Of a stretch of DNA of 64,000 bases, positions 1 through 64,000 are shown in pieces. The stretch is from positions 6,775 to 70,774 of the forward strand of contig CAYQMF010000014.1 in the NCBI GenBank assembly GCA_964418595.1. Direction: 5' to 3'. Positions within the stretch are counted from its first letter, which is position 1. Each line of letters opens with the position of its first letter. Position numbers and translations under genes: made by a program. Under the pieces are notes generated by a model. The model saw nothing but the letters and a program-made list of their open reading frames with translations. It was not told where the DNA came from and did not search any database. This DNA comes from an uncultured candidatus Brocadiaceae bacterium (GTDB lineage Bacteria; Planctomycetota; UBA1135; UBA2386).

Positions 1-555
1 GGTGGAGGTCATCTCGAGGCCGTCGCCCCCATGGAAGGCCCAGATGTCGCCCTGGCCGTTGCGCCCATCGCCGTCGACGGTGTTGCACGTCACCCACATG
101 TCGATCGGGCCGGGCGCGTTCGGCGCCGTGTAGCCGTAGTCCCAGCGCCGGCCGTTCGAGGCGTGCGCGAACGTGTGCGTGATCGCCGTCCCCCCCAGGT
201 CGATGCGCGAGTTGGTGCCGGCGCTGAAGGTTCCGCCGCTCACGTCCGACGAGAACCCGCCCCAGTTGGCCACCTGCGGACGCCCGCCGGTGACGGTGGT
301 CGAGACGGAGATCGCCTGTCCCGGCGTGAGGGACCGCGCGCTGAGCGCCACGCGCACCGCGATCAGGTTGCCCCCCGGCGAGGTGCGATGGCACGCGCCA
401 CAGCCCGGCATCGCCTGGTTGACGTCCGGCGGCACGATGCCGGCGGTGCCGTTGAAGCCCGGGATCGCCCCCGTGCCGTACGACCACAGGGTGGACACCA
501 GCAACGCACCGACGGGAACGAGACTGAGTGACGCGAGGCGGAGGCGAAGGGTCAT
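1..555 (-). CDS. Secreted protein with CxxCH motif and Reeler/choice-of-anchor-V-like region; 3' end runs off the window
   Basis: Not in the ORF track. Manual translation from ATG at 555: MTLRLRLASLSLVPVGALLVSTLWSYGTGAIPGFNG...MPGCGACHRTSPGG...WDYGYTAPNAPGPIDMWVTCNTVDGDGRNGQGD, open to base 1; hydrophobic N-terminus. Confidence 0.7.
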   Translation of the reverse strand, partial: MTLRLRLASLSLVPVGALLVSTLWSYGTGAIPGFNGTAGIVPPDVNQAMPGCGACHRTSPGGNLIAVRVALSARSLTPGQAISVSTTVTGGRPQVANWGGFSSDVSGGTFSAGTNSRIDLGGTAITHTFAHASNGRRWDYGYTAPNAPGPIDMWVTCNTVDGDGRNGQGDIWAFHGGDGLEMTST

Positions 556-651
556 GGGCAAGTCCGCGGGCCGGTGGCCCGCGCATGCGGCAGGAGAGAG
601 GTGCCGGAGACTAGAGGTGGCGCCGGGGGGTGGAGATGAGCCGGCGCGATT

Positions 652-1014
652 TCACAACGGCGATACGTCCGCGGGCCGGTCGCCGTGCCGGACGACGACG
701 GTGGTGTAGATCCCCCCTCGCACGCTGAACTCCCCGCTCACCTCGAGCCAGCGCGGCGCGATCGCATCGACCAGATCGCCGAGGATCCGGTTGGTCACCG
801 CCTCGTGGAAGGCGCCCTGGTTGCGGAACGAGTGGAGGTACAGCTTCAGCGACTTCAACTCGACGCACAGCCGCTCCGGCACGTACCGCAGCGCGATGGT
901 GGCGAAGTCAGGTTGACCGGTCTTGGGGCACAGACAGGTGAACTCCGGGCAGCGGATCCTGATCTCGTAGTCGCGCTCCGGGTTGGGATTGGCGAAGGTC
1001 TCGAGGGCGGTCAT
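652..1014 (-). CDS. queF: preQ1 synthase (7-cyano-7-deazaguanine reductase), short type
   Basis: [10 protein letters not shown]...[17 protein letters not shown]...[21 protein letters not shown]...RGGI; ATG overlaps the upstream stop (ATGA). Confidence 0.95.
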
Positions 1015-2027
1015 GGGTTCGGGCGGGTCACGGCACCTTCCGGGGCGAACTGCATGCACACCGGACCGTCGCGATGATCGCACCGGCGCCGCCGGCAGGG
1101 AACACACGACGGCCCATCCCGGCGCACGAGGATGCGCGCCCGCGGCGGCGCCGTGCGCTCCGGATCCTGCGGCCCGTACAGCACGGTCACGTCCGCCCCG
1201 GCCGCCGCCAGGACATGGATCGGCCCCTGGTCTGGCCCCACCACCGCGCCCCCCGCGCGCGCGAGCAGGCCGCCCAGGGCGACGAGTCGGCGCACTTCGC
1301 CGCGCCCGTGTCGCAGCACCGCGAGTCCCGGGGGAAGCAGCATGCCCGCCGGCTCGTCCGGCCCCAGCAGGGTGAGCACTGGCCACGGAGAGGTCGCCGC
1401 CGCGCGCGCCGCCTGCGCGGCCGGCCAACTCCGGTTGTCGGCGGCATCGCCGAGGACATGGCACGCGAACGGCCGACCCGTGTCGATGCCGAGGCTCGCG
1501 AGCGCCTCTGCTTCGCGTGCCATCTCCGCCTCCGTGGCGACGACGCGCGGTGGAAGACCTGCCGCCGCATCACCGGCCACGCCCCCCGTCACCGCCCGCA
1601 CCACGGCGTGCGCGTTGCGCGCCGGATGCGGCACGCCTTCGCCGGGAACGAGCTCGTGCAACAACACGGCGCTGCGCGGCTCGCGTCGCCACGGACGATC
1701 GATTCCCACGCAACGCTTCGCACCCGACGCGCGCGCGATGGTCGCGCTCTTCCAGTTGGCCTGCAGGTCGAGCGCGAGGTCGAAGCGCATCGCACGCAGG
1801 CGTCGGACCGTGCGGAGGAAGCCCGCGAGCGCCGGACGCCGGACATGCGGAATCACGCTGGTGACGTGGGCGAGCCCGTGGAACAGCGGTGCATAGCCCG
1901 CCTGCACGACCACGTGCACCTCCCAATCGGGTCGACGTCGGGCCAGCGCCTCGATCGCGCCGAGCGCGTGCACGACGTCTCCCATGGCGGACAAGCGCAC
2001 GGCCAGCACGCGCGCGCCGCCCGCCAC
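1011..2027 (-). CDS. Glycosyltransferase family 9 (heptosyltransferase-like)
   Basis: [44 protein letters not shown]...VLYGP motifs. Confidence 0.9.
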
Positions 2028-2028
2028 G

Positions 2029-3561
2029 TCAGCGCCGCTCCAGGAGGAGGAGATCGCGGCGCGGCAACTGGATGCGCACGCGCGTCACATAGTCCGCGAG
2101 GGGGACATCGACCCGTGCAACATGACGCCAGGCTTCCAGCGGCGCGGCGCCGGCCTCCATGAGCAGCCACCGCTGTGTGGGCGCGCGCCGGGCCAGCTCG
2201 TCGCCCGCGGGCAGGAGCCCTGCCTGCAGGACGACCTGGCTCGGCACGTGCAGGAACGTCCCGAGGTCGGTTGCACCGCGCGCGTCGATCGCCGCCGCCA
2301 ACACGCGTCCCGGGAGCGCGAAGCTGTCGCGATGGATCGCGCGGTGCTCCGCGACATCGGCCACCGTCGTCCACGTCGCGAGCGGTGAGAGCGCCATCAG
2401 GCCTACCACCAGCGTGCGGGGGGCCACGGGGTACGCGGTCAGCGCAGCGAGTGCAAACAAGACCGGCATCGCCGCCGAACCGTACCCGACCGGCAACCAC
2501 GGGACGATCGCGCCCCCTGCGGCGAACGTGACGCCGGCGACGCCGACCGCGACGCGCGTCGACCGCGCGAGGGTCGCCATCCGCGCGAACGCCACCACCG
2601 ACGGGCTCACCGCGACCACGAACAACGGCACCGCGGGCAGGAGGTAGCGCGCCGGACGCGCCGGAAAGAAGATCAGCATGAGGACCGCGCCGAACGCGGC
2701 CGCGGCGCTCATCCGCACGAACAGCTCCGGCGCATCCGGCGTCGCGGCACGTTCGCCCCGGTACTCGTGGAAGAGGAAGAAGCCGAAGGGCAACGAGAGG
2801 AGCACGGCGCGTGCGAGGAACAACGGCACTTCGAGCAGGTCGCCCCACGCGAACAGCCCGACGCGGCCGACGCTCTCGACCACCGCCGCATCCAGCAGGG
2901 CGTCGGTCACCGCGCTGCCATGGAGGACGGCCCACAGCCAGGCTGCCGGAAGCGGCACCATGCCGAGCAACGCCCACCACAGACCCTGCACGCGCCGGCG
3001 ACGCAGCCACACGAGCAGCGAACCGGCGAAGAACAGCAGATACGGCGGCCCCTTCGCCAGGAGCGCCATCCCGCCCAGCAGTCCGCCGGCGAGGAGGTAG
3101 GACCCGCGGGAGAACGCCACGCCGTGCGCGATGCAGAGCAGCGACGCCGCCGTGAACGCCGCGAAGACCGGATCGATCTCGGCGCGCGGCGCCAGGACGG
3201 CGACGAGGGGCGCCGTGAGGATGCCGAGGCCGGCCGCCCATGCGGCAGCGTTGCCGTGCGAGCGCGCCACCAGGCCGTGCGCAAGGCGCGCGAGCGCCGC
3301 GAACAGGACCACGGGCGGCGCGCGCAGGAGCCAGATCGGCGCGCCACACGTGTCGACGAGCGCCGCGAGCATCCAGTAGTGCAGCGGCGGCTTGACCAGC
3401 GTGGGCTCGAAGCCGTGCGTCGGCACGAACCAGCTGCCGGTCGCCAGCATCTCGCTCGCGATCTGCACCCGCCGCGCCTCCGTCCCGGTCCAATCGCCGG
3501 GATGGAAGAGGCCCGGCGCCATCACCGCGACGGCGATGGCGAGGTACAGCAGACTCAGCAT
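2029..3561 (-). CDS. ArnT/PMT-like GT-C membrane glycosyltransferase
   Basis: Start refined to MLSLLYLA; EARRVQIASEML...KPPLHYW, LAKGP motifs; many TM segments; follows a GT2 gene. Confidence 0.85.
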   Translation of the reverse strand: MLSLLYLAIAVAVMAPGLFHPGDWTGTEARRVQIASEMLATGSWFVPTHGFEPTLVKPPLHYWMLAALVDTCGAPIWLLRAPPVVLFAALARLAHGLVARSHGNAAAWAAGLGILTAPLVAVLAPRAEIDPVFAAFTAASLLCIAHGVAFSRGSYLLAGGLLGGMALLAKGPPYLLFFAGSLLVWLRRRRVQGLWWALLGMVPLPAAWLWAVLHGSAVTDALLDAAVVESVGRVGLFAWGDLLEVPLFLARAVLLSLPFGFFLFHEYRGERAATPDAPELFVRMSAAAAFGAVLMLIFFPARPARYLLPAVPLFVVAVSPSVVAFARMATLARSTRVAVGVAGVTFAAGGAIVPWLPVGYGSAAMPVLFALAALTAYPVAPRTLVVGLMALSPLATWTTVADVAEHRAIHRDSFALPGRVLAAAIDARGATDLGTFLHVPSQVVLQAGLLPAGDELARRAPTQRWLLMEAGAAPLEAWRHVARVDVPLADYVTRVRIQLPRRDLLLLERR

Positions 3562-4298
3562 TCCGCCTGCACCTTCGGGTCGATCCGGCGCCGTCGGTAC
3601 CAGCGGATCGCGAAGCAGTCGGCGAGGCCGCGCAGCGCGCGATTGCCGATGCCGTACTTGGCGGTGCCGGCGCCGCGCGGCCGATGGTTCACCGGCTCCT
3701 CGCGGATGCGCAAGCCGGCGAAGCGCATGAGCGTCGGCATGAAGCGGTGCATGCCGTTGAAGCGCGGCGCCACGAGGAACGCCCGCCGCGGCAGGATCTT
3801 GATCCCGCACGCGGCATCGACCACGCGGTCGCCGGTGATGAGGTTGCGCACGCCGTTGCCGATCCGCGAACTCACCTTACGGACCCAGGTGTCCTGCCGC
3901 TTCACGCGCACGCCGGTGACGCCGTCGCAGGTCCCGCCCTCGACCAGGGCCAGCAGGCGCGGCAGGTCGGCGGGATCGTTCTGCATGTCGCCGTCGAGGG
4001 TCGCGATCAGCGGCGCGCGCGCGTGCTCGACTCCGGCGAGGACCGCCCCGCTCTGGCCGCTCTGACTGGCCAGCCGCAGGATCCGCAACCACGCGCGCTC
4101 CCCCGCCGCCTTGAAGGCCTGCAGGCGCGCCAGGGTGTCGTCGCTGCTGCAGTCGTCGACCACCAGGACCTCGAACGGTGCGACGGCCGAAAGCGCAGTC
4201 TCGACCTCCGTGAGCAGCGGCGCCACGTTTTCGGCCTCGCGATGCATGGGGATCACCAGCGAGAAGCGAGGCGTCGGGTCGGGACTCTTCTGTGCCAT
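3555..4298 (-). CDS. Glycosyltransferase family 2 (polyprenol-phosphate glycosyltransferase, ArnC/DPM1-like)
   Basis: SLVIPMHRE, VVDDCSSD, GQSGA, TLDGDMQNDP, NHRPR..G..KYG motifs. Confidence 0.92.
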   Translation of the reverse strand: MAQKSPDPTPRFSLVIPMHREAENVAPLLTEVETALSAVAPFEVLVVDDCSSDDTLARLQAFKAAGERAWLRILRLASQSGQSGAVLAGVEHARAPLIATLDGDMQNDPADLPRLLALVEGGTCDGVTGVRVKRQDTWVRKVSSRIGNGVRNLITGDRVVDAACGIKILPRRAFLVAPRFNGMHRFMPTLMRFAGLRIREEPVNHRPRGAGTAKYGIGNRALRGLADCFAIRWYRRRRIDPKVQAEC

Positions 4299-4337
4299 GC
4301 GGGGCTGCTTGCTACCGGATCGGGTCGACGAGGCAAC

Positions 4338-4988
4338 TCAACGCGCGCGTTCCGCGGCGATGCGGCGCTTGCTCGCGGCCCACGCGCAGATCGGACAGCG
4401 GCTGAGGTCGTGCCGCAAGGCTGGGCAGTGCTCGCGCCCGAACCAGATCATCTGCAGGTGGGTACGGATCCACGCGTCGCGCGGGAAGACCCGCTTCAGA
4501 TCGGCTTCGGTCTTGCCGACGTTCGTGCCGTCCGACAGCCCCCACCGCGCCGCCAGCCGATGGATGTGGGTGTCCACCGGAAACGTCGGAACCCCGAACG
4601 CCTGCGCCATCACCACGCTGGCGGTCTTGTGCCCGACCCCGGGGAGCGCTTCGAGCGCGGCGAGATCCGCCGGCACCACCCCGCCGTGCGTGTCGCACAG
4701 GATCTTCGCCAGCGCGGCGATGTTGCGCGCCTTGGTGGGCGCGAGCCCGCAGGTCTTGATGTGGGCGAGGATCGCGGGCACGCCGAGGCGCGCCATCGCT
4801 GCGGGCGTCGGCGCCGCGGCGAACAGCGCCGGGGTCACGAGGTTGACGCGCGCGTCGGTGGTCTGCGCGGAGAGCAGGACCGCGACCAGGAGGGAGAACG
4901 GGTCGTGGTGCGCGAGCGGGATCGGCGGCTCGGGATGGAGCTCGTCGAGGACCACGCGGACACGGGCTGCCTTGGTGACGCGATCCAT
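4338..4988 (-). CDS. nth: Endonuclease III
   Basis: LLVAVLLSAQTTD, HhH LPGVGHKTA, VDTH, Fe-S motif CPALRHDLSRCPIC. Confidence 0.95.
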   Translation of the reverse strand: MDRVTKAARVRVVLDELHPEPPIPLAHHDPFSLLVAVLLSAQTTDARVNLVTPALFAAAPTPAAMARLGVPAILAHIKTCGLAPTKARNIAALAKILCDTHGGVVPADLAALEALPGVGHKTASVVMAQAFGVPTFPVDTHIHRLAARWGLSDGTNVGKTEADLKRVFPRDAWIRTHLQMIWFGREHCPALRHDLSRCPICAWAASKRRIAAERAR

Positions 4989-5164
4989 GCGGAAACGACG
5001 CGCACCATCCGATCGTGGCGCACGCGCGAGGCAAGGAGGAATCTCAGCGGGCGCCGTTGTCTCTGCAGGCGACTACTGCTCCCGCTCGCAACGGAAGAAC
5101 CCGCACACCTCGCGTTGATTCGCGGGAGTGGTAGATCAGGCCGCATCCGCTAGGGTCGAAAGGC

Positions 5165-5750
5165 ATGGCAGCGCCCGAGAATCGCCCCACTCTGCAGCGG
5201 CGCATCGGCCGTGCCGGCTTCTTCGCGCTCGCCTTCGGCTCGATGATCGGCGTCGGCTGGGTCACCGCGCTGGGCGGCTGGCTCACCGCGGCCGGACCCC
5301 TGGGCGCCGTGCTCGGCTTCGCCGCCGGCGGCCTGCTGATGGTCTGCATCGCCGTCCTGCTCAGTGGAGCCATCACCATCGGCGGCGCCCTGCTCGGGCG
5401 CGGCGCGATGGTCGCCTTCATCGACGTGGGGTCGTTCTGCATCGCACTCGCGCTCCTCGGCGTGACGGCGTCGGCCACGCGCCTGCGCCGCACGGCCCGC
5501 GATCGCGGGCGGCCGTACCGCATGCTGGTGGGACCGCTCACCGCGGTGGCCACGCTCGGCGCCCTGCTCATCCTCGTGGTCATGGTCGTGCCCGGGTCAG
5601 GGGTCTCGCTCGTGTGGCCGCTGGAGTGGATCCTGCTGGGCGGCGTGGTTGCCCTCGGCGCGCTCCTCTGGCACCTCGGTCGCGGGCAACGTGCGGGCGC
5701 CGACGAAGCGACCCGCGCCCACCTCGCGCTGGGCGACTACGGCGGCGGGA
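5165..5750 (+). pseudogene. APC-family amino acid permease with large internal in-frame deletion and lost stop codon
   Basis: N-terminal FGSMIGVGW (TM1) and TM2 join C-terminal TMs directly near 5351 (LLMVCIA|VLLSGAIT...RPYRM...LGDY); frame then runs on into antisense C45 sequence. Confidence 0.75.
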
Positions 5751-5751
5751 T

Positions 5752-5988
5752 CCGCGAGGCACGCGTGCAGTGCCGACTCGCGGGCGAGCGTGGCCGATGT
5801 CTCCGCGTGCCGTTCCCACTCGACCTCGCCCTGGTGGTTGGTCGCGACCGCGGTCGGGTGCACGACCGTCGGCCGATCGGGCGCCACGTGCACGGTGGCA
5901 CCGGCACCCGACGCGTCGAGGATCGAGATGTTGTAGCTCATGTGCGAAGGCACGCGCTCGAGCACGGCGACCGCGCGCGGCACAACCT
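5752..5988 (-). pseudogene. Internal fragment of a C45-family (Ntn hydrolase) peptidase/acyltransferase
   Basis: AVAVLERVPSHMSYNISILDASG...VHVAPDRP...VATNHQGEVEWERHA...T..RE; no native start or end; boundaries approximate. Confidence 0.6.
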
Positions 5989-6186
5989 CCCGACGTTCAT
6001 CACGCCGATGCCGCCGGCGAAGTCGATCCACTCCGCGCCGTCCATGCCGACGAGGCGCGCCCCGGAGGCACGCCCCGCCGTCGCCGCGCCGGCGAACTGG
6101 CCGACGCCCTTGGCCACCACGGCCGCGCGCCGCTCGACGAGAGCCGCCGCCTTGCTCGCGCCGCTCTTCTCAGTGCTCGTCACCAC
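5989..6186 (-). pseudogene. gabT: 5' fragment (about 66 codons) of 4-aminobutyrate aminotransferase
   Basis: Strong SD (AGGAGG) before GTG, directly after gabD; class III aminotransferase start ...DGAEWIDFAGGIGVMNVG, then similarity stops abruptly. Confidence 0.8.
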
Positions 6187-6218
6187 AGAAAGACCTCCTG
6201 GTCATTGGGCACCGCGGT

Positions 6219-7652
6219 TCACAGGGACCACGACACGTACTTCACTTCCAGATACTCGTGCATCACGTAGCTGCCGCCCTCGCGGCCGAAACCCGACTGC
6301 TTCATGCCGCCGAACGGCGCCTGCGCCACGGACGGCGCCCCGTCGTTGGCACCGATGATGCCGAAGTCGAGGCCCTCGGCCACGCGCATGAGCCGCGCGG
6401 CGTCACGGGTGTAGAAGTAAGCCGCAAGACCGAAGGGCGAATCGTTCGCCCACTCGAGGACTTCTGCGTCCGTACGGAAGCGACGCAGCGGGCTCACGGG
6501 CCCGAAGGTCTCTTCTCGGCTGACGAGCATGTCGGGCTGCACGTCGTCCAGCACCGTCGGTGCATAGAAGCGATCGGCACACCCCGCCACTCTCACCCGC
6601 GACCCACCGTAGCGGATTCGCGCGCCGCGTTGAACCGCGTCTTTCACGTGTGCCTCGACCTTCGCCATGGCGGAATCGTCGATCAACGGACCGACATGCA
6701 CACCGTCGTCGGCACCGCGACCCACGCGCAGATCTCCGACTGCGGCGACGAGGCGCGCGGCGAAGTCTTCGTACACGTCTTCGTGCACGAAGAAGCGGTT
6801 CGGGCAGATGCAGGTCTGGCCCATGTTGCGGTACTTGCTGGCCAGCGCGCCGGCCACCGCCGCATCGAGATCGGCATCGGCGAACACGAGGAACGGTGCG
6901 TGCCCGCCGAGCTCGAGCGACAGCCGCGTGATGTTGTGGGCGGCTTTGCGCATGAGGATGCGCCCCACCTCGGTCGAGCCCGTGAACGACAGCTTGCGCA
7001 CCGTCGGGTTCGTCAGCAGCTCTTCGCCGATCGCAGCAGCGTCGCCAGTGACGAAGTTGACGACGCCGGCCGGGATCTCCGCCTCTTCGCACAGCGCCCC
7101 GAGCGCCAGCGCGCTGATCGGGGTCTGCTCCGCGGGCTTGATGACCATGGAGCAGCCGGCGGCCAGCGCCGGGCCGAGCTTGCGCGTGATCATCGCGATC
7201 GGGAAGTTCCAGGGCGTGATCGCCGCAGTGACACCGACCGGCTGCCGCAGCACGAGGATCCGCTTGTCCGGGTGACCTGCGGGCAGCGTCTCGCCGGCGA
7301 CGCGCTTGCCTTCCTCCGCCGCCCAGTCGACGAACGACGCCGCGTACGCGATCTCGCCGCGGGCCTCGGCGAGCGGCTTGCCCTGCTCCGAGGTGAGGAT
7401 GCGCGCCAGGTCCTCGCGCCGCGCGAGCATCAGGTCGGCTAGACGGCGCAGGCGCTTGCCGCGGTCGGCCGCGGTGCGGCGTCGCCAGTCGGGCAGGGCC
7501 GCGGCGGCGGCCTCGATGGCGGCGCGTGCCTCGCCTCCGCCACCGGCCGGCACCTGGGCCAGCTCCTTGCCGGTCGCCGGGTCTTGCACCGCGAACGTGG
7601 CGCCTGTCCGCGCGCCGACCCACCGGCCGGCGATCAGGTTTTGAGTCTGCAT
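6219..7652 (-). CDS. gabD: NAD(P)-dependent succinate-semialdehyde dehydrogenase
   Basis: Start MQTQNLIAG; ITPWNFP, SFTGST, LELGGHAP, RNMGQTC, EETFGP, PFGGMKQSGFGREG; upstream of the gabT remnant. Confidence 0.92.
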   Translation of the reverse strand: MQTQNLIAGRWVGARTGATFAVQDPATGKELAQVPAGGGGEARAAIEAAAAALPDWRRRTAADRGKRLRRLADLMLARREDLARILTSEQGKPLAEARGEIAYAASFVDWAAEEGKRVAGETLPAGHPDKRILVLRQPVGVTAAITPWNFPIAMITRKLGPALAAGCSMVIKPAEQTPISALALGALCEEAEIPAGVVNFVTGDAAAIGEELLTNPTVRKLSFTGSTEVGRILMRKAAHNITRLSLELGGHAPFLVFADADLDAAVAGALASKYRNMGQTCICPNRFFVHEDVYEDFAARLVAAVGDLRVGRGADDGVHVGPLIDDSAMAKVEAHVKDAVQRGARIRYGGSRVRVAGCADRFYAPTVLDDVQPDMLVSREETFGPVSPLRRFRTDAEVLEWANDSPFGLAAYFYTRDAARLMRVAEGLDFGIIGANDGAPSVAQAPFGGMKQSGFGREGGSYVMHEYLEVKYVSWSL

Positions 7653-7713
7653 CGCGCCATGGTAGCCCTCACGTCGGGCAATCCCCGACGCTGTTTCGCG
7701 CGCTGCGATGTCG

Positions 7714-9648
7714 CTAGGGCAACGCTTCGATCGCCACGCCGAACAGCTCGCGCACTCGCGCTGCACACCACAGCAGAGCCATCGGCAGGGTCCAGATCGT
7801 GCCCAACAGGGACCACGCGAGGGGCAGGCGCGGGAAGTGGAACTCGGGTCGCGCACCGAAGAACCAGCCGATGCGATTGCCGAGGCTGCCGAAGCGGATC
7901 CGTACCGTGTGGAAGGCGCCGACCACGAAGTCGGCGCGGTAGAGCACACCGCCGAGCAGGTTCACCGCGCGTCCGGCGTGCGTGCGGAAGTCCGCGATCA
8001 ACTTCTCCGCCGCCGCGTCAGCGTGCTCGACGAGCGCGGGATCCTGGATCGTCGAACGCGTCGCGGTCCCGGTCGGCGTTCGATCTTCGACGATCGAGCG
8101 CTGCACGAAGGCCCGCTCGAGCGCATCTTCGACCAGCTCTGGTGTTCCGACGTGCGGCGCAACCACGGCCGGGAGCAGCCGACGCCAGCCGGTGACCAGC
8201 GCGCGCGGGCATTCCAGCCGGCCGGAGCCGGAGCACGTCGTGCAGGTCCGCCATACGGTCCTCGATCGGGTGACGGACTGCCCGTTCTGGTGCTCGGTGT
8301 ATGTCTCGGTGGTCTGGATCTGGCCGCTGCCGCCGCACGACCCGCACGAGCAGACGATGTTCCACCCGGAGGCCAAGGGAAGCGCGTCGTCCCAGTTCAC
8401 GAAGCCTTGGGGAGGACGGATGGGAAACAGGGTCTCGTCCCACACCGGCACCGTCGGACCCCCGAGCGGCAGCGATGTCGGCCAGCCGCTGAGGGTGACC
8501 ACCCAGCGGTCCACGGTCAGGAAGCGCAGAAGGGCCGTGTCGCAGCGCACGTGATCGAGTTGCCCCACGCGCAGGAACCGACCGAAACGGCGCGCGACGA
8601 GCGCGCCCGCCTCGGCGAGGTTCTCGGCACCCTGCGACACGCGCCGCTCGCGCTCCGCGAGATCGAGCGTCGGCAGCGTACAGCCGGCGTCCCTGGCGAG
8701 TTGCGTCAGGAACGGCACGGCATCGGCAATCGCCACTTCGATCGGATCGACCGCGCGCTGCCGGACGACGACGCGGCGAGCGGCGCGCAGATCGACGATC
8801 ATGCGCCACACGACGATCGCGCCGGCCAGCATCGCCCCCACGACGGCACCCTCGACGCCGGCGAAGCGCGCGACGCCGGTCAGGGCGACCGCGGCAACGA
8901 CCGACAGCAACACGAGCCGCACCGGGAACCGCGTCACGAGGTAGTGGCGGTCGGCGGCGGCGAGCGCAAGGAACGCGCTCGCCCCGACCCAGACCATTCC
9001 CAGCGCCGGCGTTGCCGAAAGCCAGTCGTCGAACAGCGGCGCGTGCGAGACCACGTCGAGTTCGGTGATCCGATCCGCGCACGCGAACCGGAGCACGATG
9101 GCAGCGATCAGCGCGAGCGCCACGAGCGCCCGCACCCAGAGACCGAGGCGCCAACCCGCCCCCGCCCGATGCGGGAAGCGTTCGTGGCCCAGCTCGGCGA
9201 GGGCCGGCGCTTCGATCCCGTGCCCGGACGAGGTCAGCGCGCAATCCACACGCGGGGGAACTCCCCGCGCCGTTTGGACCACGTTGTGCGACCACGCCCG
9301 CCGGATCCCATGCAGCACCAGTGCCCCGATCGTCGCCGCCACGCAGGTGACGATGCCGGGGACGTCCCAACGATCGGCGTTGCTCTTCGCCTCGATGATC
9401 CGGCCCACGCTGCGCAGGGCGAAGAAGACCGCTGCCCCGAACGCGAGCCAGAGCGCCAGGAGAACGCTGCCGATGACTGCTCGGGCCGGGATCACCTCGT
9501 AGCAACGGGTCCGCCAGAGCTCGGCCGGCGTCGCTCCCGCGAGCACTCGAGCCAGGACGCTGGTCGCCAACACCACGCCGAAGGGGACGAGCGCGATCGA
9601 AGGGTCACGGAGAAGGGCCGAGAGCGCCGAGTCGAGGTCTGCCAGCAC
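7714..9648 (-). CDS. Membrane protein with C-terminal CxxCxGxG zinc-finger/SSUH2-like domain
   Basis: Several N-terminal TM stretches, then VPVWD...CGSCGGSG...CTTCSGSG and a final hydrophobic tail; start refined to GTG 9648. Confidence 0.6.
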   Translation of the reverse strand: MLADLDSALSALLRDPSIALVPFGVVLATSVLARVLAGATPAELWRTRCYEVIPARAVIGSVLLALWLAFGAAVFFALRSVGRIIEAKSNADRWDVPGIVTCVAATIGALVLHGIRRAWSHNVVQTARGVPPRVDCALTSSGHGIEAPALAELGHERFPHRAGAGWRLGLWVRALVALALIAAIVLRFACADRITELDVVSHAPLFDDWLSATPALGMVWVGASAFLALAAADRHYLVTRFPVRLVLLSVVAAVALTGVARFAGVEGAVVGAMLAGAIVVWRMIVDLRAARRVVVRQRAVDPIEVAIADAVPFLTQLARDAGCTLPTLDLAERERRVSQGAENLAEAGALVARRFGRFLRVGQLDHVRCDTALLRFLTVDRWVVTLSGWPTSLPLGGPTVPVWDETLFPIRPPQGFVNWDDALPLASGWNIVCSCGSCGGSGQIQTTETYTEHQNGQSVTRSRTVWRTCTTCSGSGRLECPRALVTGWRRLLPAVVAPHVGTPELVEDALERAFVQRSIVEDRTPTGTATRSTIQDPALVEHADAAAEKLIADFRTHAGRAVNLLGGVLYRADFVVGAFHTVRIRFGSLGNRIGWFFGARPEFHFPRLPLAWSLLGTIWTLPMALLWCAARVRELFGVAIEALP

Positions 9649-9694
9649 GGCGCCCCTAGCGCCGGCCCGGCCGCCGCGTTGCACACCGGAGAGC

Positions 9695-11534
9695 TCAGTC
9701 CGTGTCCGCCCGTTGCCGCGTGCGCAGCTCCTGCAGGCGCCGGCCGTAGGCCCGACCCACATCGCGCCGCGTGAGGCGGCCGAGCAGGCGGTTGCCGTCG
9801 GCGGCGTCGACCACGGGCAGCTCGTCGAGCTTCCTGCTGTCGAGTCGATCCATCGCCACGTGCAGGTCGTCCTTGGGCGTAACCGTGATCGGCGGCGTGC
9901 TCATCACGTCGCCGGCGATCGCCACGTGGTGCAGGCTCGCGTCGAAGGTGAACTCGCGCACGTCCCGCACCGACAGCACCCCGACGAACGTCCCGGCGTC
10001 GTCCACCACCGGGAAGTAGTCTTCGCGACTGCCCGCGATCACGTGCACCAGGTGTTCCATGGGCATGCCGACCGGCACCGTCTCCACCGGACCCGGCGTG
10101 AACACGTCGCCGACCCGCATCTTCTCGAGGAGCGCCACCTGATACTCGCCCGCGTGCGCCGGCGACAACGCCCGGTGCGGCACCTGGCTGCGATAGAGCG
10201 CCCAGCGCCGGCTGAGCAGGAACGTCAGCCCGCACACCCACATCGCCGGCAGCAGCAGCCGGTACGAGCCGGTCATCTCCGTGACCATCACGATGGTCGA
10301 GATCGGCGTCTTGGCCGCGCCGGCGAAGAACCCGCACATGCCGACGATCACGAGGTTCTGCGGGTTCTCGATCAGCCCCCACTGGTGGCAGGCGATGCCG
10401 ACCGCGCCCCCGACCCCACCGCCGATCACCATGCTCGGTCCGAACACGCCGGCGCTGCCGCCGGCGCCGATGGTGCACGACGTCGCCACGATCTTCAGCA
10501 GCGCGACCATCGCGAGCAGGCGGGCGCCGGACCATCCGGCCACGTCGCCATCCAGCGCCTGCTGCAGGATCCCGTAGCCGGAGCCGAGTACCGCGAGGCT
10601 GCGCGGATCGGCGCTGACCCACAGTGCCAGGAGCGCGAGGGCGCCGGTGAGCAACCCGCCGAGAGCCGCGACCAGCGGCCGCGGTCCGGGCACGCGCCGG
10701 AACGCGGCCTCTGCCCGCTAGCTAGAAGCACACCGTGTAGAGCGCGATCGCCGGCAGCAGGCAGAGCGCGAGCAGGGTGTACGGAAGCAGCTCCGCGACC
10801 CGCGCGAAGGTGAACCCCGGGCCCAGCACGAACAGCGGCTCCCATTCGCCCATCCAGCCGCAGAACACGCAGTAGGCCACCGCCGACGACAGGAACGCCG
10901 GCATGACGACGTCCGACTCCAGCTCCGCATCGCGGTAGAGGATCTCGGCCGCGAACAGCGCACCCGCGAACGGCGCGCGGAAGATCGCACCGACCCCCGC
11001 CGCCATCCCCGCCGAGAGCAACAGGCGCCGGCGCCGATCGCCGAGCCCGAGCACCTGCGCGAGCCACGACCCCGCGCCGGCGCCGATCTGGGCGATCGGT
11101 CCTTCACGCCCACCGCTGCCCCCGGTGCCGAGCGTGATCGCACTGGCCAGGGCCTTCACCACCGGCACGCGCCCGCGGATGTGACCGCCACGGTTGTGCC
11201 ACGCGTCGATCGCCGCGTCCGTGCCGTGCCCGGATGCCTCCGGGGCGAAGCGACGGCACAGGAAGCAGCTCACGAATCCCCCGAGTGCCGGCATCGAGAG
11301 CAGGCCGACGACACTGAGAACGACGACCGCTTCGCTCGTGAACAGGTGCAGCTCACCGCGCGGACCCACCGGCCGGTAGCCGGCGCCATGCACCAGGGCG
11401 AGCTCCGCGACGCCGTGCGCGAGGTACTCGAATGCGACTGCCCCGAGGCCCGCGACCGCGCCAACCAGCATGCACAGCAGGTAGACGGCGGAGCGATCGC
11501 GGAGGAGCGTGCGGAGGGACAGGGGCGAGCGCAT
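9695..11534 (-). pseudogene. CLC-family chloride channel/transporter with CBS pair, interrupted at 10718-10725
   Basis: GHG, GSGGREGP, GSAGVFGP motifs and two CBS domains in two ORFs (10722-11534, 9695-10693) separated by TTC TAG CTAG CGG. Confidence 0.85.
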
Positions 11535-11586
11535 TCAGGGGCAGGAGTGCGCGGAGTTCAAGGCGCGAATCAGTCCTCCGCGTCGA

Positions 11587-13515
11587 TCACTCGGCCCATT
11601 CGTACAGCACGAACAGAGGCATGGGCCCGGTGCCCTGCAGTTCGACCTGCAGTCGGCTCGCGTACACCGCCGAGAACCCCGGCACCGGCACTCCGAAACG
11701 CAGGCGCCAGTAGAGGCTCTGCTGCGCGAACGGCGTGACGCGCACCTCGTCGCCGTTGCGCTCGAAGGCGGTGCCGTCGACGCCGGCGATCTGCGGCGCG
11801 ACCTCGAGGAACATGCGGTCGAACCACACGACCACGTAGCGCACGCGGCGGGCGTGCAGCAACGCGCGCAGCGCCGCTCCGTCGCCCGGCTGCGCCAGGT
11901 AGGCGCGGTAGGCGTCACGGATCCCTTCGAGGTTGCGGTGGTAGCCCGACGCCACCACGGGCACGCGAGCGTCGCGCATCAACGGCGCGCCCAGCTCCCA
12001 CGGCGCGAGCACGGCGCGCGCGTCGCGACCCCGCGTGCGCTCCGCGAGCACCCGGCACAGCTCGGCGACGCCCTGGTCCGCGCGGCGCGTGAGCGCGGTG
12101 CGCGGCGCCGGCCGCGAGGCGCGCGCGGCGGCGAGGCCGGCGACGACGAAGGCGACGCGCGCAGGCCGCAGCAGGGCGGGCGACCGACGGGCGAGTTCGC
12201 CACCGAGCGCCTGCGCGCCCCGCACGAGCAGGAGCGGAAAGCAGATGCCGAACAGGTGCGCCAGCTTGCTCTCCCAGAGGGCGAGCGCGAACGTGCCGGC
12301 CACGAGGAGGAGGAGGGCGACGCGGAACGCAGGACTGCGGGCGGCGTCGCGCGCGCACGCGATGCCGAGGACCGGCAGCGCAACCACGCACCACGAGAGC
12401 CGCTGCATGCCGGCCTGCCACGAGAAGCCGCCGCGGTAGCTGAACGCGGCGTGGTACTCCTCGACGCACGTCTGCACCCAGGCGTTGGCGGCGGCGAACC
12501 GCGCGAGTTCGCCCTGCACGGCGGCCACGTACCCGGGCACGAGCCAGAGCACGCCGAGGCCGACGGCCACGGCCACCCCTGCGGCGGCCACCGCCGGCAC
12601 GCGCTTCCACACGAGCAGGAGGAACGCGAGGAACACCGCCGCCTGATGGGTCGTGAACCACGACACCTTGTCCCAGGTCACCGCCCACGGGCTCGTCTGC
12701 TCGAGCGTCTGCGCCACGACCAGCACGCCGAGCAGCGCGACGGCGCGCGCGAGTTCGTCACGCAGGTGCTCCGGCGGCAGCCCGCGCCGCATCCAGGTCA
12801 CCTGGACGAACGCGACCGCGCACAGCAACTGCACGAGCAGCATCGACTCGGTGGAGACCCACACGGCGCCGCCGAGCGCGGCACCGGCGAGCCACGCCAG
12901 ACCGCGACCGCCGAGGCCTTCGCAGCGCCGCAGCCAGGCGAGCACGCTGGCGAGCAGCAGCAGGTGCTGCAGGTTCTGATGGTCGCCGTTGCCCAGCCAC
13001 GACACGCTGAGGACCGGGTTGCCGAGCGTGTAGAACGCGCCCGCCAGGAGCGCGCCCGGGTCGCCGAGGAGACGCCGCGCAAGGCCCAGGAACACCAGCA
13101 GCGCGACGCACGCGAGCAGCGGACCGGCGAGGACCGCCGCGGCTTCGTACTTGCGGGCCTGCGGCAGGACCCAGCGCACCAGCGGATCGAGCCCGCGCAG
13201 GATCCACTCCATGGGCAACGTCCAGTGGATCTCCGTGCCCTCCGGGAAGCCGTCCTGCACTTCGCGCAGCGGGTAGCCCGGGCTGTGGTCGCGCGCCTCG
13301 AGGTGCGCGAGCCAGCGCAGCGTGTCGTTGTCGTACGGAGTGACGGCCTCCGGCCGCACGACGATCCGGTGATCGCCCAGGCGAGCGAAGAACGCGCCGC
13401 ACACGAGGGCCGCGGCCACGAGCCAGAACCAGCGGCGGGCGGATCGACGAGGGTCGGCGCAGTCGGGCACGGCGGAAGGAGAGCGCAACGCGATCGCCGA
13501 GAGAAGCGCGCGCAT
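11587..13515 (-). CDS. STT3/AglB-like oligosaccharyltransferase-family membrane protein
   Basis: DNDTLRW (DxD), FPEG.EIHW, GDHQ, CVEEY, then soluble C-domain VLAPWELG...RYVVV, in the order seen in STT3/PglB/AglB. Confidence 0.65.
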   Translation of the reverse strand: MRALLSAIALRSPSAVPDCADPRRSARRWFWLVAAALVCGAFFARLGDHRIVVRPEAVTPYDNDTLRWLAHLEARDHSPGYPLREVQDGFPEGTEIHWTLPMEWILRGLDPLVRWVLPQARKYEAAAVLAGPLLACVALLVFLGLARRLLGDPGALLAGAFYTLGNPVLSVSWLGNGDHQNLQHLLLLASVLAWLRRCEGLGGRGLAWLAGAALGGAVWVSTESMLLVQLLCAVAFVQVTWMRRGLPPEHLRDELARAVALLGVLVVAQTLEQTSPWAVTWDKVSWFTTHQAAVFLAFLLLVWKRVPAVAAAGVAVAVGLGVLWLVPGYVAAVQGELARFAAANAWVQTCVEEYHAAFSYRGGFSWQAGMQRLSWCVVALPVLGIACARDAARSPAFRVALLLLVAGTFALALWESKLAHLFGICFPLLLVRGAQALGGELARRSPALLRPARVAFVVAGLAAARASRPAPRTALTRRADQGVAELCRVLAERTRGRDARAVLAPWELGAPLMRDARVPVVASGYHRNLEGIRDAYRAYLAQPGDGAALRALLHARRVRYVVVWFDRMFLEVAPQIAGVDGTAFERNGDEVRVTPFAQQSLYWRLRFGVPVPGFSAVYASRLQVELQGTGPMPLFVLYEWAE

Positions 13516-13546
13516 GCCCGGACCGCGACTCCTACCATCCCCGCCC

Positions 13547-15322
13547 ATGTCGCCGTCCTTGGTCCGCGCCTGCGGTCCCGTCGTGGTCGCCGTCGCGTGG
13601 CTCGCGATGGTCGTCTGGACCTGGGGCTCGTGGGCCGACCCGCTCGTCGACTTCGGCCGGGAGCTGTACGTCCCGTGGCGGATCCTCGAGGGTGATCGCC
13701 TCTACGTGGATCTCGCGTACTTCAACGGCCCGCTGTCGCCGCACGTGAACGCGCTGTGGTTCCTGGTCGGCGGCACGAGCCTGCGCACGTTGTTCATCGC
13801 CAACCTCGCCCTGGTCGCGCTGGTGGCGGGCATGCTCTGGCACCTCCTGCGTCCCGTGACGAGCGCGCTCGCGACGACCATCGGCTGCGTGGCCTTCGTG
13901 CTGCTGTTCGCGTTCGAGCAGTTGCTGTGGGTGTCGGTCTTCAACTGGGTCGCGCCCTACTCGCACGAGGTGACGCACGGCATCGCCCTCGGCCTCGCGT
14001 CGCTGCTCTGCTTCGCGCGCCACCTGCGCCACGGCGGCACGCTCGTCCTCGCCGGCAGCGGCCTGTGCGCGGGGCTCGGGTTCCTCACCAAGCCGGAGAC
14101 CTTCCTCGCGACCGCGGGTGCGTTGGCGGTAGCCTGCGCGCTCGCGCCGGGCGGCGAAGGCTCAGGCACCCGGCTCCGCCGCCCGTTGACCCTCGCGTGC
14201 ACGGGCCTTGCCGTGGTGGGTCTCGCCTTCCTGCTCCTCCTCCTGCGTCTGCCCGCCGGCGACGCCTTCGCGGGCGTGCTCGGCGGCTGGCGCCACGTGT
14301 GGAACCCCGCGCTCGGCGCGATGCCGTTCTACCGGGATCTCCTCGGCATCCACGACCCCGCGACCACGCTGCGCCACTTCGGGCAGTGGTGCGTGGCGCT
14401 TGCCGCCGTCCTGCTGCCGGCCGCGGTCGTCGTGTGGATCGCTCGCCCGCGTCGCCTGGGCGTCGTGCTCGGCCTCGCCGCGCTGGTCGTCGCCATCGAC
14501 CTCGGCCTCGCCCTCGTGGCCCGCGTCCAATGGTGGCGCATCGGCCAGATCCTGCCGCTCGCGATGCTCGGGCTCGCACTCGCGGAGGCGCGTCGGGCAT
14601 GGCGAAGGCACCGCGACCCGGGCGCGGCCCGCAGCGTCATGCGCGCCGCGCTCGCCACCTTCGCGCTCCTGCTCCTGCTCAAGATGCTCTTCAATGCCCG
14701 CTTCGAGCACTACGGCTTCGCGCTGGCGATGCCGGCGGCCGTGCTCGGCACAGCCCTCCTCCTCGACTGGCTGCCGCGCGTGCTCGCGCGCCGCGGCGGC
14801 AACCCGCTGCCCTTCCAGGCCGCGGGTGCGGTGGTGCTCGTGGCCACGACGGTGGGCGTGTTGCACGGCACGAAGACCCATCTCGACGCCAAGACCACCG
14901 TCGTCGGCAGTGGTGCGGACGAACTGCGCGCCGACCACCGCGGCCGCTGCGTGCAGGAGATCGTGACGGCGATCGAGACGCAGCGCGCGCCGGGCCAGAC
15001 CCTCGCCGTGCTCCCGGAGGGCTGCACCCTCAACTTCTGGCTGCGCATGCCCAACCCCACGCGCTTCATCAACCTCATGCCGCCGGAGGTCGCGATGTTC
15101 GGCGCACCGACCATCGCCGCCGCCTACCGCGCCGACCCGCCCGACTTCCTGGTGCTCGCCCACAAGGACACGGCGGAGTACGGCCCCCGCTTCTTCGGCG
15201 CCGACTACCTCGCGGAGATGCGGACCTGGATCAATGCGAACTACAGCTTCGTGCTCGGCACGGGCGACCAGCCCTTCGTCGAGGCCCAGCAGTTCGGGAT
15301 GGTGCTGCTGCGCCGACGGTGA
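13547..15322 (+). CDS. GT-C fold membrane glycosyltransferase (ArnT/PMT-like)
   Basis: DFGRELYVPWRILEGDRLYVDLAYFNGPLSP, FLTKPE; polytopic; TACCAT -10 lies 8 nt before the ATG. Confidence 0.75.
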   Translation: MSPSLVRACGPVVVAVAWLAMVVWTWGSWADPLVDFGRELYVPWRILEGDRLYVDLAYFNGPLSPHVNALWFLVGGTSLRTLFIANLALVALVAGMLWHLLRPVTSALATTIGCVAFVLLFAFEQLLWVSVFNWVAPYSHEVTHGIALGLASLLCFARHLRHGGTLVLAGSGLCAGLGFLTKPETFLATAGALAVACALAPGGEGSGTRLRRPLTLACTGLAVVGLAFLLLLLRLPAGDAFAGVLGGWRHVWNPALGAMPFYRDLLGIHDPATTLRHFGQWCVALAAVLLPAAVVVWIARPRRLGVVLGLAALVVAIDLGLALVARVQWWRIGQILPLAMLGLALAEARRAWRRHRDPGAARSVMRAALATFALLLLLKMLFNARFEHYGFALAMPAAVLGTALLLDWLPRVLARRGGNPLPFQAAGAVVLVATTVGVLHGTKTHLDAKTTVVGSGADELRADHRGRCVQEIVTAIETQRAPGQTLAVLPEGCTLNFWLRMPNPTRFINLMPPEVAMFGAPTIAAAYRADPPDFLVLAHKDTAEYGPRFFGADYLAEMRTWINANYSFVLGTGDQPFVEAQQFGMVLLRRR

Positions 15323-15346
15323 GCCGCGCAGTCAGCGGCGCGCAGG

Positions 15347-16909
15347 TCAGAGGACCAGCACCTGGAACATCGAGAGGAAGTAGTCGAACGTGCGCGCGTG
15401 CGGCACTGGGCGCTTGCTCGCCGTGCCCTCGAGGCCCAGCAGGAGCGTGCGGTCCATGCGCGCGTCGACGACCCAGATCGCCGAACCTCCCGGTGGCCGG
15501 TAGGCCGCGATGACCTTGTCGAGCTGCGCCTCGATCTCCTCGGGACGGAAGCTCCACACCAGCGGCGTCAGCGTGCGGTAGCCGCCGATCCGCTGCTCCA
15601 TGTACCCGGTCTGCGTGTGCGGAAACCCGACGTGCTCGCTCAGCGCTTCGCGATCCAGGTAGTAGCGCAGCATCGCCAGGCTCTGCATGTCGCAGAGGAT
15701 CGTGCTGCCCGCCGGCGCGTTGGCGCGCAGGAACGCGAGGCCTTCCGCCATGGCCGCGCGCGTGAGGTTGCTGCGATGGCCGGCGCGGCCCTCGGTAGCG
15801 GCGGCGAAGGTCCACGTCGCGACCAGCGCCAGCGCCGCGGCGACCGTCGCCCAGCCTCGCCAGCGCCCGAGCCAGGCGATGGGCAACGCCAGCGCGGCGA
15901 GCGCGAAGGGCGCCAGGAACGTCGAGTGCCGGCTCCCGCCGTACGGGAACAGGTTGAGGATCCCGGCGACGCAGGCGAGCAGGGGCGTGAGCACGAGCAG
16001 CAGCGTCGGCGCGAGTCCGTACCGGCGGGCGCACACGACCGCACCCGCCACCGCCAGCAGGAGCAGCACGACGCCGAGCACGAGCTGGGCCGGCACCGCG
16101 CCGACCGGCACGGCGAGCCACAGGCACAAGCGCACGGTGCTGTCCCAGGCAAAGCCGAGGATGGCACCCACGGAGTGGCCGCCCGCGCCGAGGTACGACT
16201 GCGACAGCCACGAGCCGATGGCTTCCTTCTCCATCCCGCCGCCGTGCAGGTGGCGCAGATGCGTGAACCACAGGAACGCGTACACGGCGGCGGCGACGGT
16301 CTCGACCGCCAGCCAGGTGAAGACGAAGGCGCGCGCCGGTCGGCGGCGCACGATCTGGACGAGCCCGTACACACCGAGCGCCGCGGTGACCCACACCATC
16401 GAGTAGTGCGTGAGGATCGCCAGGATCAGGAACGCACCATGGGCGAGGAGCGCGCGCGCCGACCAGGCGGTCAACGCGCGCTGCAGGCAGACAAGCGTGC
16501 CGGCGATACCGAACAGGAGCAGCCCGTAGCCGCGCACCTCGGCGCTGACCTCGACGAGGCCGGGTGCGGTAGCGACCAGCACGGCGACCACGGCGCCGGT
16601 GCGCACATCGAACAGCAGCGTCGCCCAGCGCGCGAGCAGCCAGATCGCCGCAGACCCGAACAGCACCGCAGGCAGGCGCAGCCACAGCTCCGACGTGCCG
16701 AGCAGGTGCCAGGCATACAACGACAGGAAATACAGCGGCGGGTGCGCGTTGGTCTTGCTCGCCGCGTACACGAGCCCGGCGTCGGCGCGGTGGAACAGCT
16801 CGTAGTGCAGCGCCTCGTCGCCGTTGAACCGCATGAGGAGTGCGGTCCACAGGCGCAACGCAAAGCCGAGGACGACGGCGCCGAGCACGATCCAGCGCGC
16901 GTGCTTCAC
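15347..16909 (-). CDS. GT-C fold membrane glycosyltransferase (family 39-like)
   Basis: FNGDEALHY...HPPLYF...LRLP...EVRGY...THY motifs; polytopic. Confidence 0.8.
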   Translation of the reverse strand: MKHARWIVLGAVVLGFALRLWTALLMRFNGDEALHYELFHRADAGLVYAASKTNAHPPLYFLSLYAWHLLGTSELWLRLPAVLFGSAAIWLLARWATLLFDVRTGAVVAVLVATAPGLVEVSAEVRGYGLLLFGIAGTLVCLQRALTAWSARALLAHGAFLILAILTHYSMVWVTAALGVYGLVQIVRRRPARAFVFTWLAVETVAAAVYAFLWFTHLRHLHGGGMEKEAIGSWLSQSYLGAGGHSVGAILGFAWDSTVRLCLWLAVPVGAVPAQLVLGVVLLLLAVAGAVVCARRYGLAPTLLLVLTPLLACVAGILNLFPYGGSRHSTFLAPFALAALALPIAWLGRWRGWATVAAALALVATWTFAAATEGRAGHRSNLTRAAMAEGLAFLRANAPAGSTILCDMQSLAMLRYYLDREALSEHVGFPHTQTGYMEQRIGGYRTLTPLVWSFRPEEIEAQLDKVIAAYRPPGGSAIWVVDARMDRTLLLGLEGTASKRPVPHARTFDYFLSMFQVLVL

Positions 16910-17007
16910 GATCGCGCATCGCCTCCGGCGATCGGACGCGGTGCGATCCGGCTCAGCCGCGGCAACCGGACCCGAGATCCGTCGAGGGAGACGCTGGCAA
17001 GGAGCAT
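16906..17007 (-). CDS. Possible 33-aa upstream ORF coupled to the GT-C gene
   Basis: ATG 6 nt after the TGAGAT box of the 38-bp repeat; TGA overlaps the GTG of the next gene; MLLASVSLDGSRVRLPRLSRIAPRPIAGGDARS. Confidence 0.3.
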   Translation of the reverse strand: MLLASVSLDGSRVRLPRLSRIAPRPIAGGDARS

Positions 17008-17012
17008 GGGTG

Positions 17013-17050
17013 GATCTCAGGTGATGCGGCCGCGGAAAGCAATCCGACGC
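17013..17050 (-). repeat. 38-bp direct repeat, copy 1 (promoter-like)
   Basis: 33/38 identical to 18973-19010; minus strand reads TTGCTT-N17-TGAGAT-N6-ATG. Confidence 0.8.
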
Positions 17051-17110
17051 CCCAGCACCGGAGGGTGCAGCCCTGGCAGAGCACGGCGCCGGTTCATCGT
17101 CACCTAGCTC

Positions 17111-18967
17111 CTAGCGCGACTCCCGCCCGGCCCCGTGACGCATGAGTGCCTTCAGCTCGTCGAGATGCTCCGCGTACACCGCGCGTGGCGTGCACCCGTG
17201 GCGTTCGCACAGCGCCGCCGCCATGCCGACGATCTCGCCCATCATCCCGCAGGTCTGCATCACCCGCACGGCGCCGAGCGCCTCGTGCGTGACGCTGATG
17301 TCCCGCCCCGCCATGAACAGGTTGTCGATGTTGCGGCTGTAGAGGCTGCGGTAGGGCGCCCAGTAGGGCCCCTGGTAGGTGAAGCCCTGGCCGCGCGTGT
17401 AGTCGGAGATGAACTCGTCGCCGGCATGCCCTTCGGAATAGGTCCGGTGCGGGAAGTGCAGGTCGATGTGCCAGGTGCAGGGGAACGCGCCGTCGGGGAA
17501 CGGCCGCATCGCGTGGAAGTCGTCGGCGGTCAGCACGACGTCGCCGAGCAGCCGCCGCGACTCGCGCTTGCCGGCGATGAACGCCGCCCACTTCAGCCGA
17601 TGGTTCGGGTGCCGGCCATCCACGTTCTTGATGGCGTCCCACGCCCCGAACATCGCGCGCAGGTTCTGGTCGCGCATGCGCTCGAGGTCGGTGATCGGGT
17701 GACGATCGAAGCCGGTCTCCCAGAACCAGCCGCCGAGCTGGCGCAGGTCGCCGTCCTTGCGCCCCGGGAAGGGGCGATCGCCGAGGTCGACCGCCCATGG
17801 ACAGCGCGGGAACGGTGCCAGGGTCGTGCTCGCGGTGAACGTGATCGACAGCGGGTCGTCGTCTTCGCATTCGCAGCGGAGCTGGTGCTCGTTCTTCTCT
17901 ACGGCGCCGACGTTCCAGAGGTTGCTCACGCCCATGTGGCCCTCCTCCGTCATGTCGAAGTCGGCACCGACGAGCGCGCCGACGACGCCATCGCCAGTCG
18001 CGTCGAGGAAGCGATCGGCGGTGAGGCGCTGGCGGCGGCCGCTGCGCGTGTGCTGTGCAACGACCGCAACGACGAGGGCATCCTTCGTCTCCACGGCGTT
18101 GGCGCGATGTTCGAGGAGCAGAGTGAGGTTCGGCTCGGCGCGCGCCAGCTCGAGCTTGCGTCGGTCCTCGTAGATCCCCGCCTCGCCCGCGTTGCCGTCG
18201 CCCGCACCCTTCTTGCGCACGAGCTCACGCACGACGTCGCCGACGCGCGGGTACGGCTCGTGGTTGGTGTGCCCCTCGGGCCACACCCGCACCTCCGAGC
18301 TGCCGTTGCCGCCGAGCACCGGTCGATCCTGGAGCAGGGCGATGGACAACCCAAGCCGCGCCGCCGTGATCGCCGCCGCGGTGCCCGCGATGCCGCCGCC
18401 GACGACGACGAGGTCGAAGTGTCCGACGGCAGCCGGCGCCTTGTCCCACCCGAGCGACCGCCCACGCAGCCGCTCCAGCTCCTCGCCGCCATCGGGCGGG
18501 GCGAACGCGGGATCGCGCGCGAACAGGATCGCATCGCAGCGTCCGTCGAACCCGGCGAGGTCGTGCAGCGCGAGCTGCGCGCGTTCGCCCACGGTCACCG
18601 GGCCGCCTGCCTGCCAGTGCCACGCTTCGCCTTCGGTGCCGAACGTGGTCGCCAGGGCAACGCCATCGACCCGCAACTGGAAGCGACCCGGCGCCCCCGG
18701 CGCATTCCACGGCGCGACCCAGTCGCGTGTGCGCACGAACACGTGCCACGAACCGGCCGTCGGGAACGCGACCGTCGTCGTCGCAGCGCGCACCGGCTCC
18801 CCCAGCCCGTGCGCGAGCAGGAACGGCGAGCCCATGAAGTCCATGAACTGCTGATCGACGACCCAGCCGCCGGTGTCCGCGAACGCCTCGGCCTCGACCA
18901 GGACGAGCGACGGCGTCTGTGCAGCGAGAGTCGGAGCCGCCACGAGGAACAGGCAGGCGCAGATCAT
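17111..18967 (-). CDS. Secreted FAD-dependent oxidoreductase (FAD_oxidored-type family)
   Basis: Signal peptide ending LAAQ; DLVVVGGGIAG; LGGNGSSEVR; FLDATGDG; GKRESRRLLGD; NLFMAGRDIS. Confidence 0.88.
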   Translation of the reverse strand: MICACLFLVAAPTLAAQTPSLVLVEAEAFADTGGWVVDQQFMDFMGSPFLLAHGLGEPVRAATTTVAFPTAGSWHVFVRTRDWVAPWNAPGAPGRFQLRVDGVALATTFGTEGEAWHWQAGGPVTVGERAQLALHDLAGFDGRCDAILFARDPAFAPPDGGEELERLRGRSLGWDKAPAAVGHFDLVVVGGGIAGTAAAITAARLGLSIALLQDRPVLGGNGSSEVRVWPEGHTNHEPYPRVGDVVRELVRKKGAGDGNAGEAGIYEDRRKLELARAEPNLTLLLEHRANAVETKDALVVAVVAQHTRSGRRQRLTADRFLDATGDGVVGALVGADFDMTEEGHMGVSNLWNVGAVEKNEHQLRCECEDDDPLSITFTASTTLAPFPRCPWAVDLGDRPFPGRKDGDLRQLGGWFWETGFDRHPITDLERMRDQNLRAMFGAWDAIKNVDGRHPNHRLKWAAFIAGKRESRRLLGDVVLTADDFHAMRPFPDGAFPCTWHIDLHFPHRTYSEGHAGDEFISDYTRGQGFTYQGPYWAPYRSLYSRNIDNLFMAGRDISVTHEALGAVRVMQTCGMMGEIVGMAAALCERHGCTPRAVYAEHLDELKALMRHGAGRESR

Positions 18968-18972
18968 CGAGA

Positions 18973-19010
18973 GATCTCAGGGGATGCGGGCGAGGATTGC
19001 AATCCGACGC
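18973..19010 (-). repeat. 38-bp direct repeat, copy 2 (promoter-like)
   Basis: Minus strand reads TTGCAA-N17-TGAGAT-N6-ATG; contains the palindrome GGATTGCAATCC (18994-19005). Confidence 0.8.
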
Positions 19011-19109
19011 GCCTCGCGGCCAGCGCAGGGCCGCGACGGCAAGCGTCACCAGCGCGCGCTGACGAACGACGCGCTATGGTCGCCGCCCTCGCTAAGCGAC
19101 CCCGCAGCC

Positions 19110-19871
19110 ATGAACCCGACCCGCCTCGCCCTTCCCCTCACCGCTCTCCTCGCCGCCTCGACCTTCGTCCCCGCCCCCGACGACAACGCCCTGCCGAAGG
19201 CGTGGATCACCGGCGCCGGGTGGACGACGCTCGGCCTCGCGGACTTCGAGAACGTCAACGGCACGCCCGAGACCTGGACCGAGCGTGACGGCGTGATCGT
19301 GTGCACCGGCAAGCCGCTGGGTAGCGCGCGCACGAAACGCACCTACCGCAACTTCGAGATGGTGCTCGAGTGGAAGCACCACACGCACGGCGGCAACTCC
19401 GGCGTGTTCGTGTGGTGCCCGGAGACGGCCTTCACCGACCTGCCCCCCGGCCAACTGCCCCGCAGCGGCATCGAGGTGCAGGTGCTCGACCTCGGCTACG
19501 AGGAGAACTGGGAGAAGAGCAAGGGCGCGCCGTCGGACTGGTTCACGAGCCACGGCGACGTGTTCCCCGTCGGCGCGGCGAAGATGACCGCGTTCACGCC
19601 GACCATCCGCTACGCGAAGGCCGACGGCACGGAGTACACGGTCGGCAAGCCGGACAGCGCCCGCAGCTTCCCGACCGCGCGCCGCACGCGCGCCGCGGGC
19701 GAATGGAACCACTACTACATCCGCGCCATCAACGGCGAGGTGCGCTTGTGGGTGAACGGCGAGGAAGTGAACGGTGGCCGGCAGTGCACTCCGAGCGAGG
19801 GTTACCTCGCGCTCGAGGCCGAAGGTGCGCTCGTCGAGTTCCGCAACCTTCGCCTGCGCGAGCTGCCGTAG
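19110..19871 (+). CDS. DUF1080 (3-keto-disaccharide hydrolase-like) secreted protein
   Basis: Signal peptide; W..RDGVIVC.G, YRNFEMVLEWK, GNSGVFV, IEVQVLD, GEWNHY, GYLALEAEG..VEFRNLRLREL. Confidence 0.9.
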   Translation: MNPTRLALPLTALLAASTFVPAPDDNALPKAWITGAGWTTLGLADFENVNGTPETWTERDGVIVCTGKPLGSARTKRTYRNFEMVLEWKHHTHGGNSGVFVWCPETAFTDLPPGQLPRSGIEVQVLDLGYEENWEKSKGAPSDWFTSHGDVFPVGAAKMTAFTPTIRYAKADGTEYTVGKPDSARSFPTARRTRAAGEWNHYYIRAINGEVRLWVNGEEVNGGRQCTPSEGYLALEAEGALVEFRNLRLRELP

Positions 19872-19898
19872 AGCACGAAGTCCGAGCGTGCGCGGACT

Positions 19899-20519
19899 TC
19901 AGCACCCGTGCGCGCGCAACAGCCGCGCGCGCGTGGCCGCGTCGGGCGCGCCGGTCACCGGCAGGCCGTGGTCGCACTGGAACTCCTCGAGCGCAGCCCG
20001 TAGGCGCGCGGCGTCGGCGTCGATCTGGTAGCCGAGGTTGACGAGGCGGGCCCGCCACCCGGTGTCGGCGTGCACGGGATCGAGGTGGCCGATGCGGAGC
20101 GGGAAGACGAGCCCGAGGTCGGGGACGGCAAGCGTAGCGTCCTGCGCGTCGGCGGGGAGATCGCACGACACGAGGCCGTCGCGGTCGCTCCGCACATCGC
20201 GACGAAGCGCACCGACCCGCACCTCGCACGCGCAGTCGGCCAGCGGCATGCCATCGAAGTCGCGCAGGACGACGCGGAGCTGCAGGGGTCGACGCCCCAA
20301 CCGGAAGCGGTGCGTCGCCGTCGTCGCGCAGGCGACTCCCTTCTCCCGCTTGTCGGGGATCACGATCGAATCGCCCGGCAGCAGCACGTTGGGGTTGTCG
20401 CGCAGACGGCGAAGCTCGGCGTTGCGCGGATGCTCCCAGATCGTCCGGTAGTCGCCGTAGCCGTAGCGGTGGGCGATGCCGGCGAGGTGCTCGCCCTGCT
20501 GCACGACGTGGCGGACCAT
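19899..20519 (-). CDS. LysM-like plus peptidoglycan-binding domain protein
   Basis: HVVQQGEHLAGIAHRYG...TIWEHPRNAEL..LRDNPNVLLPGD; C-terminal ARLVNLGY...ALEEFQCDHGLPVTG..D..TRARL. Confidence 0.8.
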   Translation of the reverse strand: MVRHVVQQGEHLAGIAHRYGYGDYRTIWEHPRNAELRRLRDNPNVLLPGDSIVIPDKREKGVACATTATHRFRLGRRPLQLRVVLRDFDGMPLADCACEVRVGALRRDVRSDRDGLVSCDLPADAQDATLAVPDLGLVFPLRIGHLDPVHADTGWRARLVNLGYQIDADAARLRAALEEFQCDHGLPVTGAPDAATRARLLRAHGC

Positions 20520-20521
20520 GG

Positions 20522-21115
20522 CTACGCCGCCCTCCACTCGGGCCCGTCGCGATCGGGGAAGGTGATCTCGCAGCGACCGGGGTCGATCCCGTCGACGCGC
20601 AGGCGACCCTCGTCGTCGAGGGTCTCGATCCGCTCCGACCCGTCGGGCAGGCGCAGGAGGCAGCGCTCGCGCGCGATGGGATGGTCGTCCGCGTCGACGA
20701 GCACGATCTCGATCCAGGTCTTCTTGGGGGTGAGCGCGCGTGGCTTCTGCGGCGACGGCGGCGGGGCAGGGGTCGGGCGCTCGGCGCGCGACGCACCGGT
20801 GGCCGGAGCCCCGCCGGACCGCCCGGGGGCCGCCGGCATGGGGCACATCGCGACGAGGCGCGCCCGCCGGAAGGCATGCTGCAGCGCCTCGATCACCCAG
20901 CGCCGCACCTCGGGCTCGACGACGCCCGACGCAGGGATCGGCTGGGCGCTCACCGCTTCGAACATCTGCAGCACGCTCCCGCGCGTGACCGGATCGCCGA
21001 GCCACGCCGCGAGCTGGGCCTCGGACAGCGATACCGACCCCGTCGCACCCGTCCCGCCGTCGCGGACCGTCACCACACCACCACTGACCACCGGCATCGT
21101 CCAGGTTCGGAACAT
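20522..21115 (-). CDS. Hypothetical protein with C-terminal beta-rich domain of the kind appended to VgrG/T6SS-associated proteins
   Basis: Pro-rich linker then TWIEIVLVDADDHPIARERCLLRLPDGS...TLDDEGRLRVDGIDPGRCEITFPD; GAGG SD before ATG 21115. Confidence 0.6.
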   Translation of the reverse strand: MFRTWTMPVVSGGVVTVRDGGTGATGSVSLSEAQLAAWLGDPVTRGSVLQMFEAVSAQPIPASGVVEPEVRRWVIEALQHAFRRARLVAMCPMPAAPGRSGGAPATGASRAERPTPAPPPSPQKPRALTPKKTWIEIVLVDADDHPIARERCLLRLPDGSERIETLDDEGRLRVDGIDPGRCEITFPDRDGPEWRAA

Positions 21116-21330
21116 GACATCCTCTGGGCCCGCGGCCCGCTCAGTCCGGTCGGCGGAAGGGTCGCCGACGCGGCCGGGGGAGGAGGGGCAGGCACCGCCG
21201 TTTCCGAACGCGGTGAACCGGTTTTTCTTGGGGCACGGGTCGCCCACCCCATGGCACCGGGTGGTGCGACGCCGCCGGGCGGGCCGAGCGGGGTAGATTG
21301 CGCGCGCCGCAGGACCGCCGCGTTCTCGCC

Positions 21331-23814
21331 ATGACCGAGCCCGAAGACCCGGACCTCGATGCCTTCGCCAACGCGCTGCAGGCGCAGTGGCAGGCGGCCG
21401 ATGGCCTCGCCGCGCCGCGGCGGATCGGCCGCTACCGGTTGGAGCGCGAGCTGGGTCGGGGCGGCCAGGGCGCCGTGTTCCTCGCCGAGGACGAACACCT
21501 GCACCGCCGCGTCGCCCTCAAGCTGCTCACCGCGCTGCACCTGTCCTCGCCCGACGTGCTGGCGCGCTTCCGGCGCGAGGCGCAGCTCGCGTCCAAGCTG
21601 GATCACCCGGGGCTCTGCACCGTGTTCGACTCCGGAGTACACCGCGGCACGCCGTTCATCGCCATGCGCTACGTGCAGGGCGAGACCCTGGAGCGCCGGA
21701 TCGCGCTGGCGCGGGAGGCGGGGCAGACGTGCGTGTCGATCGAAGCGGAACCATCGGCGACGGCCGGCGACCGGTCCTCGCGCGACCGCGTGTCCCGCGT
21801 GCTGGAGCTGATCGAGAAGGTAGCCCGCGCGATGCACGTGGCGCACGGTGCCGGCGTCGTACACCGCGACCTCAAGCCGAGCAACGTGGTGATCACCGCC
21901 GAAGGCCAACCGGTCGTGCTCGACTTCGGCATCGCCGGTGACCTCGAGGGTGAGTTCGACACGCTCACCCGCACGGGCGACGTGTTCGGCACGCCGGCGT
22001 ACATGGCGGTCGAGCAGGTGCGTGGCACGCCGGGCGCAGTCGACGCGCGCAGCGACGTGTGGGCGCTGGGCGTGATGCTCTACGAGTGCGTGACGTTGAC
22101 GCGCCCGTTCACGGGCGCGACGCGGGAGGCGCTGTTCTCGGCGATCAAGGACACGGATCCTCCCGATCCGCGCACGCGCGCACCGGGGCTGCCCGAGGAT
22201 CTGGGCGTGGTCCTCGCCACCGCCCTGGAGAAGGACCCGCGCCGGCGCTACGCGACGGCGCTCGACTTCGCCGAGGACCTGCGCGCGGTGCGCGTGCTCG
22301 AGCCGATCCGCGCCCGTCCCGCCGGACCCTGGATCCGCACGCGTCGTTGGGCGCAGCGCAACCGCGCCCTCGCGGCGGTGGTCGTCACCGTGTTCACGCT
22401 GCTGGTCGCGGGTCTCGCCTGGACGGTGCACCTGCTCGGGATCACGGCGCGGGAACGCGATGAGAAGACCACCGCCCTCGAGGAGGTGGCGCGCCTCGCG
22501 GGTCTCAAGCACGTGCGCGACCTCGCAGCATGGGACGACCGGCTGTGGCCGCCGTGGCCGGAGCTGGTGCCGGGTCCTGGCGGCATGGACGCCTGGCTGC
22601 GCCGCGCGCGCGCCCTGCACGACCGGCTGCCGGAGCACGAACAGTCGAGGCGTGACCTGCAGTCGCGGACCGCGGCGCACGAAGCCACCGGCTCGGCGGG
22701 GATCCTCACCGACGACCTCGCCGCGTTCCGCGACGAAGCCTTGCGCGAACTGATCGATGCGCTCCGGGCCCTTCCCACGCGCATCGATGCGGTCGAAGCG
22801 CGGCGTCGGCAGGCGCTGGCCGTCGAGGGGACCACCCTCGTCGACGCGGCGGCGGCGTGGGAGACGGCGCGCGCCGCGGTCGCCGCGGAACCACGCTATC
22901 GCGGTGTCGCGCTGGCACCCATGCGCGGGCTCGTGCCCCTGGGTAGCGATCCGCGCTCGGGCCTCCAGGAGTTCGCGCACGTGCAGAGCGGGCGGCCGCC
23001 GGCGCGGCTGGCGAGCGGCAGCCTCGAACTCGCCGAGGACACCGCGATCGTGCTCGTGCTTGTCCCGGGCGGAACCTTCGTGATGGGCGCGAGCCGGGAT
23101 CCGGAGCATCCGCGGTACGACCCCTTCGCCAGCGAAGACGAGGGCCCGCCGCACCCGGTGACGCTCGCACCCTTCCTGATCGCCAAGCACGAGACGACGC
23201 AGGCGCAGTGGATGCGCGTGATGGGCGCCAACCCGAGCGGCCTGCCCATGGGCAAGACCGAGCGCGGCACGACCTACACGGGTCTGCACCCCGTCGAGCA
23301 GGTGAGCTGGCGCGATGCGATGGAGGCCGCCCGCCGCATGGACCTTGCGCTCCCCACCGAAGCCCAGTGGGAGTACGCCTGCCGCGCCGGGACGCAGACC
23401 TGGTTCTCGACTGGCGATGACGTGGCCACCCTGCGGGGACACGCCAACGTCCTCGACGCCGGCTCCGGCAAGATCGCGCCCGGTGGCCGCGAGCCGGAGC
23501 CCGGCTTCGACGACGGCTTCGTGTACCACGCACCGGTGGGACGGTTCGCCGCCAACGGCTTCGGCCTGCACGACATGCACGGCAACGTCTGGGAGATGTG
23601 CGGGGACTACTACGCCAAGGACTACCGCACTCCGGTTCGTCCCGGCGATGGCCTGCGTCTCGTGCCCGACGGGCAGCGCGCCGAGATCGCGGTGCGCAGC
23701 AGCTCGTTCGACTTCGGCGCGCGCCTGGCACGGTGTGCGCTGCGCAACAACAGCATGCCCGACTACCGCTACTACTCGCAGGGCCTCCGCCTGGCGCGCG
23801 GGCTCGATCGGTAG
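21331..23814 (+). CDS. Ser/Thr protein kinase with TM segment and C-terminal FGE-sulfatase (SUMF1) domain
   Basis: GRGGQG, VALK, HRDLKPSN, DFG, GTPAYM, DVWALG; LPTEAQWEYACRAG, GLHDMHGNVWE. Confidence 0.93.
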   Translation: MTEPEDPDLDAFANALQAQWQAADGLAAPRRIGRYRLERELGRGGQGAVFLAEDEHLHRRVALKLLTALHLSSPDVLARFRREAQLASKLDHPGLCTVFDSGVHRGTPFIAMRYVQGETLERRIALAREAGQTCVSIEAEPSATAGDRSSRDRVSRVLELIEKVARAMHVAHGAGVVHRDLKPSNVVITAEGQPVVLDFGIAGDLEGEFDTLTRTGDVFGTPAYMAVEQVRGTPGAVDARSDVWALGVMLYECVTLTRPFTGATREALFSAIKDTDPPDPRTRAPGLPEDLGVVLATALEKDPRRRYATALDFAEDLRAVRVLEPIRARPAGPWIRTRRWAQRNRALAAVVVTVFTLLVAGLAWTVHLLGITARERDEKTTALEEVARLAGLKHVRDLAAWDDRLWPPWPELVPGPGGMDAWLRRARALHDRLPEHEQSRRDLQSRTAAHEATGSAGILTDDLAAFRDEALRELIDALRALPTRIDAVEARRRQALAVEGTTLVDAAAAWETARAAVAAEPRYRGVALAPMRGLVPLGSDPRSGLQEFAHVQSGRPPARLASGSLELAEDTAIVLVLVPGGTFVMGASRDPEHPRYDPFASEDEGPPHPVTLAPFLIAKHETTQAQWMRVMGANPSGLPMGKTERGTTYTGLHPVEQVSWRDAMEAARRMDLALPTEAQWEYACRAGTQTWFSTGDDVATLRGHANVLDAGSGKIAPGGREPEPGFDDGFVYHAPVGRFAANGFGLHDMHGNVWEMCGDYYAKDYRTPVRPGDGLRLVPDGQRAEIAVRSSSFDFGARLARCALRNNSMPDYRYYSQGLRLARGLDR

Positions 23815-23887
23815 AATCCCGATCCGACTGCCACGCCGGCGTCGCGACGTGCGCCGTTCGACCCGTCCACCAACCCGGAGTCCGACG

Positions 23888-26230
23888 ATGTCAGCTCGTG
23901 CCCTTCCCGTCGTGGTCACCCTCCTCGTGACCACGGTTCTCGCCGCCCAGTCCCGTCCGTCCTCGCGGCCGCGACCCCGCGCCGTGCCCGCTGGCGCCGC
24001 TGTGGCCACCGCGCCGGCGACGCCCGCGAGCGCCGTCGATCAGGCCTTCCGGACGCCGATCCACACCAGCGCCGGTGACTACGGCACGTGGGCGTCGGGC
24101 GCAGACCACAAGGTCTCCTTCCACGACGGCTTCGCGTTCTACCCCTACCTGGGACCGGACTACCAGGACAACCTCCCGCTGCGCTGGGCCCGGACCTCGC
24201 TGCGCGTGGGCGATGCGCCTGCACTGCCGGCGACCGCGCCGCGGCACCGCCACACCGACTGGCGGTACGAGTACGACCACGGTGGGTTCGTGGAGGCCTA
24301 CGACATCCGGCCCGACGGCGTGGAGCAGTCCTTCGTGCTCGCGACGCGGCCGCCGGGGAAGGGAGACATCGTGATCCGCGGCGAGATCGACACGCCGCTG
24401 CGAGCGACACCGGCCGCCGCCGCCCTGCAGGAACTCGTGTTCTGCGGGCCGCAGGGTGAAGCGCTGGTGCGCTACGGCAAGGCGATCGCCATCGACGGCG
24501 CGGGTCGCAGCACGCCGGTGACCAGCCGCTTCGACGGGCGGGCGATCGAACTCGTCGTGCCACGCGCGTTCCTCGACGCTGCCGCGTGGCCGGTCGTGAT
24601 CGATCCCCTCATCCGCCGGGAGCTGATCTCGTACACCACCACCGCGCGGCCCGTGGTGACCACCGACGTGGGTCGCGACGCGACCGGCGCTGCGTACAGC
24701 GTGCTCGTGAGCTACGGTCGCGAGTTCACCGGCGGCGACTCCGACGGCTACGCGCGCATGACGCTCGACGACATGACCGGGACCACCGGCGTGTTCACCG
24801 ACGTGACCGCGGCCTGGAGCACGTTGTACCTGCGCAACGCGTTCGTGAGCGAACGGGGCATGTGGGTGATCGCGATGGACCACCTCGGCGGCACCGATCC
24901 CGGCGTGTTCGTGCACGTACACCGGAGCGGCGACCTCACGCCGTCGACCACGATGACCAAGGTGCCCTCCACGACGAGCCGGGCGAGCAAGCCGGACGTC
25001 GGCGGCACGTTGGCGGGCACGTTCGGTCGCCAGGCATTGGTCGTGTACGAGCTGGAGGTCGCCACGGCCACCGCGGAAGTCGAGGCGTTCCTCGTCGATC
25101 CGATGGACGGGATCGCCGCGCCGGTGATGACCGGTCCGCTCCCGGTCGCGCACATCCCGGTCGGAACGCTGGGCGTGGACCGCAGGTGGCCGGTCGTGAC
25201 GCAGATCTCGAGCGGCAACGGGACGTCGTGGATCGTGGGCTGGCAGCAGTACGGCCCTGGCGCCGGCGACGACTGGGACATCCGCGTGTCGCGCATCACG
25301 GCAGCGGGCGTCCTTGCAGGCGAGACGGAGGTCGGCCGACAGCTCGATGCCTACCACTGCCTGCACCCGCAGATCTGCGGCGGCTTCGAACGCTTCCTCG
25401 TCTCGTACACGGTGCGGCCCAACACCGGCGTGAAGTACCCCTACATCGACGGCCCGGAGCTCGAGGTCGAGCGCTTCGACTGGCCGGAGACCGCCGTGCT
25501 GCCCACGCGCATCCAGAACACCGTGGTCGCGGTCGCGCCGGTCGGCGAGACGATCTTCAACTGCGATGTCGGCTTCGACACGAACTCGTGGTCGCACTGG
25601 TGCTGCATCTACTCCGTGGGTCGGTTCGGCGGCCCCTACGTGTTGCGTGCCCTGCGCACCGGGCACCACGGCTGCCCGGTCGACGCGGTGCTGGTCAGCG
25701 ACGTGCGCCCGGCGAGTTCCTACGGCGGCTCGTGCGTGTTCGACGCCCGCAGCGACGACTTCAAGCTCACCTGGGCGACGCTCGAACTCTCGCCGTACCC
25801 GACTCCCGTCTACGGCGACCAGTACGACTGGGACCCGACCATGGGCAACTCCAGCTACGGCGGCTCGTGCAGCACCGCGCGGCTGCTCGGTTGGGCACCC
25901 AAGGCCGGCAACGAGTACTACGGCATGGCGATGGAAGACCGGCTGGCCGCCAACCGGGCCTGCGTCCTGTTCATCACCGGCGGCAGCATCCCGCCGTTGC
26001 CGCTCGGGTTCCTCGGGATGGCCCCGTGTTCCCTCAACGTCGACCTGCGCATCCTCATCCAGGCCTTCCCCCGCCTCGATACCACCGGCTACGCCGAGGT
26101 CATGTTCCCGCTGCCGGATTGCCCGGCGCTGTTCGGCAACCTGTACTTCCAGTGGGCCTATTCCGACCTCGGCGCCCCGTGGGCCACGAAGCTGCGCGCG
26201 ACGGCCGGCATCGAGTCGCGCATCCGCTGA
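23888..26230 (+). CDS. Large secreted hypothetical protein
   Basis: Signal peptide ending LAAQ; clean GC3 codon pattern; TAGAAT -10 overlaps the kinase stop at 23812-23817. Confidence 0.75.
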   Translation: MSARALPVVVTLLVTTVLAAQSRPSSRPRPRAVPAGAAVATAPATPASAVDQAFRTPIHTSAGDYGTWASGADHKVSFHDGFAFYPYLGPDYQDNLPLRWARTSLRVGDAPALPATAPRHRHTDWRYEYDHGGFVEAYDIRPDGVEQSFVLATRPPGKGDIVIRGEIDTPLRATPAAAALQELVFCGPQGEALVRYGKAIAIDGAGRSTPVTSRFDGRAIELVVPRAFLDAAAWPVVIDPLIRRELISYTTTARPVVTTDVGRDATGAAYSVLVSYGREFTGGDSDGYARMTLDDMTGTTGVFTDVTAAWSTLYLRNAFVSERGMWVIAMDHLGGTDPGVFVHVHRSGDLTPSTTMTKVPSTTSRASKPDVGGTLAGTFGRQALVVYELEVATATAEVEAFLVDPMDGIAAPVMTGPLPVAHIPVGTLGVDRRWPVVTQISSGNGTSWIVGWQQYGPGAGDDWDIRVSRITAAGVLAGETEVGRQLDAYHCLHPQICGGFERFLVSYTVRPNTGVKYPYIDGPELEVERFDWPETAVLPTRIQNTVVAVAPVGETIFNCDVGFDTNSWSHWCCIYSVGRFGGPYVLRALRTGHHGCPVDAVLVSDVRPASSYGGSCVFDARSDDFKLTWATLELSPYPTPVYGDQYDWDPTMGNSSYGGSCSTARLLGWAPKAGNEYYGMAMEDRLAANRACVLFITGGSIPPLPLGFLGMAPCSLNVDLRILIQAFPRLDTTGYAEVMFPLPDCPALFGNLYFQWAYSDLGAPWATKLRATAGIESRIR

Positions 26231-26234
26231 GGCG

Positions 26235-26819
26235 ATGGAGGACTTCGCCCAGACGACAATGATGGTGCGCGCAGCGCAGGGCGGCGACCGCGACGCGCTC
26301 GAGAGGCTGTTCGCGCGCTACCTGCCGCGCGTGCGCCGCATCGTCGCCGCGCGCATGGGCCGCAGCCTGCGCGATCTGGCCGCCGAGGACGACCTCGTGC
26401 AGGAGAGCCTGCTCGACGCGTTCCGGGCGATCTCGGCCCAGAGCCTGACGAGCGAGGGGTCCTTCCGCCACTGGCTCGCGCGCTGCGTGGAGAACAACGT
26501 GCGGGACGGCCGGCGGCGCGCGAGCGTCGTGGATCGGGTGCACGGCTTCGGCAAAGGCGGCGCCACCGACGCGGTCGCCAGCGCGGCGGCGCCAGGACCG
26601 ACGCCGGGTGAGGACCTGGCCGGACGCGAGCTCGATCCGCGCCTGGAGCGCGGGTTGCTCGCCCTGCGTCCGGAGCACCGCGAGGTCGTCGTGCTGCGGT
26701 TGCTGTGCGAGATGACCTTCGCCGAGGTCGCCGCCACGATGGGGCACCCAAACGCCGACACCGCGCGGAGCTGGTTCGCCCGGGCCATGCGTCGGCTGCG
26801 CGCTGCACTCGAGGCGTAG
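26235..26819 (+). CDS. ECF-type RNA polymerase sigma-70 factor
   Basis: AQGGDRDALERLFARY, DDLVQE, SFRHWL, region 4 REVVVLRLLCEMTFAEVAATMG. Confidence 0.92.
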   Translation: MEDFAQTTMMVRAAQGGDRDALERLFARYLPRVRRIVAARMGRSLRDLAAEDDLVQESLLDAFRAISAQSLTSEGSFRHWLARCVENNVRDGRRRASVVDRVHGFGKGGATDAVASAAAPGPTPGEDLAGRELDPRLERGLLALRPEHREVVVLRLLCEMTFAEVAATMGHPNADTARSWFARAMRRLRAALEA

Positions 26820-26876
26820 ATCACCGCGCCGCCGGCCTCGCGCCAGTCGGTGCATCTCCGCATACTCTGACGCACC

Positions 26877-29762
26877 ATGCGCCGGGCCCGGGAGGCACCA
26901 AGCAAGCACGAGCCGCTGCCCCACCATCCGTACGTGGCGTGGCTCGCGGAGGCAGTCGGCGCAGCCGCGCCGGGCACGCGAACCCTGGTGCTCACGCCCT
27001 CGGCGGAGTCGGCCGCGGCGCTGCGGACAGCGACGCTCCACGCGTGCGGGGTCCTGCTCGGCGTGCGCTTCGTCACCTCGGTGCCGCTGCTGCGCGAGAT
27101 CCTGTGGTCGCTGGGTGAACCCACGGCGGACGACCTGCTCCTGCCGCTGGAGGAACGGGCGCTCCTCCGCGAGATCCTGCGCGCCGATCCGGGCGACGTC
27201 GCGGCGTACGCGCTGCGGCACCGCCCTAGCCTCGCGGCGCTGCACGGCGCCTGCCGCGAGTGGGCGCGCGCGGGTTCCCCGGAGCCGGCGACGCGGATCC
27301 CGGCCTGGGCAGCAGGCACGCTCGCCATCGCGCGCCGGTTCGGCGACACGCTGCACGCGCACGCCCGACCGTCCCGGGCTCAGCTCGTCCGGCGCGCCCT
27401 CGACGCCCTCGCCGCCGAACGGCGACCGCGCACGAAGCTGCGCATCCTGAGCCTAGACCCGGGCTGCGCCAAGGACGTCGTGAGTGTCCTCGATGCCCTT
27501 CGCGATCGAGGCGGCGCCGAGGTCGAGGTCGCCCCCGCCGCGGAGACGCGGCCGTCGGGATTCACGCGCTCCGCGCACCCCCACGTCGAAGCCGAGCTGC
27601 GCGCGGCGGCGCATCGCTGTGCGCTGGCGTACGGAGCGGGCACGCCCCTGGACGCGATGGTGGTCGCCGCCCCGCGCCTCGGTCCCTATCTCCCCTACCT
27701 CGCGGAAGCGTTCGCGGCGGAGGGCCTGCCGGTGTGCGCAGCGGCGGAGACGCCCCTGACGCACGAGCCACGCGGTGCGCTGGCGACCCACGCCCTGACT
27801 CTCCTCTTCGATGGCGCGCCCGCGCGCACGTGGCTCGCGCTCCTCGGCAGTCCGCTCGCGCGCCGCCCGCTGCCGCCCGCGGCGCACGGAATCCTCGAGC
27901 GCGCCGCGCGCGAGCACGGCCTGTGCGGCGTCGACGCACTCGCGACGCGCGTGGCCACGCACCTGGCCGACGTCGCGCCGGAGGCGGCCGCGGGCGTGCG
28001 GCGGCTCGCCGACCACATCGCGCACGCGAGCACCGCGACGACGGCGGCGGCGAAGGCGCAAGCCATCGCCGCGCTGCTCGCCGCCGAGGTCGAGCCCCCG
28101 CTCGCCGACACGCGTGATGCGCAGGCGAAGCACCGGCTCGACGAGGTGCTGCGCGAGTTGCACGCCGCCGACCCCGAGGCGTTCGTGGCCGACGCCCGCG
28201 AGCTGCTTGCAAGCCGGGGCCTGCCGGTCGGAGAACGCGGCACCGCGTCGGTGCACGTCGTCGAGTTCGACGCTGCCGCCGCCTTCCCGGCCGCACGAGT
28301 CGAGTTGCTCGGCTTCGCCGACGATCAGATCCCTGCGTCGGGCGGCGGAACGACCTTCTTCGACGAAGCGGCGCGAACGACGTTCGGCCTGGGTGCCCGC
28401 GCCGATGCGCGCGCGGCCGAGCACGCCTGCGTCGTCCGGCTCGCGCACCTGGCGACGCGCCACCTGCACGTGAGCCGCGCCACCGCCGACGCGCAGGGGC
28501 GGCCGGTGGGGCCGACGGCGCTGCTCGAGGCCGTGGCGGAAGGCCTGCCCGCATGCGAGGAACGGCTCGAGTCGAATCACCCCGGTGCGCGGGCGGCGGC
28601 GCGCGTGGCGAGTGGAATCCTCCCGGTCGACTTCGCCATCGCGCACGCCGGCCTGCGCGAGGCGACGCTTGCCGCCACGAGCCTGCTGCTGGGCGCCCGC
28701 GCGGGCCGGCTCCGTCGGCGCGCGGCAGCGCTCGAGGACTTCGGCGGCGGCCTCGCCCACGACGGCGACGTCGGCGCCGACCTGGCGGCGACGCACGTCG
28801 CCCGGATCCTGTCGGTGAGCGACCTGCAGACGCTGGCGCGCTGTCCGCTGCAGCACATGTTCCGTCGGGTGCTCGACCTGCGGCCCCTGCCGCCGGAGCC
28901 CGACGCCCTGAGCCTCGCGCCCAACGCCCTGGGCACGGTGGTGCACGAACTGCTCGCGGAACTCGGCCCTCGCCTCGGTTCGGCCAGCGCCGCCGCGCAG
29001 CCCCCCGACGTCGCCGCCCTCGCCGCCGAGCTCGCCCCCGTGCTCGACGCGCGCCTCGCCGCGCGTGCCCCGCTCGTCCACACGCTCCCCGCGCTCCACC
29101 GGATCCTCGTGCGCCAGTGGGCGCGCGCCATCGCCGTCGGCTTCGTCGACGACGCCCGCGACCTGCGCACGCGCGCGATCACGCCGCTGCATCACGAACG
29201 CGAGATCGTCGGCGATCTCGACATCGGCCACGAGGCGCCGCTGCGCGTGCGGGGCGTCGTCGACCGGATCGATGCGATGCACGACGGTGGCCTGCGCGTG
29301 ATCGACTACAAGACCGGACGCAACCCCGACCTCGCCAACAACCCCTACGAGATCCTGCGCGGGCGTCAGTTGCAGATGCCGATCTACGCGATGCTCACCG
29401 CGCAGGCCCTGCGCGCGCGCGCGACCGAGCTGGGCGTGCGCGCCGTGCGCCCCGACTGGCACACGCACGAGGAGCTGTGGCATGTGTGGCGCCGGGCCGC
29501 CGACTTCCTCGCCGGCAGCATGCGTGACGACCTGCTCGACACGCTGCGCCGGCTCGCCGTGTTGCGGGCGAGCGGGACCTTCGTGCCGAGCATGGATCGC
29601 GAGAACGCGTGCCGCTTCTGCGACTACCGCGCCGCATGCCATCGCCTGCACCCGCCGAGTCGCGAGCGCGTGACGAGCAGCGCCCGCAGCGAGGTCGCCG
29701 CGTACTTCCAACTGCGGCAGAAGAAGCCGATCACCCGGCGGGGCGGGGCCGATGCTTCCTGA
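26877..29762 (+). CDS. AddB/RexB-like PD-(D/E)XK nuclease subunit
   Basis: C-terminal SVSDLQTLARCP, LRVRGVVDRID...VIDYKTG, QMPIY, CRFCDYRAAC; directly upstream of an AddA-like gene. Confidence 0.85.
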   Translation: MRRAREAPSKHEPLPHHPYVAWLAEAVGAAAPGTRTLVLTPSAESAAALRTATLHACGVLLGVRFVTSVPLLREILWSLGEPTADDLLLPLEERALLREILRADPGDVAAYALRHRPSLAALHGACREWARAGSPEPATRIPAWAAGTLAIARRFGDTLHAHARPSRAQLVRRALDALAAERRPRTKLRILSLDPGCAKDVVSVLDALRDRGGAEVEVAPAAETRPSGFTRSAHPHVEAELRAAAHRCALAYGAGTPLDAMVVAAPRLGPYLPYLAEAFAAEGLPVCAAAETPLTHEPRGALATHALTLLFDGAPARTWLALLGSPLARRPLPPAAHGILERAAREHGLCGVDALATRVATHLADVAPEAAAGVRRLADHIAHASTATTAAAKAQAIAALLAAEVEPPLADTRDAQAKHRLDEVLRELHAADPEAFVADARELLASRGLPVGERGTASVHVVEFDAAAAFPAARVELLGFADDQIPASGGGTTFFDEAARTTFGLGARADARAAEHACVVRLAHLATRHLHVSRATADAQGRPVGPTALLEAVAEGLPACEERLESNHPGARAAARVASGILPVDFAIAHAGLREATLAATSLLLGARAGRLRRRAAALEDFGGGLAHDGDVGADLAATHVARILSVSDLQTLARCPLQHMFRRVLDLRPLPPEPDALSLAPNALGTVVHELLAELGPRLGSASAAAQPPDVAALAAELAPVLDARLAARAPLVHTLPALHRILVRQWARAIAVGFVDDARDLRTRAITPLHHEREIVGDLDIGHEAPLRVRGVVDRIDAMHDGGLRVIDYKTGRNPDLANNPYEILRGRQLQMPIYAMLTAQALRARATELGVRAVRPDWHTHEELWHVWRRAADFLAGSMRDDLLDTLRRLAVLRASGTFVPSMDRENACRFCDYRAACHRLHPPSRERVTSSARSEVAAYFQLRQKKPITRRGGADAS

Positions 29763-32700
29763 CCGCGACGAACGGCGCCGCGCGCTCACCGACTTCGGCC
29801 GCAACCTCGTGGTCACCGCGGGCGCAGGCACCGGCAAGACGTCGCTCCTGGTCGGGCGCCTGCTGGCCGCGCTGCTCTGCCAGCACATGGACCCCGGGCG
29901 GCTCCTGGCGGTGACTTTCACCGAGAACGCCGCCGCGGAGATGCGACAGCGGCTCGCGCGCATGCTGCGCGCCGTGCCCGCGTTCCTCGACGGCGCCCCG
30001 ATCGACGGCTCGGATCGCTTCGTCCTCGAGGAACTCGGCATCGGGCCGGAGCACCGCGCCCGCGCCGCGGACCGTCTCGCCGACCTCGATCGCCTCGCGC
30101 TGGCCACGTTCCATGGCTTCTGCCTGCGGCTGCTGCAGGAGCAGGCCCGCGACCTCGACCTGCCCGCGACGCTCCGCATCGGCACGGAGGAGACAGTGCG
30201 CGAGCGCTTCGACCAGGACTTCCTCGCCTTCCTCGGCACCGCCGCGCAGGGACCGCACGCCGAGGTGCTCGACTCCTTCGAGGCCCAAGAACTGCGCGAG
30301 CTGGCCTTCGCCCTGCTGACCCTGCCGGAGGAGTCCTGGGACACGCTGGCCACGCCGTTCGTGCCCACGGATCTCGAGACGCGAGCCGCGGAACTGGACG
30401 CGCTCCTCGCGCGCTTCCCCGGTGCGCGCCCAGCGTGGCGTGACTACGCGGGGCGGCTGCGGGATCACTACGGGGTCCTGCGCACGAACCGGGGTGCGGT
30501 CGACCTCGAGCTGCTCGTCAAGACCGTGCCGAAGGCGGGCAAGCGCGAACTCGGCGAACGCGACGACCTGCTGGCGACCGAAGCGCTGGGCCAGCACCGC
30601 GACTACCTGCGCGCGCTCCTCGACACGAGCGAACCGACGATCCTGCGCGCCCGCGAGTTCCTCCTGCCCTTCCTGCACGACCAGCGCGCGAACCGGGCAC
30701 GCGCCGGTGAGCTGTCCTTCGACGACTTGCTGTTGCTCACCCGACGCGTGCTCATGGATCGCGGCGCAGTGCGCAAGCAGCTCGCCGGTCGCTACCAGTC
30801 GATCCTGGTCGACGAGTTCCAGGACACCGATCCGCTGCAGTACGACGTGCTCTTCCTGCTGGCGAGCGATCCGACGCGCGATGCGGGCGACAAGCTCACC
30901 GACCCGACCAGGCTGCCGCTGCGCCCGTGCCTGTTCATCGTCGGCGACGCCAAGCAGAGCGTGTATCGCTTCCGGCGCGCCGACGTCGGCGCCTACTTCC
31001 GCGCCGTCGCACACATCGCCGGCGACGCGTCGGCCAGCGGGCGCCTCACGCTCTCCGCCAACTTCCGCAGCCGCCCGCGGATCCTCGGGTTCGTCAACGC
31101 CGCCTGCGCCCACATGCTCGCGCCGGACGTGCCGTACCAGCTCGGCTACGAGCCGGTGCACGCGGTCCGCGACGAGAAGGGCGAAGGAGCGCGCGTAGAG
31201 CTGCTCCTCCTGCCCCGCGTCGCGGGCACGCAGCTCGCGTACGCGCGGCGCGTGCGAGAAGGCCAGGCGATCATCGACATCCTCGACGAGCTGCGCCACG
31301 ACGGCGTGGCGCTCGGCTCGATCGCGATCCTCCTGCGCGCGGCCACCGACACCGCGTGGTTGCTGCGTCCGCTGCGTCAGGCCGGCGTGCCCTACGTGAT
31401 GCAGGGCAGCCGGCGCTTCTACTCGCGGCACGAGATCGTGCTCGCCGGCGCGCTGCTCGCCGCCATGGCCCGACCGTTCGACCCGGTGCCGACGCTGGCG
31501 ATCCTGCGCTCGGCCGTGTGCGGCGCTGTCGACGCCGAGCTGGTGGCCTGGCGGAACGCGGGGCGGGCCTTCGACTACCGCGAAGATGTCGTGGGCGAAG
31601 GCCCGGTCGCCGACGGTCTGCGCCTGTTGCGCGACCTGCACGCGCGCGTGACCACGCTGCCACTGCACGCGGCGCTGCCCGCGATCCTGCGGCACGAGGA
31701 TCTCCTGCTCACCGAGGGGGCCGGCTTCGAGGGCGCGCAGCGCCTCGCCAATCTCGAGCGCCTGCTGCTCAACCTGCTGGCAGCCGCTCCGCTCGACCTC
31801 GCCGCGGCCGCAGCCCTCGTCGAGCGCCGCGCGCTGCGCGAGACCGACGACGAGGAGAGCGCGCTGTTCGAGGAAGGCGGCGAGGCGGTGCGGATCATGA
31901 CCGTACACGCGGCCAAAGGCCTCGAGTTCGACGTGGTCATCCTGCCGGACATCGCGCGCCGGCCCCCGTCGGACCCCGACGGGGAGCGTTGGGCCGCCGA
32001 GCGGCAGTTCACGGCGGACGGGCGCGAACTCGTCGCGGTGCAGGTCGGCGCCAAGGTCAACCGCGCCGCACGCGTGGCACGCATCGAGGCGCGGCGCCAC
32101 GACGACGCGGAGGAGCGCCGGCTGTTCTACGTCGCGAGCACGCGCGCGCGCGAGCGGCTCCTGCTGCTGGGGCACGACGACGACGACGTGGTGCGTCAGT
32201 CACGCTGGCAGGCCGATCTCGTGACCGCGCCCCTCGGCGGCATCGCGGGCTTCGCGCTTCGCCAGCTCGACGAGCCGCGGCTTCGCCCCGTCGCGCCGTC
32301 CGACGCGGAGGCCTTCGACGTCGCCCCCGCCGTACACGCTCTCGACGCGCACCGAGCCCTCGCCGTGCGCGCCGCGCAGGAGGCGCGGCCCGCTGCCCGC
32401 ACTGCGAGCGGCGAAGGCCCCGACCAAGACCAGCCAGCCGTGCCCGGACCCGCCCGCAGCCTCGCGCTGCGCCTGGGCGAGGCCGCGCACGCGTATCTCG
32501 CGCTGGTCGACTTCGCGGCGTCGGAGGTCGATCGCGACCTCCTGCGGCGCGTGGCGCCGGAGCCGGACATCTGCGCTCCGCTCGAGGACTGGCTCGCTCG
32601 CTTCCACACCAGTCCGCTGCGCGCGCGCCTCGCCGCCGCGCGCTCCGTCGAGCGCGAACTGCCGGTCGCGTACCGCACCCCGGATGGGCGCACGGTGCAC

Positions 32701-32889
32701 GGTGTCCTCGACGTCCTCACGCAGGCCGCCGACGGCGCGTGGCACATCCTCGACTGGAAGACGGATCGCAGCCCCGACCACGAACGCCACCGCGCGCAGC
32801 TCGACGCCTACGCACACGGCGTGCAGCTCGCGCTCGACCTTCCGGATCCGCCGGGCGCGCAGGCTGTGTTCCTGCAGGACTCGACCTGA
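29752..32889 (+). CDS. addA: AddA/UvrD-like helicase-nuclease
   Basis: AGAGTGKT, VDEFQDT, VGDAKQSVYRFR, NFRS, TVHAAKGLEF, EERRLFYVASTRA, C-terminal GVLD...LDWKT...QL..Y. Confidence 0.88.
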   Translation: MLPDRDERRRALTDFGRNLVVTAGAGTGKTSLLVGRLLAALLCQHMDPGRLLAVTFTENAAAEMRQRLARMLRAVPAFLDGAPIDGSDRFVLEELGIGPEHRARAADRLADLDRLALATFHGFCLRLLQEQARDLDLPATLRIGTEETVRERFDQDFLAFLGTAAQGPHAEVLDSFEAQELRELAFALLTLPEESWDTLATPFVPTDLETRAAELDALLARFPGARPAWRDYAGRLRDHYGVLRTNRGAVDLELLVKTVPKAGKRELGERDDLLATEALGQHRDYLRALLDTSEPTILRAREFLLPFLHDQRANRARAGELSFDDLLLLTRRVLMDRGAVRKQLAGRYQSILVDEFQDTDPLQYDVLFLLASDPTRDAGDKLTDPTRLPLRPCLFIVGDAKQSVYRFRRADVGAYFRAVAHIAGDASASGRLTLSANFRSRPRILGFVNAACAHMLAPDVPYQLGYEPVHAVRDEKGEGARVELLLLPRVAGTQLAYARRVREGQAIIDILDELRHDGVALGSIAILLRAATDTAWLLRPLRQAGVPYVMQGSRRFYSRHEIVLAGALLAAMARPFDPVPTLAILRSAVCGAVDAELVAWRNAGRAFDYREDVVGEGPVADGLRLLRDLHARVTTLPLHAALPAILRHEDLLLTEGAGFEGAQRLANLERLLLNLLAAAPLDLAAAAALVERRALRETDDEESALFEEGGEAVRIMTVHAAKGLEFDVVILPDIARRPPSDPDGERWAAERQFTADGRELVAVQVGAKVNRAARVARIEARRHDDAEERRLFYVASTRARERLLLLGHDDDDVVRQSRWQADLVTAPLGGIAGFALRQLDEPRLRPVAPSDAEAFDVAPAVHALDAHRALAVRAAQEARPAARTASGEGPDQDQPAVPGPARSLALRLGEAAHAYLALVDFAASEVDRDLLRRVAPEPDICAPLEDWLARFHTSPLRARLAAARSVERELPVAYRTPDGRTVHGVLDVLTQAADGAWHILDWKTDRSPDHERHRAQLDAYAHGVQLALDLPDPPGAQAVFLQDST

Positions 32890-32912
32890 CGACGTCGCTA
32901 GCATCGCACGCG

Positions 32913-34106
32913 ATGCAGTTCGCCAGCGCGTTGTCCACCGCGCCTCGCGTCGACGACGCCGTGGCCGAAGTCGTGGCCGCCTTGCACCCACGCCGGGTCG
33001 CTCCCATCGACCTGTGCGTGGTGTTCGCATCGGCCGGCTACCGCGGCGAACTCGACCGCCTGCCGGCCTTGCTCTGGGAGAGCCTGCAGCCGCGCCAGCT
33101 GATCGGCTGCACCGGCGGCGGGATCATCGGCGCCGGCCGGGAGATCGAGGGCGCGCCGGCGCTGAGCGTCACGCTGGCGTCGCTCCCGGGCGTGGGGGTC
33201 GAGGTCCGCCACCTGCACGATGGCGACCTCCCCGACGCGGACGCCGGGCCGGATGCGTGGGTGGAACGGCTCGGCGTGGCCCCCGCCGCGGTGCGCGGCA
33301 TGGTGGTGCTGCCGGAGCCGTTCTCGTTCGACGCCCCACGCCTGCTCGCAGGGCTCGACTTCGCCTACCCGCGGGCGGCGAAGGTCGGCGGCATCGCCTC
33401 GGGCAGCCAGACCCCCGACGGCCACGCTCTCTTCACGGGCCGGCAGGCGCATCGCGCCGGCGCCGTCGTCGCCAGCATGTCGGGCGCGGTCGAGTTCGCG
33501 CCGCTGCTCGCGCAGGGATGCAAGCCCTTCGGCCGGATCGGCACGATCACCGCCGCCCAGCACAATCGGCTGCAGCAAGTCGATCAGCTCCCGGCGCTGG
33601 CCTTCCTCGAAGAACAGCTCGCCGGCCTCGACGATGCGGATCGCGAGCTGGCCACGACGCGCCCGGTGTTCCTGGGTATCGCGATGGATCCGTTCGTGCC
33701 CACCGACGAACTCGGCGCGGGCGCGTGGCTGATCCGCAACCTCATCGGCGTCGACGAGGCGAGCGGCGCCCTCGACATCGGCGAGCTGCTGGCGCACGGC
33801 CGACGCGTGCAGTTCCATCTGATGGACGAGCACACGTCCGCGGCCGACCTCCGCGGCGTGCTGCAACGCCACCGCGCCCGGCGACCCGCCGCTCCGGCCG
33901 GCGCGCTCCTGTTCTCGTGCCTGGGTCGGGGACGCCACCTGTACGGCGAGGCCGACCACGACAGCCGCCTGTTCCGCGAGGAACTCAGCGACGTGCCTCT
34001 GGGCGGGTTCTTCTGCAACGGCGAGATCGGACCGGTCGGCGGCACGACCTACCTGCACGGCTACACGTCCGCGTTCGCGGTGCTGCGGCCCATGATCTCG
34101 ACGTGA
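32913..34106 (+). CDS. FIST N/C domain signal-transduction protein
   Basis: LIGCTGGGIIG, KVGGIASG, AQGCKPFG, FSCLGRG, GGFFCNGEIGPVG...LHGYT. Confidence 0.9.
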   Translation: MQFASALSTAPRVDDAVAEVVAALHPRRVAPIDLCVVFASAGYRGELDRLPALLWESLQPRQLIGCTGGGIIGAGREIEGAPALSVTLASLPGVGVEVRHLHDGDLPDADAGPDAWVERLGVAPAAVRGMVVLPEPFSFDAPRLLAGLDFAYPRAAKVGGIASGSQTPDGHALFTGRQAHRAGAVVASMSGAVEFAPLLAQGCKPFGRIGTITAAQHNRLQQVDQLPALAFLEEQLAGLDDADRELATTRPVFLGIAMDPFVPTDELGAGAWLIRNLIGVDEASGALDIGELLAHGRRVQFHLMDEHTSAADLRGVLQRHRARRPAAPAGALLFSCLGRGRHLYGEADHDSRLFREELSDVPLGGFFCNGEIGPVGGTTYLHGYTSAFAVLRPMIST

Positions 34107-35611
34107 GCGACGCGACCGCACGGACCCGGGAGGCGACGTCCTTTCCCCTGCCGCACGGCGCGGTGCGCGCGCTCGTGCACACGTGGCTCATCCTCGACTT
34201 CTTCGGCGAGAGCCGCCGCACCGGCCAACCGAGCAGCACCCTCACCACCACGATCTTCGGGCAGGCGTTCCTGGCGCTGGTGATCGCGGCCGTGCTCTTC
34301 CCGGACACGCCGCTCGTCGCGTTCGCGGCCGCCAACATCTCGATCTCGACGCTGCTCGTGGGGATCGGGCACCTCGGCGACGACCGGGCGGCCTCGCGGC
34401 GACGCGCCGACCAGGCGCTGGTCCTGCCCGCGCCCCTCCGCGTGCGCAGCCTGCTGCTGGCGCGGGCCCTGTACGGCAGCTTCTACGTGTGCCTGCTCAC
34501 GATCGGCATGGCCCTGCCGCCGGCGATCCTGTGCGCGTTCCTCCCAGGCCAGGGCCTCGCCACGATCCCCGTCTACCTGGCGTGCGCGTGTCTGTGCGCC
34601 GGCCTGTTCACCGCGACGCTGGTCCTCTGCCTGCGCGCGGCCGACCGCGTGCTCGGTGCCGCCCGCGCCCAGTTGCTCGCCGGCTCCGCGAAGGCACTCC
34701 TCCTGCTGCTCGGGATCGTGGCCTTCGCCAAGGGGGCGCGCCACCTCGGCGGCCCGCTCGTCGCGCTTCCCTTCCCGACGCCGGCGGTGCAGGCGTGGCC
34801 GCCATACTGGGCCGGGCGCGCCCTGCAGGGCGACCTCTCGTTCGTGCTCGCGCTCGTCGCGGGCGGCGTCGCTCTCGCCATCGTCGCGTTGCTGCTGGCC
34901 CGCGACGCGGAGGCGGGTGCGGCCCTGCGCGTGCGGCCCGCGGGACGATGGAATGCATTCCTCGGCCACCTCGCGCGCCGACGCCCGGCCCCGTTCGGGA
35001 CGGCGACGTTCACCGCGGCGATGCTGTACCGGAGTCCCGGCTTCCGCGGCAAGGTGCTGCCGCTGTTCGGCCTGCCGATCGGCATGTGGCTGCTCGCCGC
35101 CACCAGCAGCGATGCGACCAGCGCGCGGCGCCTTGCCGCGGTCGCAGCCCAGCTCCCGGCGGTGTACCTGCCGTTCCTCGTGGCGTTCCTGGGCAGCGGT
35201 GACGAGCCCCGGGCGCGCTGGCTGTTCCTGACGGCGCCGCAGGTGTCGCCACCCTTGATCCGGCACGCCGTGCTCCTCGCGATCTCGACGCACGTGCTCG
35301 TGCCCGCGCACGCCATCCTGCTCGCCGCCGCGGTGCTGGTCGATCCCGTGGAGGCGCTGATCCGGTCCGCGTTCGCGCTGGGCGTCGCCGTGCACGTGGC
35401 GCGCTTCGCCCTACGCTCGTGGACGGAGGTCCCGTTCTCGAGCGGGGATGCAAGCTCCGGTCTCGACCTCGGGGGCCTGATCGCCGCGGCCCTGGGCCTC
35501 ACGCTCCTGGGCCTCGGCTTCTCGGCCCTTCCCCTCCCCTTGGCCGGCGGCGCCGCCGCGCTCGTGGTGGGCTCGGCCTACGTTTCCCTTCGCCGGGTGC
35601 CAGGGTCATGA
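34103..35611 (+). CDS. Polytopic membrane protein (ABC-exporter-permease-like)
   Basis: Many TM segments in two clusters; GTGA overlap with the FIST stop. Confidence 0.6.
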   Translation: MSDATARTREATSFPLPHGAVRALVHTWLILDFFGESRRTGQPSSTLTTTIFGQAFLALVIAAVLFPDTPLVAFAAANISISTLLVGIGHLGDDRAASRRRADQALVLPAPLRVRSLLLARALYGSFYVCLLTIGMALPPAILCAFLPGQGLATIPVYLACACLCAGLFTATLVLCLRAADRVLGAARAQLLAGSAKALLLLLGIVAFAKGARHLGGPLVALPFPTPAVQAWPPYWAGRALQGDLSFVLALVAGGVALAIVALLLARDAEAGAALRVRPAGRWNAFLGHLARRRPAPFGTATFTAAMLYRSPGFRGKVLPLFGLPIGMWLLAATSSDATSARRLAAVAAQLPAVYLPFLVAFLGSGDEPRARWLFLTAPQVSPPLIRHAVLLAISTHVLVPAHAILLAAAVLVDPVEALIRSAFALGVAVHVARFALRSWTEVPFSSGDASSGLDLGGLIAAALGLTLLGLGFSALPLPLAGGAAALVVGSAYVSLRRVPGS

Positions 35612-35739
35612 GCGAACCGTTCGTCCCGAAACCGCCCCCCGAGCCTTCGCTCCGGCGTGAGCTGCGTGCCATCCTCACGCTCTACGTGATCCTCGCTGTG
35701 CTCCCGACCGTACTGGGCCTCCTCTTCGGCCCCCGATGA
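35608..35739 (+). CDS. 43-aa single-TM small protein
   Basis: MSEPFVPKPPPEPSLRRELRAILTLYVILAVLPTVLGLLFGPR; ATGA overlap with the upstream stop. Confidence 0.6.
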   Translation: MSEPFVPKPPPEPSLRRELRAILTLYVILAVLPTVLGLLFGPR

Positions 35740-35858
35740 GAGGTCGGACGCGGAGACCCCACCTTGGGGCCTCGTGGAGGCCGGGCTTGCCCCGCCCCCT
35801 GGGGAGGATTACCGTTCCCGGCTGTTACTTCCCCGGGCGGCAGACACAGGAGGATGCC

Positions 35859-36062
35859 ATGACGGGTGTTGAACAGGTGATCGAACGCAGCGACGACACG
35901 ATGCCGCGGATCAGCCCGCCGGCGCCGAAGGATGCGGCGCAGGCAGAGGTTCGTGCTGCGGATGCCGGCGGCGCGCCCCTCGACGACGGCGGCTTCAGCC
36001 CGGACCCCGCGCGCCGGACCGATCGCTACCGACTCGTCACGCCGTACTGCTTGCGGCTGTAG
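35859..36062 (+). CDS. 67-aa hypothetical peptide
   Basis: AGGAGG SD before ATG; GC3-biased codons; ends RRTDRYRLVTPYCLRL. Confidence 0.6.
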   Translation: MTGVEQVIERSDDTMPRISPPAPKDAAQAEVRAADAGGAPLDDGGFSPDPARRTDRYRLVTPYCLRL

Positions 36063-36073
36063 CGCGCGGCTTG

Positions 36074-36108
36074 CCTCACTGGCGGGCCCTCACTGGCGGG
36101 CCCTCACT
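36074..36108. repeat. 14-bp tandem repeat (CCTCACTGGCGGGC, about 2.5 copies)
   Basis: Read directly; the third partial copy contains the stop codon of the pseudouridine synthase gene. Confidence 0.8.
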
Positions 36109-37117
36109 CGGGCACGAGGGCGGCCATGTCGTCCGGTAGCGGTGCGCGGATCTGCATCTGCTCGTCGCGCCGCGGGTGATGGAACTCGAGCTGGCTCGCG
36201 TGCAGGGCGTGGCGGTCGAGCACGAGGCGCGCGCGGGTCGCATCGCTGAGTTGGTCGCGGAGGTGCTCCAGGAAGACCTCGTCCGGCACGCCGTAGATCT
36301 TGTCGCCGACCAACGGGCAGCCGACCGCCGCCATGTGCACGCGGAGCTGGTGCGTGCGTCCGGTCTGCGGTCGCAGTTCGACGAGCGAGAACGCGCCGCG
36401 CGCGCGCACGGTCTCGTAGTGCGTGACCGCGGGCAGCCCCGACCCATCGCGTCGGGCTTCGAGCTTGAGGCGGACGGCCGAGTCGCGTGCCGGCCCGATC
36501 CCCAGCTCGATCACTCCGGCGCGGGGTGTCGGAACGCCGTGCACGACCGCGAGGTAGGTCTTTCGGACCTGTCGATTCTCGAACTGCTGCGACACCGTCG
36601 CGTGGAAGTCCTCGTCCAGGCCCGCGCACACGACGCCGGAAGTCTCGCGATCGATCCGATGCATGAGCCGTGGGACCACGTCGTGCGCGGGATCGTCCGG
36701 GCGACGGTAGCGGCCGTGCAGGAAGTGGATCAGCGTCCCGTACACGCGCCGTCCGGACGGGTGAACCGCGACGCCCGGCGGCTTGTCGACCGCGACCATG
36801 TAGCGGTCCTCGTACAGGATCGGGATCGCGAAGCCCTGCGGCGCGGTGTCGAAGTCGGGCTCCGGCTTCTCCGGCACGTTGACGACGATCAGCTCACCGC
36901 GGCGCACGCGCGCCGCCGGCCGCGCCTCGCGGCCCTCGAGTTCGACGTAGCCGTCGCGGATGAGCCGATGGATGCTCGTGCGCGACCGCCAGGTGAGGAA
37001 GTGCCCCAGCGCGACGTCGAGGCGGCAGCCGTCCTGCCGTGCGTCGATGACGACCTCGACCCGTTCGATGGGTCGGGACAGGTCCTTCGGTGGCTGGCCT
37101 TGGATGCGCGGGATCAC
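36104..37117 (-). CDS. rluD: RluA/RluD-family pseudouridine synthase with S4 domain
   Basis: S4 (RLDVALG..L..RSRTSIHRLIRDG), VDKPPG, HRIDRETSG, GRTHQLRVHM..VGCPLVGD..Y, HALHA. Confidence 0.88.
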   Translation of the reverse strand: MIPRIQGQPPKDLSRPIERVEVVIDARQDGCRLDVALGHFLTWRSRTSIHRLIRDGYVELEGREARPAARVRRGELIVVNVPEKPEPDFDTAPQGFAIPILYEDRYMVAVDKPPGVAVHPSGRRVYGTLIHFLHGRYRRPDDPAHDVVPRLMHRIDRETSGVVCAGLDEDFHATVSQQFENRQVRKTYLAVVHGVPTPRAGVIELGIGPARDSAVRLKLEARRDGSGLPAVTHYETVRARGAFSLVELRPQTGRTHQLRVHMAAVGCPLVGDKIYGVPDEVFLEHLRDQLSDATRARLVLDRHALHASQLEFHHPRRDEQMQIRAPLPDDMAALVPE

Positions 37118-37169
37118 GGCAGGCCGCGCAGCTTACCGGGACGCGCACTCCGCCGGATGGTCTCCCACG

Positions 37170-37379
37170 GACGTCGCGGCGGGGCCCATGCGCCACCTTG
37201 GCGAGGGCGTCCCCCGCGTGCGACGTCTTCCGCAAGGCCTGAGCAGCAACGTCCGCAGGGCGTTGCTGCTTCCCGAGACGTCGCAGCGGGGCCCATGCGC
37301 CACCTCGGCGAGGGCGTCCCCCGCGTTGCGACGTCTTCAGCAAGGCCTGAGCAGCAACGTCCGCAGGGCGTCGCTGCTC
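37170..37379. repeat. Tandem about 107-bp REP-like repeat (2 copies), each with two hairpins
   Basis: Copies start at 37170 and 37277; GACGTCGC..GCGGGG/CCCCGC..GCGACGTC stem plus AGCAGCAACG/CGTTGCTGCT stem. Confidence 0.85.
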
Positions 37380-37677
37380 AGATCTCGCTGCCGCTCGTGA
37401 CGGCCGACACGACGTCGTCGTCCATCCCGTCGCCGAGCTGGTTCGCCTTCACCTTCGACTTGCGCGCCGTGCGCGTCTTGGTCCGCGTGAACTTGCGGGC
37501 CATGCGCTGGATGTTGCGGATCCGCTCCCGCTCCTCCCTCCGCAGCCGGTCGCTCCGCTTCTCGTAGTAGGCGTACTTCTTGGAGAGGCGGAACACGCCA
37601 GCGTAGTTGCACTGACGCTTGAAACGCCGCAGCGCGGCGTCGACGGGCTCGTTCGGACGGATCTGGACCTTGATCAT
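37378..37677 (-). CDS. rpsU: 30S ribosomal protein bS21 with C-terminal extension
   Basis: VQIRPNEPVDAALRRFKRQC...YYEKRS..LRRE; 99 aa. Confidence 0.88.
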   Translation of the reverse strand: MIKVQIRPNEPVDAALRRFKRQCNYAGVFRLSKKYAYYEKRSDRLRREERERIRNIQRMARKFTRTKTRTARKSKVKANQLGDGMDDDVVSAVTSGSEI

Positions 37678-37806
37678 GCGGAGGCTTGACGGTTTCGGCG
37701 GCTCTGAAAAGGCGGTGGAAGCGACGGTGGCGACGCTGCTCTCCCGGGGATAATCGGCCGCCGTGAGGGCGCGACAGGATAACTACACCGCCCGAACGAG
37801 CAACCT

Positions 37807-40005
37807 GTGGAGCCACAAAAGGATGGAACGGTGACCCCGGACGTGACCTGTGCCGGCACGCTCGAGCGGTTCACCTTCCGCAACCAGGAGACCGGCTTCG
37901 CGGTCGTGCGGGTGCGACCCGACCCGCCCGGGCCGGTGCTGTCGGCCGTCGGCCAGTTGGCCCAATTCGCCGAAGGGCAGAGAGTTAGGCTCACCGGCCG
38001 GCTCGTGCTGCACCCCAGGTTCGGCAGCCAGATCGAGGTCTCGACTGCAGAGGCCGAACAACCCAGGTCAGCCGCCGGCGTCGTCGCCTACCTGTCCTCG
38101 GGCCTCGTCAAAGGGGTCGGGCCGACCATCGCCCAGCGGCTCGTCGACCACTTCGGCGCCGAGGTCCTCGACATCGCCGACCGCGAGCCGGAGCGCCTGC
38201 TCGAGGTGAAGGGCTTCGGCAAGCGACGCGCCGAAGAACTCGCCGCGGCGCTGCGCGGGCAGCGCGATGTGCAGGAGGTGATGGTCTTCCTGCGCGCGCA
38301 TGGTCTCGGCGCGGCGCTGGCGACGCGGATCTGCAAGCGGTACGGCAAGGGCGCGGCGGCGCTCATCACCGCCGATCCGTACCGCCTGGCCGACGAGGTC
38401 GTGGGCGTGGGCTTCAAGAAGGCCGACCAGGTGGCGCAGCACATCGGCATCGCTCCAGACGCACCGACCCGCCTGCGCGCCGGAGCCGTGTTCACCCTGG
38501 CGGAGGGTGCGCGCGACGGCCACTGCTACCTGGAGCTGCCCGACCTCGTGCAGACGGCCGCCGCGCTGCTCGACGCGGACGCGACGCGCATCGAAGCCGA
38601 GTTGCCCAAGCTCGCCAGCGAAGGCCGAGTCGTGTGCGAAGCGGCGCCAGATGCCGACGCGCCGGTCCGCGTCTACCCGCGCACGCTGCACACCGCGGAG
38701 GCCGGCTGCGCCGAGTTGCTGCGCGATCTCCTGGAGGCCGTCCTGCCGCCGACGGCGATCGCGCCGGAGCAGGATGTCGAACGCCTCGCTGCCGCGAGCG
38801 GCGTGCGCATGCCGGCCGCGCAGCGCGCGGCGCTGGTGCACGCGCTCCGCGCCCAGGTCAGCGTCATCACCGGCGGACCGGGCGTCGGCAAGACCACGAT
38901 CATCCGCGCCCTGGTGACGATCCTGCGCACGCACGACCTCCGTGTGCGCCTGTGCGCACCGACCGGCCGCGCTGCCAAGCGCCTCGAGGAATCCACCGGG
39001 CACGCGGCCACGACCATCCATCGCCTCCTCGAGTTCCAGGCCGGCATCCATCGCTTCGCCCGCAACGCGGAGACGCCGCTCGAGGGTCACGTCCTGGTCG
39101 TCGACGAGGCGTCGATGCTCGACGTGCAGCTCGCCTACTCGCTGTTGCGCGCGATCCCACCGGGGATGCGGCTGGTGGTGGTGGGCGACGCCGATCAGCT
39201 CCCCGCGGTCGGGCCGGGCAACTTCCTGCGCGACCTCATCGACAGCGGCGTCGTCCCGGTGACGGCGCTGACGGAGGTGTTCCGCCAGCAGCGCGACTCA
39301 CACATCGTCAGCGCGGCTCACGAGATCCTGAACGGGCGCGTGCCGGTCTCGGGTGGCGAGGGCAGTGACTTCTTCGTGGTCGAGACTCGCGACGCGGCGC
39401 ACACGCGCGCCGTGGTGCGCGAACTCGTCGTCCGCCGCATCCCCACCGCGTTCGGCCTCGACCCGCGCAACGACATCCAGGTTCTCGCACCGATGTATCG
39501 CGGCGAGGCGGGCGCCGACGCCCTCAACGCCGACCTGCGTGAAGCCCTGAACCCCGGCCGCGACCAGCTCACCCGCGGCACGCACGTCTTCCGCGTCGGC
39601 GACAAGGTCCTGCAGGTCAAGAACGACCACGACCGCGAGGTCTACAACGGCGATGCGGGCATCGTGACCGCACTCGACGCGAGCACCTCGCGTCTCACCG
39701 TGCGCTTCGGCGAGCGCAGCCTCGAGTACCCCTTCGGCGACCTCGACCAGTTGGTGCCCGGCTTCGCGATCTCCGTACACCGGGCGCAGGGCAGCGAATA
39801 CCCCGCGGTGGTCCTGCCGATGGCGACCGAGCACTTCCTGATGCTCAAGCGCAACCTCGTCTACACGGCGGTGACGCGCGGACGACGCCTCGTCGTGATC
39901 GTCGGCTCGGCGCGCGCGCTGGCGATGGCCGTCGACAACGTCGGCAGCGATCGGCGCAACAGCGGGCTGGCCGCGCGGCTGCGAAGGGCCGCGCGCGCCA
40001 CCTGA
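37807..40005 (+). CDS. recD2: RecD2-like SF1B helicase
   Basis: NQETGFAV N-terminus, HhH GVGP/GFG, GGPGVGKTT, APTGRAAKRL, DEASM, VGDADQLP, SQG-type HRAQGSEY, RNLVYTAVTR. Confidence 0.93.
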   Translation: MEPQKDGTVTPDVTCAGTLERFTFRNQETGFAVVRVRPDPPGPVLSAVGQLAQFAEGQRVRLTGRLVLHPRFGSQIEVSTAEAEQPRSAAGVVAYLSSGLVKGVGPTIAQRLVDHFGAEVLDIADREPERLLEVKGFGKRRAEELAAALRGQRDVQEVMVFLRAHGLGAALATRICKRYGKGAAALITADPYRLADEVVGVGFKKADQVAQHIGIAPDAPTRLRAGAVFTLAEGARDGHCYLELPDLVQTAAALLDADATRIEAELPKLASEGRVVCEAAPDADAPVRVYPRTLHTAEAGCAELLRDLLEAVLPPTAIAPEQDVERLAAASGVRMPAAQRAALVHALRAQVSVITGGPGVGKTTIIRALVTILRTHDLRVRLCAPTGRAAKRLEESTGHAATTIHRLLEFQAGIHRFARNAETPLEGHVLVVDEASMLDVQLAYSLLRAIPPGMRLVVVGDADQLPAVGPGNFLRDLIDSGVVPVTALTEVFRQQRDSHIVSAAHEILNGRVPVSGGEGSDFFVVETRDAAHTRAVVRELVVRRIPTAFGLDPRNDIQVLAPMYRGEAGADALNADLREALNPGRDQLTRGTHVFRVGDKVLQVKNDHDREVYNGDAGIVTALDASTSRLTVRFGERSLEYPFGDLDQLVPGFAISVHRAQGSEYPAVVLPMATEHFLMLKRNLVYTAVTRGRRLVVIVGSARALAMAVDNVGSDRRNSGLAARLRRAARAT

Positions 40006-40040
40006 GCGCCGCGCCGCCACCCTCGCGACCCGGGCGCGAG

Positions 40041-40745
40041 CTACTTGCCGTCGCCCGGCTTCTTGGCCTGCGCCTTGAGGTACGCCTCGTACAGCTTGCG
40101 GTACTTCTCGCTCACCTCGGGCACCCCGCCGCGCTGCTTCACGCCGCCGAGGTATTCCGGCAGGTTGCCCCAGTCGGCGGTGCCACCCTCGCGCTGCACG
40201 GTCTCCGTGCCGTCGTCCTTGGGCTGTCGCCTGGCGGTCTTGTTCTGCGCGTCCTTCGGGTTCTCGCCGCCGCCCGGCTGCTTCTGCTCGCCGGGCTGCT
40301 GCTCGTCGCGCTTCACCATGTCGGGCGTGTCGTTCTCCTTGCGCTGGCCGTTCGGCTGGCGCTGCCCCTGCGGGCGCTGACCCTGCTCGCCATCCTGCGG
40401 CTCGCCATCCTGCGGTTGCTGGCCCTGACCAGGGCCGTCACCCGACTTTCAAAGCCCCGACTTGCTGAGCTCCTCGATCAGCTCGTCGATCCCCTTCTGC
40501 ACGCTCTTGCTCGTGCCCTGGGCCTCGTCGAGCATCTTCTGCAGGCCTTCGGCGCTGCGCTTCGACGCCTCGGTGGCCGCCTTGCCGATGCCACGCTGGG
40601 AGAGCAGGCGGTCGATCGTCTGCATCTCCTCCGAGACCTTGGACGCGATGCGTCGCAACTGTTCCTGCGGGGTCGGACCCACTTGCGCTGGCAACATGCT
40701 GCCAGCGAGACACAGGGCACTGAGGGTGAGCAGTCTGTTGCGCAT
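40041..40745 (-). CDS. Secreted coiled-coil/Gln-rich protein with one in-frame UGA (codon 99); candidate selenoprotein, 234 aa
   Basis: ORFs 40449-40745 and 40041-40319 are in the same frame, separated only by TGA (40449-40451): ...ELSKSGL-UGA-KSGDGPGQ...WGNLPEY...YRKLYEAYLK; AGGAG SD and signal peptide MLPAQ. Confidence 0.7.
40413..40448 (-). promoter_or_regulatory. Candidate bacterial SECIS element
   Basis: With U of UGA as position 1: G16-G22 pair with C25-C31 (GGCCCUG-GU-CAGGGCC), G23 U24 at the apex; weaker lower stem between 8-13 and 34-39. Confidence 0.65.
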
Positions 40746-40887
40746 CGTGTCGGGCTCCTGGGGCGGCCGTTCGTTCTTCGTCCACGTGGGGCGGACGACT
40801 GTTGCGGCAGGTTAGCCGGTCGGGCCGCCCTTACCAAGGGGGGCGGCCATCCGTCGGTGGCAGGCTGGCTACACTGTCCGGCGTCCC

Positions 40888-41991
40888 GTGTCCCGTCCCT
40901 TCCTCCTCCGCCGGGTCCTGCCGGCCGCGTGCAGCGCGCTTGCCGCGCTGATCCCCGCGCCGATGGCGGCGCAGGCATGGCCGGTCCTGAGCGCGCGGAG
41001 CCTCGAGCGCGGCCTCGTTCGCGAACTCGAGAGCGCCCTCACGCCGTGGCACGAAGGCAACCCGGCCGCGGCGCGTGCACGCCTGGACCGGCTCCTCGAT
41101 GCGACGGGCTCCGTCGACCTCGGTCCCCTCGGCTACGCCCGCGCCCTGCGCCTCGGACTCGCCGGCGAACCGGAGCGAGCGGCCGCAGCCCTGGACGACC
41201 TCCTCGCGCACGACCCGGCACCGCCGCAGACCGCCGCTCGCCTCGCGGCCCAGATCTACCTCGACGCCTTGCGCGAGCAAGTGAGCCAACGGGCGCTCGA
41301 CGTCGGCCAGGTGCATCTGCTCGCGCAACGTGCGCTCGACCTGAGACAGCGGCCCGCCATCGTCGCCGCAATCATCGGCGACGCGCTGGCCACCCCGCGC
41401 CTGGACCCCGCCGCCGAAGCGATGCGCCGGGCGCTCCTCACGCGCCTCGCGGATGCCGGAAAGCCGGCCCCGACGTCGAGCGACCTACCGATCGAGGAGG
41501 CACGCCGCGAGCCGGAGCCCCTTGCCCTCACGCTGCATTCGCTCAGCGGCAAGCGCATCGATCTCGAGTCGCTGCGCGGGCGCGTGGTCCTCCTCCACTT
41601 CTGGGCGGAGTGGTGCCCGGTCAGCGCCGCCGAGGCCCCGACGCTCGTCGCCGCCTTCGAACGCTTCCATACCCGCGGCCTGCAAGTGATCGGCATCGCG
41701 GCGGACGACGACGGCGATGCCGTGCCGGTGCGCGCCGCTGCGGCGCGGCTGCATCTCACCTGGGAGCACGTCCTCGACGGTGAAGCGCTCAGTGGTCCGT
41801 TGGCGCTTCGCTTCGGCGTCGAGAGCCTGCCGGCGGCGATCCTCCTCGACCGACGCGGGGTGCTCCGGGCCAGCGGCGAGAGTCTCCGCGGCGACGCCCT
41901 CGCCCCGCGGATCGAGAAGCTCCTCGACGAACCGCCGCCGCCGATCTCACTGCCGCGGCGAGAACGGGATCGAGATCAGGACCGAAGGTGA
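40888..41991 (+). CDS. Secreted TlpA/thioredoxin-like protein with CxxS active site
   Basis: Signal peptide ending MAAQ; helical N-domain; C-terminal GRVVLLHFWAEWCPVSAAEAP...FGVESLPAAILLDRRG. Confidence 0.85.
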   Translation: MSRPFLLRRVLPAACSALAALIPAPMAAQAWPVLSARSLERGLVRELESALTPWHEGNPAAARARLDRLLDATGSVDLGPLGYARALRLGLAGEPERAAAALDDLLAHDPAPPQTAARLAAQIYLDALREQVSQRALDVGQVHLLAQRALDLRQRPAIVAAIIGDALATPRLDPAAEAMRRALLTRLADAGKPAPTSSDLPIEEARREPEPLALTLHSLSGKRIDLESLRGRVVLLHFWAEWCPVSAAEAPTLVAAFERFHTRGLQVIGIAADDDGDAVPVRAAAARLHLTWEHVLDGEALSGPLALRFGVESLPAAILLDRRGVLRASGESLRGDALAPRIEKLLDEPPPPISLPRRERDRDQDRR

Positions 41992-42414
41992 CCGCCACGT
42001 GATGGGCACGTCGACCTGCACCGGGTCGAAGCCCACCGCGTCGATCTCCACGAGTACGAACGCTTCGTCGGCGTCGCGATCGCCTTCGATGATCGCGCGG
42101 TCGAGATCGTCCACCCGGAACCCGATGTCCTCCTCCGCGATACCCGAGCTGGTGAACAGGACGCGCCCGGTGTCGTCGGTGAGGAACCACCGATCCGGGT
42201 CGGGGTTGGCGCACACGCACCCGCTCCATTCCTGGGCGCCCTCGACGAGCCGCACCGACACGCCTTCCCACACGTAGTTGGTGCCGGGATCGTAGACCTC
42301 GACCTCGAGCTCCACGAGCCGGGGGGAACGCTGCGCACCGATGACGGCCCGGTGGCCGCACGCGCCGAGTGCCAGCGTGAAGAGGAGCGCGGCGGGAATC
42401 GCGAGGGGACGCAT
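41947..42414 (-). CDS. Putative lipoprotein
   Basis: Lipobox LGAC after a hydrophobic stretch; 3' end overlaps the TlpA gene by 45 bp. Confidence 0.65.
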   Translation of the reverse strand: MRPLAIPAALLFTLALGACGHRAVIGAQRSPRLVELEVEVYDPGTNYVWEGVSVRLVEGAQEWSGCVCANPDPDRWFLTDDTGRVLFTSSGIAEEDIGFRVDDLDRAIIEGDRDADEAFVLVEIDAVGFDPVQVDVPITWRSPSVLISIPFSPRQ

Positions 42415-42614
42415 GTGGAGACGATTGCGAGAAGCGTACCGCCGCGGCCGGCCCCCGATCGCCTCGGCGCGATGGCGCCTTCCCGGCTCGGCGGACGTCC
42501 CTCGCGCCACGAGTTGTCCTGTCGGCAAGACACTGCGCGCGCCGAAAGCCCGGGCATCGACGCGCGCGCCGGCGCAGAATGCGCACGCCCTCGGCCGCCC
42601 GACCTGCCCTCTCC

Positions 42615-44336
42615 ATGACCGACTCCAAGCCCCCTGCGACACGGAGCAACTTCGTGCCCGCGGGCCTCGATGCTGGCGACATCGCCCAGCTCCAACCGCT
42701 CTACCGCGCGCTGGCCGACCGCGCGATCTCGAGTGTCGCCGACCTCGAGCGCTGGCTGCTCGACGAGAGCGCGTTGCTGGCCTGCGTCGGAGCGGCGGTC
42801 GCGCGCCGCTACATCGCGATGACCTGCAACACCGCCGACGCCGTCGCGCGCGAGCGCTACCTCGCGATGGAACGCGACGTCGTCCCGGTGACCAAGGCCC
42901 TCGGCGACGAACTCGACCGCAAGCTGCTCGCGCACCCCACGACCCGCACGCTGCCGCCTGCGCGCTACGGCACGTTGCTCCGCCGGCGACGCGCCCTCAA
43001 CGAGATCTTCCGGCCCGCCAACGTGAACCTGCAGCGAGAGGAGAGCGAACTCGAATCGCGGCAACAGGCAGTGATGGGCGGCCTGACGGTGAGCTTCGCC
43101 GGTCGGACGCACACGGTGCCGGCCATGGCCATCTTCCAGGAGGATCCGGTCCGCGTGGTGCGCGAAGCAGCCTGGCGCGCCACCGTCACGGCGCGCGCCA
43201 CGGTGCGGGGCGAACTGCTCGCGCTGTTCGATCGGCTCGTCGAGCTCCGTTCCACGATGGCGAAGAACGCCGGCTTCGCCGACTACACCGGGTACCGCTT
43301 CCGCCAGCTCCAGCGCCTCGACTACGGGCCCGATACCTGCTTCCGCTTCCACGCCGCGGTGGCCGAGGTCGTGGTGCCCGCCGTCGGGAGGCTCGACGCG
43401 CGCCGGCGGCAACGCCTGCGCGTCGACACGCTCCGGCCGTGGGACCTCGCGGTCGATACCGATGGCGCCCCACCGCTGCGTCCATTCGCGACCGAGCCCG
43501 AACTCCTCGACCTGGCGACCGGCCTGTTCGCCCGCGTCGACCCGCCGTTCGCCGAGGACGTACGCATGCTGCGCGCCGAAGGGTTGCTCGACCTCATGAG
43601 CCGGCAAGGCAAGGCCCCGGGCGGATACCAGTACTCGCTCGAAGACGTGCGCCTGCCCTTCATCTTCGCCAACGCGGTGGGCACGCACGACGACGTGCAG
43701 ACGCTCCTCCACGAGGGCGGTCACGCGTTCCACGCGCTCGCGGTCCGCGACGAGCCGCTGCTCCACTACCGCGAGGCGCCGATCGAGATGGCGGAGACCG
43801 CCAGCATGAGCATGGAGCTGATGGCGCTCGAGCATCTCGACGCGGTGTACGCGCCGAAGGACGCCCGCCGCGCGCGCGCGCGCCATCTCGAAGGCGTGCT
43901 GCGCCTGCTACCCTGGATCGCCAGCATCGACGCGTTCCAGCACCGGGTGTACGCGAACCCGGACCACGACCACGACGCACGCACCCGCGCCTGGCTCGAG
44001 ATCCGCGCGCGCTTCGCGCCCGGGCTCGACTTCGCGGGCATCGAGGATGCACTCGCGCACCAGTGGCTGCAGCAGGGCCACGTCTTCACCCACCCGCACT
44101 ACTACATCGAGTACGGCATCGCCCAGCTCGCTGCACTGCAGGTCTGGCAGCGGTACCGCCGCGATCCACGAGCCGCGGTCGCCGGCTACCGCGCTGCGCT
44201 GGCGCTCGGCGGCTCGCGGCCACTCCCCGAACTGCTCGCCGCGGCAGGCGCGAGCTTCGACGTGTCCCCGGCGCGGCTGGCCACGTTGGTCGCCGACGTG
44301 GAGGAGGTCCTCGACGGCAGCTCAGCCGAAGAGTGA
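42615..44336 (+). CDS. M3-family oligoendopeptidase
   Basis: GKAPGGY, LLHEGGHAFH (HExxH), EMAETASM, YYIEYGIAQ. Confidence 0.92.
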   Translation: MTDSKPPATRSNFVPAGLDAGDIAQLQPLYRALADRAISSVADLERWLLDESALLACVGAAVARRYIAMTCNTADAVARERYLAMERDVVPVTKALGDELDRKLLAHPTTRTLPPARYGTLLRRRRALNEIFRPANVNLQREESELESRQQAVMGGLTVSFAGRTHTVPAMAIFQEDPVRVVREAAWRATVTARATVRGELLALFDRLVELRSTMAKNAGFADYTGYRFRQLQRLDYGPDTCFRFHAAVAEVVVPAVGRLDARRRQRLRVDTLRPWDLAVDTDGAPPLRPFATEPELLDLATGLFARVDPPFAEDVRMLRAEGLLDLMSRQGKAPGGYQYSLEDVRLPFIFANAVGTHDDVQTLLHEGGHAFHALAVRDEPLLHYREAPIEMAETASMSMELMALEHLDAVYAPKDARRARARHLEGVLRLLPWIASIDAFQHRVYANPDHDHDARTRAWLEIRARFAPGLDFAGIEDALAHQWLQQGHVFTHPHYYIEYGIAQLAALQVWQRYRRDPRAAVAGYRAALALGGSRPLPELLAAAGASFDVSPARLATLVADVEEVLDGSSAEE

Positions 44337-45194
44337 ACCCTGCCCCCGCCGGCGGGCGATGGACGCGAGGTCGGGATAGGTCGCCAGGAGGAGATCGGGC
44401 ACGTCCACGGCCGCGCCGCTGTGGGCGGCCATGAGCTCGAGCGCGACCTTCATCGCCTTGCCCTCGAAGTGGTTGTTGGCGACGACGAAGGTCTCTGCGG
44501 CGTCCTGCGCGATCGCACGCAGTCGGGTACCGAGCGCGGTCACCTCAGCTGCCGAGTACAGCCAGTCGTAGACCTGATCGCGGCCGGCGTTCTTGTCGAA
44601 CCACGCGGGGCTCCGACCGTGCAGGCGCAGGTACGCAAACCCCGCCGCGTCAGCGCCGGGCGACGCCAGCGCAAAGCCGTCGCGACCCACCGGGTAGTCG
44701 AGGTGCACGACCGACACACCCAACGCCCGCAGGAAGGCCAGCGCCGCGTCGGCCTGCCAGCTCGCGTGCCGCACTTCCACCGCCAGCGGCGCGACATCCG
44801 CGAAGGCGGCGACCAGCGCCGTCAGATGCGCGCGCGCCGCCGGCGAGTCGGTGAACGCGACGCTGAACTGTGCGAGCTGCGCGCGCAGGCGGCCGCTGGC
44901 GCGCAGCGGTTGCAGCGCCGCCTTGAACGCTTCGACGTCGCGGCGGTCCAGGCGGCGGTCGTGCGTGAACACCTGCCCGAGCTTGGCGGTGAACAGCGTC
45001 CGCGTCGCCTCCGTGCGGGCGACCCAGCTCGCCACCATCGACGGCGCCGGCGTCGCATAGAAGGTCGAGTTGACCTCGATGAGGGGCACGAAGCGCGCGC
45101 AGAACGCCAGCGCGTCGCGACACCCGGCGGCGTAGACCCTGCCCTTCCAATCGGCATAGCTCCAACCGGCGATGCCGACCGCGACGCGGCTCAT
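44322..45194 (-). CDS. DUF72 family protein
   Basis: GIAGWSY..W, IEVNSTFY, LAVEVRH.SW, YLRLHGR, VVANNH. Confidence 0.9.
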   Translation of the reverse strand: MSRVAVGIAGWSYADWKGRVYAAGCRDALAFCARFVPLIEVNSTFYATPAPSMVASWVARTEATRTLFTAKLGQVFTHDRRLDRRDVEAFKAALQPLRASGRLRAQLAQFSVAFTDSPAARAHLTALVAAFADVAPLAVEVRHASWQADAALAFLRALGVSVVHLDYPVGRDGFALASPGADAAGFAYLRLHGRSPAWFDKNAGRDQVYDWLYSAAEVTALGTRLRAIAQDAAETFVVANNHFEGKAMKVALELMAAHSGAAVDVPDLLLATYPDLASIARRRGQGSLFG

Positions 45195-45646
45195 TCGTGC
45201 GGGTGGAAGAAGGCCTGCCAGACGAAGCCGTCGATCGTGACGCCGAGACCGAACGCCAGCACGCACACGAGCAACGGCTGCGCGGCGCGCGCGCCGGCCG
45301 CGCGAGACGCAGCGTGCGCGCGCCGCGCCGGCCGGCTCCACAGCCACGCGAGCAGCACGGCCACCCAGCCGAGGAGCGCGCGCGAGAACAACCAGCCTTC
45401 GCGCGACGCCAGTGGCAGCACGCGCTCGGCGTGCAGGTTGGCGAGCACCAGGTAGCCGATCAGCGACACGAAGAAGAACAGGTAGAAGGTCAGCGGCGCG
45501 CGGTCCTTCAGGCCCAGGCGATGGTCGTTGGCGGCCAGCACGATGCCGGCACCGAACGGCGACAGCACGAAGCTCGCCAGCACGAGGGACGTGGGGTGGT
45601 AGACCGCGGCGGGGACGGGCGCCGGCGACGCAGCGGGCTCAGCCAT
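45191..45646 (-). CDS. Hypothetical membrane protein
   Basis: About four TM stretches; overlaps both neighbours in an operon-like way. Confidence 0.65.
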   Translation of the reverse strand: MAEPAASPAPVPAAVYHPTSLVLASFVLSPFGAGIVLAANDHRLGLKDRAPLTFYLFFFVSLIGYLVLANLHAERVLPLASREGWLFSRALLGWVAVLLAWLWSRPARRAHAASRAAGARAAQPLLVCVLAFGLGVTIDGFVWQAFFHPHE

Positions 45647-46976
45647 CGCTCCTCCCGCGCCGCCGCGCCTCGGCCTCCGCCATGCGTGCCTTGACCTTCG
45701 CCTCGAAGCCAGCGTCACCCGGCGCGTAGAAGCACGCGTCGCGCAGCGCCTCGGGAAGGCACTCCATCGGCGCGACGCCGCCCTCGCAGTCGTGCGCGTA
45801 GCGGTAGCCGGCGCCGTGCCCCCATTCCTTCGCCAGCCGGGTGGGTGCGTTGCGGAGGTGCGCCGGCACCTCGTGCTGCGGCCCGCTCTCCGCGGCCGCC
45901 ATCGCCGCGTCGATGGCCGAATGGACCGCGTTGCTCTTCGGTGCCGCGGCCAGGTACACCGCCGCCTCCGCGAGCGGCAGGCGACCCTCGGGCAAGCCCA
46001 TGTTCTGCAGCGCTGTGAGCGCCGCCACCGCGACCTGCAGGGCCATCGGATCGGCGAGACCGATGTCCTCCGCCGCCACCGCGATCATCCGGCGCGCGGC
46101 CTGCGCAGGATCGGCGTCCGCGGCGAGGAAGCGCGCCAGCCAGTACAGGGACGCCTGCACGTCGGAGTTGCGCAGCGACTTGTGCAGCGCGGAGAGAAGA
46201 TCGAAGTGCGCGTCGCCGCCGCGGTCGTGGCGCAGGGTGCGATGTTGCATCGCCTCCGCGATGGCGCGTTCGCTCAGGCACTCACCGTCGAGGCACGTCG
46301 CAGTCGCGGCTTCGAGGACGTTGAGCGCGCTGCGCGCATCGCCCGCCGCGGTCGCCACCAGGCGATGGCGCGCCGCGGGTTCGAGCCGGATGCCACGGGC
46401 AGCGAGCCCGCGCGGGTCGGTGAGGGCGCGGTCCACCAGCGCGCCGATGGCGTCGTCGTCGAGCGCCTGCAGACGCAGGATCCGGCACCGCGACAGCAGC
46501 GGGGCGATCACCGAGAACGCGGGGTTCTCCGTCGTCGCCCCCACCAGCACCGCGTCGCCGCTCTCCACGTACGGCAGGAAGGCGTCCTGCTGCGCCTTGT
46601 TGAAGCGGTGGATCTCGTCGACGAAGAGGAGCGTGCCACGACCCTCGCGAGCGCGGCGGAGCTGCGCATCCGCGACGGCTTCGCGCACGTCCTTCACCCC
46701 GGAGAGCACCGCCGAGAACGGCACGAAGTGCAGGTCGGAAGCCTGCGCGATGAGCCGCGCCAGCGTGGTCTTGCCGACGCCGGGTGGCCCGAACAACAGG
46801 AGCGAGCCCGCGAGTCCGCGCTCGATCGCGAGGCGCAGGTCCTTGCCGGGACCGATCAGGTGCGCCTGACCGACGTACTCGTCGAGGGTCTGCGGGCGCA
46901 TGCGCTCCGCGAGGGGACGCAGCGGACCCTCGCGCGCGCTCGCGGGCACCGGTTCGAACAGGCTCACGGCAGACAC
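45639..46976 (-). CDS. rarA: Replication-associated recombination protein A (AAA+)
   Basis: PLAERMRPQTLDEYVGQ, GPPGVGKTT, DEIHRFNKAQQD, GATTENP, LHKSLRNSD, EDIGLADP. Confidence 0.93.
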   Translation of the reverse strand: MSAVSLFEPVPASAREGPLRPLAERMRPQTLDEYVGQAHLIGPGKDLRLAIERGLAGSLLLFGPPGVGKTTLARLIAQASDLHFVPFSAVLSGVKDVREAVADAQLRRAREGRGTLLFVDEIHRFNKAQQDAFLPYVESGDAVLVGATTENPAFSVIAPLLSRCRILRLQALDDDAIGALVDRALTDPRGLAARGIRLEPAARHRLVATAAGDARSALNVLEAATATCLDGECLSERAIAEAMQHRTLRHDRGGDAHFDLLSALHKSLRNSDVQASLYWLARFLAADADPAQAARRMIAVAAEDIGLADPMALQVAVAALTALQNMGLPEGRLPLAEAAVYLAAAPKSNAVHSAIDAAMAAAESGPQHEVPAHLRNAPTRLAKEWGHGAGYRYAHDCEGGVAPMECLPEALRDACFYAPGDAGFEAKVKARMAEAEARRRGRSDG

Positions 46977-46977
46977 C

Positions 46978-47766
46978 TCATCGCCGTTGTCGCCGCGCCT
47001 CGTACAGCACGACTCCGGCGGCGACCGCGACGTTCAGGCTCTCGACCTTCCCCGCCATCGGGACCCGGAGCCTCCGCGTCGCCGCCGCCCGCAACTGCGC
47101 CGGGATGCCCTCGCCCTCGCCGCCGAGCACGAGCGCGCACGGACCTCGCAGGTCGGCGTCGAGGTAGTCGATGTCGCCGGCCTCGTCGGCGACGCACAGC
47201 GTCAGGCGATGCGCCCTCGCGAAGGCCAGCGCCTCTTCGACGCTGACGCCGCCGCGCGCCGGCACTCGGAACACGCTGCCGGCCGAGCCACGCACTGCCT
47301 TCTCCCGGAACGGGTCGGCCCCGCCCCGCAGGGCGAGAAGGCCGCTCGCGCCGGCGGCCTCCGCGGCGCGCAGGAGCGCACCGAGGTTGCCGGGCTCCTT
47401 CACCCCCGCCGCGACCAGCACGAGCGGCGTGCTCGCGCCCAGGAGATCGGCGTCGGTCCACGCGGGCTGCCGCACCACGATCGCGACGCCCTGCGGGGAG
47501 GAGACCGCCGAGAGGCGGGCGAACACCTTGCCGGTGCAGGCGTGCAGGTTGCGCCCCAGGTGGGCGAGCGACGCCCGCAACGGCCCGAGCGCGTCGCGGT
47601 CCGCGTCGTAGGCCGCCTCCAGCACCTCGAGTCCGGCCTCGATCGCCTCCGCCACGAGCTTGCGCCCCTCGACCAGCAGACAGCCAGGCGCCTCCCCGGC
47701 CCCCGCCGCTTGGAAGCGCGCCACGAGCGGGTTCTTGGCGGAGGTGATCAGGAGGGCATCGTCCAC
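46978..47766 (-). CDS. TrmH/SpoU-family RNA methyltransferase
   Basis: ITSAKNP, VEGRKLVAEA, PQG, EPGNLGALLR, LGGEGEG, ESLNVAVA; GTG start 6 nt after TACGCT. Confidence 0.9.
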   Translation of the reverse strand: MDDALLITSAKNPLVARFQAAGAGEAPGCLLVEGRKLVAEAIEAGLEVLEAAYDADRDALGPLRASLAHLGRNLHACTGKVFARLSAVSSPQGVAIVVRQPAWTDADLLGASTPLVLVAAGVKEPGNLGALLRAAEAAGASGLLALRGGADPFREKAVRGSAGSVFRVPARGGVSVEEALAFARAHRLTLCVADEAGDIDYLDADLRGPCALVLGGEGEGIPAQLRAAATRRLRVPMAGKVESLNVAVAAGVVLYEARRQRR

Positions 47767-47892
47767 GTCCGCAGCGTAGCCCCGGCGGCACCGGGCTTCG
47801 ACAGGCATGCACGCACGCGCCGCAGCCGACATGATGCTCGGCGCCGCCGCGGTCACCGAATCTTCGATCACGCCCGGCGCACCGACGCCACC

Positions 47893-48771
47893 GTGACCGT
47901 CACCGCCATCGTGCTCTTCGTGCTCGCCGCCATCTGGGGGCTGCGCGTGGTTGCCGGCAGGAACGGAGTGCGCGAGGCGTTCCGGGTGACGGTCTCGACC
48001 CCGGCGTTGCTCGTGCCCGCGGCGATGACGCTGGTCGCGTGCGCCCTGGTCATGGCGGCGACCCGGGGGACGCTCACCCTGCACGAGAACCCCTTCGGTG
48101 TGGCGGGTGCCCGACGCCTCGGCGTCGGCGTCCCGGCCAACTGGGCCATGTTTGCGATCGTCAGTCTGACCCTCGCCGGCCACATCGGCGTGCTGCAGGC
48201 ATGGCGGGAAGGCCGGCGTCCGTACGGGATCGCCTTCGCGCAGGGAATCCGTGACCACCTGGTCACCGTCGTGCTCGGCAAGCTCGCGCTGTTCGCGATG
48301 GTGTACGGGATCTCGACCTTCGCGTCGGGAAGCTGGACGCGCGTGCTCTACCTCGCGCCGAGCCTGATCCTGGCGCCGCTCGTGGCCACCGCCGCCGAGC
48401 ACCCGCGGTGCCCGTTCGCAGCGCTGCGGGCCGCGCTCGAAACCACGCGCGCCCGCTTCGAGACCGTGGGCAACCTCGTGTTCGGGCACGCTGTGTTCGT
48501 CGTCGGGACGTTCCACATCGGCGACCGGCTGTGGTCGGGCGCCGCGAGCTTCGACCTGCTGACCTTCAGCACGAGTTCGCTCTCGTACAACCCCTTCCCG
48601 TTCGCCCTGGTCTTCGACCCCGTGCTCAGCACGACGCTGGTGGTCGCCAACGCGGTGGCGTCGAGCGTGTTCATCGCCGGCTACTTCCTGCGCCTGGGCA
48701 CGGCCGACCGCGGCGAGCCGGCGCCACAGGCTGCGTCAGACGCACCGGACGAACACGCCGAGACCGCGTGA
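47893..48771 (+). CDS. Hypothetical polytopic membrane protein
   Basis: About seven hydrophobic segments; start approximate. Confidence 0.6.
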   Translation: MTVTAIVLFVLAAIWGLRVVAGRNGVREAFRVTVSTPALLVPAAMTLVACALVMAATRGTLTLHENPFGVAGARRLGVGVPANWAMFAIVSLTLAGHIGVLQAWREGRRPYGIAFAQGIRDHLVTVVLGKLALFAMVYGISTFASGSWTRVLYLAPSLILAPLVATAAEHPRCPFAALRAALETTRARFETVGNLVFGHAVFVVGTFHIGDRLWSGAASFDLLTFSTSSLSYNPFPFALVFDPVLSTTLVVANAVASSVFIAGYFLRLGTADRGEPAPQAASDAPDEHAETA

Positions 48772-48772
48772 C

Positions 48773-49696
48773 CTACGCAAACGGCGGCGACGACCCGTCC
48801 ACCGGGCCGCGCCGCACGCGCGCGAGATCGAAGCCCGGCAGCAGGTCCTGCGGCGTGCAAGGCCGTCCCGGCTCGACGAGCCCGCAGAGCGCCGCGAGGT
48901 AGCCGACCACCTGCGCCGGCGACACGCCGCGCGTGCGGTAGTGGCGCAGCGACGTATCGCCGTGGCGCTTGGCGAGGCGCAGACCATCGGGGCCCACCAC
49001 CAGCGGCACGTGCGCGAACGACGGCGGCGCCAGCCCGAGCGCCGCGTACAGGAGAAGCTGCCGCGGTGTCGACGGCAGGAGGTCGTCGCCGCGCACCACG
49101 TGCGTCACGCCCTGCGCCGCGTCGTCGACGACGACCGCGAGCTGGTACGCCGCCCCGCCGTCCCGCTTGGCGATGACGAAGTCGCCGCGCACGGTGCCGG
49201 CCTGCGGACCGCGGAAGCGATCGGTGAACGCCACCGCGGCCCGCTCGACCCGGAAACGCACCGCCGCGTCGCGCCCGGTCTCCTCGCGCGCCTCGCCGAC
49301 GTCGAAGAAGCGGCCGCGGCAGGTGCCCGGGTACACCGGTCCGTCGTCGGTCGTCTCGTGCGGCGCGGACGCAGCGTCCTCGACCTCCCGCCGCGAGCAA
49401 ACACAGGGATACGCGACCGCGTCGTCGAGCAGGCGCTCGAGCGCTTCGGTGTAGCGCGGCGCGCGCTCCGTCTGCCGCACCAGCTCGCCGTCCCAGTCGA
49501 GCCCGAGCCAGCGCAGGTCTTCGAGCGCCGCCGCCTCCGCCCCTGGCTTGATGCGTGGCCCGTCGATGTCCTCGATGCGCATGAGCAAGCGGCCGCCCTG
49601 CGCTCGGGCATCGAGCCAGGCGAGCAGGAACGTGCGTGCGTTGCCGAGGTGCAGGACCCCGGTCGGGCTGGGAGCAAGGCGACCGACGTACGTCAC
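48773..49696 (-). CDS. gluQ: Glutamyl-queuosine tRNA(Asp) synthetase
   Basis: RLAPSPTGVLHLGN, RIEDID, CVC...YPGTC, YQLAVVVDD, VVRGDDLL, RLAKR; no anticodon-binding domain. Confidence 0.92.
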   Translation of the reverse strand: MTYVGRLAPSPTGVLHLGNARTFLLAWLDARAQGGRLLMRIEDIDGPRIKPGAEAAALEDLRWLGLDWDGELVRQTERAPRYTEALERLLDDAVAYPCVCSRREVEDAASAPHETTDDGPVYPGTCRGRFFDVGEAREETGRDAAVRFRVERAAVAFTDRFRGPQAGTVRGDFVIAKRDGGAAYQLAVVVDDAAQGVTHVVRGDDLLPSTPRQLLLYAALGLAPPSFAHVPLVVGPDGLRLAKRHGDTSLRHYRTRGVSPAQVVGYLAALCGLVEPGRPCTPQDLLPGFDLARVRRGPVDGSSPPFA

Positions 49697-49759
49697 GGGC
49701 GGTGCAGGTTAGTGCGCGCGGCGCAAAGCGCACGCGCGACGGTCGACTACAACCTCCGC

Positions 49760-50668
49760 ATGCCCGAAGGCCTGATCCTCCGCGTCGACGCCAAGGTCGC
49801 CCACGTCCAGATGGGTGAGCAGGTCCTGCAGCTCCCGCTGCGCGGCCGCCTGTTCGACGGCCCGAGCACGGAGAAGCGGCCGTTGGCGGTCGGCGACCGC
49901 GTAGCCGTCACCGTCGGCGAGGGCAACGCCGGCAGCGCCATCGACGCGGTCCTGCCGCGCACCAGTCGCCTGAGCCGTCGCGCCGCAGGCGAGGACGGCC
50001 GCGAGCAGGTGGTCGCCGCCAACGTCACCCACGTGCTCGTGGTGTCGGCACTGCGCGAGCCCACCTTCGAGGCGCCCCTCGTCGATCGGATCCTCGCTGC
50101 CGCGGAGCGCGAATCGCTCCAAGCGACCCTGGTCCTCACCAAGCTCGACCGCGACCGGCGCGGCGATGCGCTGCGTTGGTCCGAGCTGTACCGGAGCCTC
50201 GGCTACGACGTACACGCGACGTCGGTGAGCGAGGGCCAGCAGACGACCGCGAGCCTGGACGCGCTGCGCGACCTCCTGCATCGCAACCTCACGGTGCTGT
50301 GCGGGCCTTCCGGTGCCGGCAAGTCGACGCTCATCAACACACTGGTGCCGGGGGTGCAGTTGCGGACGGGCGACGTCGGCAAGATCCGCCAGGGCAAACA
50401 CACCACGACCCACACGCAGCTCGTGCCCCTCCCCGGCGGCGGACACGTGCTCGACACCCCCGGTGTCCGCTCCTTCGGGCTGTTCGGGGTCAACACCCAG
50501 GAGATCGCCTTCTACTTCCGCGACATCCGCGCACACGCGCCGCGGTGCGCGTTCACCAACTGCTCGCACCGCAACGAGCCGGAGTGCGCGGTGCGGGACG
50601 CGGTCGATCCGAGCCGGCTGCGGTCGTACGAGCTGTTGCTGGCCGAGGTCGAGAGACAGGAGGAATGA
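49760..50668 (+). CDS. rsgA: Ribosome small subunit-dependent GTPase A
   Basis: AVGD.V, TKLD, GPSGAGKSTLIN, GKHTTT, DTPG, C.F.NCSH..EP.C. Confidence 0.93.
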   Translation: MPEGLILRVDAKVAHVQMGEQVLQLPLRGRLFDGPSTEKRPLAVGDRVAVTVGEGNAGSAIDAVLPRTSRLSRRAAGEDGREQVVAANVTHVLVVSALREPTFEAPLVDRILAAAERESLQATLVLTKLDRDRRGDALRWSELYRSLGYDVHATSVSEGQQTTASLDALRDLLHRNLTVLCGPSGAGKSTLINTLVPGVQLRTGDVGKIRQGKHTTTHTQLVPLPGGGHVLDTPGVRSFGLFGVNTQEIAFYFRDIRAHAPRCAFTNCSHRNEPECAVRDAVDPSRLRSYELLLAEVERQEE

Positions 50669-51118
50669 TCACTTCCACGTGAGCCACTTGTAGAGCCACG
50701 ACCCGCCGAGCAGCGCGATCGCCGCCGGCACCCAGACTGCGAGACGGATGCCGTACGCGCGCGCGACGAACGAGCGGCAGCGCAGCAGGTCGTGGAGGCC
50801 CACGCCGCCGACACCGAGCACGAACACCGCGAACGCGGCGCCGAACGGATGCACGAGGAAGGCGTCGAGCCAGTGCAGGTGCACCACGAGGCACGCCGCG
50901 GTCGTGCACCCGCAGGTGGGACACGGAAGCCCGTAGGTCACCGGCCAGCCGCACGGGGTCCAGCCGAGGGCCTCGTGCGTGCCGAACCCGCGCGCGTCCG
51001 GCGTCACGGGCGCGAGCAGCCAGACCATCCCCGCGGCACCACCCACGGCGCCGAGCGCGAGCAGACGGTCCAACCAGGTGGGCACCGGGCCCTCGTGCAC
51101 CGGCACGGGATCGACCAC
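50669..51118 (-). CDS. DUF2752-like membrane protein
   Basis: CGWPVTYGLPCPTCGCTTA...HPFG between TM segments. Confidence 0.75.
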   Translation of the reverse strand: MVDPVPVHEGPVPTWLDRLLALGAVGGAAGMVWLLAPVTPDARGFGTHEALGWTPCGWPVTYGLPCPTCGCTTAACLVVHLHWLDAFLVHPFGAAFAVFVLGVGGVGLHDLLRCRSFVARAYGIRLAVWVPAAIALLGGSWLYKWLTWK

Positions 51119-51143
51119 GTGCGGGAAGGTACGCGACGCGCGC

Positions 51144-51692
51144 TCAGGTCGCGCGGCTGAAGTCGTAGATGTAGGCGAGCTTGCCCTTGCGCACGATCGC
51201 GTAGCCGAGGCGACGCAGGACCGAGAGCTCCGGGTTCTGGTCGAACGCCACGCCGCGCACGACCAGCTCCTCCATCACGAAGTAGTTGCGTCGTCCCTTG
51301 CGCGGCTCGTAGGCGCCCGGCTCGACGTTGCCGGCAAGTTCGATCTGCACCGCGCCGCTGTAGAAGCCGCGGATGCGCACCGACTTGTCGCTCGACGCGA
51401 GCTGCCGCTGCGTGTTGTCGCCGGCGACGTCCACCAGTTCGTGCGCGAACACGATCTCCGACTGGTTCACCATCACGCGCGGCACCTGGATGACCTCGGG
51501 TCCGCGCAGCGACACGAGCGTGGCGTCCTCGACCGCGAGGTAGGCGCGGTCGGTGCCTTCCAGCATCTTGGCGAGGCGTTGGTACTTGTTGGCGATGCGA
51601 CCCTTGATCAGGAACGAGTCGGTGACGAACAGGTCCTCGACGATGGTCGCCGCAGCGCCCGCGCCCTCGGGCCTCTGGCCGGGCTCGGTCAT
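51144..51692 (-). CDS. Hypothetical protein
   Basis: 182-aa ORF with GC3 bias; start overlaps the folC stop. Confidence 0.65.
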   Translation of the reverse strand: MTEPGQRPEGAGAAATIVEDLFVTDSFLIKGRIANKYQRLAKMLEGTDRAYLAVEDATLVSLRGPEVIQVPRVMVNQSEIVFAHELVDVAGDNTQRQLASSDKSVRIRGFYSGAVQIELAGNVEPGAYEPRKGRRNYFVMEELVVRGVAFDQNPELSVLRRLGYAIVRKGKLAYIYDFSRAT

Positions 51693-53002
51693 GACCTGGC
51701 TGCCTCACGCACGAGCTGTCGCACGCGACCGGCCAGGTAGAACGATCCGACGACGAGCCACGGACCGGGGCGAGCACCGAGCGCGGCCAGACCTGCGACG
51801 GCATCGGGCGTGATGGACGCGTCGACGCCCCGCCCACGCAGCCACGCTGCGATCACGGCAGGGTCCTCGCTCGCGATGCCATCGAGGTTGGTCACGACCG
51901 CGCTATCGACCAGCGGCAGAAGGCGACTCAATCCCTCGCGCCAGCGCTTGCCGAGCGCAGATCCGAACAGCACACGCCATCGCCGGTTCGGCGCGATCCG
52001 ACCCAGTTCGACGGCCACCGCCGCCAGGGATCGCTCGGTGTGCGCGCCGTCGACGATGACCTCGCCGAAGCCCGCGGCCAGACGCTCGAAGCGCGCCGGC
52101 AACGGCGGGCGACGCACCGGCAGGAGTGCGCGCGCCAGCGCTGTACGGCTCGCCGGACACAGTTCGGCAAGACACGCCGCGGCGAGGAGGAGGGCATCGA
52201 CCTCGAAGCTCGCGGCCCCGACCAGTTCGAACGGCAACTCGGCGTGCGGCAGGCGGAGCGTGCCGCGGGTGATGCCGGCCGACGCGCCGTCGACGACCGC
52301 ATCGAATTCGCGACCGCGCACGCGCAGCGGCGCCTCGACCAACCGCGCTCGCGCCTCGACGGCCGCGAGCGCATCGCCCACGGTCGCGGTGAAGGCCGGC
52401 CGACCCGCGCGCACGATGAAGGCCTTCTCCGCGGCGATCGCGGCGATCGTGTCGCCGAGCACCTCCATGTGTTCCAGCTCGACCGTGGTGAGGATCGACG
52501 CGTCCGCGGGCACGCCCGTCGTCGCATCGAGCCGCCCGCCGAGCCCCACCTCCAGCACTGCCAGGTCGACGCCGTGGCGGGCGAAGCACTCGACCGCCGC
52601 GGCGGTCATGACCTCGAAGAAGCTCACGTCGGCGAGCCCCGCCGTCTTGACGAACGTCACGAGCCCCGCGACCGCATCCTCGAGGCTCGTGGCCGGGGCG
52701 AAGTCGACCTGCACCCGTTCGAGCACGTCGTCGACGTGCGGCGACACGTACAGACCCGTGCGCAACCCCACCGCCTGCCCCAGCGCCGCCAGGTACGACG
52801 CCGTGGTGCCCTTGCCCTTCGAGCCCCCCACCTGCACGACCTGCCCGCGCAACGGTGTCGCGCCCGGCCGCGCGAGCAGCGCGCGGATGTTGTCCAGCGA
52901 CCAGCGCGGCGGATCGACGCGCGTGCGCTCGTAGTTGGTGAGCGGCGCCACGAGCGCGAGGATGCGCTGGGCGGTGGCGGCGCGGGGATTGTTTGCGGTC
53001 AC
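51689..53002 (-). CDS. folC: Folylpolyglutamate synthase/dihydrofolate synthase
   Basis: GGSKGKGTT, SPH, SFFE, EVGLGGRLDAT, DGAH, GSFYL; start refined to GTG 53002. Confidence 0.9.
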   Translation of the reverse strand: MTANNPRAATAQRILALVAPLTNYERTRVDPPRWSLDNIRALLARPGATPLRGQVVQVGGSKGKGTTASYLAALGQAVGLRTGLYVSPHVDDVLERVQVDFAPATSLEDAVAGLVTFVKTAGLADVSFFEVMTAAAVECFARHGVDLAVLEVGLGGRLDATTGVPADASILTTVELEHMEVLGDTIAAIAAEKAFIVRAGRPAFTATVGDALAAVEARARLVEAPLRVRGREFDAVVDGASAGITRGTLRLPHAELPFELVGAASFEVDALLLAAACLAELCPASRTALARALLPVRRPPLPARFERLAAGFGEVIVDGAHTERSLAAVAVELGRIAPNRRWRVLFGSALGKRWREGLSRLLPLVDSAVVTNLDGIASEDPAVIAAWLRGRGVDASITPDAVAGLAALGARPGPWLVVGSFYLAGRVRQLVREAARS

Positions 53003-53057
53003 GGCGCGGGTCGGCGATCCTCGCCTAAGATCCTCGCACCAGGACCGCCCAAATCCG

Positions 53058-54167
53058 ATGCACATCCTCGCACCCGCGCTCGGCGCCACGCTCGTCCTCG
53101 CCTGCCTGACGCCCGACCTCGCCGCGCAGGAGCGCGGCCGGCGCCGCAACGACCCACCCCCGACCCTGTCGCACGGCGACTACAAGGAGGTCGAGTTCGA
53201 CAGCGAGGCCGTCGAGCGGAAGGTGAACTACGGGATCTACATCCCCAAGAGCTACGGGGAGCCTGCGAACAAGGACCGCCACTACCCCCTGGTGATCTGG
53301 CTGCACGGCATGTTCGAAGACGACATGCGCTTCCACACCCGTGGCGGCAGCGCGACCCTCGACGAGCTCATCGGCAAGGGCGAGGTCCCCGAGCTGATCC
53401 TGGTCTGTCCCAGCAACGGGCGCAGCGGGTTCTTCATCAACGGCAAGAGCGGCGGTCGCGGCGAGGACCTCCTCGTCAAGGACCTCCTCACCCACATCGA
53501 CGCGACCTACCGCGTCGAGAAGACCCGCGCCAAGCGCGCGCTGATGGGAGTGAGCATGGGCGGGATGTGCGCACTGAAGATCGCGCTGCGCCACCCGGAG
53601 CTGTTCGGCACGGTCGCCACCCATTCGGCCGCGATCTTCCCCGCCGACCTCGACAAGCTGCCCGCACGCTTCAAGAACGCGATGCGCAGCCAGTGGCTCG
53701 GGCCGTTGCTCAGCGAGACCTTCGGCGACCCGATCGACGCCGACCTGTGGCGCGAGAACAACCCGCTCGCGCTGGTCGAGACCTGCGACCCCGAGAAGCT
53801 GGGCGGGCTGCGCATCTATCACGACGCGGGCACGCGCGACCGCTACGAGTTCCACCTGACGAACGAGATGCTGCACGCGGCGTTCGATGCCAAGAAGATC
53901 CCGCACACGTGGACGTTGATCGAAGGCGGAGGTCACTCGTGGGGTGACGGGCTGGCGTCGTCGACGCTCGGCAACTCGCTGCGCTTCGTGGCCCTGCAAC
54001 TGCGCGAGTCGGCGGGCAAGGACGCGCTGAAGGGTCTGCTCGGGCCCGGGGGCGCGGCCCACGGCGCCGGCCCTCGCGAAGGCAAGGGGCACGACGAAGG
54101 CAAGGAGCACGACGAGGGCAAGGAGCAGGCCAAGGACGAGAAGGATGCGCCGGTGAAGCGGCGCTGA
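53058..54167 (+). CDS. Secreted alpha/beta-hydrolase (putative esterase family)
   Basis: Signal peptide ending LAAQ; YPLVIWLHG, GVSMGG nucleophile elbow, GGGHSW. Confidence 0.85.
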   Translation: MHILAPALGATLVLACLTPDLAAQERGRRRNDPPPTLSHGDYKEVEFDSEAVERKVNYGIYIPKSYGEPANKDRHYPLVIWLHGMFEDDMRFHTRGGSATLDELIGKGEVPELILVCPSNGRSGFFINGKSGGRGEDLLVKDLLTHIDATYRVEKTRAKRALMGVSMGGMCALKIALRHPELFGTVATHSAAIFPADLDKLPARFKNAMRSQWLGPLLSETFGDPIDADLWRENNPLALVETCDPEKLGGLRIYHDAGTRDRYEFHLTNEMLHAAFDAKKIPHTWTLIEGGGHSWGDGLASSTLGNSLRFVALQLRESAGKDALKGLLGPGGAAHGAGPREGKGHDEGKEHDEGKEQAKDEKDAPVKRR

Positions 54168-54209
54168 CCCGTTCCGGGACGTTTCTTCGTCGACCTCCGC
54201 AACCTCACA

Positions 54210-54239
54210 GGGTCGGCTCGATACTTACCGAGCCGACCC
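54210..54239. promoter_or_regulatory. Perfect 11-bp inverted repeat 1 nt upstream of the NUDIX ATG
   Basis: GGGTCGGCTCG-ATACTTAC-CGAGCCGACCC. Confidence 0.6.
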
Positions 54240-54240
54240 G

Positions 54241-54666
54241 ATGTTCTGTCTCGAACACAAGGTGCGGGTGTTCGTGTTCCGGATGCTCGCCGATCGCGCC
54301 GAGTACCTCCTGGTCCGGCGCAAGCCCCGCTCGGAGTGGCCGTTCGGCCCCGTCATCGGCCCGCTCGGCGTCGGCGAACACCTGCGGGATGCGGTCGTGC
54401 GCGAGGTCCGCGACGAGGTGGGCCTGTCCCAGCCGCTGCACCTCATCGAGCTGCACGCCCCCAACAAGGAGCTGTTCGGCGAGGTCGGTCTGGTCGAGTG
54501 GCCGTTCGGCTACCAGGCGGGGGCGCCGCACCAGCCGGCGCCGACGCTCGTACCCGGTCCCATGATCGGCGAGTTCGACTGGCTCTCGTTCGAACAGGCC
54601 TACCAGGCGATCGAGACCCTCGATCGCGAGCTGCTGGTGAAGCTGCAGCTCCGCCTGCGCGGCTGA
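54241..54666 (+). CDS. NUDIX hydrolase
   Basis: YLLVRRK; Nudix box GEHLRDAVVREVRDEVGL; WLSFEQA. Confidence 0.85.
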   Translation: MFCLEHKVRVFVFRMLADRAEYLLVRRKPRSEWPFGPVIGPLGVGEHLRDAVVREVRDEVGLSQPLHLIELHAPNKELFGEVGLVEWPFGYQAGAPHQPAPTLVPGPMIGEFDWLSFEQAYQAIETLDRELLVKLQLRLRG

Positions 54667-54773
54667 GCCCGCGCCCGCGACGCCACCAAAAAAGCTGCGT
54701 GCGCACAGGCGCCGGCGGCGTAAACCTTGGCCCCCCTGACAGCCCATCCCCGCCCCCCGTCCACCCAGGCGCC

Positions 54774-55247
54774 ATGAAGAAGCCGGCCGCGAAGACCCCT
54801 GCCGACCCGCCCAAGATCCCTGCCAAGAGCGCAGCCTCGAGCCCTCCACCCGCTGCCGCCGTCAAGGAAGCACCGAGCAACGGCAAGCCGGCGGACGCCG
54901 AGCCGGCGATCGTCGGCGACGGCCGCGTGCCGAGTTCGGCGATGCGCAGCTACGCGCTGCTCACGCCGGACCTGAAGGAGCTGTACTTCAAGTTCTACAA
55001 GGCCACCTACGGCAAGACGGAACTCTCGCTGAAGGTGAAGGAGTTCATCGCCATCGGTGCCGCGCTCGCGCTCGGCTGCAAGGGCTGCCTCGAAGGCCAC
55101 CTGAAGAAGGCGAAGAAGGAAGGTGCCACCGCGGAGGAGATCTCCGAGGTCATCGCGGTGACCCTCGGCGTCGCCGCGGCCGCGATCGTCGACCGGTCGG
55201 ACATCGCCAACTACCATCTCGGCGGGCTGTTCGAGAAGCCCGAGTGA
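54774..55247 (+). CDS. Carboxymuconolactone decarboxylase/AhpD-like protein with Pro/Ala/Lys-rich N-terminal extension
   Basis: LSLKVKEFIAIGAALALGCKGCLEGHLKKAKKEGATAEEISE. Confidence 0.85.
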   Translation: MKKPAAKTPADPPKIPAKSAASSPPPAAAVKEAPSNGKPADAEPAIVGDGRVPSSAMRSYALLTPDLKELYFKFYKATYGKTELSLKVKEFIAIGAALALGCKGCLEGHLKKAKKEGATAEEISEVIAVTLGVAAAAIVDRSDIANYHLGGLFEKPE

Positions 55248-55326
55248 CAGGGCGGGCACCCCTGGCGTCCACCTCGGCGGCGACCCGATCCCTTTCGTCC
55301 TCCGCAGTCCCCAACGACGACAAGCC

Positions 55327-55896
55327 ATGAAGATCCTCGCCACCCTCGCGGCCGGCATCCTCCTCGCCGCCCTCCCCGGCCAGAACACCAACGAGAACGC
55401 GCCGACCTCGACCGCGTCGCTCGCCTTCGACAAGGAGCACGAGCTGACGGTCGCCCACCGGTCGTTCACGATCGCGGGCGGCAACTGGCTGCGCCAGCTC
55501 AACGACCGCGGCCAGACGGGCAAGCAGGCGCGCAAGTTCTACAACGAGCAGTACATCACCAACTACCTGCGCGGCTCGCTCAAGGTCAGCAAGGACGTCG
55601 AGCTGGGCGGCAACCCGTTGAGCGCCGGCACCTACAAGCTCACCTTCCGCATCGACGAAGACCTCGTGTGGCACCTCGTGGTGCTCACCGAGAAGGGTGA
55701 CCAGGAGATCTGTGCGATCGCCATGGTCACCGACCGGGACGACAAGACCGCCAACTCGCGGCTCTCGATCACGCCGGTCGCGGCCGCGGAGGGCAAGCAG
55801 GGGACGCTCGCCATCCACTTCGGCCCGCTCCGGTCCGAGGTCGCCTTCAAGCTGGGCAAGCCGCCGGCCAAGGCCGCCCCCGCGAAGAAGGGCTAG
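55327..55896 (+). CDS. Secreted hypothetical protein (DUF2911-like)
   Basis: Signal peptide ending LPGQ; DVELGGNPLSAGTYKL...W.LVV. Confidence 0.55.
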   Translation: MKILATLAAGILLAALPGQNTNENAPTSTASLAFDKEHELTVAHRSFTIAGGNWLRQLNDRGQTGKQARKFYNEQYITNYLRGSLKVSKDVELGGNPLSAGTYKLTFRIDEDLVWHLVVLTEKGDQEICAIAMVTDRDDKTANSRLSITPVAAAEGKQGTLAIHFGPLRSEVAFKLGKPPAKAAPAKKG

Positions 55897-55972
55897 GCGA
55901 GCGCAGGCGCCGGCGTCCAGGGAACGACACGCCGGCGAACCTGCGGGCGACTGCTCCGTTATCCTGCGCCTG

Positions 55973-57331
55973 ATGGGTCCCCCCCCCGACATCCGCGGCA
56001 GGCTCCTTCCGATCGGCGACAACGCCCGTATCGCCATCATGGGCGTGCTGCTGGCGGCGATCGTCTACTTCGTCTTCTTCCACGAGAGCAAGTCCGGCGC
56101 CGGCGACGTGTCGCCGGTGATCGTCGAGACCCCCTACGTTCCCACGCTCGACGCCGCCATCCTGCGGATGGCGAAGGACAGCACGCGCAACGAGAGGATC
56201 CCGGTCGAGCGCGAGCCGCTGACCCACCTGCTCGAGAAGTCGCTGCAGGTGGTTCCCGCGATCACCAGGCATCTCGGCATGCCCGACGTGCCCGTGCCCT
56301 TCGATGTCCTGCGCGCCGACCCACAGCGCTTCCGGGGCCGCTACCTCTGGTACAAGGGTGAGCTCGAAGCGCTGTCCGAGCCCACCGATGGGCACCCCGT
56401 CCGCGGCTACAGGATCCACGAGGCGCGCATCAAGACCGAATCGGGTGAGCGCGTGCTCTGCCACTTCTCGGTCCCGCCCAAGGACGTCGCGGTCGGCGAG
56501 TGGGTGCGGGCCGAAGGCTTCTTCCTCAAGCTGCGCGACGCGCACTTCCCCGTCGCGCTCGACCAGGCCCCGCTCCTGGTCGGGCCGGAGCTGCACCGGG
56601 CCTATCCGGACTGGAAGGCGGTGGAGACCCTGGATCCGGGCGTGCTCGGCACCCTGCGCGACGGCGTGATCGAGAACGGCATCGACGTCGATCTGCAGGA
56701 CGCCCCTCAGCGCCTCCCCTTCGCGCAGGACGTGCCGCTGTGGCACCTCGCGAGCTACGCGACCCAACAGCTCGACAAGGCCACACCCGGGCAATCCGAT
56801 GCCACGCCGGTGTTCGCCGAAAAGGAACAGTGGAGCGACATCTACAACGGCCGCATGGCGCGCGGGACGCCATTCAAGCTGTACGGGATCTTCCTGCGCG
56901 CGCACGTGATCGCGGCACGCGCCAACCCGCTCGGCATCGAGTACTGGTCGGAGGTGTGGCTGCTCAACCGCGCGTTCGGCACGCGCCCCTTCGCGGTGTG
57001 GCTGCCGTACAACGTCGGCGAGTGGCGGCATTCGGACACCGCCACCGCGACCGGGTACTTCCTCAAGCGCTACGTGGTGCCCGGCAGCACCGGCGAACCG
57101 CACTTCTCGCCGGTCTTCGTCGCCGGCCAGCTCGACCGCGTCGACTTCTCCCCGACCAGGACGATGCGCACGGTCGGTCTGATCCTGTGCGTCGCGGCCG
57201 GCCTCCTCGCCGCGGGCCTCTTCCTCGTCAACCGGAGCGAACGCCGCGGCTCCGCCCGCCATGCGACCGAGATGACGGAGCGCCGCCGCAAGCGCCGGCT
57301 GCGGGGCAAGGACCTCGCGCCGACCTCGTGA
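55973..57331 (+). CDS. Membrane-anchored hypothetical protein (N- and C-terminal TM, possible OB-fold repeats)
   Basis: TM near each end; two similar segments (GRYLWYKG...EGFFLK and GTPFKLYG...TGYFLKRY). Confidence 0.65.
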   Translation: MGPPPDIRGRLLPIGDNARIAIMGVLLAAIVYFVFFHESKSGAGDVSPVIVETPYVPTLDAAILRMAKDSTRNERIPVEREPLTHLLEKSLQVVPAITRHLGMPDVPVPFDVLRADPQRFRGRYLWYKGELEALSEPTDGHPVRGYRIHEARIKTESGERVLCHFSVPPKDVAVGEWVRAEGFFLKLRDAHFPVALDQAPLLVGPELHRAYPDWKAVETLDPGVLGTLRDGVIENGIDVDLQDAPQRLPFAQDVPLWHLASYATQQLDKATPGQSDATPVFAEKEQWSDIYNGRMARGTPFKLYGIFLRAHVIAARANPLGIEYWSEVWLLNRAFGTRPFAVWLPYNVGEWRHSDTATATGYFLKRYVVPGSTGEPHFSPVFVAGQLDRVDFSPTRTMRTVGLILCVAAGLLAAGLFLVNRSERRGSARHATEMTERRRKRRLRGKDLAPTS

Positions 57332-58389
57332 TCGCGCTCCGCTGCGCGCCACCCGACGCACCAGCCACCGACGTCCTGGTCGGCGTCGACCTGCGGGATC
57401 CCGTCGCGCCGGCGCTCGCTGCGCTCGGCCCGTCGAGCCGGTGGACCGCGGTGGTCGATCGCCGCGTCGGCGAGTTGCACCCGACGCGGATCGGGAGGAC
57501 GCCGGCGATCGTCACCATCGACGGCGGCGAAGCGGCCAAGTCGTTCGCGATCCTCGAGCACATCCTGCGCGAGTTCGCCCGGCGCGAACTCGACCGGAGC
57601 GCGGGCGTGATCGCGATCGGAGGCGGCACGGTCGGCGACATCGCCGGCCTCGCCGCGGCGCTGTATGCGCGGGGGCTCGACCTCGTGCAGGTTCCCACCA
57701 CCCTGCTGGCGATGGTCGACTCCTCCGTCGGCGGCAAGACCGCGCTCAACCTCCCGGAGGGCAAGAACCTGGCGGGTGCCTTCCACCCCGCGCGGCTCGT
57801 CCTCATCGATCCTGGCTTCCTCGCCACTCTGCCCGATCGCGAGTACCGCTCGGGCCTCGGCGAGTTGCTGAAGGTCGGGCTGGGGTTGTCGCGCGAGCTG
57901 TGGGATCTGCTCGCCAGCGCCCGACCGGCGATCCTCGCCCGCGACCCAGCGACGCTGACCCGCGCCATCACGCTCGCCATCGGCGCCAAGATCGCGGTGG
58001 TGGAGGCCGACCTGCGCGAGCACGGGCCGCGGCGCAGACTCAACCTCGGCCACACGCTCGCGCACGCCCTCGAAGCGGCATCGGGCTGGCAGATCGCGCA
58101 CGGTCTCGCGGTGGCGCGCGGCCTGCACTTCGCCCTGCACGTCGCCGGCCGCCACGGCGGCATGGACGCGGCCACGGCCAAAGCCGCCGGCGCGGTACTC
58201 GAGGCCTATGGATTCCCGGCCGACCCGATCCCGCCGGCCGCGGAACTGATGCCCTACCTCCGCCGCGACAAGAAGGCCACCGGTACGTGCCTGCGCTTCG
58301 TGGTGCCCACTGGACCCGGTGCCAGCGAGGTCATCGATCTGCCCTGGTCGGCACTCGAGGATCTGCTCGCCGACGCGCCTACAACGTGA
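57328..58389 (+). CDS. aroB: 3-dehydroquinate synthase
   Basis: GGEAAKS, GGGTVGDIAGLAA, PTTLLAMVDSSVGGKT, LNLGHTLAHALE, HGLAV, RDKK. Confidence 0.93.
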   Translation: MIALRCAPPDAPATDVLVGVDLRDPVAPALAALGPSSRWTAVVDRRVGELHPTRIGRTPAIVTIDGGEAAKSFAILEHILREFARRELDRSAGVIAIGGGTVGDIAGLAAALYARGLDLVQVPTTLLAMVDSSVGGKTALNLPEGKNLAGAFHPARLVLIDPGFLATLPDREYRSGLGELLKVGLGLSRELWDLLASARPAILARDPATLTRAITLAIGAKIAVVEADLREHGPRRRLNLGHTLAHALEAASGWQIAHGLAVARGLHFALHVAGRHGGMDAATAKAAGAVLEAYGFPADPIPPAAELMPYLRRDKKATGTCLRFVVPTGPGASEVIDLPWSALEDLLADAPTT

Positions 58390-59728
58390 GCGCGTTCGTG
58401 CAGCCCGCGGGGAGCGCCGCGAGGCACATCGCCTGCAGCCGGCGGCGCACTTCCGGATCGGCCTCGGAGGTGAGTACGTACAGCTTCCACAGGCGCGGGT
58501 AGCTGGTCTCGAGATCGCGCACGCGCGGAACCTGGTCGGCGAACATCGAGAGCGGCAGGATCCGCTCGCCGCTCCCGGGCAGACGGACCAGCGTGCGCGC
58601 CTCCTTCAACTGCATGCGGCGGGCGGGGCAGTACATGATCACGTCCAGTTCGCGTCCGAACTCGACCTTCGCACGGGCCTCGAGGTCCGCCTCCCACGCG
58701 AACCGCGCCTCCGGCGCGCCCGGCGTGAAGTAGCTGGAGAGCAGCGTCGGCTGCACGCCCGAATTCAGGTACGCGGGCAGCACCAGCACCCGCTTGGGAA
58801 GCTGCCGGCGTCCGAAGCGGGCCACGAACCGGCGCAGCCGCGCCGTCGCACGTGGCTCGCCGAGGTCGGCCCGCGCCAGGCCGTCGAGCAGGGATTGATC
58901 CGTGGCCCGCTGCAGGCCCGCGGCGTCGAGCGCGCCGGCGCGCATCGCGACCTCGACCATGCGCGCGAGCAGCGCACCGGCCGCGATCTTGGCGTGGTGG
59001 TAGTAGACCCGCTCGGAGAAGTGGTAGCGCGTCTCCAGCATGCGCACGACCTCGGACATCACGTCCTCGCGCAGCATCCCGGCCTTCTCGCAGTCGACGA
59101 ACATGCGCCCGCTCGCCCGATCGACGGCGAAGTAGTTGAGGACGCGCTGGTCGTAGCGCAGCTCGAGCCCGGTGTAGTAGGCGTCGCGCCGCAGGTAGTC
59201 CATCAGGTCCGCGTCGATGGTGTCGGACAGCACCTGACTGAAGAACCCGGGCTGCCCCGCGTCGACGCCCTGCAGGACCGCGAGCACGGCGGAACGCAGA
59301 CCGAGGCGTTCGAGGACCGCTCCCACCTCCGTGCCGGTGAGCATGGCGGCGAAGCGCTCGGGATGGTCGTGGCGCGGCAGCAGGCCGGTCTGGTCCTCGA
59401 TGTTGTGCCCGAACGGGATGTGCGTGATGTCGTGCAGCAACGCGGCCACGCGCAACACGCGCCGCTCTGCCGACTCGATGCGCCGGTACAGCGAAGGCGC
59501 GCGCTGCGCGTTGCGATCCATCGCGGTGAGCAGCCGATCGGCCATGTGCAGCGTGCCGATCGAGTGCTCGAAGCGCGTGTGCGTCGCACCCGGAAAGACC
59601 AGGTACGACGTGCCCAGTTGCCGGATCCCACGCAGCCGCTGGAACTCGGGCGTGTCGATGACCGCGATCTCCTCGGCGGTCAGCTCGATGTCGCCGTGCA
59701 CCGGATCGCGCAGCGTGGTGGTCTTCAT
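58379..59728 (-). CDS. HD-domain phosphohydrolase (dNTP triphosphohydrolase-like)
   Basis: RDPVHGDI, EFQRLRGIRQLG, HTRFEHSIG, LLHDITH, DADLMDYLRRD, VYYHH. Confidence 0.9.
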   Translation of the reverse strand: MKTTTLRDPVHGDIELTAEEIAVIDTPEFQRLRGIRQLGTSYLVFPGATHTRFEHSIGTLHMADRLLTAMDRNAQRAPSLYRRIESAERRVLRVAALLHDITHIPFGHNIEDQTGLLPRHDHPERFAAMLTGTEVGAVLERLGLRSAVLAVLQGVDAGQPGFFSQVLSDTIDADLMDYLRRDAYYTGLELRYDQRVLNYFAVDRASGRMFVDCEKAGMLREDVMSEVVRMLETRYHFSERVYYHHAKIAAGALLARMVEVAMRAGALDAAGLQRATDQSLLDGLARADLGEPRATARLRRFVARFGRRQLPKRVLVLPAYLNSGVQPTLLSSYFTPGAPEARFAWEADLEARAKVEFGRELDVIMYCPARRMQLKEARTLVRLPGSGERILPLSMFADQVPRVRDLETSYPRLWKLYVLTSEADPEVRRRLQAMCLAALPAGCTNALTL

Positions 59729-59998
59729 CGGGCCGCGATCATCGCCGCGCCCCGGGTCCCCAACCCTGCGAATTGTGCGGCGCGCGTGCGAAGAACGAGG
59801 CCGACCGGCGCAGGGCACCGACCGGCCTCGCACACACACATCGAGAGAACTGGCCCCGCGCCCAGCGGGGCCGATCGAAGAAGAACAGCGACGAACTCTA
59901 CCCCGCGCCCTGGCCCGTGGCTGTCGCTAGGCGCGGCACGACCCGCTCCCGCCGATGGCACCGCGCGCGATCCGATCCCGGCGCGGGACGAAGCCCGG

Positions 59999-61534
59999 TC
60001 AGCGCGGCAGCGCGACCACCACGTCGCCCAGCACGGCGACATCGCGCTGCGTCGTCATGCGCACGCCGTCGTTGCCTTCGACGCGCACCGTCACGTCCGC
60101 GAGCACCCACTCGCGCAGCGGGATGTGGAACGGCACGCCCCCACCCCAACGCACCAGGGGCCGCGGCGCGCGGCCGACCTCGGCGATGCGCAGGTCGTAG
60201 CGTCCGACGGGCGCGGTCAGTTCGAGCCGTGGCGCCACCGGTCCGGGCAGCGTGGGCAGCCGCAGGTCCAGATGGAGGTCGCCGGTTTCTGCATGCACGT
60301 CCATCTCCGCCACCGCGCACCCGCCGGCACCGACGAAGACCTTCCCCGCCGAGGCACCATGCCAGCGCGCCAGCGAGAATCTGCCTGCCGCGTCGGCGAC
60401 CACCACCCCGCTCGCGCCGCGGTAGGCCGGCGCCGGCAGCGCAAGCTGCGCGCCCGCGGGACGCTCGCTCGCCGTGAACGCATCGCCGGCGCTGGCGATG
60501 AGCGCGCCCGCGCGACCCTCGCCGGCGGCATCCAGGATCCGCCCGCTCAAACGCGGACCGGCCGCGGCGTCGACCCACACGTCGGTGGGACGCGTCCGGG
60601 TCACGGCACTGGGGATGGACTTCTGCGCGAGGCCGGCGTGGTCGAGAACCACGCGCAGGCGCACATCGAGCGGCAGGTCTTCCAGCAGCGCGATGCCGCG
60701 CTCGCTCATCGGCACGCCGGCGTCGACGGCCTGCAGGAAGTACGGGTACTGCGCCTCGTCGCTCGTGGTCGGGTCCCCGGCCGGCAGGACGTACGCGCGC
60801 GGCGGGCCGCCGGCCGACGCCAGCGACCCGAGCAGCCGCACCCGCAGGGTCGCGGCTGGGCGCAGGACCATGCGCAGGTCGTCGACCGAGGTCTTCGCAT
60901 CGAGGACGAGGGCCGTGGATGCGAAGCCCGGCGCGCGCACCGCGATGGCGAGTCCCGCACCCGCCCACGTGGTGACCGCGAACCGGCCGTCTGCGTCCGA
61001 ACGCACTTCCTCGCCGGCGACCCAGACGCGGGCGCCGGCCACCGCCCGTCCATCGCCGTCGACCACGGAGCCCGACACGGACACGTCGCCGCCGAGATGT
61101 ACTTCGACCGCCTCGGGATCGCGGAGCGTGATCAGACGCGACGTGCGCCGGCCGGCCAGCTCGACCGTCACGAGCTGCTGGTCGCCCGTACGCGCCGCAT
61201 CGCCGAAGGCCCACGTCGACGAGCCGCCGATCCAGGTCAACTTGGCACCAGCCACCTCCGCATCGCCGAAGAAGACGCGACATGGCGGCAGCGTGCGCGG
61301 TGGCCGCAGGCGCGCGCGCGGGCTGATCGCAACCGTGACCGCGAGGAGCGGCGCGCTCTCCGCCGCCGCCTCCGTCGTAGCGCCGCCGAGGTCACCGACC
61401 ACGGCCGCATCCCCCGGGAACGCGAACGCCACGTCGGGGCGGGCGGCGGCGAGGGTGACTCCCTGGTAGGCGGCGAGCCCGGCGAGGAGCAGGGCCACCC
61501 CCACCAGGAGCCGATGGGACGGTGCTTGGGGCAT
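59999..61534 (-). CDS. Membrane-anchored protein with carboxypeptidase-regulatory-like beta repeats
   Basis: N-terminal TM; SGSVVDGDGRAVAGARV...SDADGRF; LSGRILDAAGEG...ADAAGRF. Confidence 0.7.
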   Translation of the reverse strand: MPQAPSHRLLVGVALLLAGLAAYQGVTLAAARPDVAFAFPGDAAVVGDLGGATTEAAAESAPLLAVTVAISPRARLRPPRTLPPCRVFFGDAEVAGAKLTWIGGSSTWAFGDAARTGDQQLVTVELAGRRTSRLITLRDPEAVEVHLGGDVSVSGSVVDGDGRAVAGARVWVAGEEVRSDADGRFAVTTWAGAGLAIAVRAPGFASTALVLDAKTSVDDLRMVLRPAATLRVRLLGSLASAGGPPRAYVLPAGDPTTSDEAQYPYFLQAVDAGVPMSERGIALLEDLPLDVRLRVVLDHAGLAQKSIPSAVTRTRPTDVWVDAAAGPRLSGRILDAAGEGRAGALIASAGDAFTASERPAGAQLALPAPAYRGASGVVVADAAGRFSLARWHGASAGKVFVGAGGCAVAEMDVHAETGDLHLDLRLPTLPGPVAPRLELTAPVGRYDLRIAEVGRAPRPLVRWGGGVPFHIPLREWVLADVTVRVEGNDGVRMTTQRDVAVLGDVVVALPR

Positions 61535-61630
61535 GCGGGGGACGGAGAAGGATAGCCCCATCGCGCGCCCGGGTTACGCACGAGCGTCCCATCCTGGGCT
61601 GCACGGGCCACGCGGGCTCGCGCGGCGCGC

Positions 61631-61839
61631 AAGACTGACGGTGAGGCTCCCTTGCCGTGGATTCCTCCACTGCGGGGCCGAGTGGCCCTGCGAGCCCAGA
61701 CCATGCCATCGCAAGCGGCCCCGTCCGTTCGTCTCGTCAGCGACGACATCACCTCGGAAAGCACGACTCCCGGTGCGGCCGCCGGCGGCGATGAGTCGGC
61801 GCGGCGGTTGGCGCTTCGGGAAGGGAGCCGCACAATCTT
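61631..61839. ncRNA. Candidate structured RNA element (about 209 nt), family unassigned
   Basis: Closing stem GGCTCCCTT (61645-53)/AAGGGAGCC (61821-29) with flanking pairs; inner hairpins GTGGA/TCCAC and GCGGGGCCG/CGGCCCCGT. Confidence 0.35.
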
Positions 61840-61852
61840 CGTCCGAACCAAC

Positions 61853-62947
61853 GTGCTCCGCGTCGCCCTCGACTACCGCCCCGCGCTGCTCACCTCGAGC
61901 GGGATCGGTCGCGCCGTCCGCGAACTGGCCGCCGCGCTGGCCGCCCGCGCCGAACTCGAGGTCCACCTGTACGGGCACGGCCTCGCGCGCGCCCGCGTGC
62001 TGGCGGCGCCCGACAACGCCCGGCTGCACCGGCTGCCGGTGCCGGGTCGGAGCCTGCCCTGGCTCGCGCGCATCGGCATGGGCGCCGACCGCCTGTGCGG
62101 GCGACCCGCGGTCTTCCACTGGACCGACTACGTACAGCCGCCGGTGAACGACGCGACCCCCGTGCTGACCGTGCACGACCTCGCGTTCGCGGAAGACGAG
62201 ACGCTGCATGGCCGGCGGCAGAGCAGGATCCTCCTGGCGCGGACCCGGCTGGCGGCCTCGCGCGCGGCGCTCATCCTCACCCCCACCCAGGCAACCGCGC
62301 GCGCCGTCGAGACCCACCTCGGCATCGAAACATCGCGGATCCGCGTCATCCCGTTCGGCGCCGACCACGTGCCCGCGGCGAAGCACGGTGCCCACCCGCT
62401 GGGCGGCGCGGACTACGTCCTGCAGGTCGGCACGCTCGAGCCTCGCAAGAACCACCTGCGCCTGTTGCGCGCGTGGCGACAACTGCCGCCCCCGCGCCCG
62501 CGCCTCGTCGTGATCGGGCGCCCCGGCTGGCTGTGCGACGACATCGTGCGGGCGCTGCGCGGCACGCACAAGGAAGGTGTGCGCTGGATCCCGTCGGCCG
62601 ACGACGCGACGCTGTGGCGCTACATGGCGCACGCCCGCGCACTCGTCTATCCCTCGCTCCTCGAGGGGTTCGGCTTCCCGCCGATCGAGGCCATGGCGCT
62701 GGGCGTGCCGGTGCTCGCCGCCGACATCGCCGCGCTGCGCGAGGTGCTCGGCGAAGCCGCGGTGTTCGCAGCACCGACCGACATCGACGCGTTGCGCGAC
62801 GGCCTCGAACGCGTCGTCGGCGACGAGGCGCAACGACGCACGTGCGTGGCGGCGGGGCGGGTGCGCGCGCGCGCCTACGCGTGGGACGAGTGCGCGAGGG
62901 CCCACGCCGCGGCGTACCGCGCCGCGTGCCCCGGGGCGGACGCGTGA
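61853..62947 (+). CDS. Glycosyltransferase family 4
   Basis: SGIGRAV, LTVHDL, VGTLEPRKNH, YPSLLEGFGFPPIEAMALG; TTGGCG-N17-CACAAT promoter-like sequence upstream. Confidence 0.92.
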   Translation: MLRVALDYRPALLTSSGIGRAVRELAAALAARAELEVHLYGHGLARARVLAAPDNARLHRLPVPGRSLPWLARIGMGADRLCGRPAVFHWTDYVQPPVNDATPVLTVHDLAFAEDETLHGRRQSRILLARTRLAASRAALILTPTQATARAVETHLGIETSRIRVIPFGADHVPAAKHGAHPLGGADYVLQVGTLEPRKNHLRLLRAWRQLPPPRPRLVVIGRPGWLCDDIVRALRGTHKEGVRWIPSADDATLWRYMAHARALVYPSLLEGFGFPPIEAMALGVPVLAADIAALREVLGEAAVFAAPTDIDALRDGLERVVGDEAQRRTCVAAGRVRARAYAWDECARAHAAAYRAACPGADA

Positions 62948-64000
62948 CCGCGACGATCGCGTTCGACGGCAGCGTGCTGGCGGCGGGACCGATCACGGGC
63001 GTCGGCCGGGCCTTCTTGCACACCCTGCGCGCCTTCGCCGAAGGGCCGGAGCACTGCGTGCTGCTGCTGCCCGCGGCCGTGCGCGCCACGATCGCCGCGG
63101 TGGTCGGCGACCGCGTCGAGATCCGCGCCGCGGCGGGCACCGCGCTCGAGAAGCAGTTCACCTGGCCACGCCTCCTCCGCGACCTGCAAGCCGATCTGCT
63201 CCACGCGCCCGTCGCCGCCATCCCGCTGCGCCTGCCCTGCCCCGCGGTGATCACCGTGCACGACCTGCCGTGGCGCTCCGTCACGCCCTTGCCGCGCGGC
63301 GACGGCCAGGGCCTGCGTCACCGCGCGGCCATCCGCCTCCTCGCGCCGCGCGCGGCAGCGATCGTCGTGCCGTCGCACACGACCGCCTCGGCCCTCTGCG
63401 CGGAGTTGCGCGCCGACGTGCGCGCGCGCGTGCACGTCGTCCCGCACGGCGTGCCGTCCCTGTCGCCGTTGCCGCTCGCGGAGTTGGACGGCGGACTCCT
63501 GTGTCTCGGCGACGATCGCCCGCGCAAGAACCGCGCGGCCGTCGGCCTGGCCCACGCGCGCGCGCGCGACGTGCCGCCACTGCGCTTCGTCGGCCCGCCC
63601 GGCGACTACCTGCCGGAGGACGGCAAGACCGCGCTCCTGCGCCGGGCGCGCGGCCTCGTGCACTTCGCGCTGCACGAGGGCTTCGGCATGCCAGTGCTCG
63701 AGGCGATGGCCGCGGGCGTGCCGGTCGCGTGCAGCGATCGCGGCAGCCTCGCCGAACTCGGCGCCGATGGCGCCGCGCTGCTCGCCGACCCGACCGACAT
63801 CGCGGCGATGACCGCGGCGATCGAGCGCCTGTGTCACGACGGCGACCTGCGCGTGCGCCTGCGGGCCGCGGGCCTCGCCCGCGCCGCGACGCTGACGCCG
63901 GCGCGTGCCGCGGCGAGTTGGCGCGCGATCCACGCGCGCGTCCGCCGGGGTGGGAACGCAGAGCACAACCTCACGGCCGACGGCGCGCCGCGCGCGACGC
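62944..64000 (+). CDS. Glycosyltransferase family 4, partial (runs off the window)
   Basis: GTGA overlap with the previous stop; TGVGRAF, ITVHDL, RPRKN, HEGFGMPVLEAMAAG; no stop before 64000. Confidence 0.9.
   Translation, partial: MTATIAFDGSVLAAGPITGVGRAFLHTLRAFAEGPEHCVLLLPAAVRATIAAVVGDRVEIRAAAGTALEKQFTWPRLLRDLQADLLHAPVAAIPLRLPCPAVITVHDLPWRSVTPLPRGDGQGLRHRAAIRLLAPRAAAIVVPSHTTASALCAELRADVRARVHVVPHGVPSLSPLPLAELDGGLLCLGDDRPRKNRAAVGLAHARARDVPPLRFVGPPGDYLPEDGKTALLRRARGLVHFALHEGFGMPVLEAMAAGVPVACSDRGSLAELGADGAALLADPTDIAAMTAAIERLCHDGDLRVRLRAAGLARAATLTPARAAASWRAIHARVRRGGNAEHNLTADGAPRAT

Follow-up and report, generated by a model that had tools for sequence, protein, structure and literature searches.

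Does a UGA that interrupts an otherwise continuous bacterial reading frame end the gene, or is it decoded as selenocysteine (Sec)? The question is raised here by a frame on the minus strand of a 64-kb stretch of DNA, the whole of which was analysed and is referred to in what follows as the window. In annotation the gene for a bacterial selenoprotein is routinely split by mistake into a pair of short ORFs, and in public databases the two halves of genes of the present family are indeed entered as separate ORFs and as hypothetical proteins (P0026, P0038 and others), with one N-terminal fragment carrying the name "methyl-accepting chemotaxis protein". The original prediction, made from the letters of the DNA, held that Sec is inserted at this UGA with the help of a hairpin resembling that of E. 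coli fdhF. We consider it very likely that 40745..40041 encodes one secreted protein of 234 residues with UGA99 decoded as Sec, and the family to which the gene belongs looks, from its sequences, like an undescribed bacterial selenoprotein family that uses the classical recoding mechanism. The features of the locus are collected in Table 1.

Table 1. Features of the locus, in window coordinates
Feature	Position	Strand	Remarks
Putative selenoprotein CDS	40041..40745	-	234 codons including the proposed UGA-Sec at codon 99; real stop TAG at 40041-40043
Predicted signal peptide, aa 1-20, MRNRLLTLSALCLAGSMLPA	40686..40745	-	hydrophobic N-terminus; likely cleavage before Gln21
N-terminal helical hairpin, aa 26-95 (helices 26-52 and 61-95)	40461..40670	-	AlphaFold2, pLDDT about 70-78
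In-frame UGA, codon 99, hinge motif S-G-L-U	40449..40451	-	same column TGA in 11 other genes, Cys in several homologs
Candidate SECIS upper stem-loop, GGCCCU-GGUC-AGGGCC	40421..40436	-	nt 16-31 from U of UGA; loop 40427-40430; covariance-model match, covariation
Gln/Gly/Pro/Glu-rich linker, predicted disordered, aa 100-190	40176..40448	-	pLDDT 44-57, no secondary structure
Conserved C-terminal domain, aa 192-229, WGNLPEYLGGVKQRGGVPEVSEKYRKLYEAYLKAQAKK	40059..40172	-	downstream of UGA; conservation and dN/dS
TlpA/AhpC-TSA/Redoxin-like neighbour, monothiol W-C-P-V-S	40888..41991	+	divergent; Pfam matches; synteny in close relatives

Reading Frame and Gene Family

Translation of the minus strand from 40745 to 40041 yields 98 codons (MRNRLL...ELSKSGL), the TGA, and a further 135 sense codons that run to YRKLYEAYLKAQAKKPGDGK and a TAG. 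Re-translation agrees with the claim that this is one frame broken at a single point, the sole interruption being the TGA at codon 99 (ELSKSGL*KSGDG). In a scan of the window for other in-frame TGAs most of the 40 candidates are spurious GC-rich open frames, and none apart from that at 40451 is convincing.

Seven uninterrupted full-length homologs of 226-233 aa, covering 87-99% of the window gene, were found among 5.8 billion proteins, and their alignment spans both of its halves. The family is much larger than this: a profile run against 1.84 billion representative proteins brings up 312 representatives at E <= 0.001. When GTDB was scanned with a single genome for each species, six loci came up, every one of them in a Planctomycetota metagenome-assembled genome, and a scan of metagenome contigs gave a single locus, identical to L003. 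Neither Pfam nor NCBIfam produced a family match for the window protein, two other Sec forms or ten distant members; the best E values, 0.069 and 0.002 respectively, are both far short of the curated cut-offs.

The UGA Site in Relatives

TGA is found at the same hinge column in 12 distinct genes (that of the window together with L001, L002, L010, L011, L012, L013, L014, L016, L018, L019 and L020), with protein identities of 35-60% between clades, a divergence that excludes the possibility of a single contaminating sequence at all of these loci. In these genes the frame continues past the TGA to the conserved C-terminal domain on every contig that extends so far. Among the 150 best of the 312 family members, ten are N-terminal fragments that stop just past helix 2, with lengths of 96-173 aa (96-108 aa in nine cases), and in the DNA of all ten the end is a TGA. 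The sequence around the codon is LSKSGL-TGA-SGSGEGSGQG in L001 and LSKCGL-TGA-SGGGEGSGQS in L002, and the local motifs fall into the patterns [SC]-G-L-U, G-[CT]-U-[PA]-F-G and G-[ST]-U-(S)-[SG]-G-C-S-E-C; a further motif, G-T-U-S-G-G-G-U, comes from one low-coverage contig.

Cysteine occupies this column in other homologs. Both P0001 and P0002 read K-C-G-[LM]-C, as opposed to K-S-G-L-TGA in the window, L003/L007 has C-G-L-C at the hinge and is thus a Cys form, and P0082 has S-S-S-C-P-F-G where Sec forms read G-C-U-P-F-G or G-T-U-P-F-G. The Sec reading put forward originally is supported by the homologs, among which both UGA (11 other genes) and Cys (several) occur at codon 99. In P0003 the residue at the TGA column is Gly, and three other close homologs have a short deletion.

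Cys is present within the 30 residues of the hinge in 20 of 130 full-length representatives and absent from it in the remaining 110; among the 20, no Cys follows the hinge, and only two carry one in the helical domain. The closest neighbours of Sec forms are a mix of genes with Sec, with Cys and with neither. Given these mixed neighbours and the absence of a chalcogen from most members, the hinge chalcogen appears to be an accessory that has been repeatedly gained and lost and not a catalytic core, and Sec would not be needed for the core function of a family in which 110 of 130 representatives are without a hinge Cys. In some forms several Cys and His residues cluster round the hinge (U-SSGCSECSGQGHG; CSGCSQC...PHD), which hints that metal might be bound or multiple cross-links formed there. 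A complement-like Cys-Gln thioester (C...SGQ) was considered as well and dropped, the spacing from Sec to Gln ranging from 4 to 9 residues or more.

The Hairpin Downstream of the UGA

With the U of UGA taken as nt 1 (40451), the RNA reads UGA AAG UCG GGU GAC GGC CCU GGU CAG GGC C, in which nt 16-21 pair with nt 26-31 to form a 6-bp stem closed by a 4-nt loop, GGUC, at nt 22-25; the apical loop of the E. coli fdhF SECIS presumably has this same sequence. The minimal hairpin has an energy of -11.6 kcal/mol and a UGA-loop spacing of 18 nt. The predicted position of GGUC (40430-40427) is verified, and the stem, originally drawn with 7 bp (16-22/25-31), has to be shortened by one pair because G22-C25 would leave an impossible 2-nt loop. 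Two further statements about the fold survive, namely that the bulged U17 of fdhF is absent, the window stem being perfect, and that the G23-U24 apex lies at the fdhF offset, both nucleotides being in the loop according to the published definition (PMC8659212). It had also been noted that U12, U21 and U24 come from unusual T-ending codons. They occupy the third position of GGT, CCT and GGT codons, and the codon counts bear out the rarity: in the window genes 5.7% of codons are T-ending, GGT makes up 11.8% of Gly codons and CCT 4% of Pro codons.

Folding of a lone sequence (71 nt near the UGA) gives z = 0.15, with 103 of 200 shuffles folding as well or better, and in the window, where the DNA is 72% GC, single-sequence folding is uninformative. 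Only the comparison with relatives makes the hairpin significant. Of the 12 TGA-bearing genes, 11 share an unchanged GGUC loop, on stems of 5-7 bp, and in ten of these 11 it starts at nt 22-28 from the U of UGA, corresponding to spacings of 18-24 nt. The eleventh, L011, has two UGAs, and its loop starts at nt 46 from the first (42 nt spacing) and at nt 31 from the second. The exception in loop sequence is L018, with CGGGC on a 7-bp stem, and the minimal hairpins of L016 (-6.7 kcal/mol) and L019 (-5.0 kcal/mol) are weaker.

In an alignment of ten hairpins, with seven pairs named, the five loop-proximal pairs are formed in every sequence and 87% of cells are paired over all seven; as a control the 3' arm was slid by 1-3 nt, upon which the pairing collapses. 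Covariation is seen at two pairs (U-A/C-G/U.G and U-A/C-G), with a score that was matched by only 2 of 500 column shuffles, so that the hairpin expected from the original prediction is found to be conserved with covariation. The covarying changes are non-synonymous or involve rare codons (Pro/Ser with Gly/Ser; Gln to Arg with UCU to UCC) and the loop Gly codon is always the rare GGU, which together indicate a constraint at the level of the RNA. Part of the nucleotide conservation could reflect constraint on the protein, since an SGQ peptide is found after the hinge residue in certain Cys forms as well.

Applied to the UGA and about 45 nt that follow, RNAalifold predicts the GGUC hairpin alone, and conservation does not extend to the lower stem. 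The covariance model derived from the ten-hairpin alignment has its sole significant match in the 64-kb window at 40418-40439 (34.9 bits, E about 1e-6) and recovers L016, which was outside the training set. In the Cys form L003/L007 the hairpin is degraded to GGCUC-GGGGCA-GAGCC and scores 18.9 bits, with codons GGG/UCG where Sec forms have GGU/UCU. The Gly form L008 has no covariance match at the hinge site, the only score in its locus, 9.7 bits with E about 9, lying elsewhere. An Rfam scan of 40350-40500 returned noise only, with no match to a SECIS family.

Alternatives to Sec Insertion

The TGA could be a true stop, in a case of programmed termination or of a split gene that yields a 98-residue helical protein with or without a separately initiated C-terminal protein; in a variant of this explanation the hairpin is a translational or mRNA-stability element, or the codon is read through by a SelB-independent near-cognate event (Trp or Cys). 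We regard these possibilities, even taken jointly, as improbable. Public gene callers do give the two halves as separate ORFs, and TGA terminates 22 of 29 window genes, so it is an ordinary stop in the source genome. Furthermore, bacterial Sec insertion is usually inefficient and the 98-residue truncated product is therefore probably made in any event. A search of the 64-kb window with ARAGORN, and with Pfam on 39 ORFs, found none of selA, selB, selC and selD, the ARAGORN output consisting of tRNA-Pro only; several Planctomycetes have complete Sec-insertion sets, selA/selB/selD (PMC4807772). What termination leaves unexplained, however, is the occurrence in homologs, at the exact column, of Cys, the only chemical equivalent of Sec, and the hairpin fits the SelB-binding consensus as regards both the sequence of its loop and its spacing from the UGA. 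Nor is there a start codon or a conserved initiation site past the TGA; in the window gene the first ATG is 44 codons on and lies in the variable linker.

Very improbable, in our estimation, is a pseudogene that arose through a recent nonsense change (e.g. TGC to TGA) or through duplication of AAGTCGGG, with the downstream frame kept open by the high GC content. A single substitution converts the Cys codons TGC or TGT to TGA, AAGTCGGG forms an 8-bp direct repeat with one copy on either side of the TGA, long open frames are common in DNA of 72% GC, and another gene in the window, for a CLC channel, is frameshifted. Decay of this sort is nevertheless hard to reconcile with the 11 other distinct genes that share the TGA at 35-60% identity. 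The recent inactivating duplication that the original prediction had entertained fails in particular, since three close relatives (L001, L002 and L010) have GCTTTGA (G-L-TGA) and no second copy of AAGTCGGG, from which it follows that the TGA predates the repeat. Moreover, purifying selection acts on the domain downstream of the UGA in TGA-bearing genes, with dN/dS values for a 38-codon C-terminal core of 0.21, 0.10 and 0.06 in the three pairs among the window gene, L001 and L002 (close pairs only were used because values for distant clades are saturated and biased by codon usage), and compensatory changes maintain the hairpin.

Sequencing or assembly error, or a genome-wide reassignment of TGA to sense, is hardly credible: the window is probably metagenome-assembled and holds at least one frameshifted gene, but TGA is found at the same site in twelve independent assemblies from different projects and serves as the terminator of most window genes. 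Decoding of UGA99 as Sec thus remains the reading that we prefer.

Protein Architecture

The predicted signal peptide ends at A20, which is nearly invariant among 57 family members and is followed by an invariant Q21. The N-terminal domain carries the conserved motifs EEMxEIDRLL and GIDELI. The linker is of low complexity and of variable length in the family, and its 5' end also encodes the candidate SECIS. The closest homologs agree without exception at W192, G193, L195, P196, Y198, RGGVPE and EKYR of the C-terminal domain.

An AlphaFold2 model, built with 57 sequences and of low confidence (mean pLDDT 59.8), has nothing structured between residues 96 and 196 and short helices at 197-203 and 213-227. 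Sec99 would be located four residues past helix 2, and because the chain contains no Cys after the signal peptide it would be, as originally proposed, the only Cys/Sec of the mature protein. The model also agrees with the proposal that this residue sits in a flexible linker and that the protein does not have a thioredoxin fold. Foldseek gave no match at E <= 0.001; the top PDB match, CsoR, was set aside as a structural relative, its E of 0.69 not being significant.

Genomic Neighborhood

In the clade of the window the gene is flanked by a TlpA/Redoxin-like gene, which is divergent, and by a RecD2 helicase, which is convergent. The order of Redoxin, gene and RecD2 is retained in L001, L002 and L008, with a Redoxin-like site of the form W-C-P-[VI]-[ST], and the synteny holds whether the hinge residue is Sec, Cys or Gly. 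A connection between the TlpA-like neighbor and Sec was left unsupported for this reason, the neighbor being the same in all three cases. 

More distant members lie at the end of an operon, as its final, start-overlapping cistron. The other products of that operon are a giant PQQ_2 beta-propeller, a prenyltransferase-like toroid, a DUF4175 protein and a pair of large coiled-coil proteins, a content that suggests an assembly in the cell envelope. None of these operon partners is present in the 64-kb window.

Proposed Mechanism and Significance

As the ribosome approaches codon 99, the mRNA 3' of the UGA would fold into the 6-bp, GGUC-capped hairpin of nt 16-31, and, as in E. coli fdhF, this hairpin would bind SelB loaded with Sec-tRNA(Sec), which would then beat release factor 2 at the UGA. 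SelB dependence, selenium incorporation and export are inferred. The product would comprise, in order, a signal peptide, a two-helix hairpin, the hinge Sec, about 90 disordered residues rich in Gln and Gly, and the C-terminal domain.

What the Sec does is the least certain part of the proposal. Most likely the hinge residue is a single reactive chalcogen, which could link to partner chains of a periplasmic or cell-envelope assembly by an intermolecular selenylsulfide or diselenide, or contribute with them to a metal site; a catalytic center of the thioredoxin type is unlikely. We put forward only tentatively, and consider somewhat doubtful, a fully non-enzymatic selenoprotein in which Sec cross-links chains or ligates metal at the hinge between the coiled-coil-like hairpin and the disordered region of an envelope protein. 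If this were true, the protein would be the first bacterial selenoprotein of structural or adaptor type, and an unusually clean natural system in which to ask what Sec offers over Cys.

To our knowledge nearly all known selenoprotein families are thioredoxin-like or are metal-cofactor enzymes. The setting found here is atypical in that a predicted hairpin and disorder surround a Sec that would be the sole chalcogen, while most relatives have neither Sec nor Cys. The family would join roughly 119 known prokaryotic selenoprotein families, and the selenoproteome of Planctomycetota has been little explored. Close relatives whose hinge has Sec, Cys, Gly or a deletion, and which share the genomic neighborhood, amount to a natural series for the selective value of Sec. 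Because the candidate SECIS is close to that of fdhF, expression in E. coli may work without engineering and is cheap to test.

Comparison with Known Systems

The minimal fdhF SECIS consists of 17 nt, nt 15-31, starting 11 nt after the UGA (PMC8659212). The window hairpin resembles this E. coli element as a short hairpin within the coding sequence, at nt 16-31, with G23 and U24 in a 4-nt loop. It differs in its perfect 6-bp stem without the bulged U17, and a conserved bulge is absent from the 11 hairpins as a group; the lower stem is not conserved either, the loops of relatives lie 3 or 6 nt farther from the UGA, and the protein encoded here bears no relation to molybdopterin enzymes. In the bSECISearch model of Zhang and Gladyshev the loop has 3-9 nt, with G in its first two positions (G[G/U]), the stem 4-16 bp, the spacing is 16-37 nt and the MFE <= -7.5 kcal/mol (PMC13188914). 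The window hairpin (4-nt GGUC, 6 bp, 18 nt, -11.6 kcal/mol) lies within these published bacterial criteria, and such a general model also allows the longer loop distance (+3 or +6 nt) of the relatives; the weaker minimal hairpins of L016 and L019 and the 42-nt spacing from the first UGA of L011 depart from it.

The window family is absent from the 119 families and subfamilies of prokaryotic selenoproteins catalogued in Table 1 of a 2026 review (PMC13188914), and no Pfam or NCBIfam model of theirs matches it. An old prediction for which there is no model, "hypothetical protein GOS_A" (PMC2398784), may be a relative. As in catalogued families of the CxxU, CU and TxxU types (CC/Se motif family, KCU-star, SelW-like, GrdA), Sec/Cys pairs occur at one site, with the motifs C-x-x-U in L002 and L010, C-U in L012, L013 and L020, and [ST]-U, and again as in those families Sec, Cys and loss are interspersed among close relatives. 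The differences are a predicted helical hairpin with disorder in place of a thioredoxin or enzyme fold, the SGLU of the window, which is without a partner Cys, and the majority of members with neither Cys nor Sec. Predicted periplasmic or secreted selenoproteins, such as the DsbA-like, DsbG-like, thiol:disulfide interchange and TlpA-family UGC proteins, are oxidoreductases built on the thioredoxin fold, with a UxxC or UGC active site, a fold and motif that the window protein does not share; what it does have in common with them is a predicted signal peptide and a Sec that is predicted to be exposed to the oxidising periplasm, and its conserved neighbor is a TlpA-like redoxin.

Variants of the proposed SECIS and truncated forms among relatives

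The GGUC hairpin, the proposed SECIS just 3' of the UGA, varies among family members. In the Sec form at locus L018 (1525-1543) the hairpin is GCUGGCC-CGGGC-GGCCAGC, where the apical loop CGGGC replaces GGUC and a G within the first loop positions is retained. A degraded hairpin, GGCUC-GGGGCA-GAGCC, is kept in the Cys form with the motif C-G-L-C (L003, 2357-2378, and L007, 2346-2367), scoring 18.9 bits against the hairpin covariance model, and its codons are GGG and UCG rather than the GGU and UCU of the Sec-form equivalents. This hairpin resembles a fossil SECIS remaining from a Sec-to-Cys conversion.

In a further relative (L011, 605-622) the frame contains TGA twice, the two separated by four codons (GT-U-SGGG-U-SEPSHQHG), and only one GGUC hairpin, located 27 nt past the second. 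The contig in question, NODE_32575, has a very low coverage of 1.3x, and the gene is either a double-Sec form or the product of a low-coverage sequencing error. JGI/IMG gives the name "methyl-accepting chemotaxis protein" to a Sec form's N-terminal fragment of 108 aa (P0089, corresponding to L014 2258-2584), which is likely a mis-annotated truncated selenoprotein ORF.

Genomic context

Further features of the window
Feature	Window position	Strand	Remarks
TlpA/AhpC-TSA/Redoxin-like protein, 367 aa	40888-41991	+	Conserved divergent neighbour, also in L001, L002 and L008
Voltage_CLC/CBS chloride channel halves (N-terminal + C-terminal)	9695-10693 and 10722-11534	-	Adjacent ORFs, different reading frames
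PD-(D/E)XK nuclease (961 aa) and UvrD-helicase/PD-(D/E)XK (1045 aa)	26877-32889	+	Side by side; AddB/AddA-type pair

In distant members (L021, 1-10306; also L004, L005, L006 and L013-L018) a conserved operon ends with the family gene. Its other cistrons encode a giant PQQ_2 protein, a toroid of prenyltransferase/squalene-cyclase-like type, a DUF4175 protein and two coiled-coil proteins (∼460 aa and 516-750 aa), and stop and start codons overlap. None of these partners is found in the 64-kb window.

The 35-nt gap between the stop codons of the selenoprotein gene and the convergent RecD2 helicase gene (window 40006-40040) holds an inverted repeat, CUCGCG-ACCCGGG-CGCGAG, that is without a U-tract and may form a bidirectional terminator-like hairpin common to both genes. 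DNA-repair genes are abundant in this region, with the AddB/AddA-type pair, RecD2 and MgsA/RarA close by. Elsewhere in the window the chloride channel gene carries a frameshift near 10720; the gene may be a true pseudogene, or the shift may be an indel from assembly.

The redoxin-like neighbour has a monothiol active site, W-C-P-[VI]-[ST], rather than CxxC, and the adjacency of a 1-Cys redoxin to a secreted protein with one Sec is suggestive. The neighbour is, however, the same where the hinge residue is Cys or Gly.
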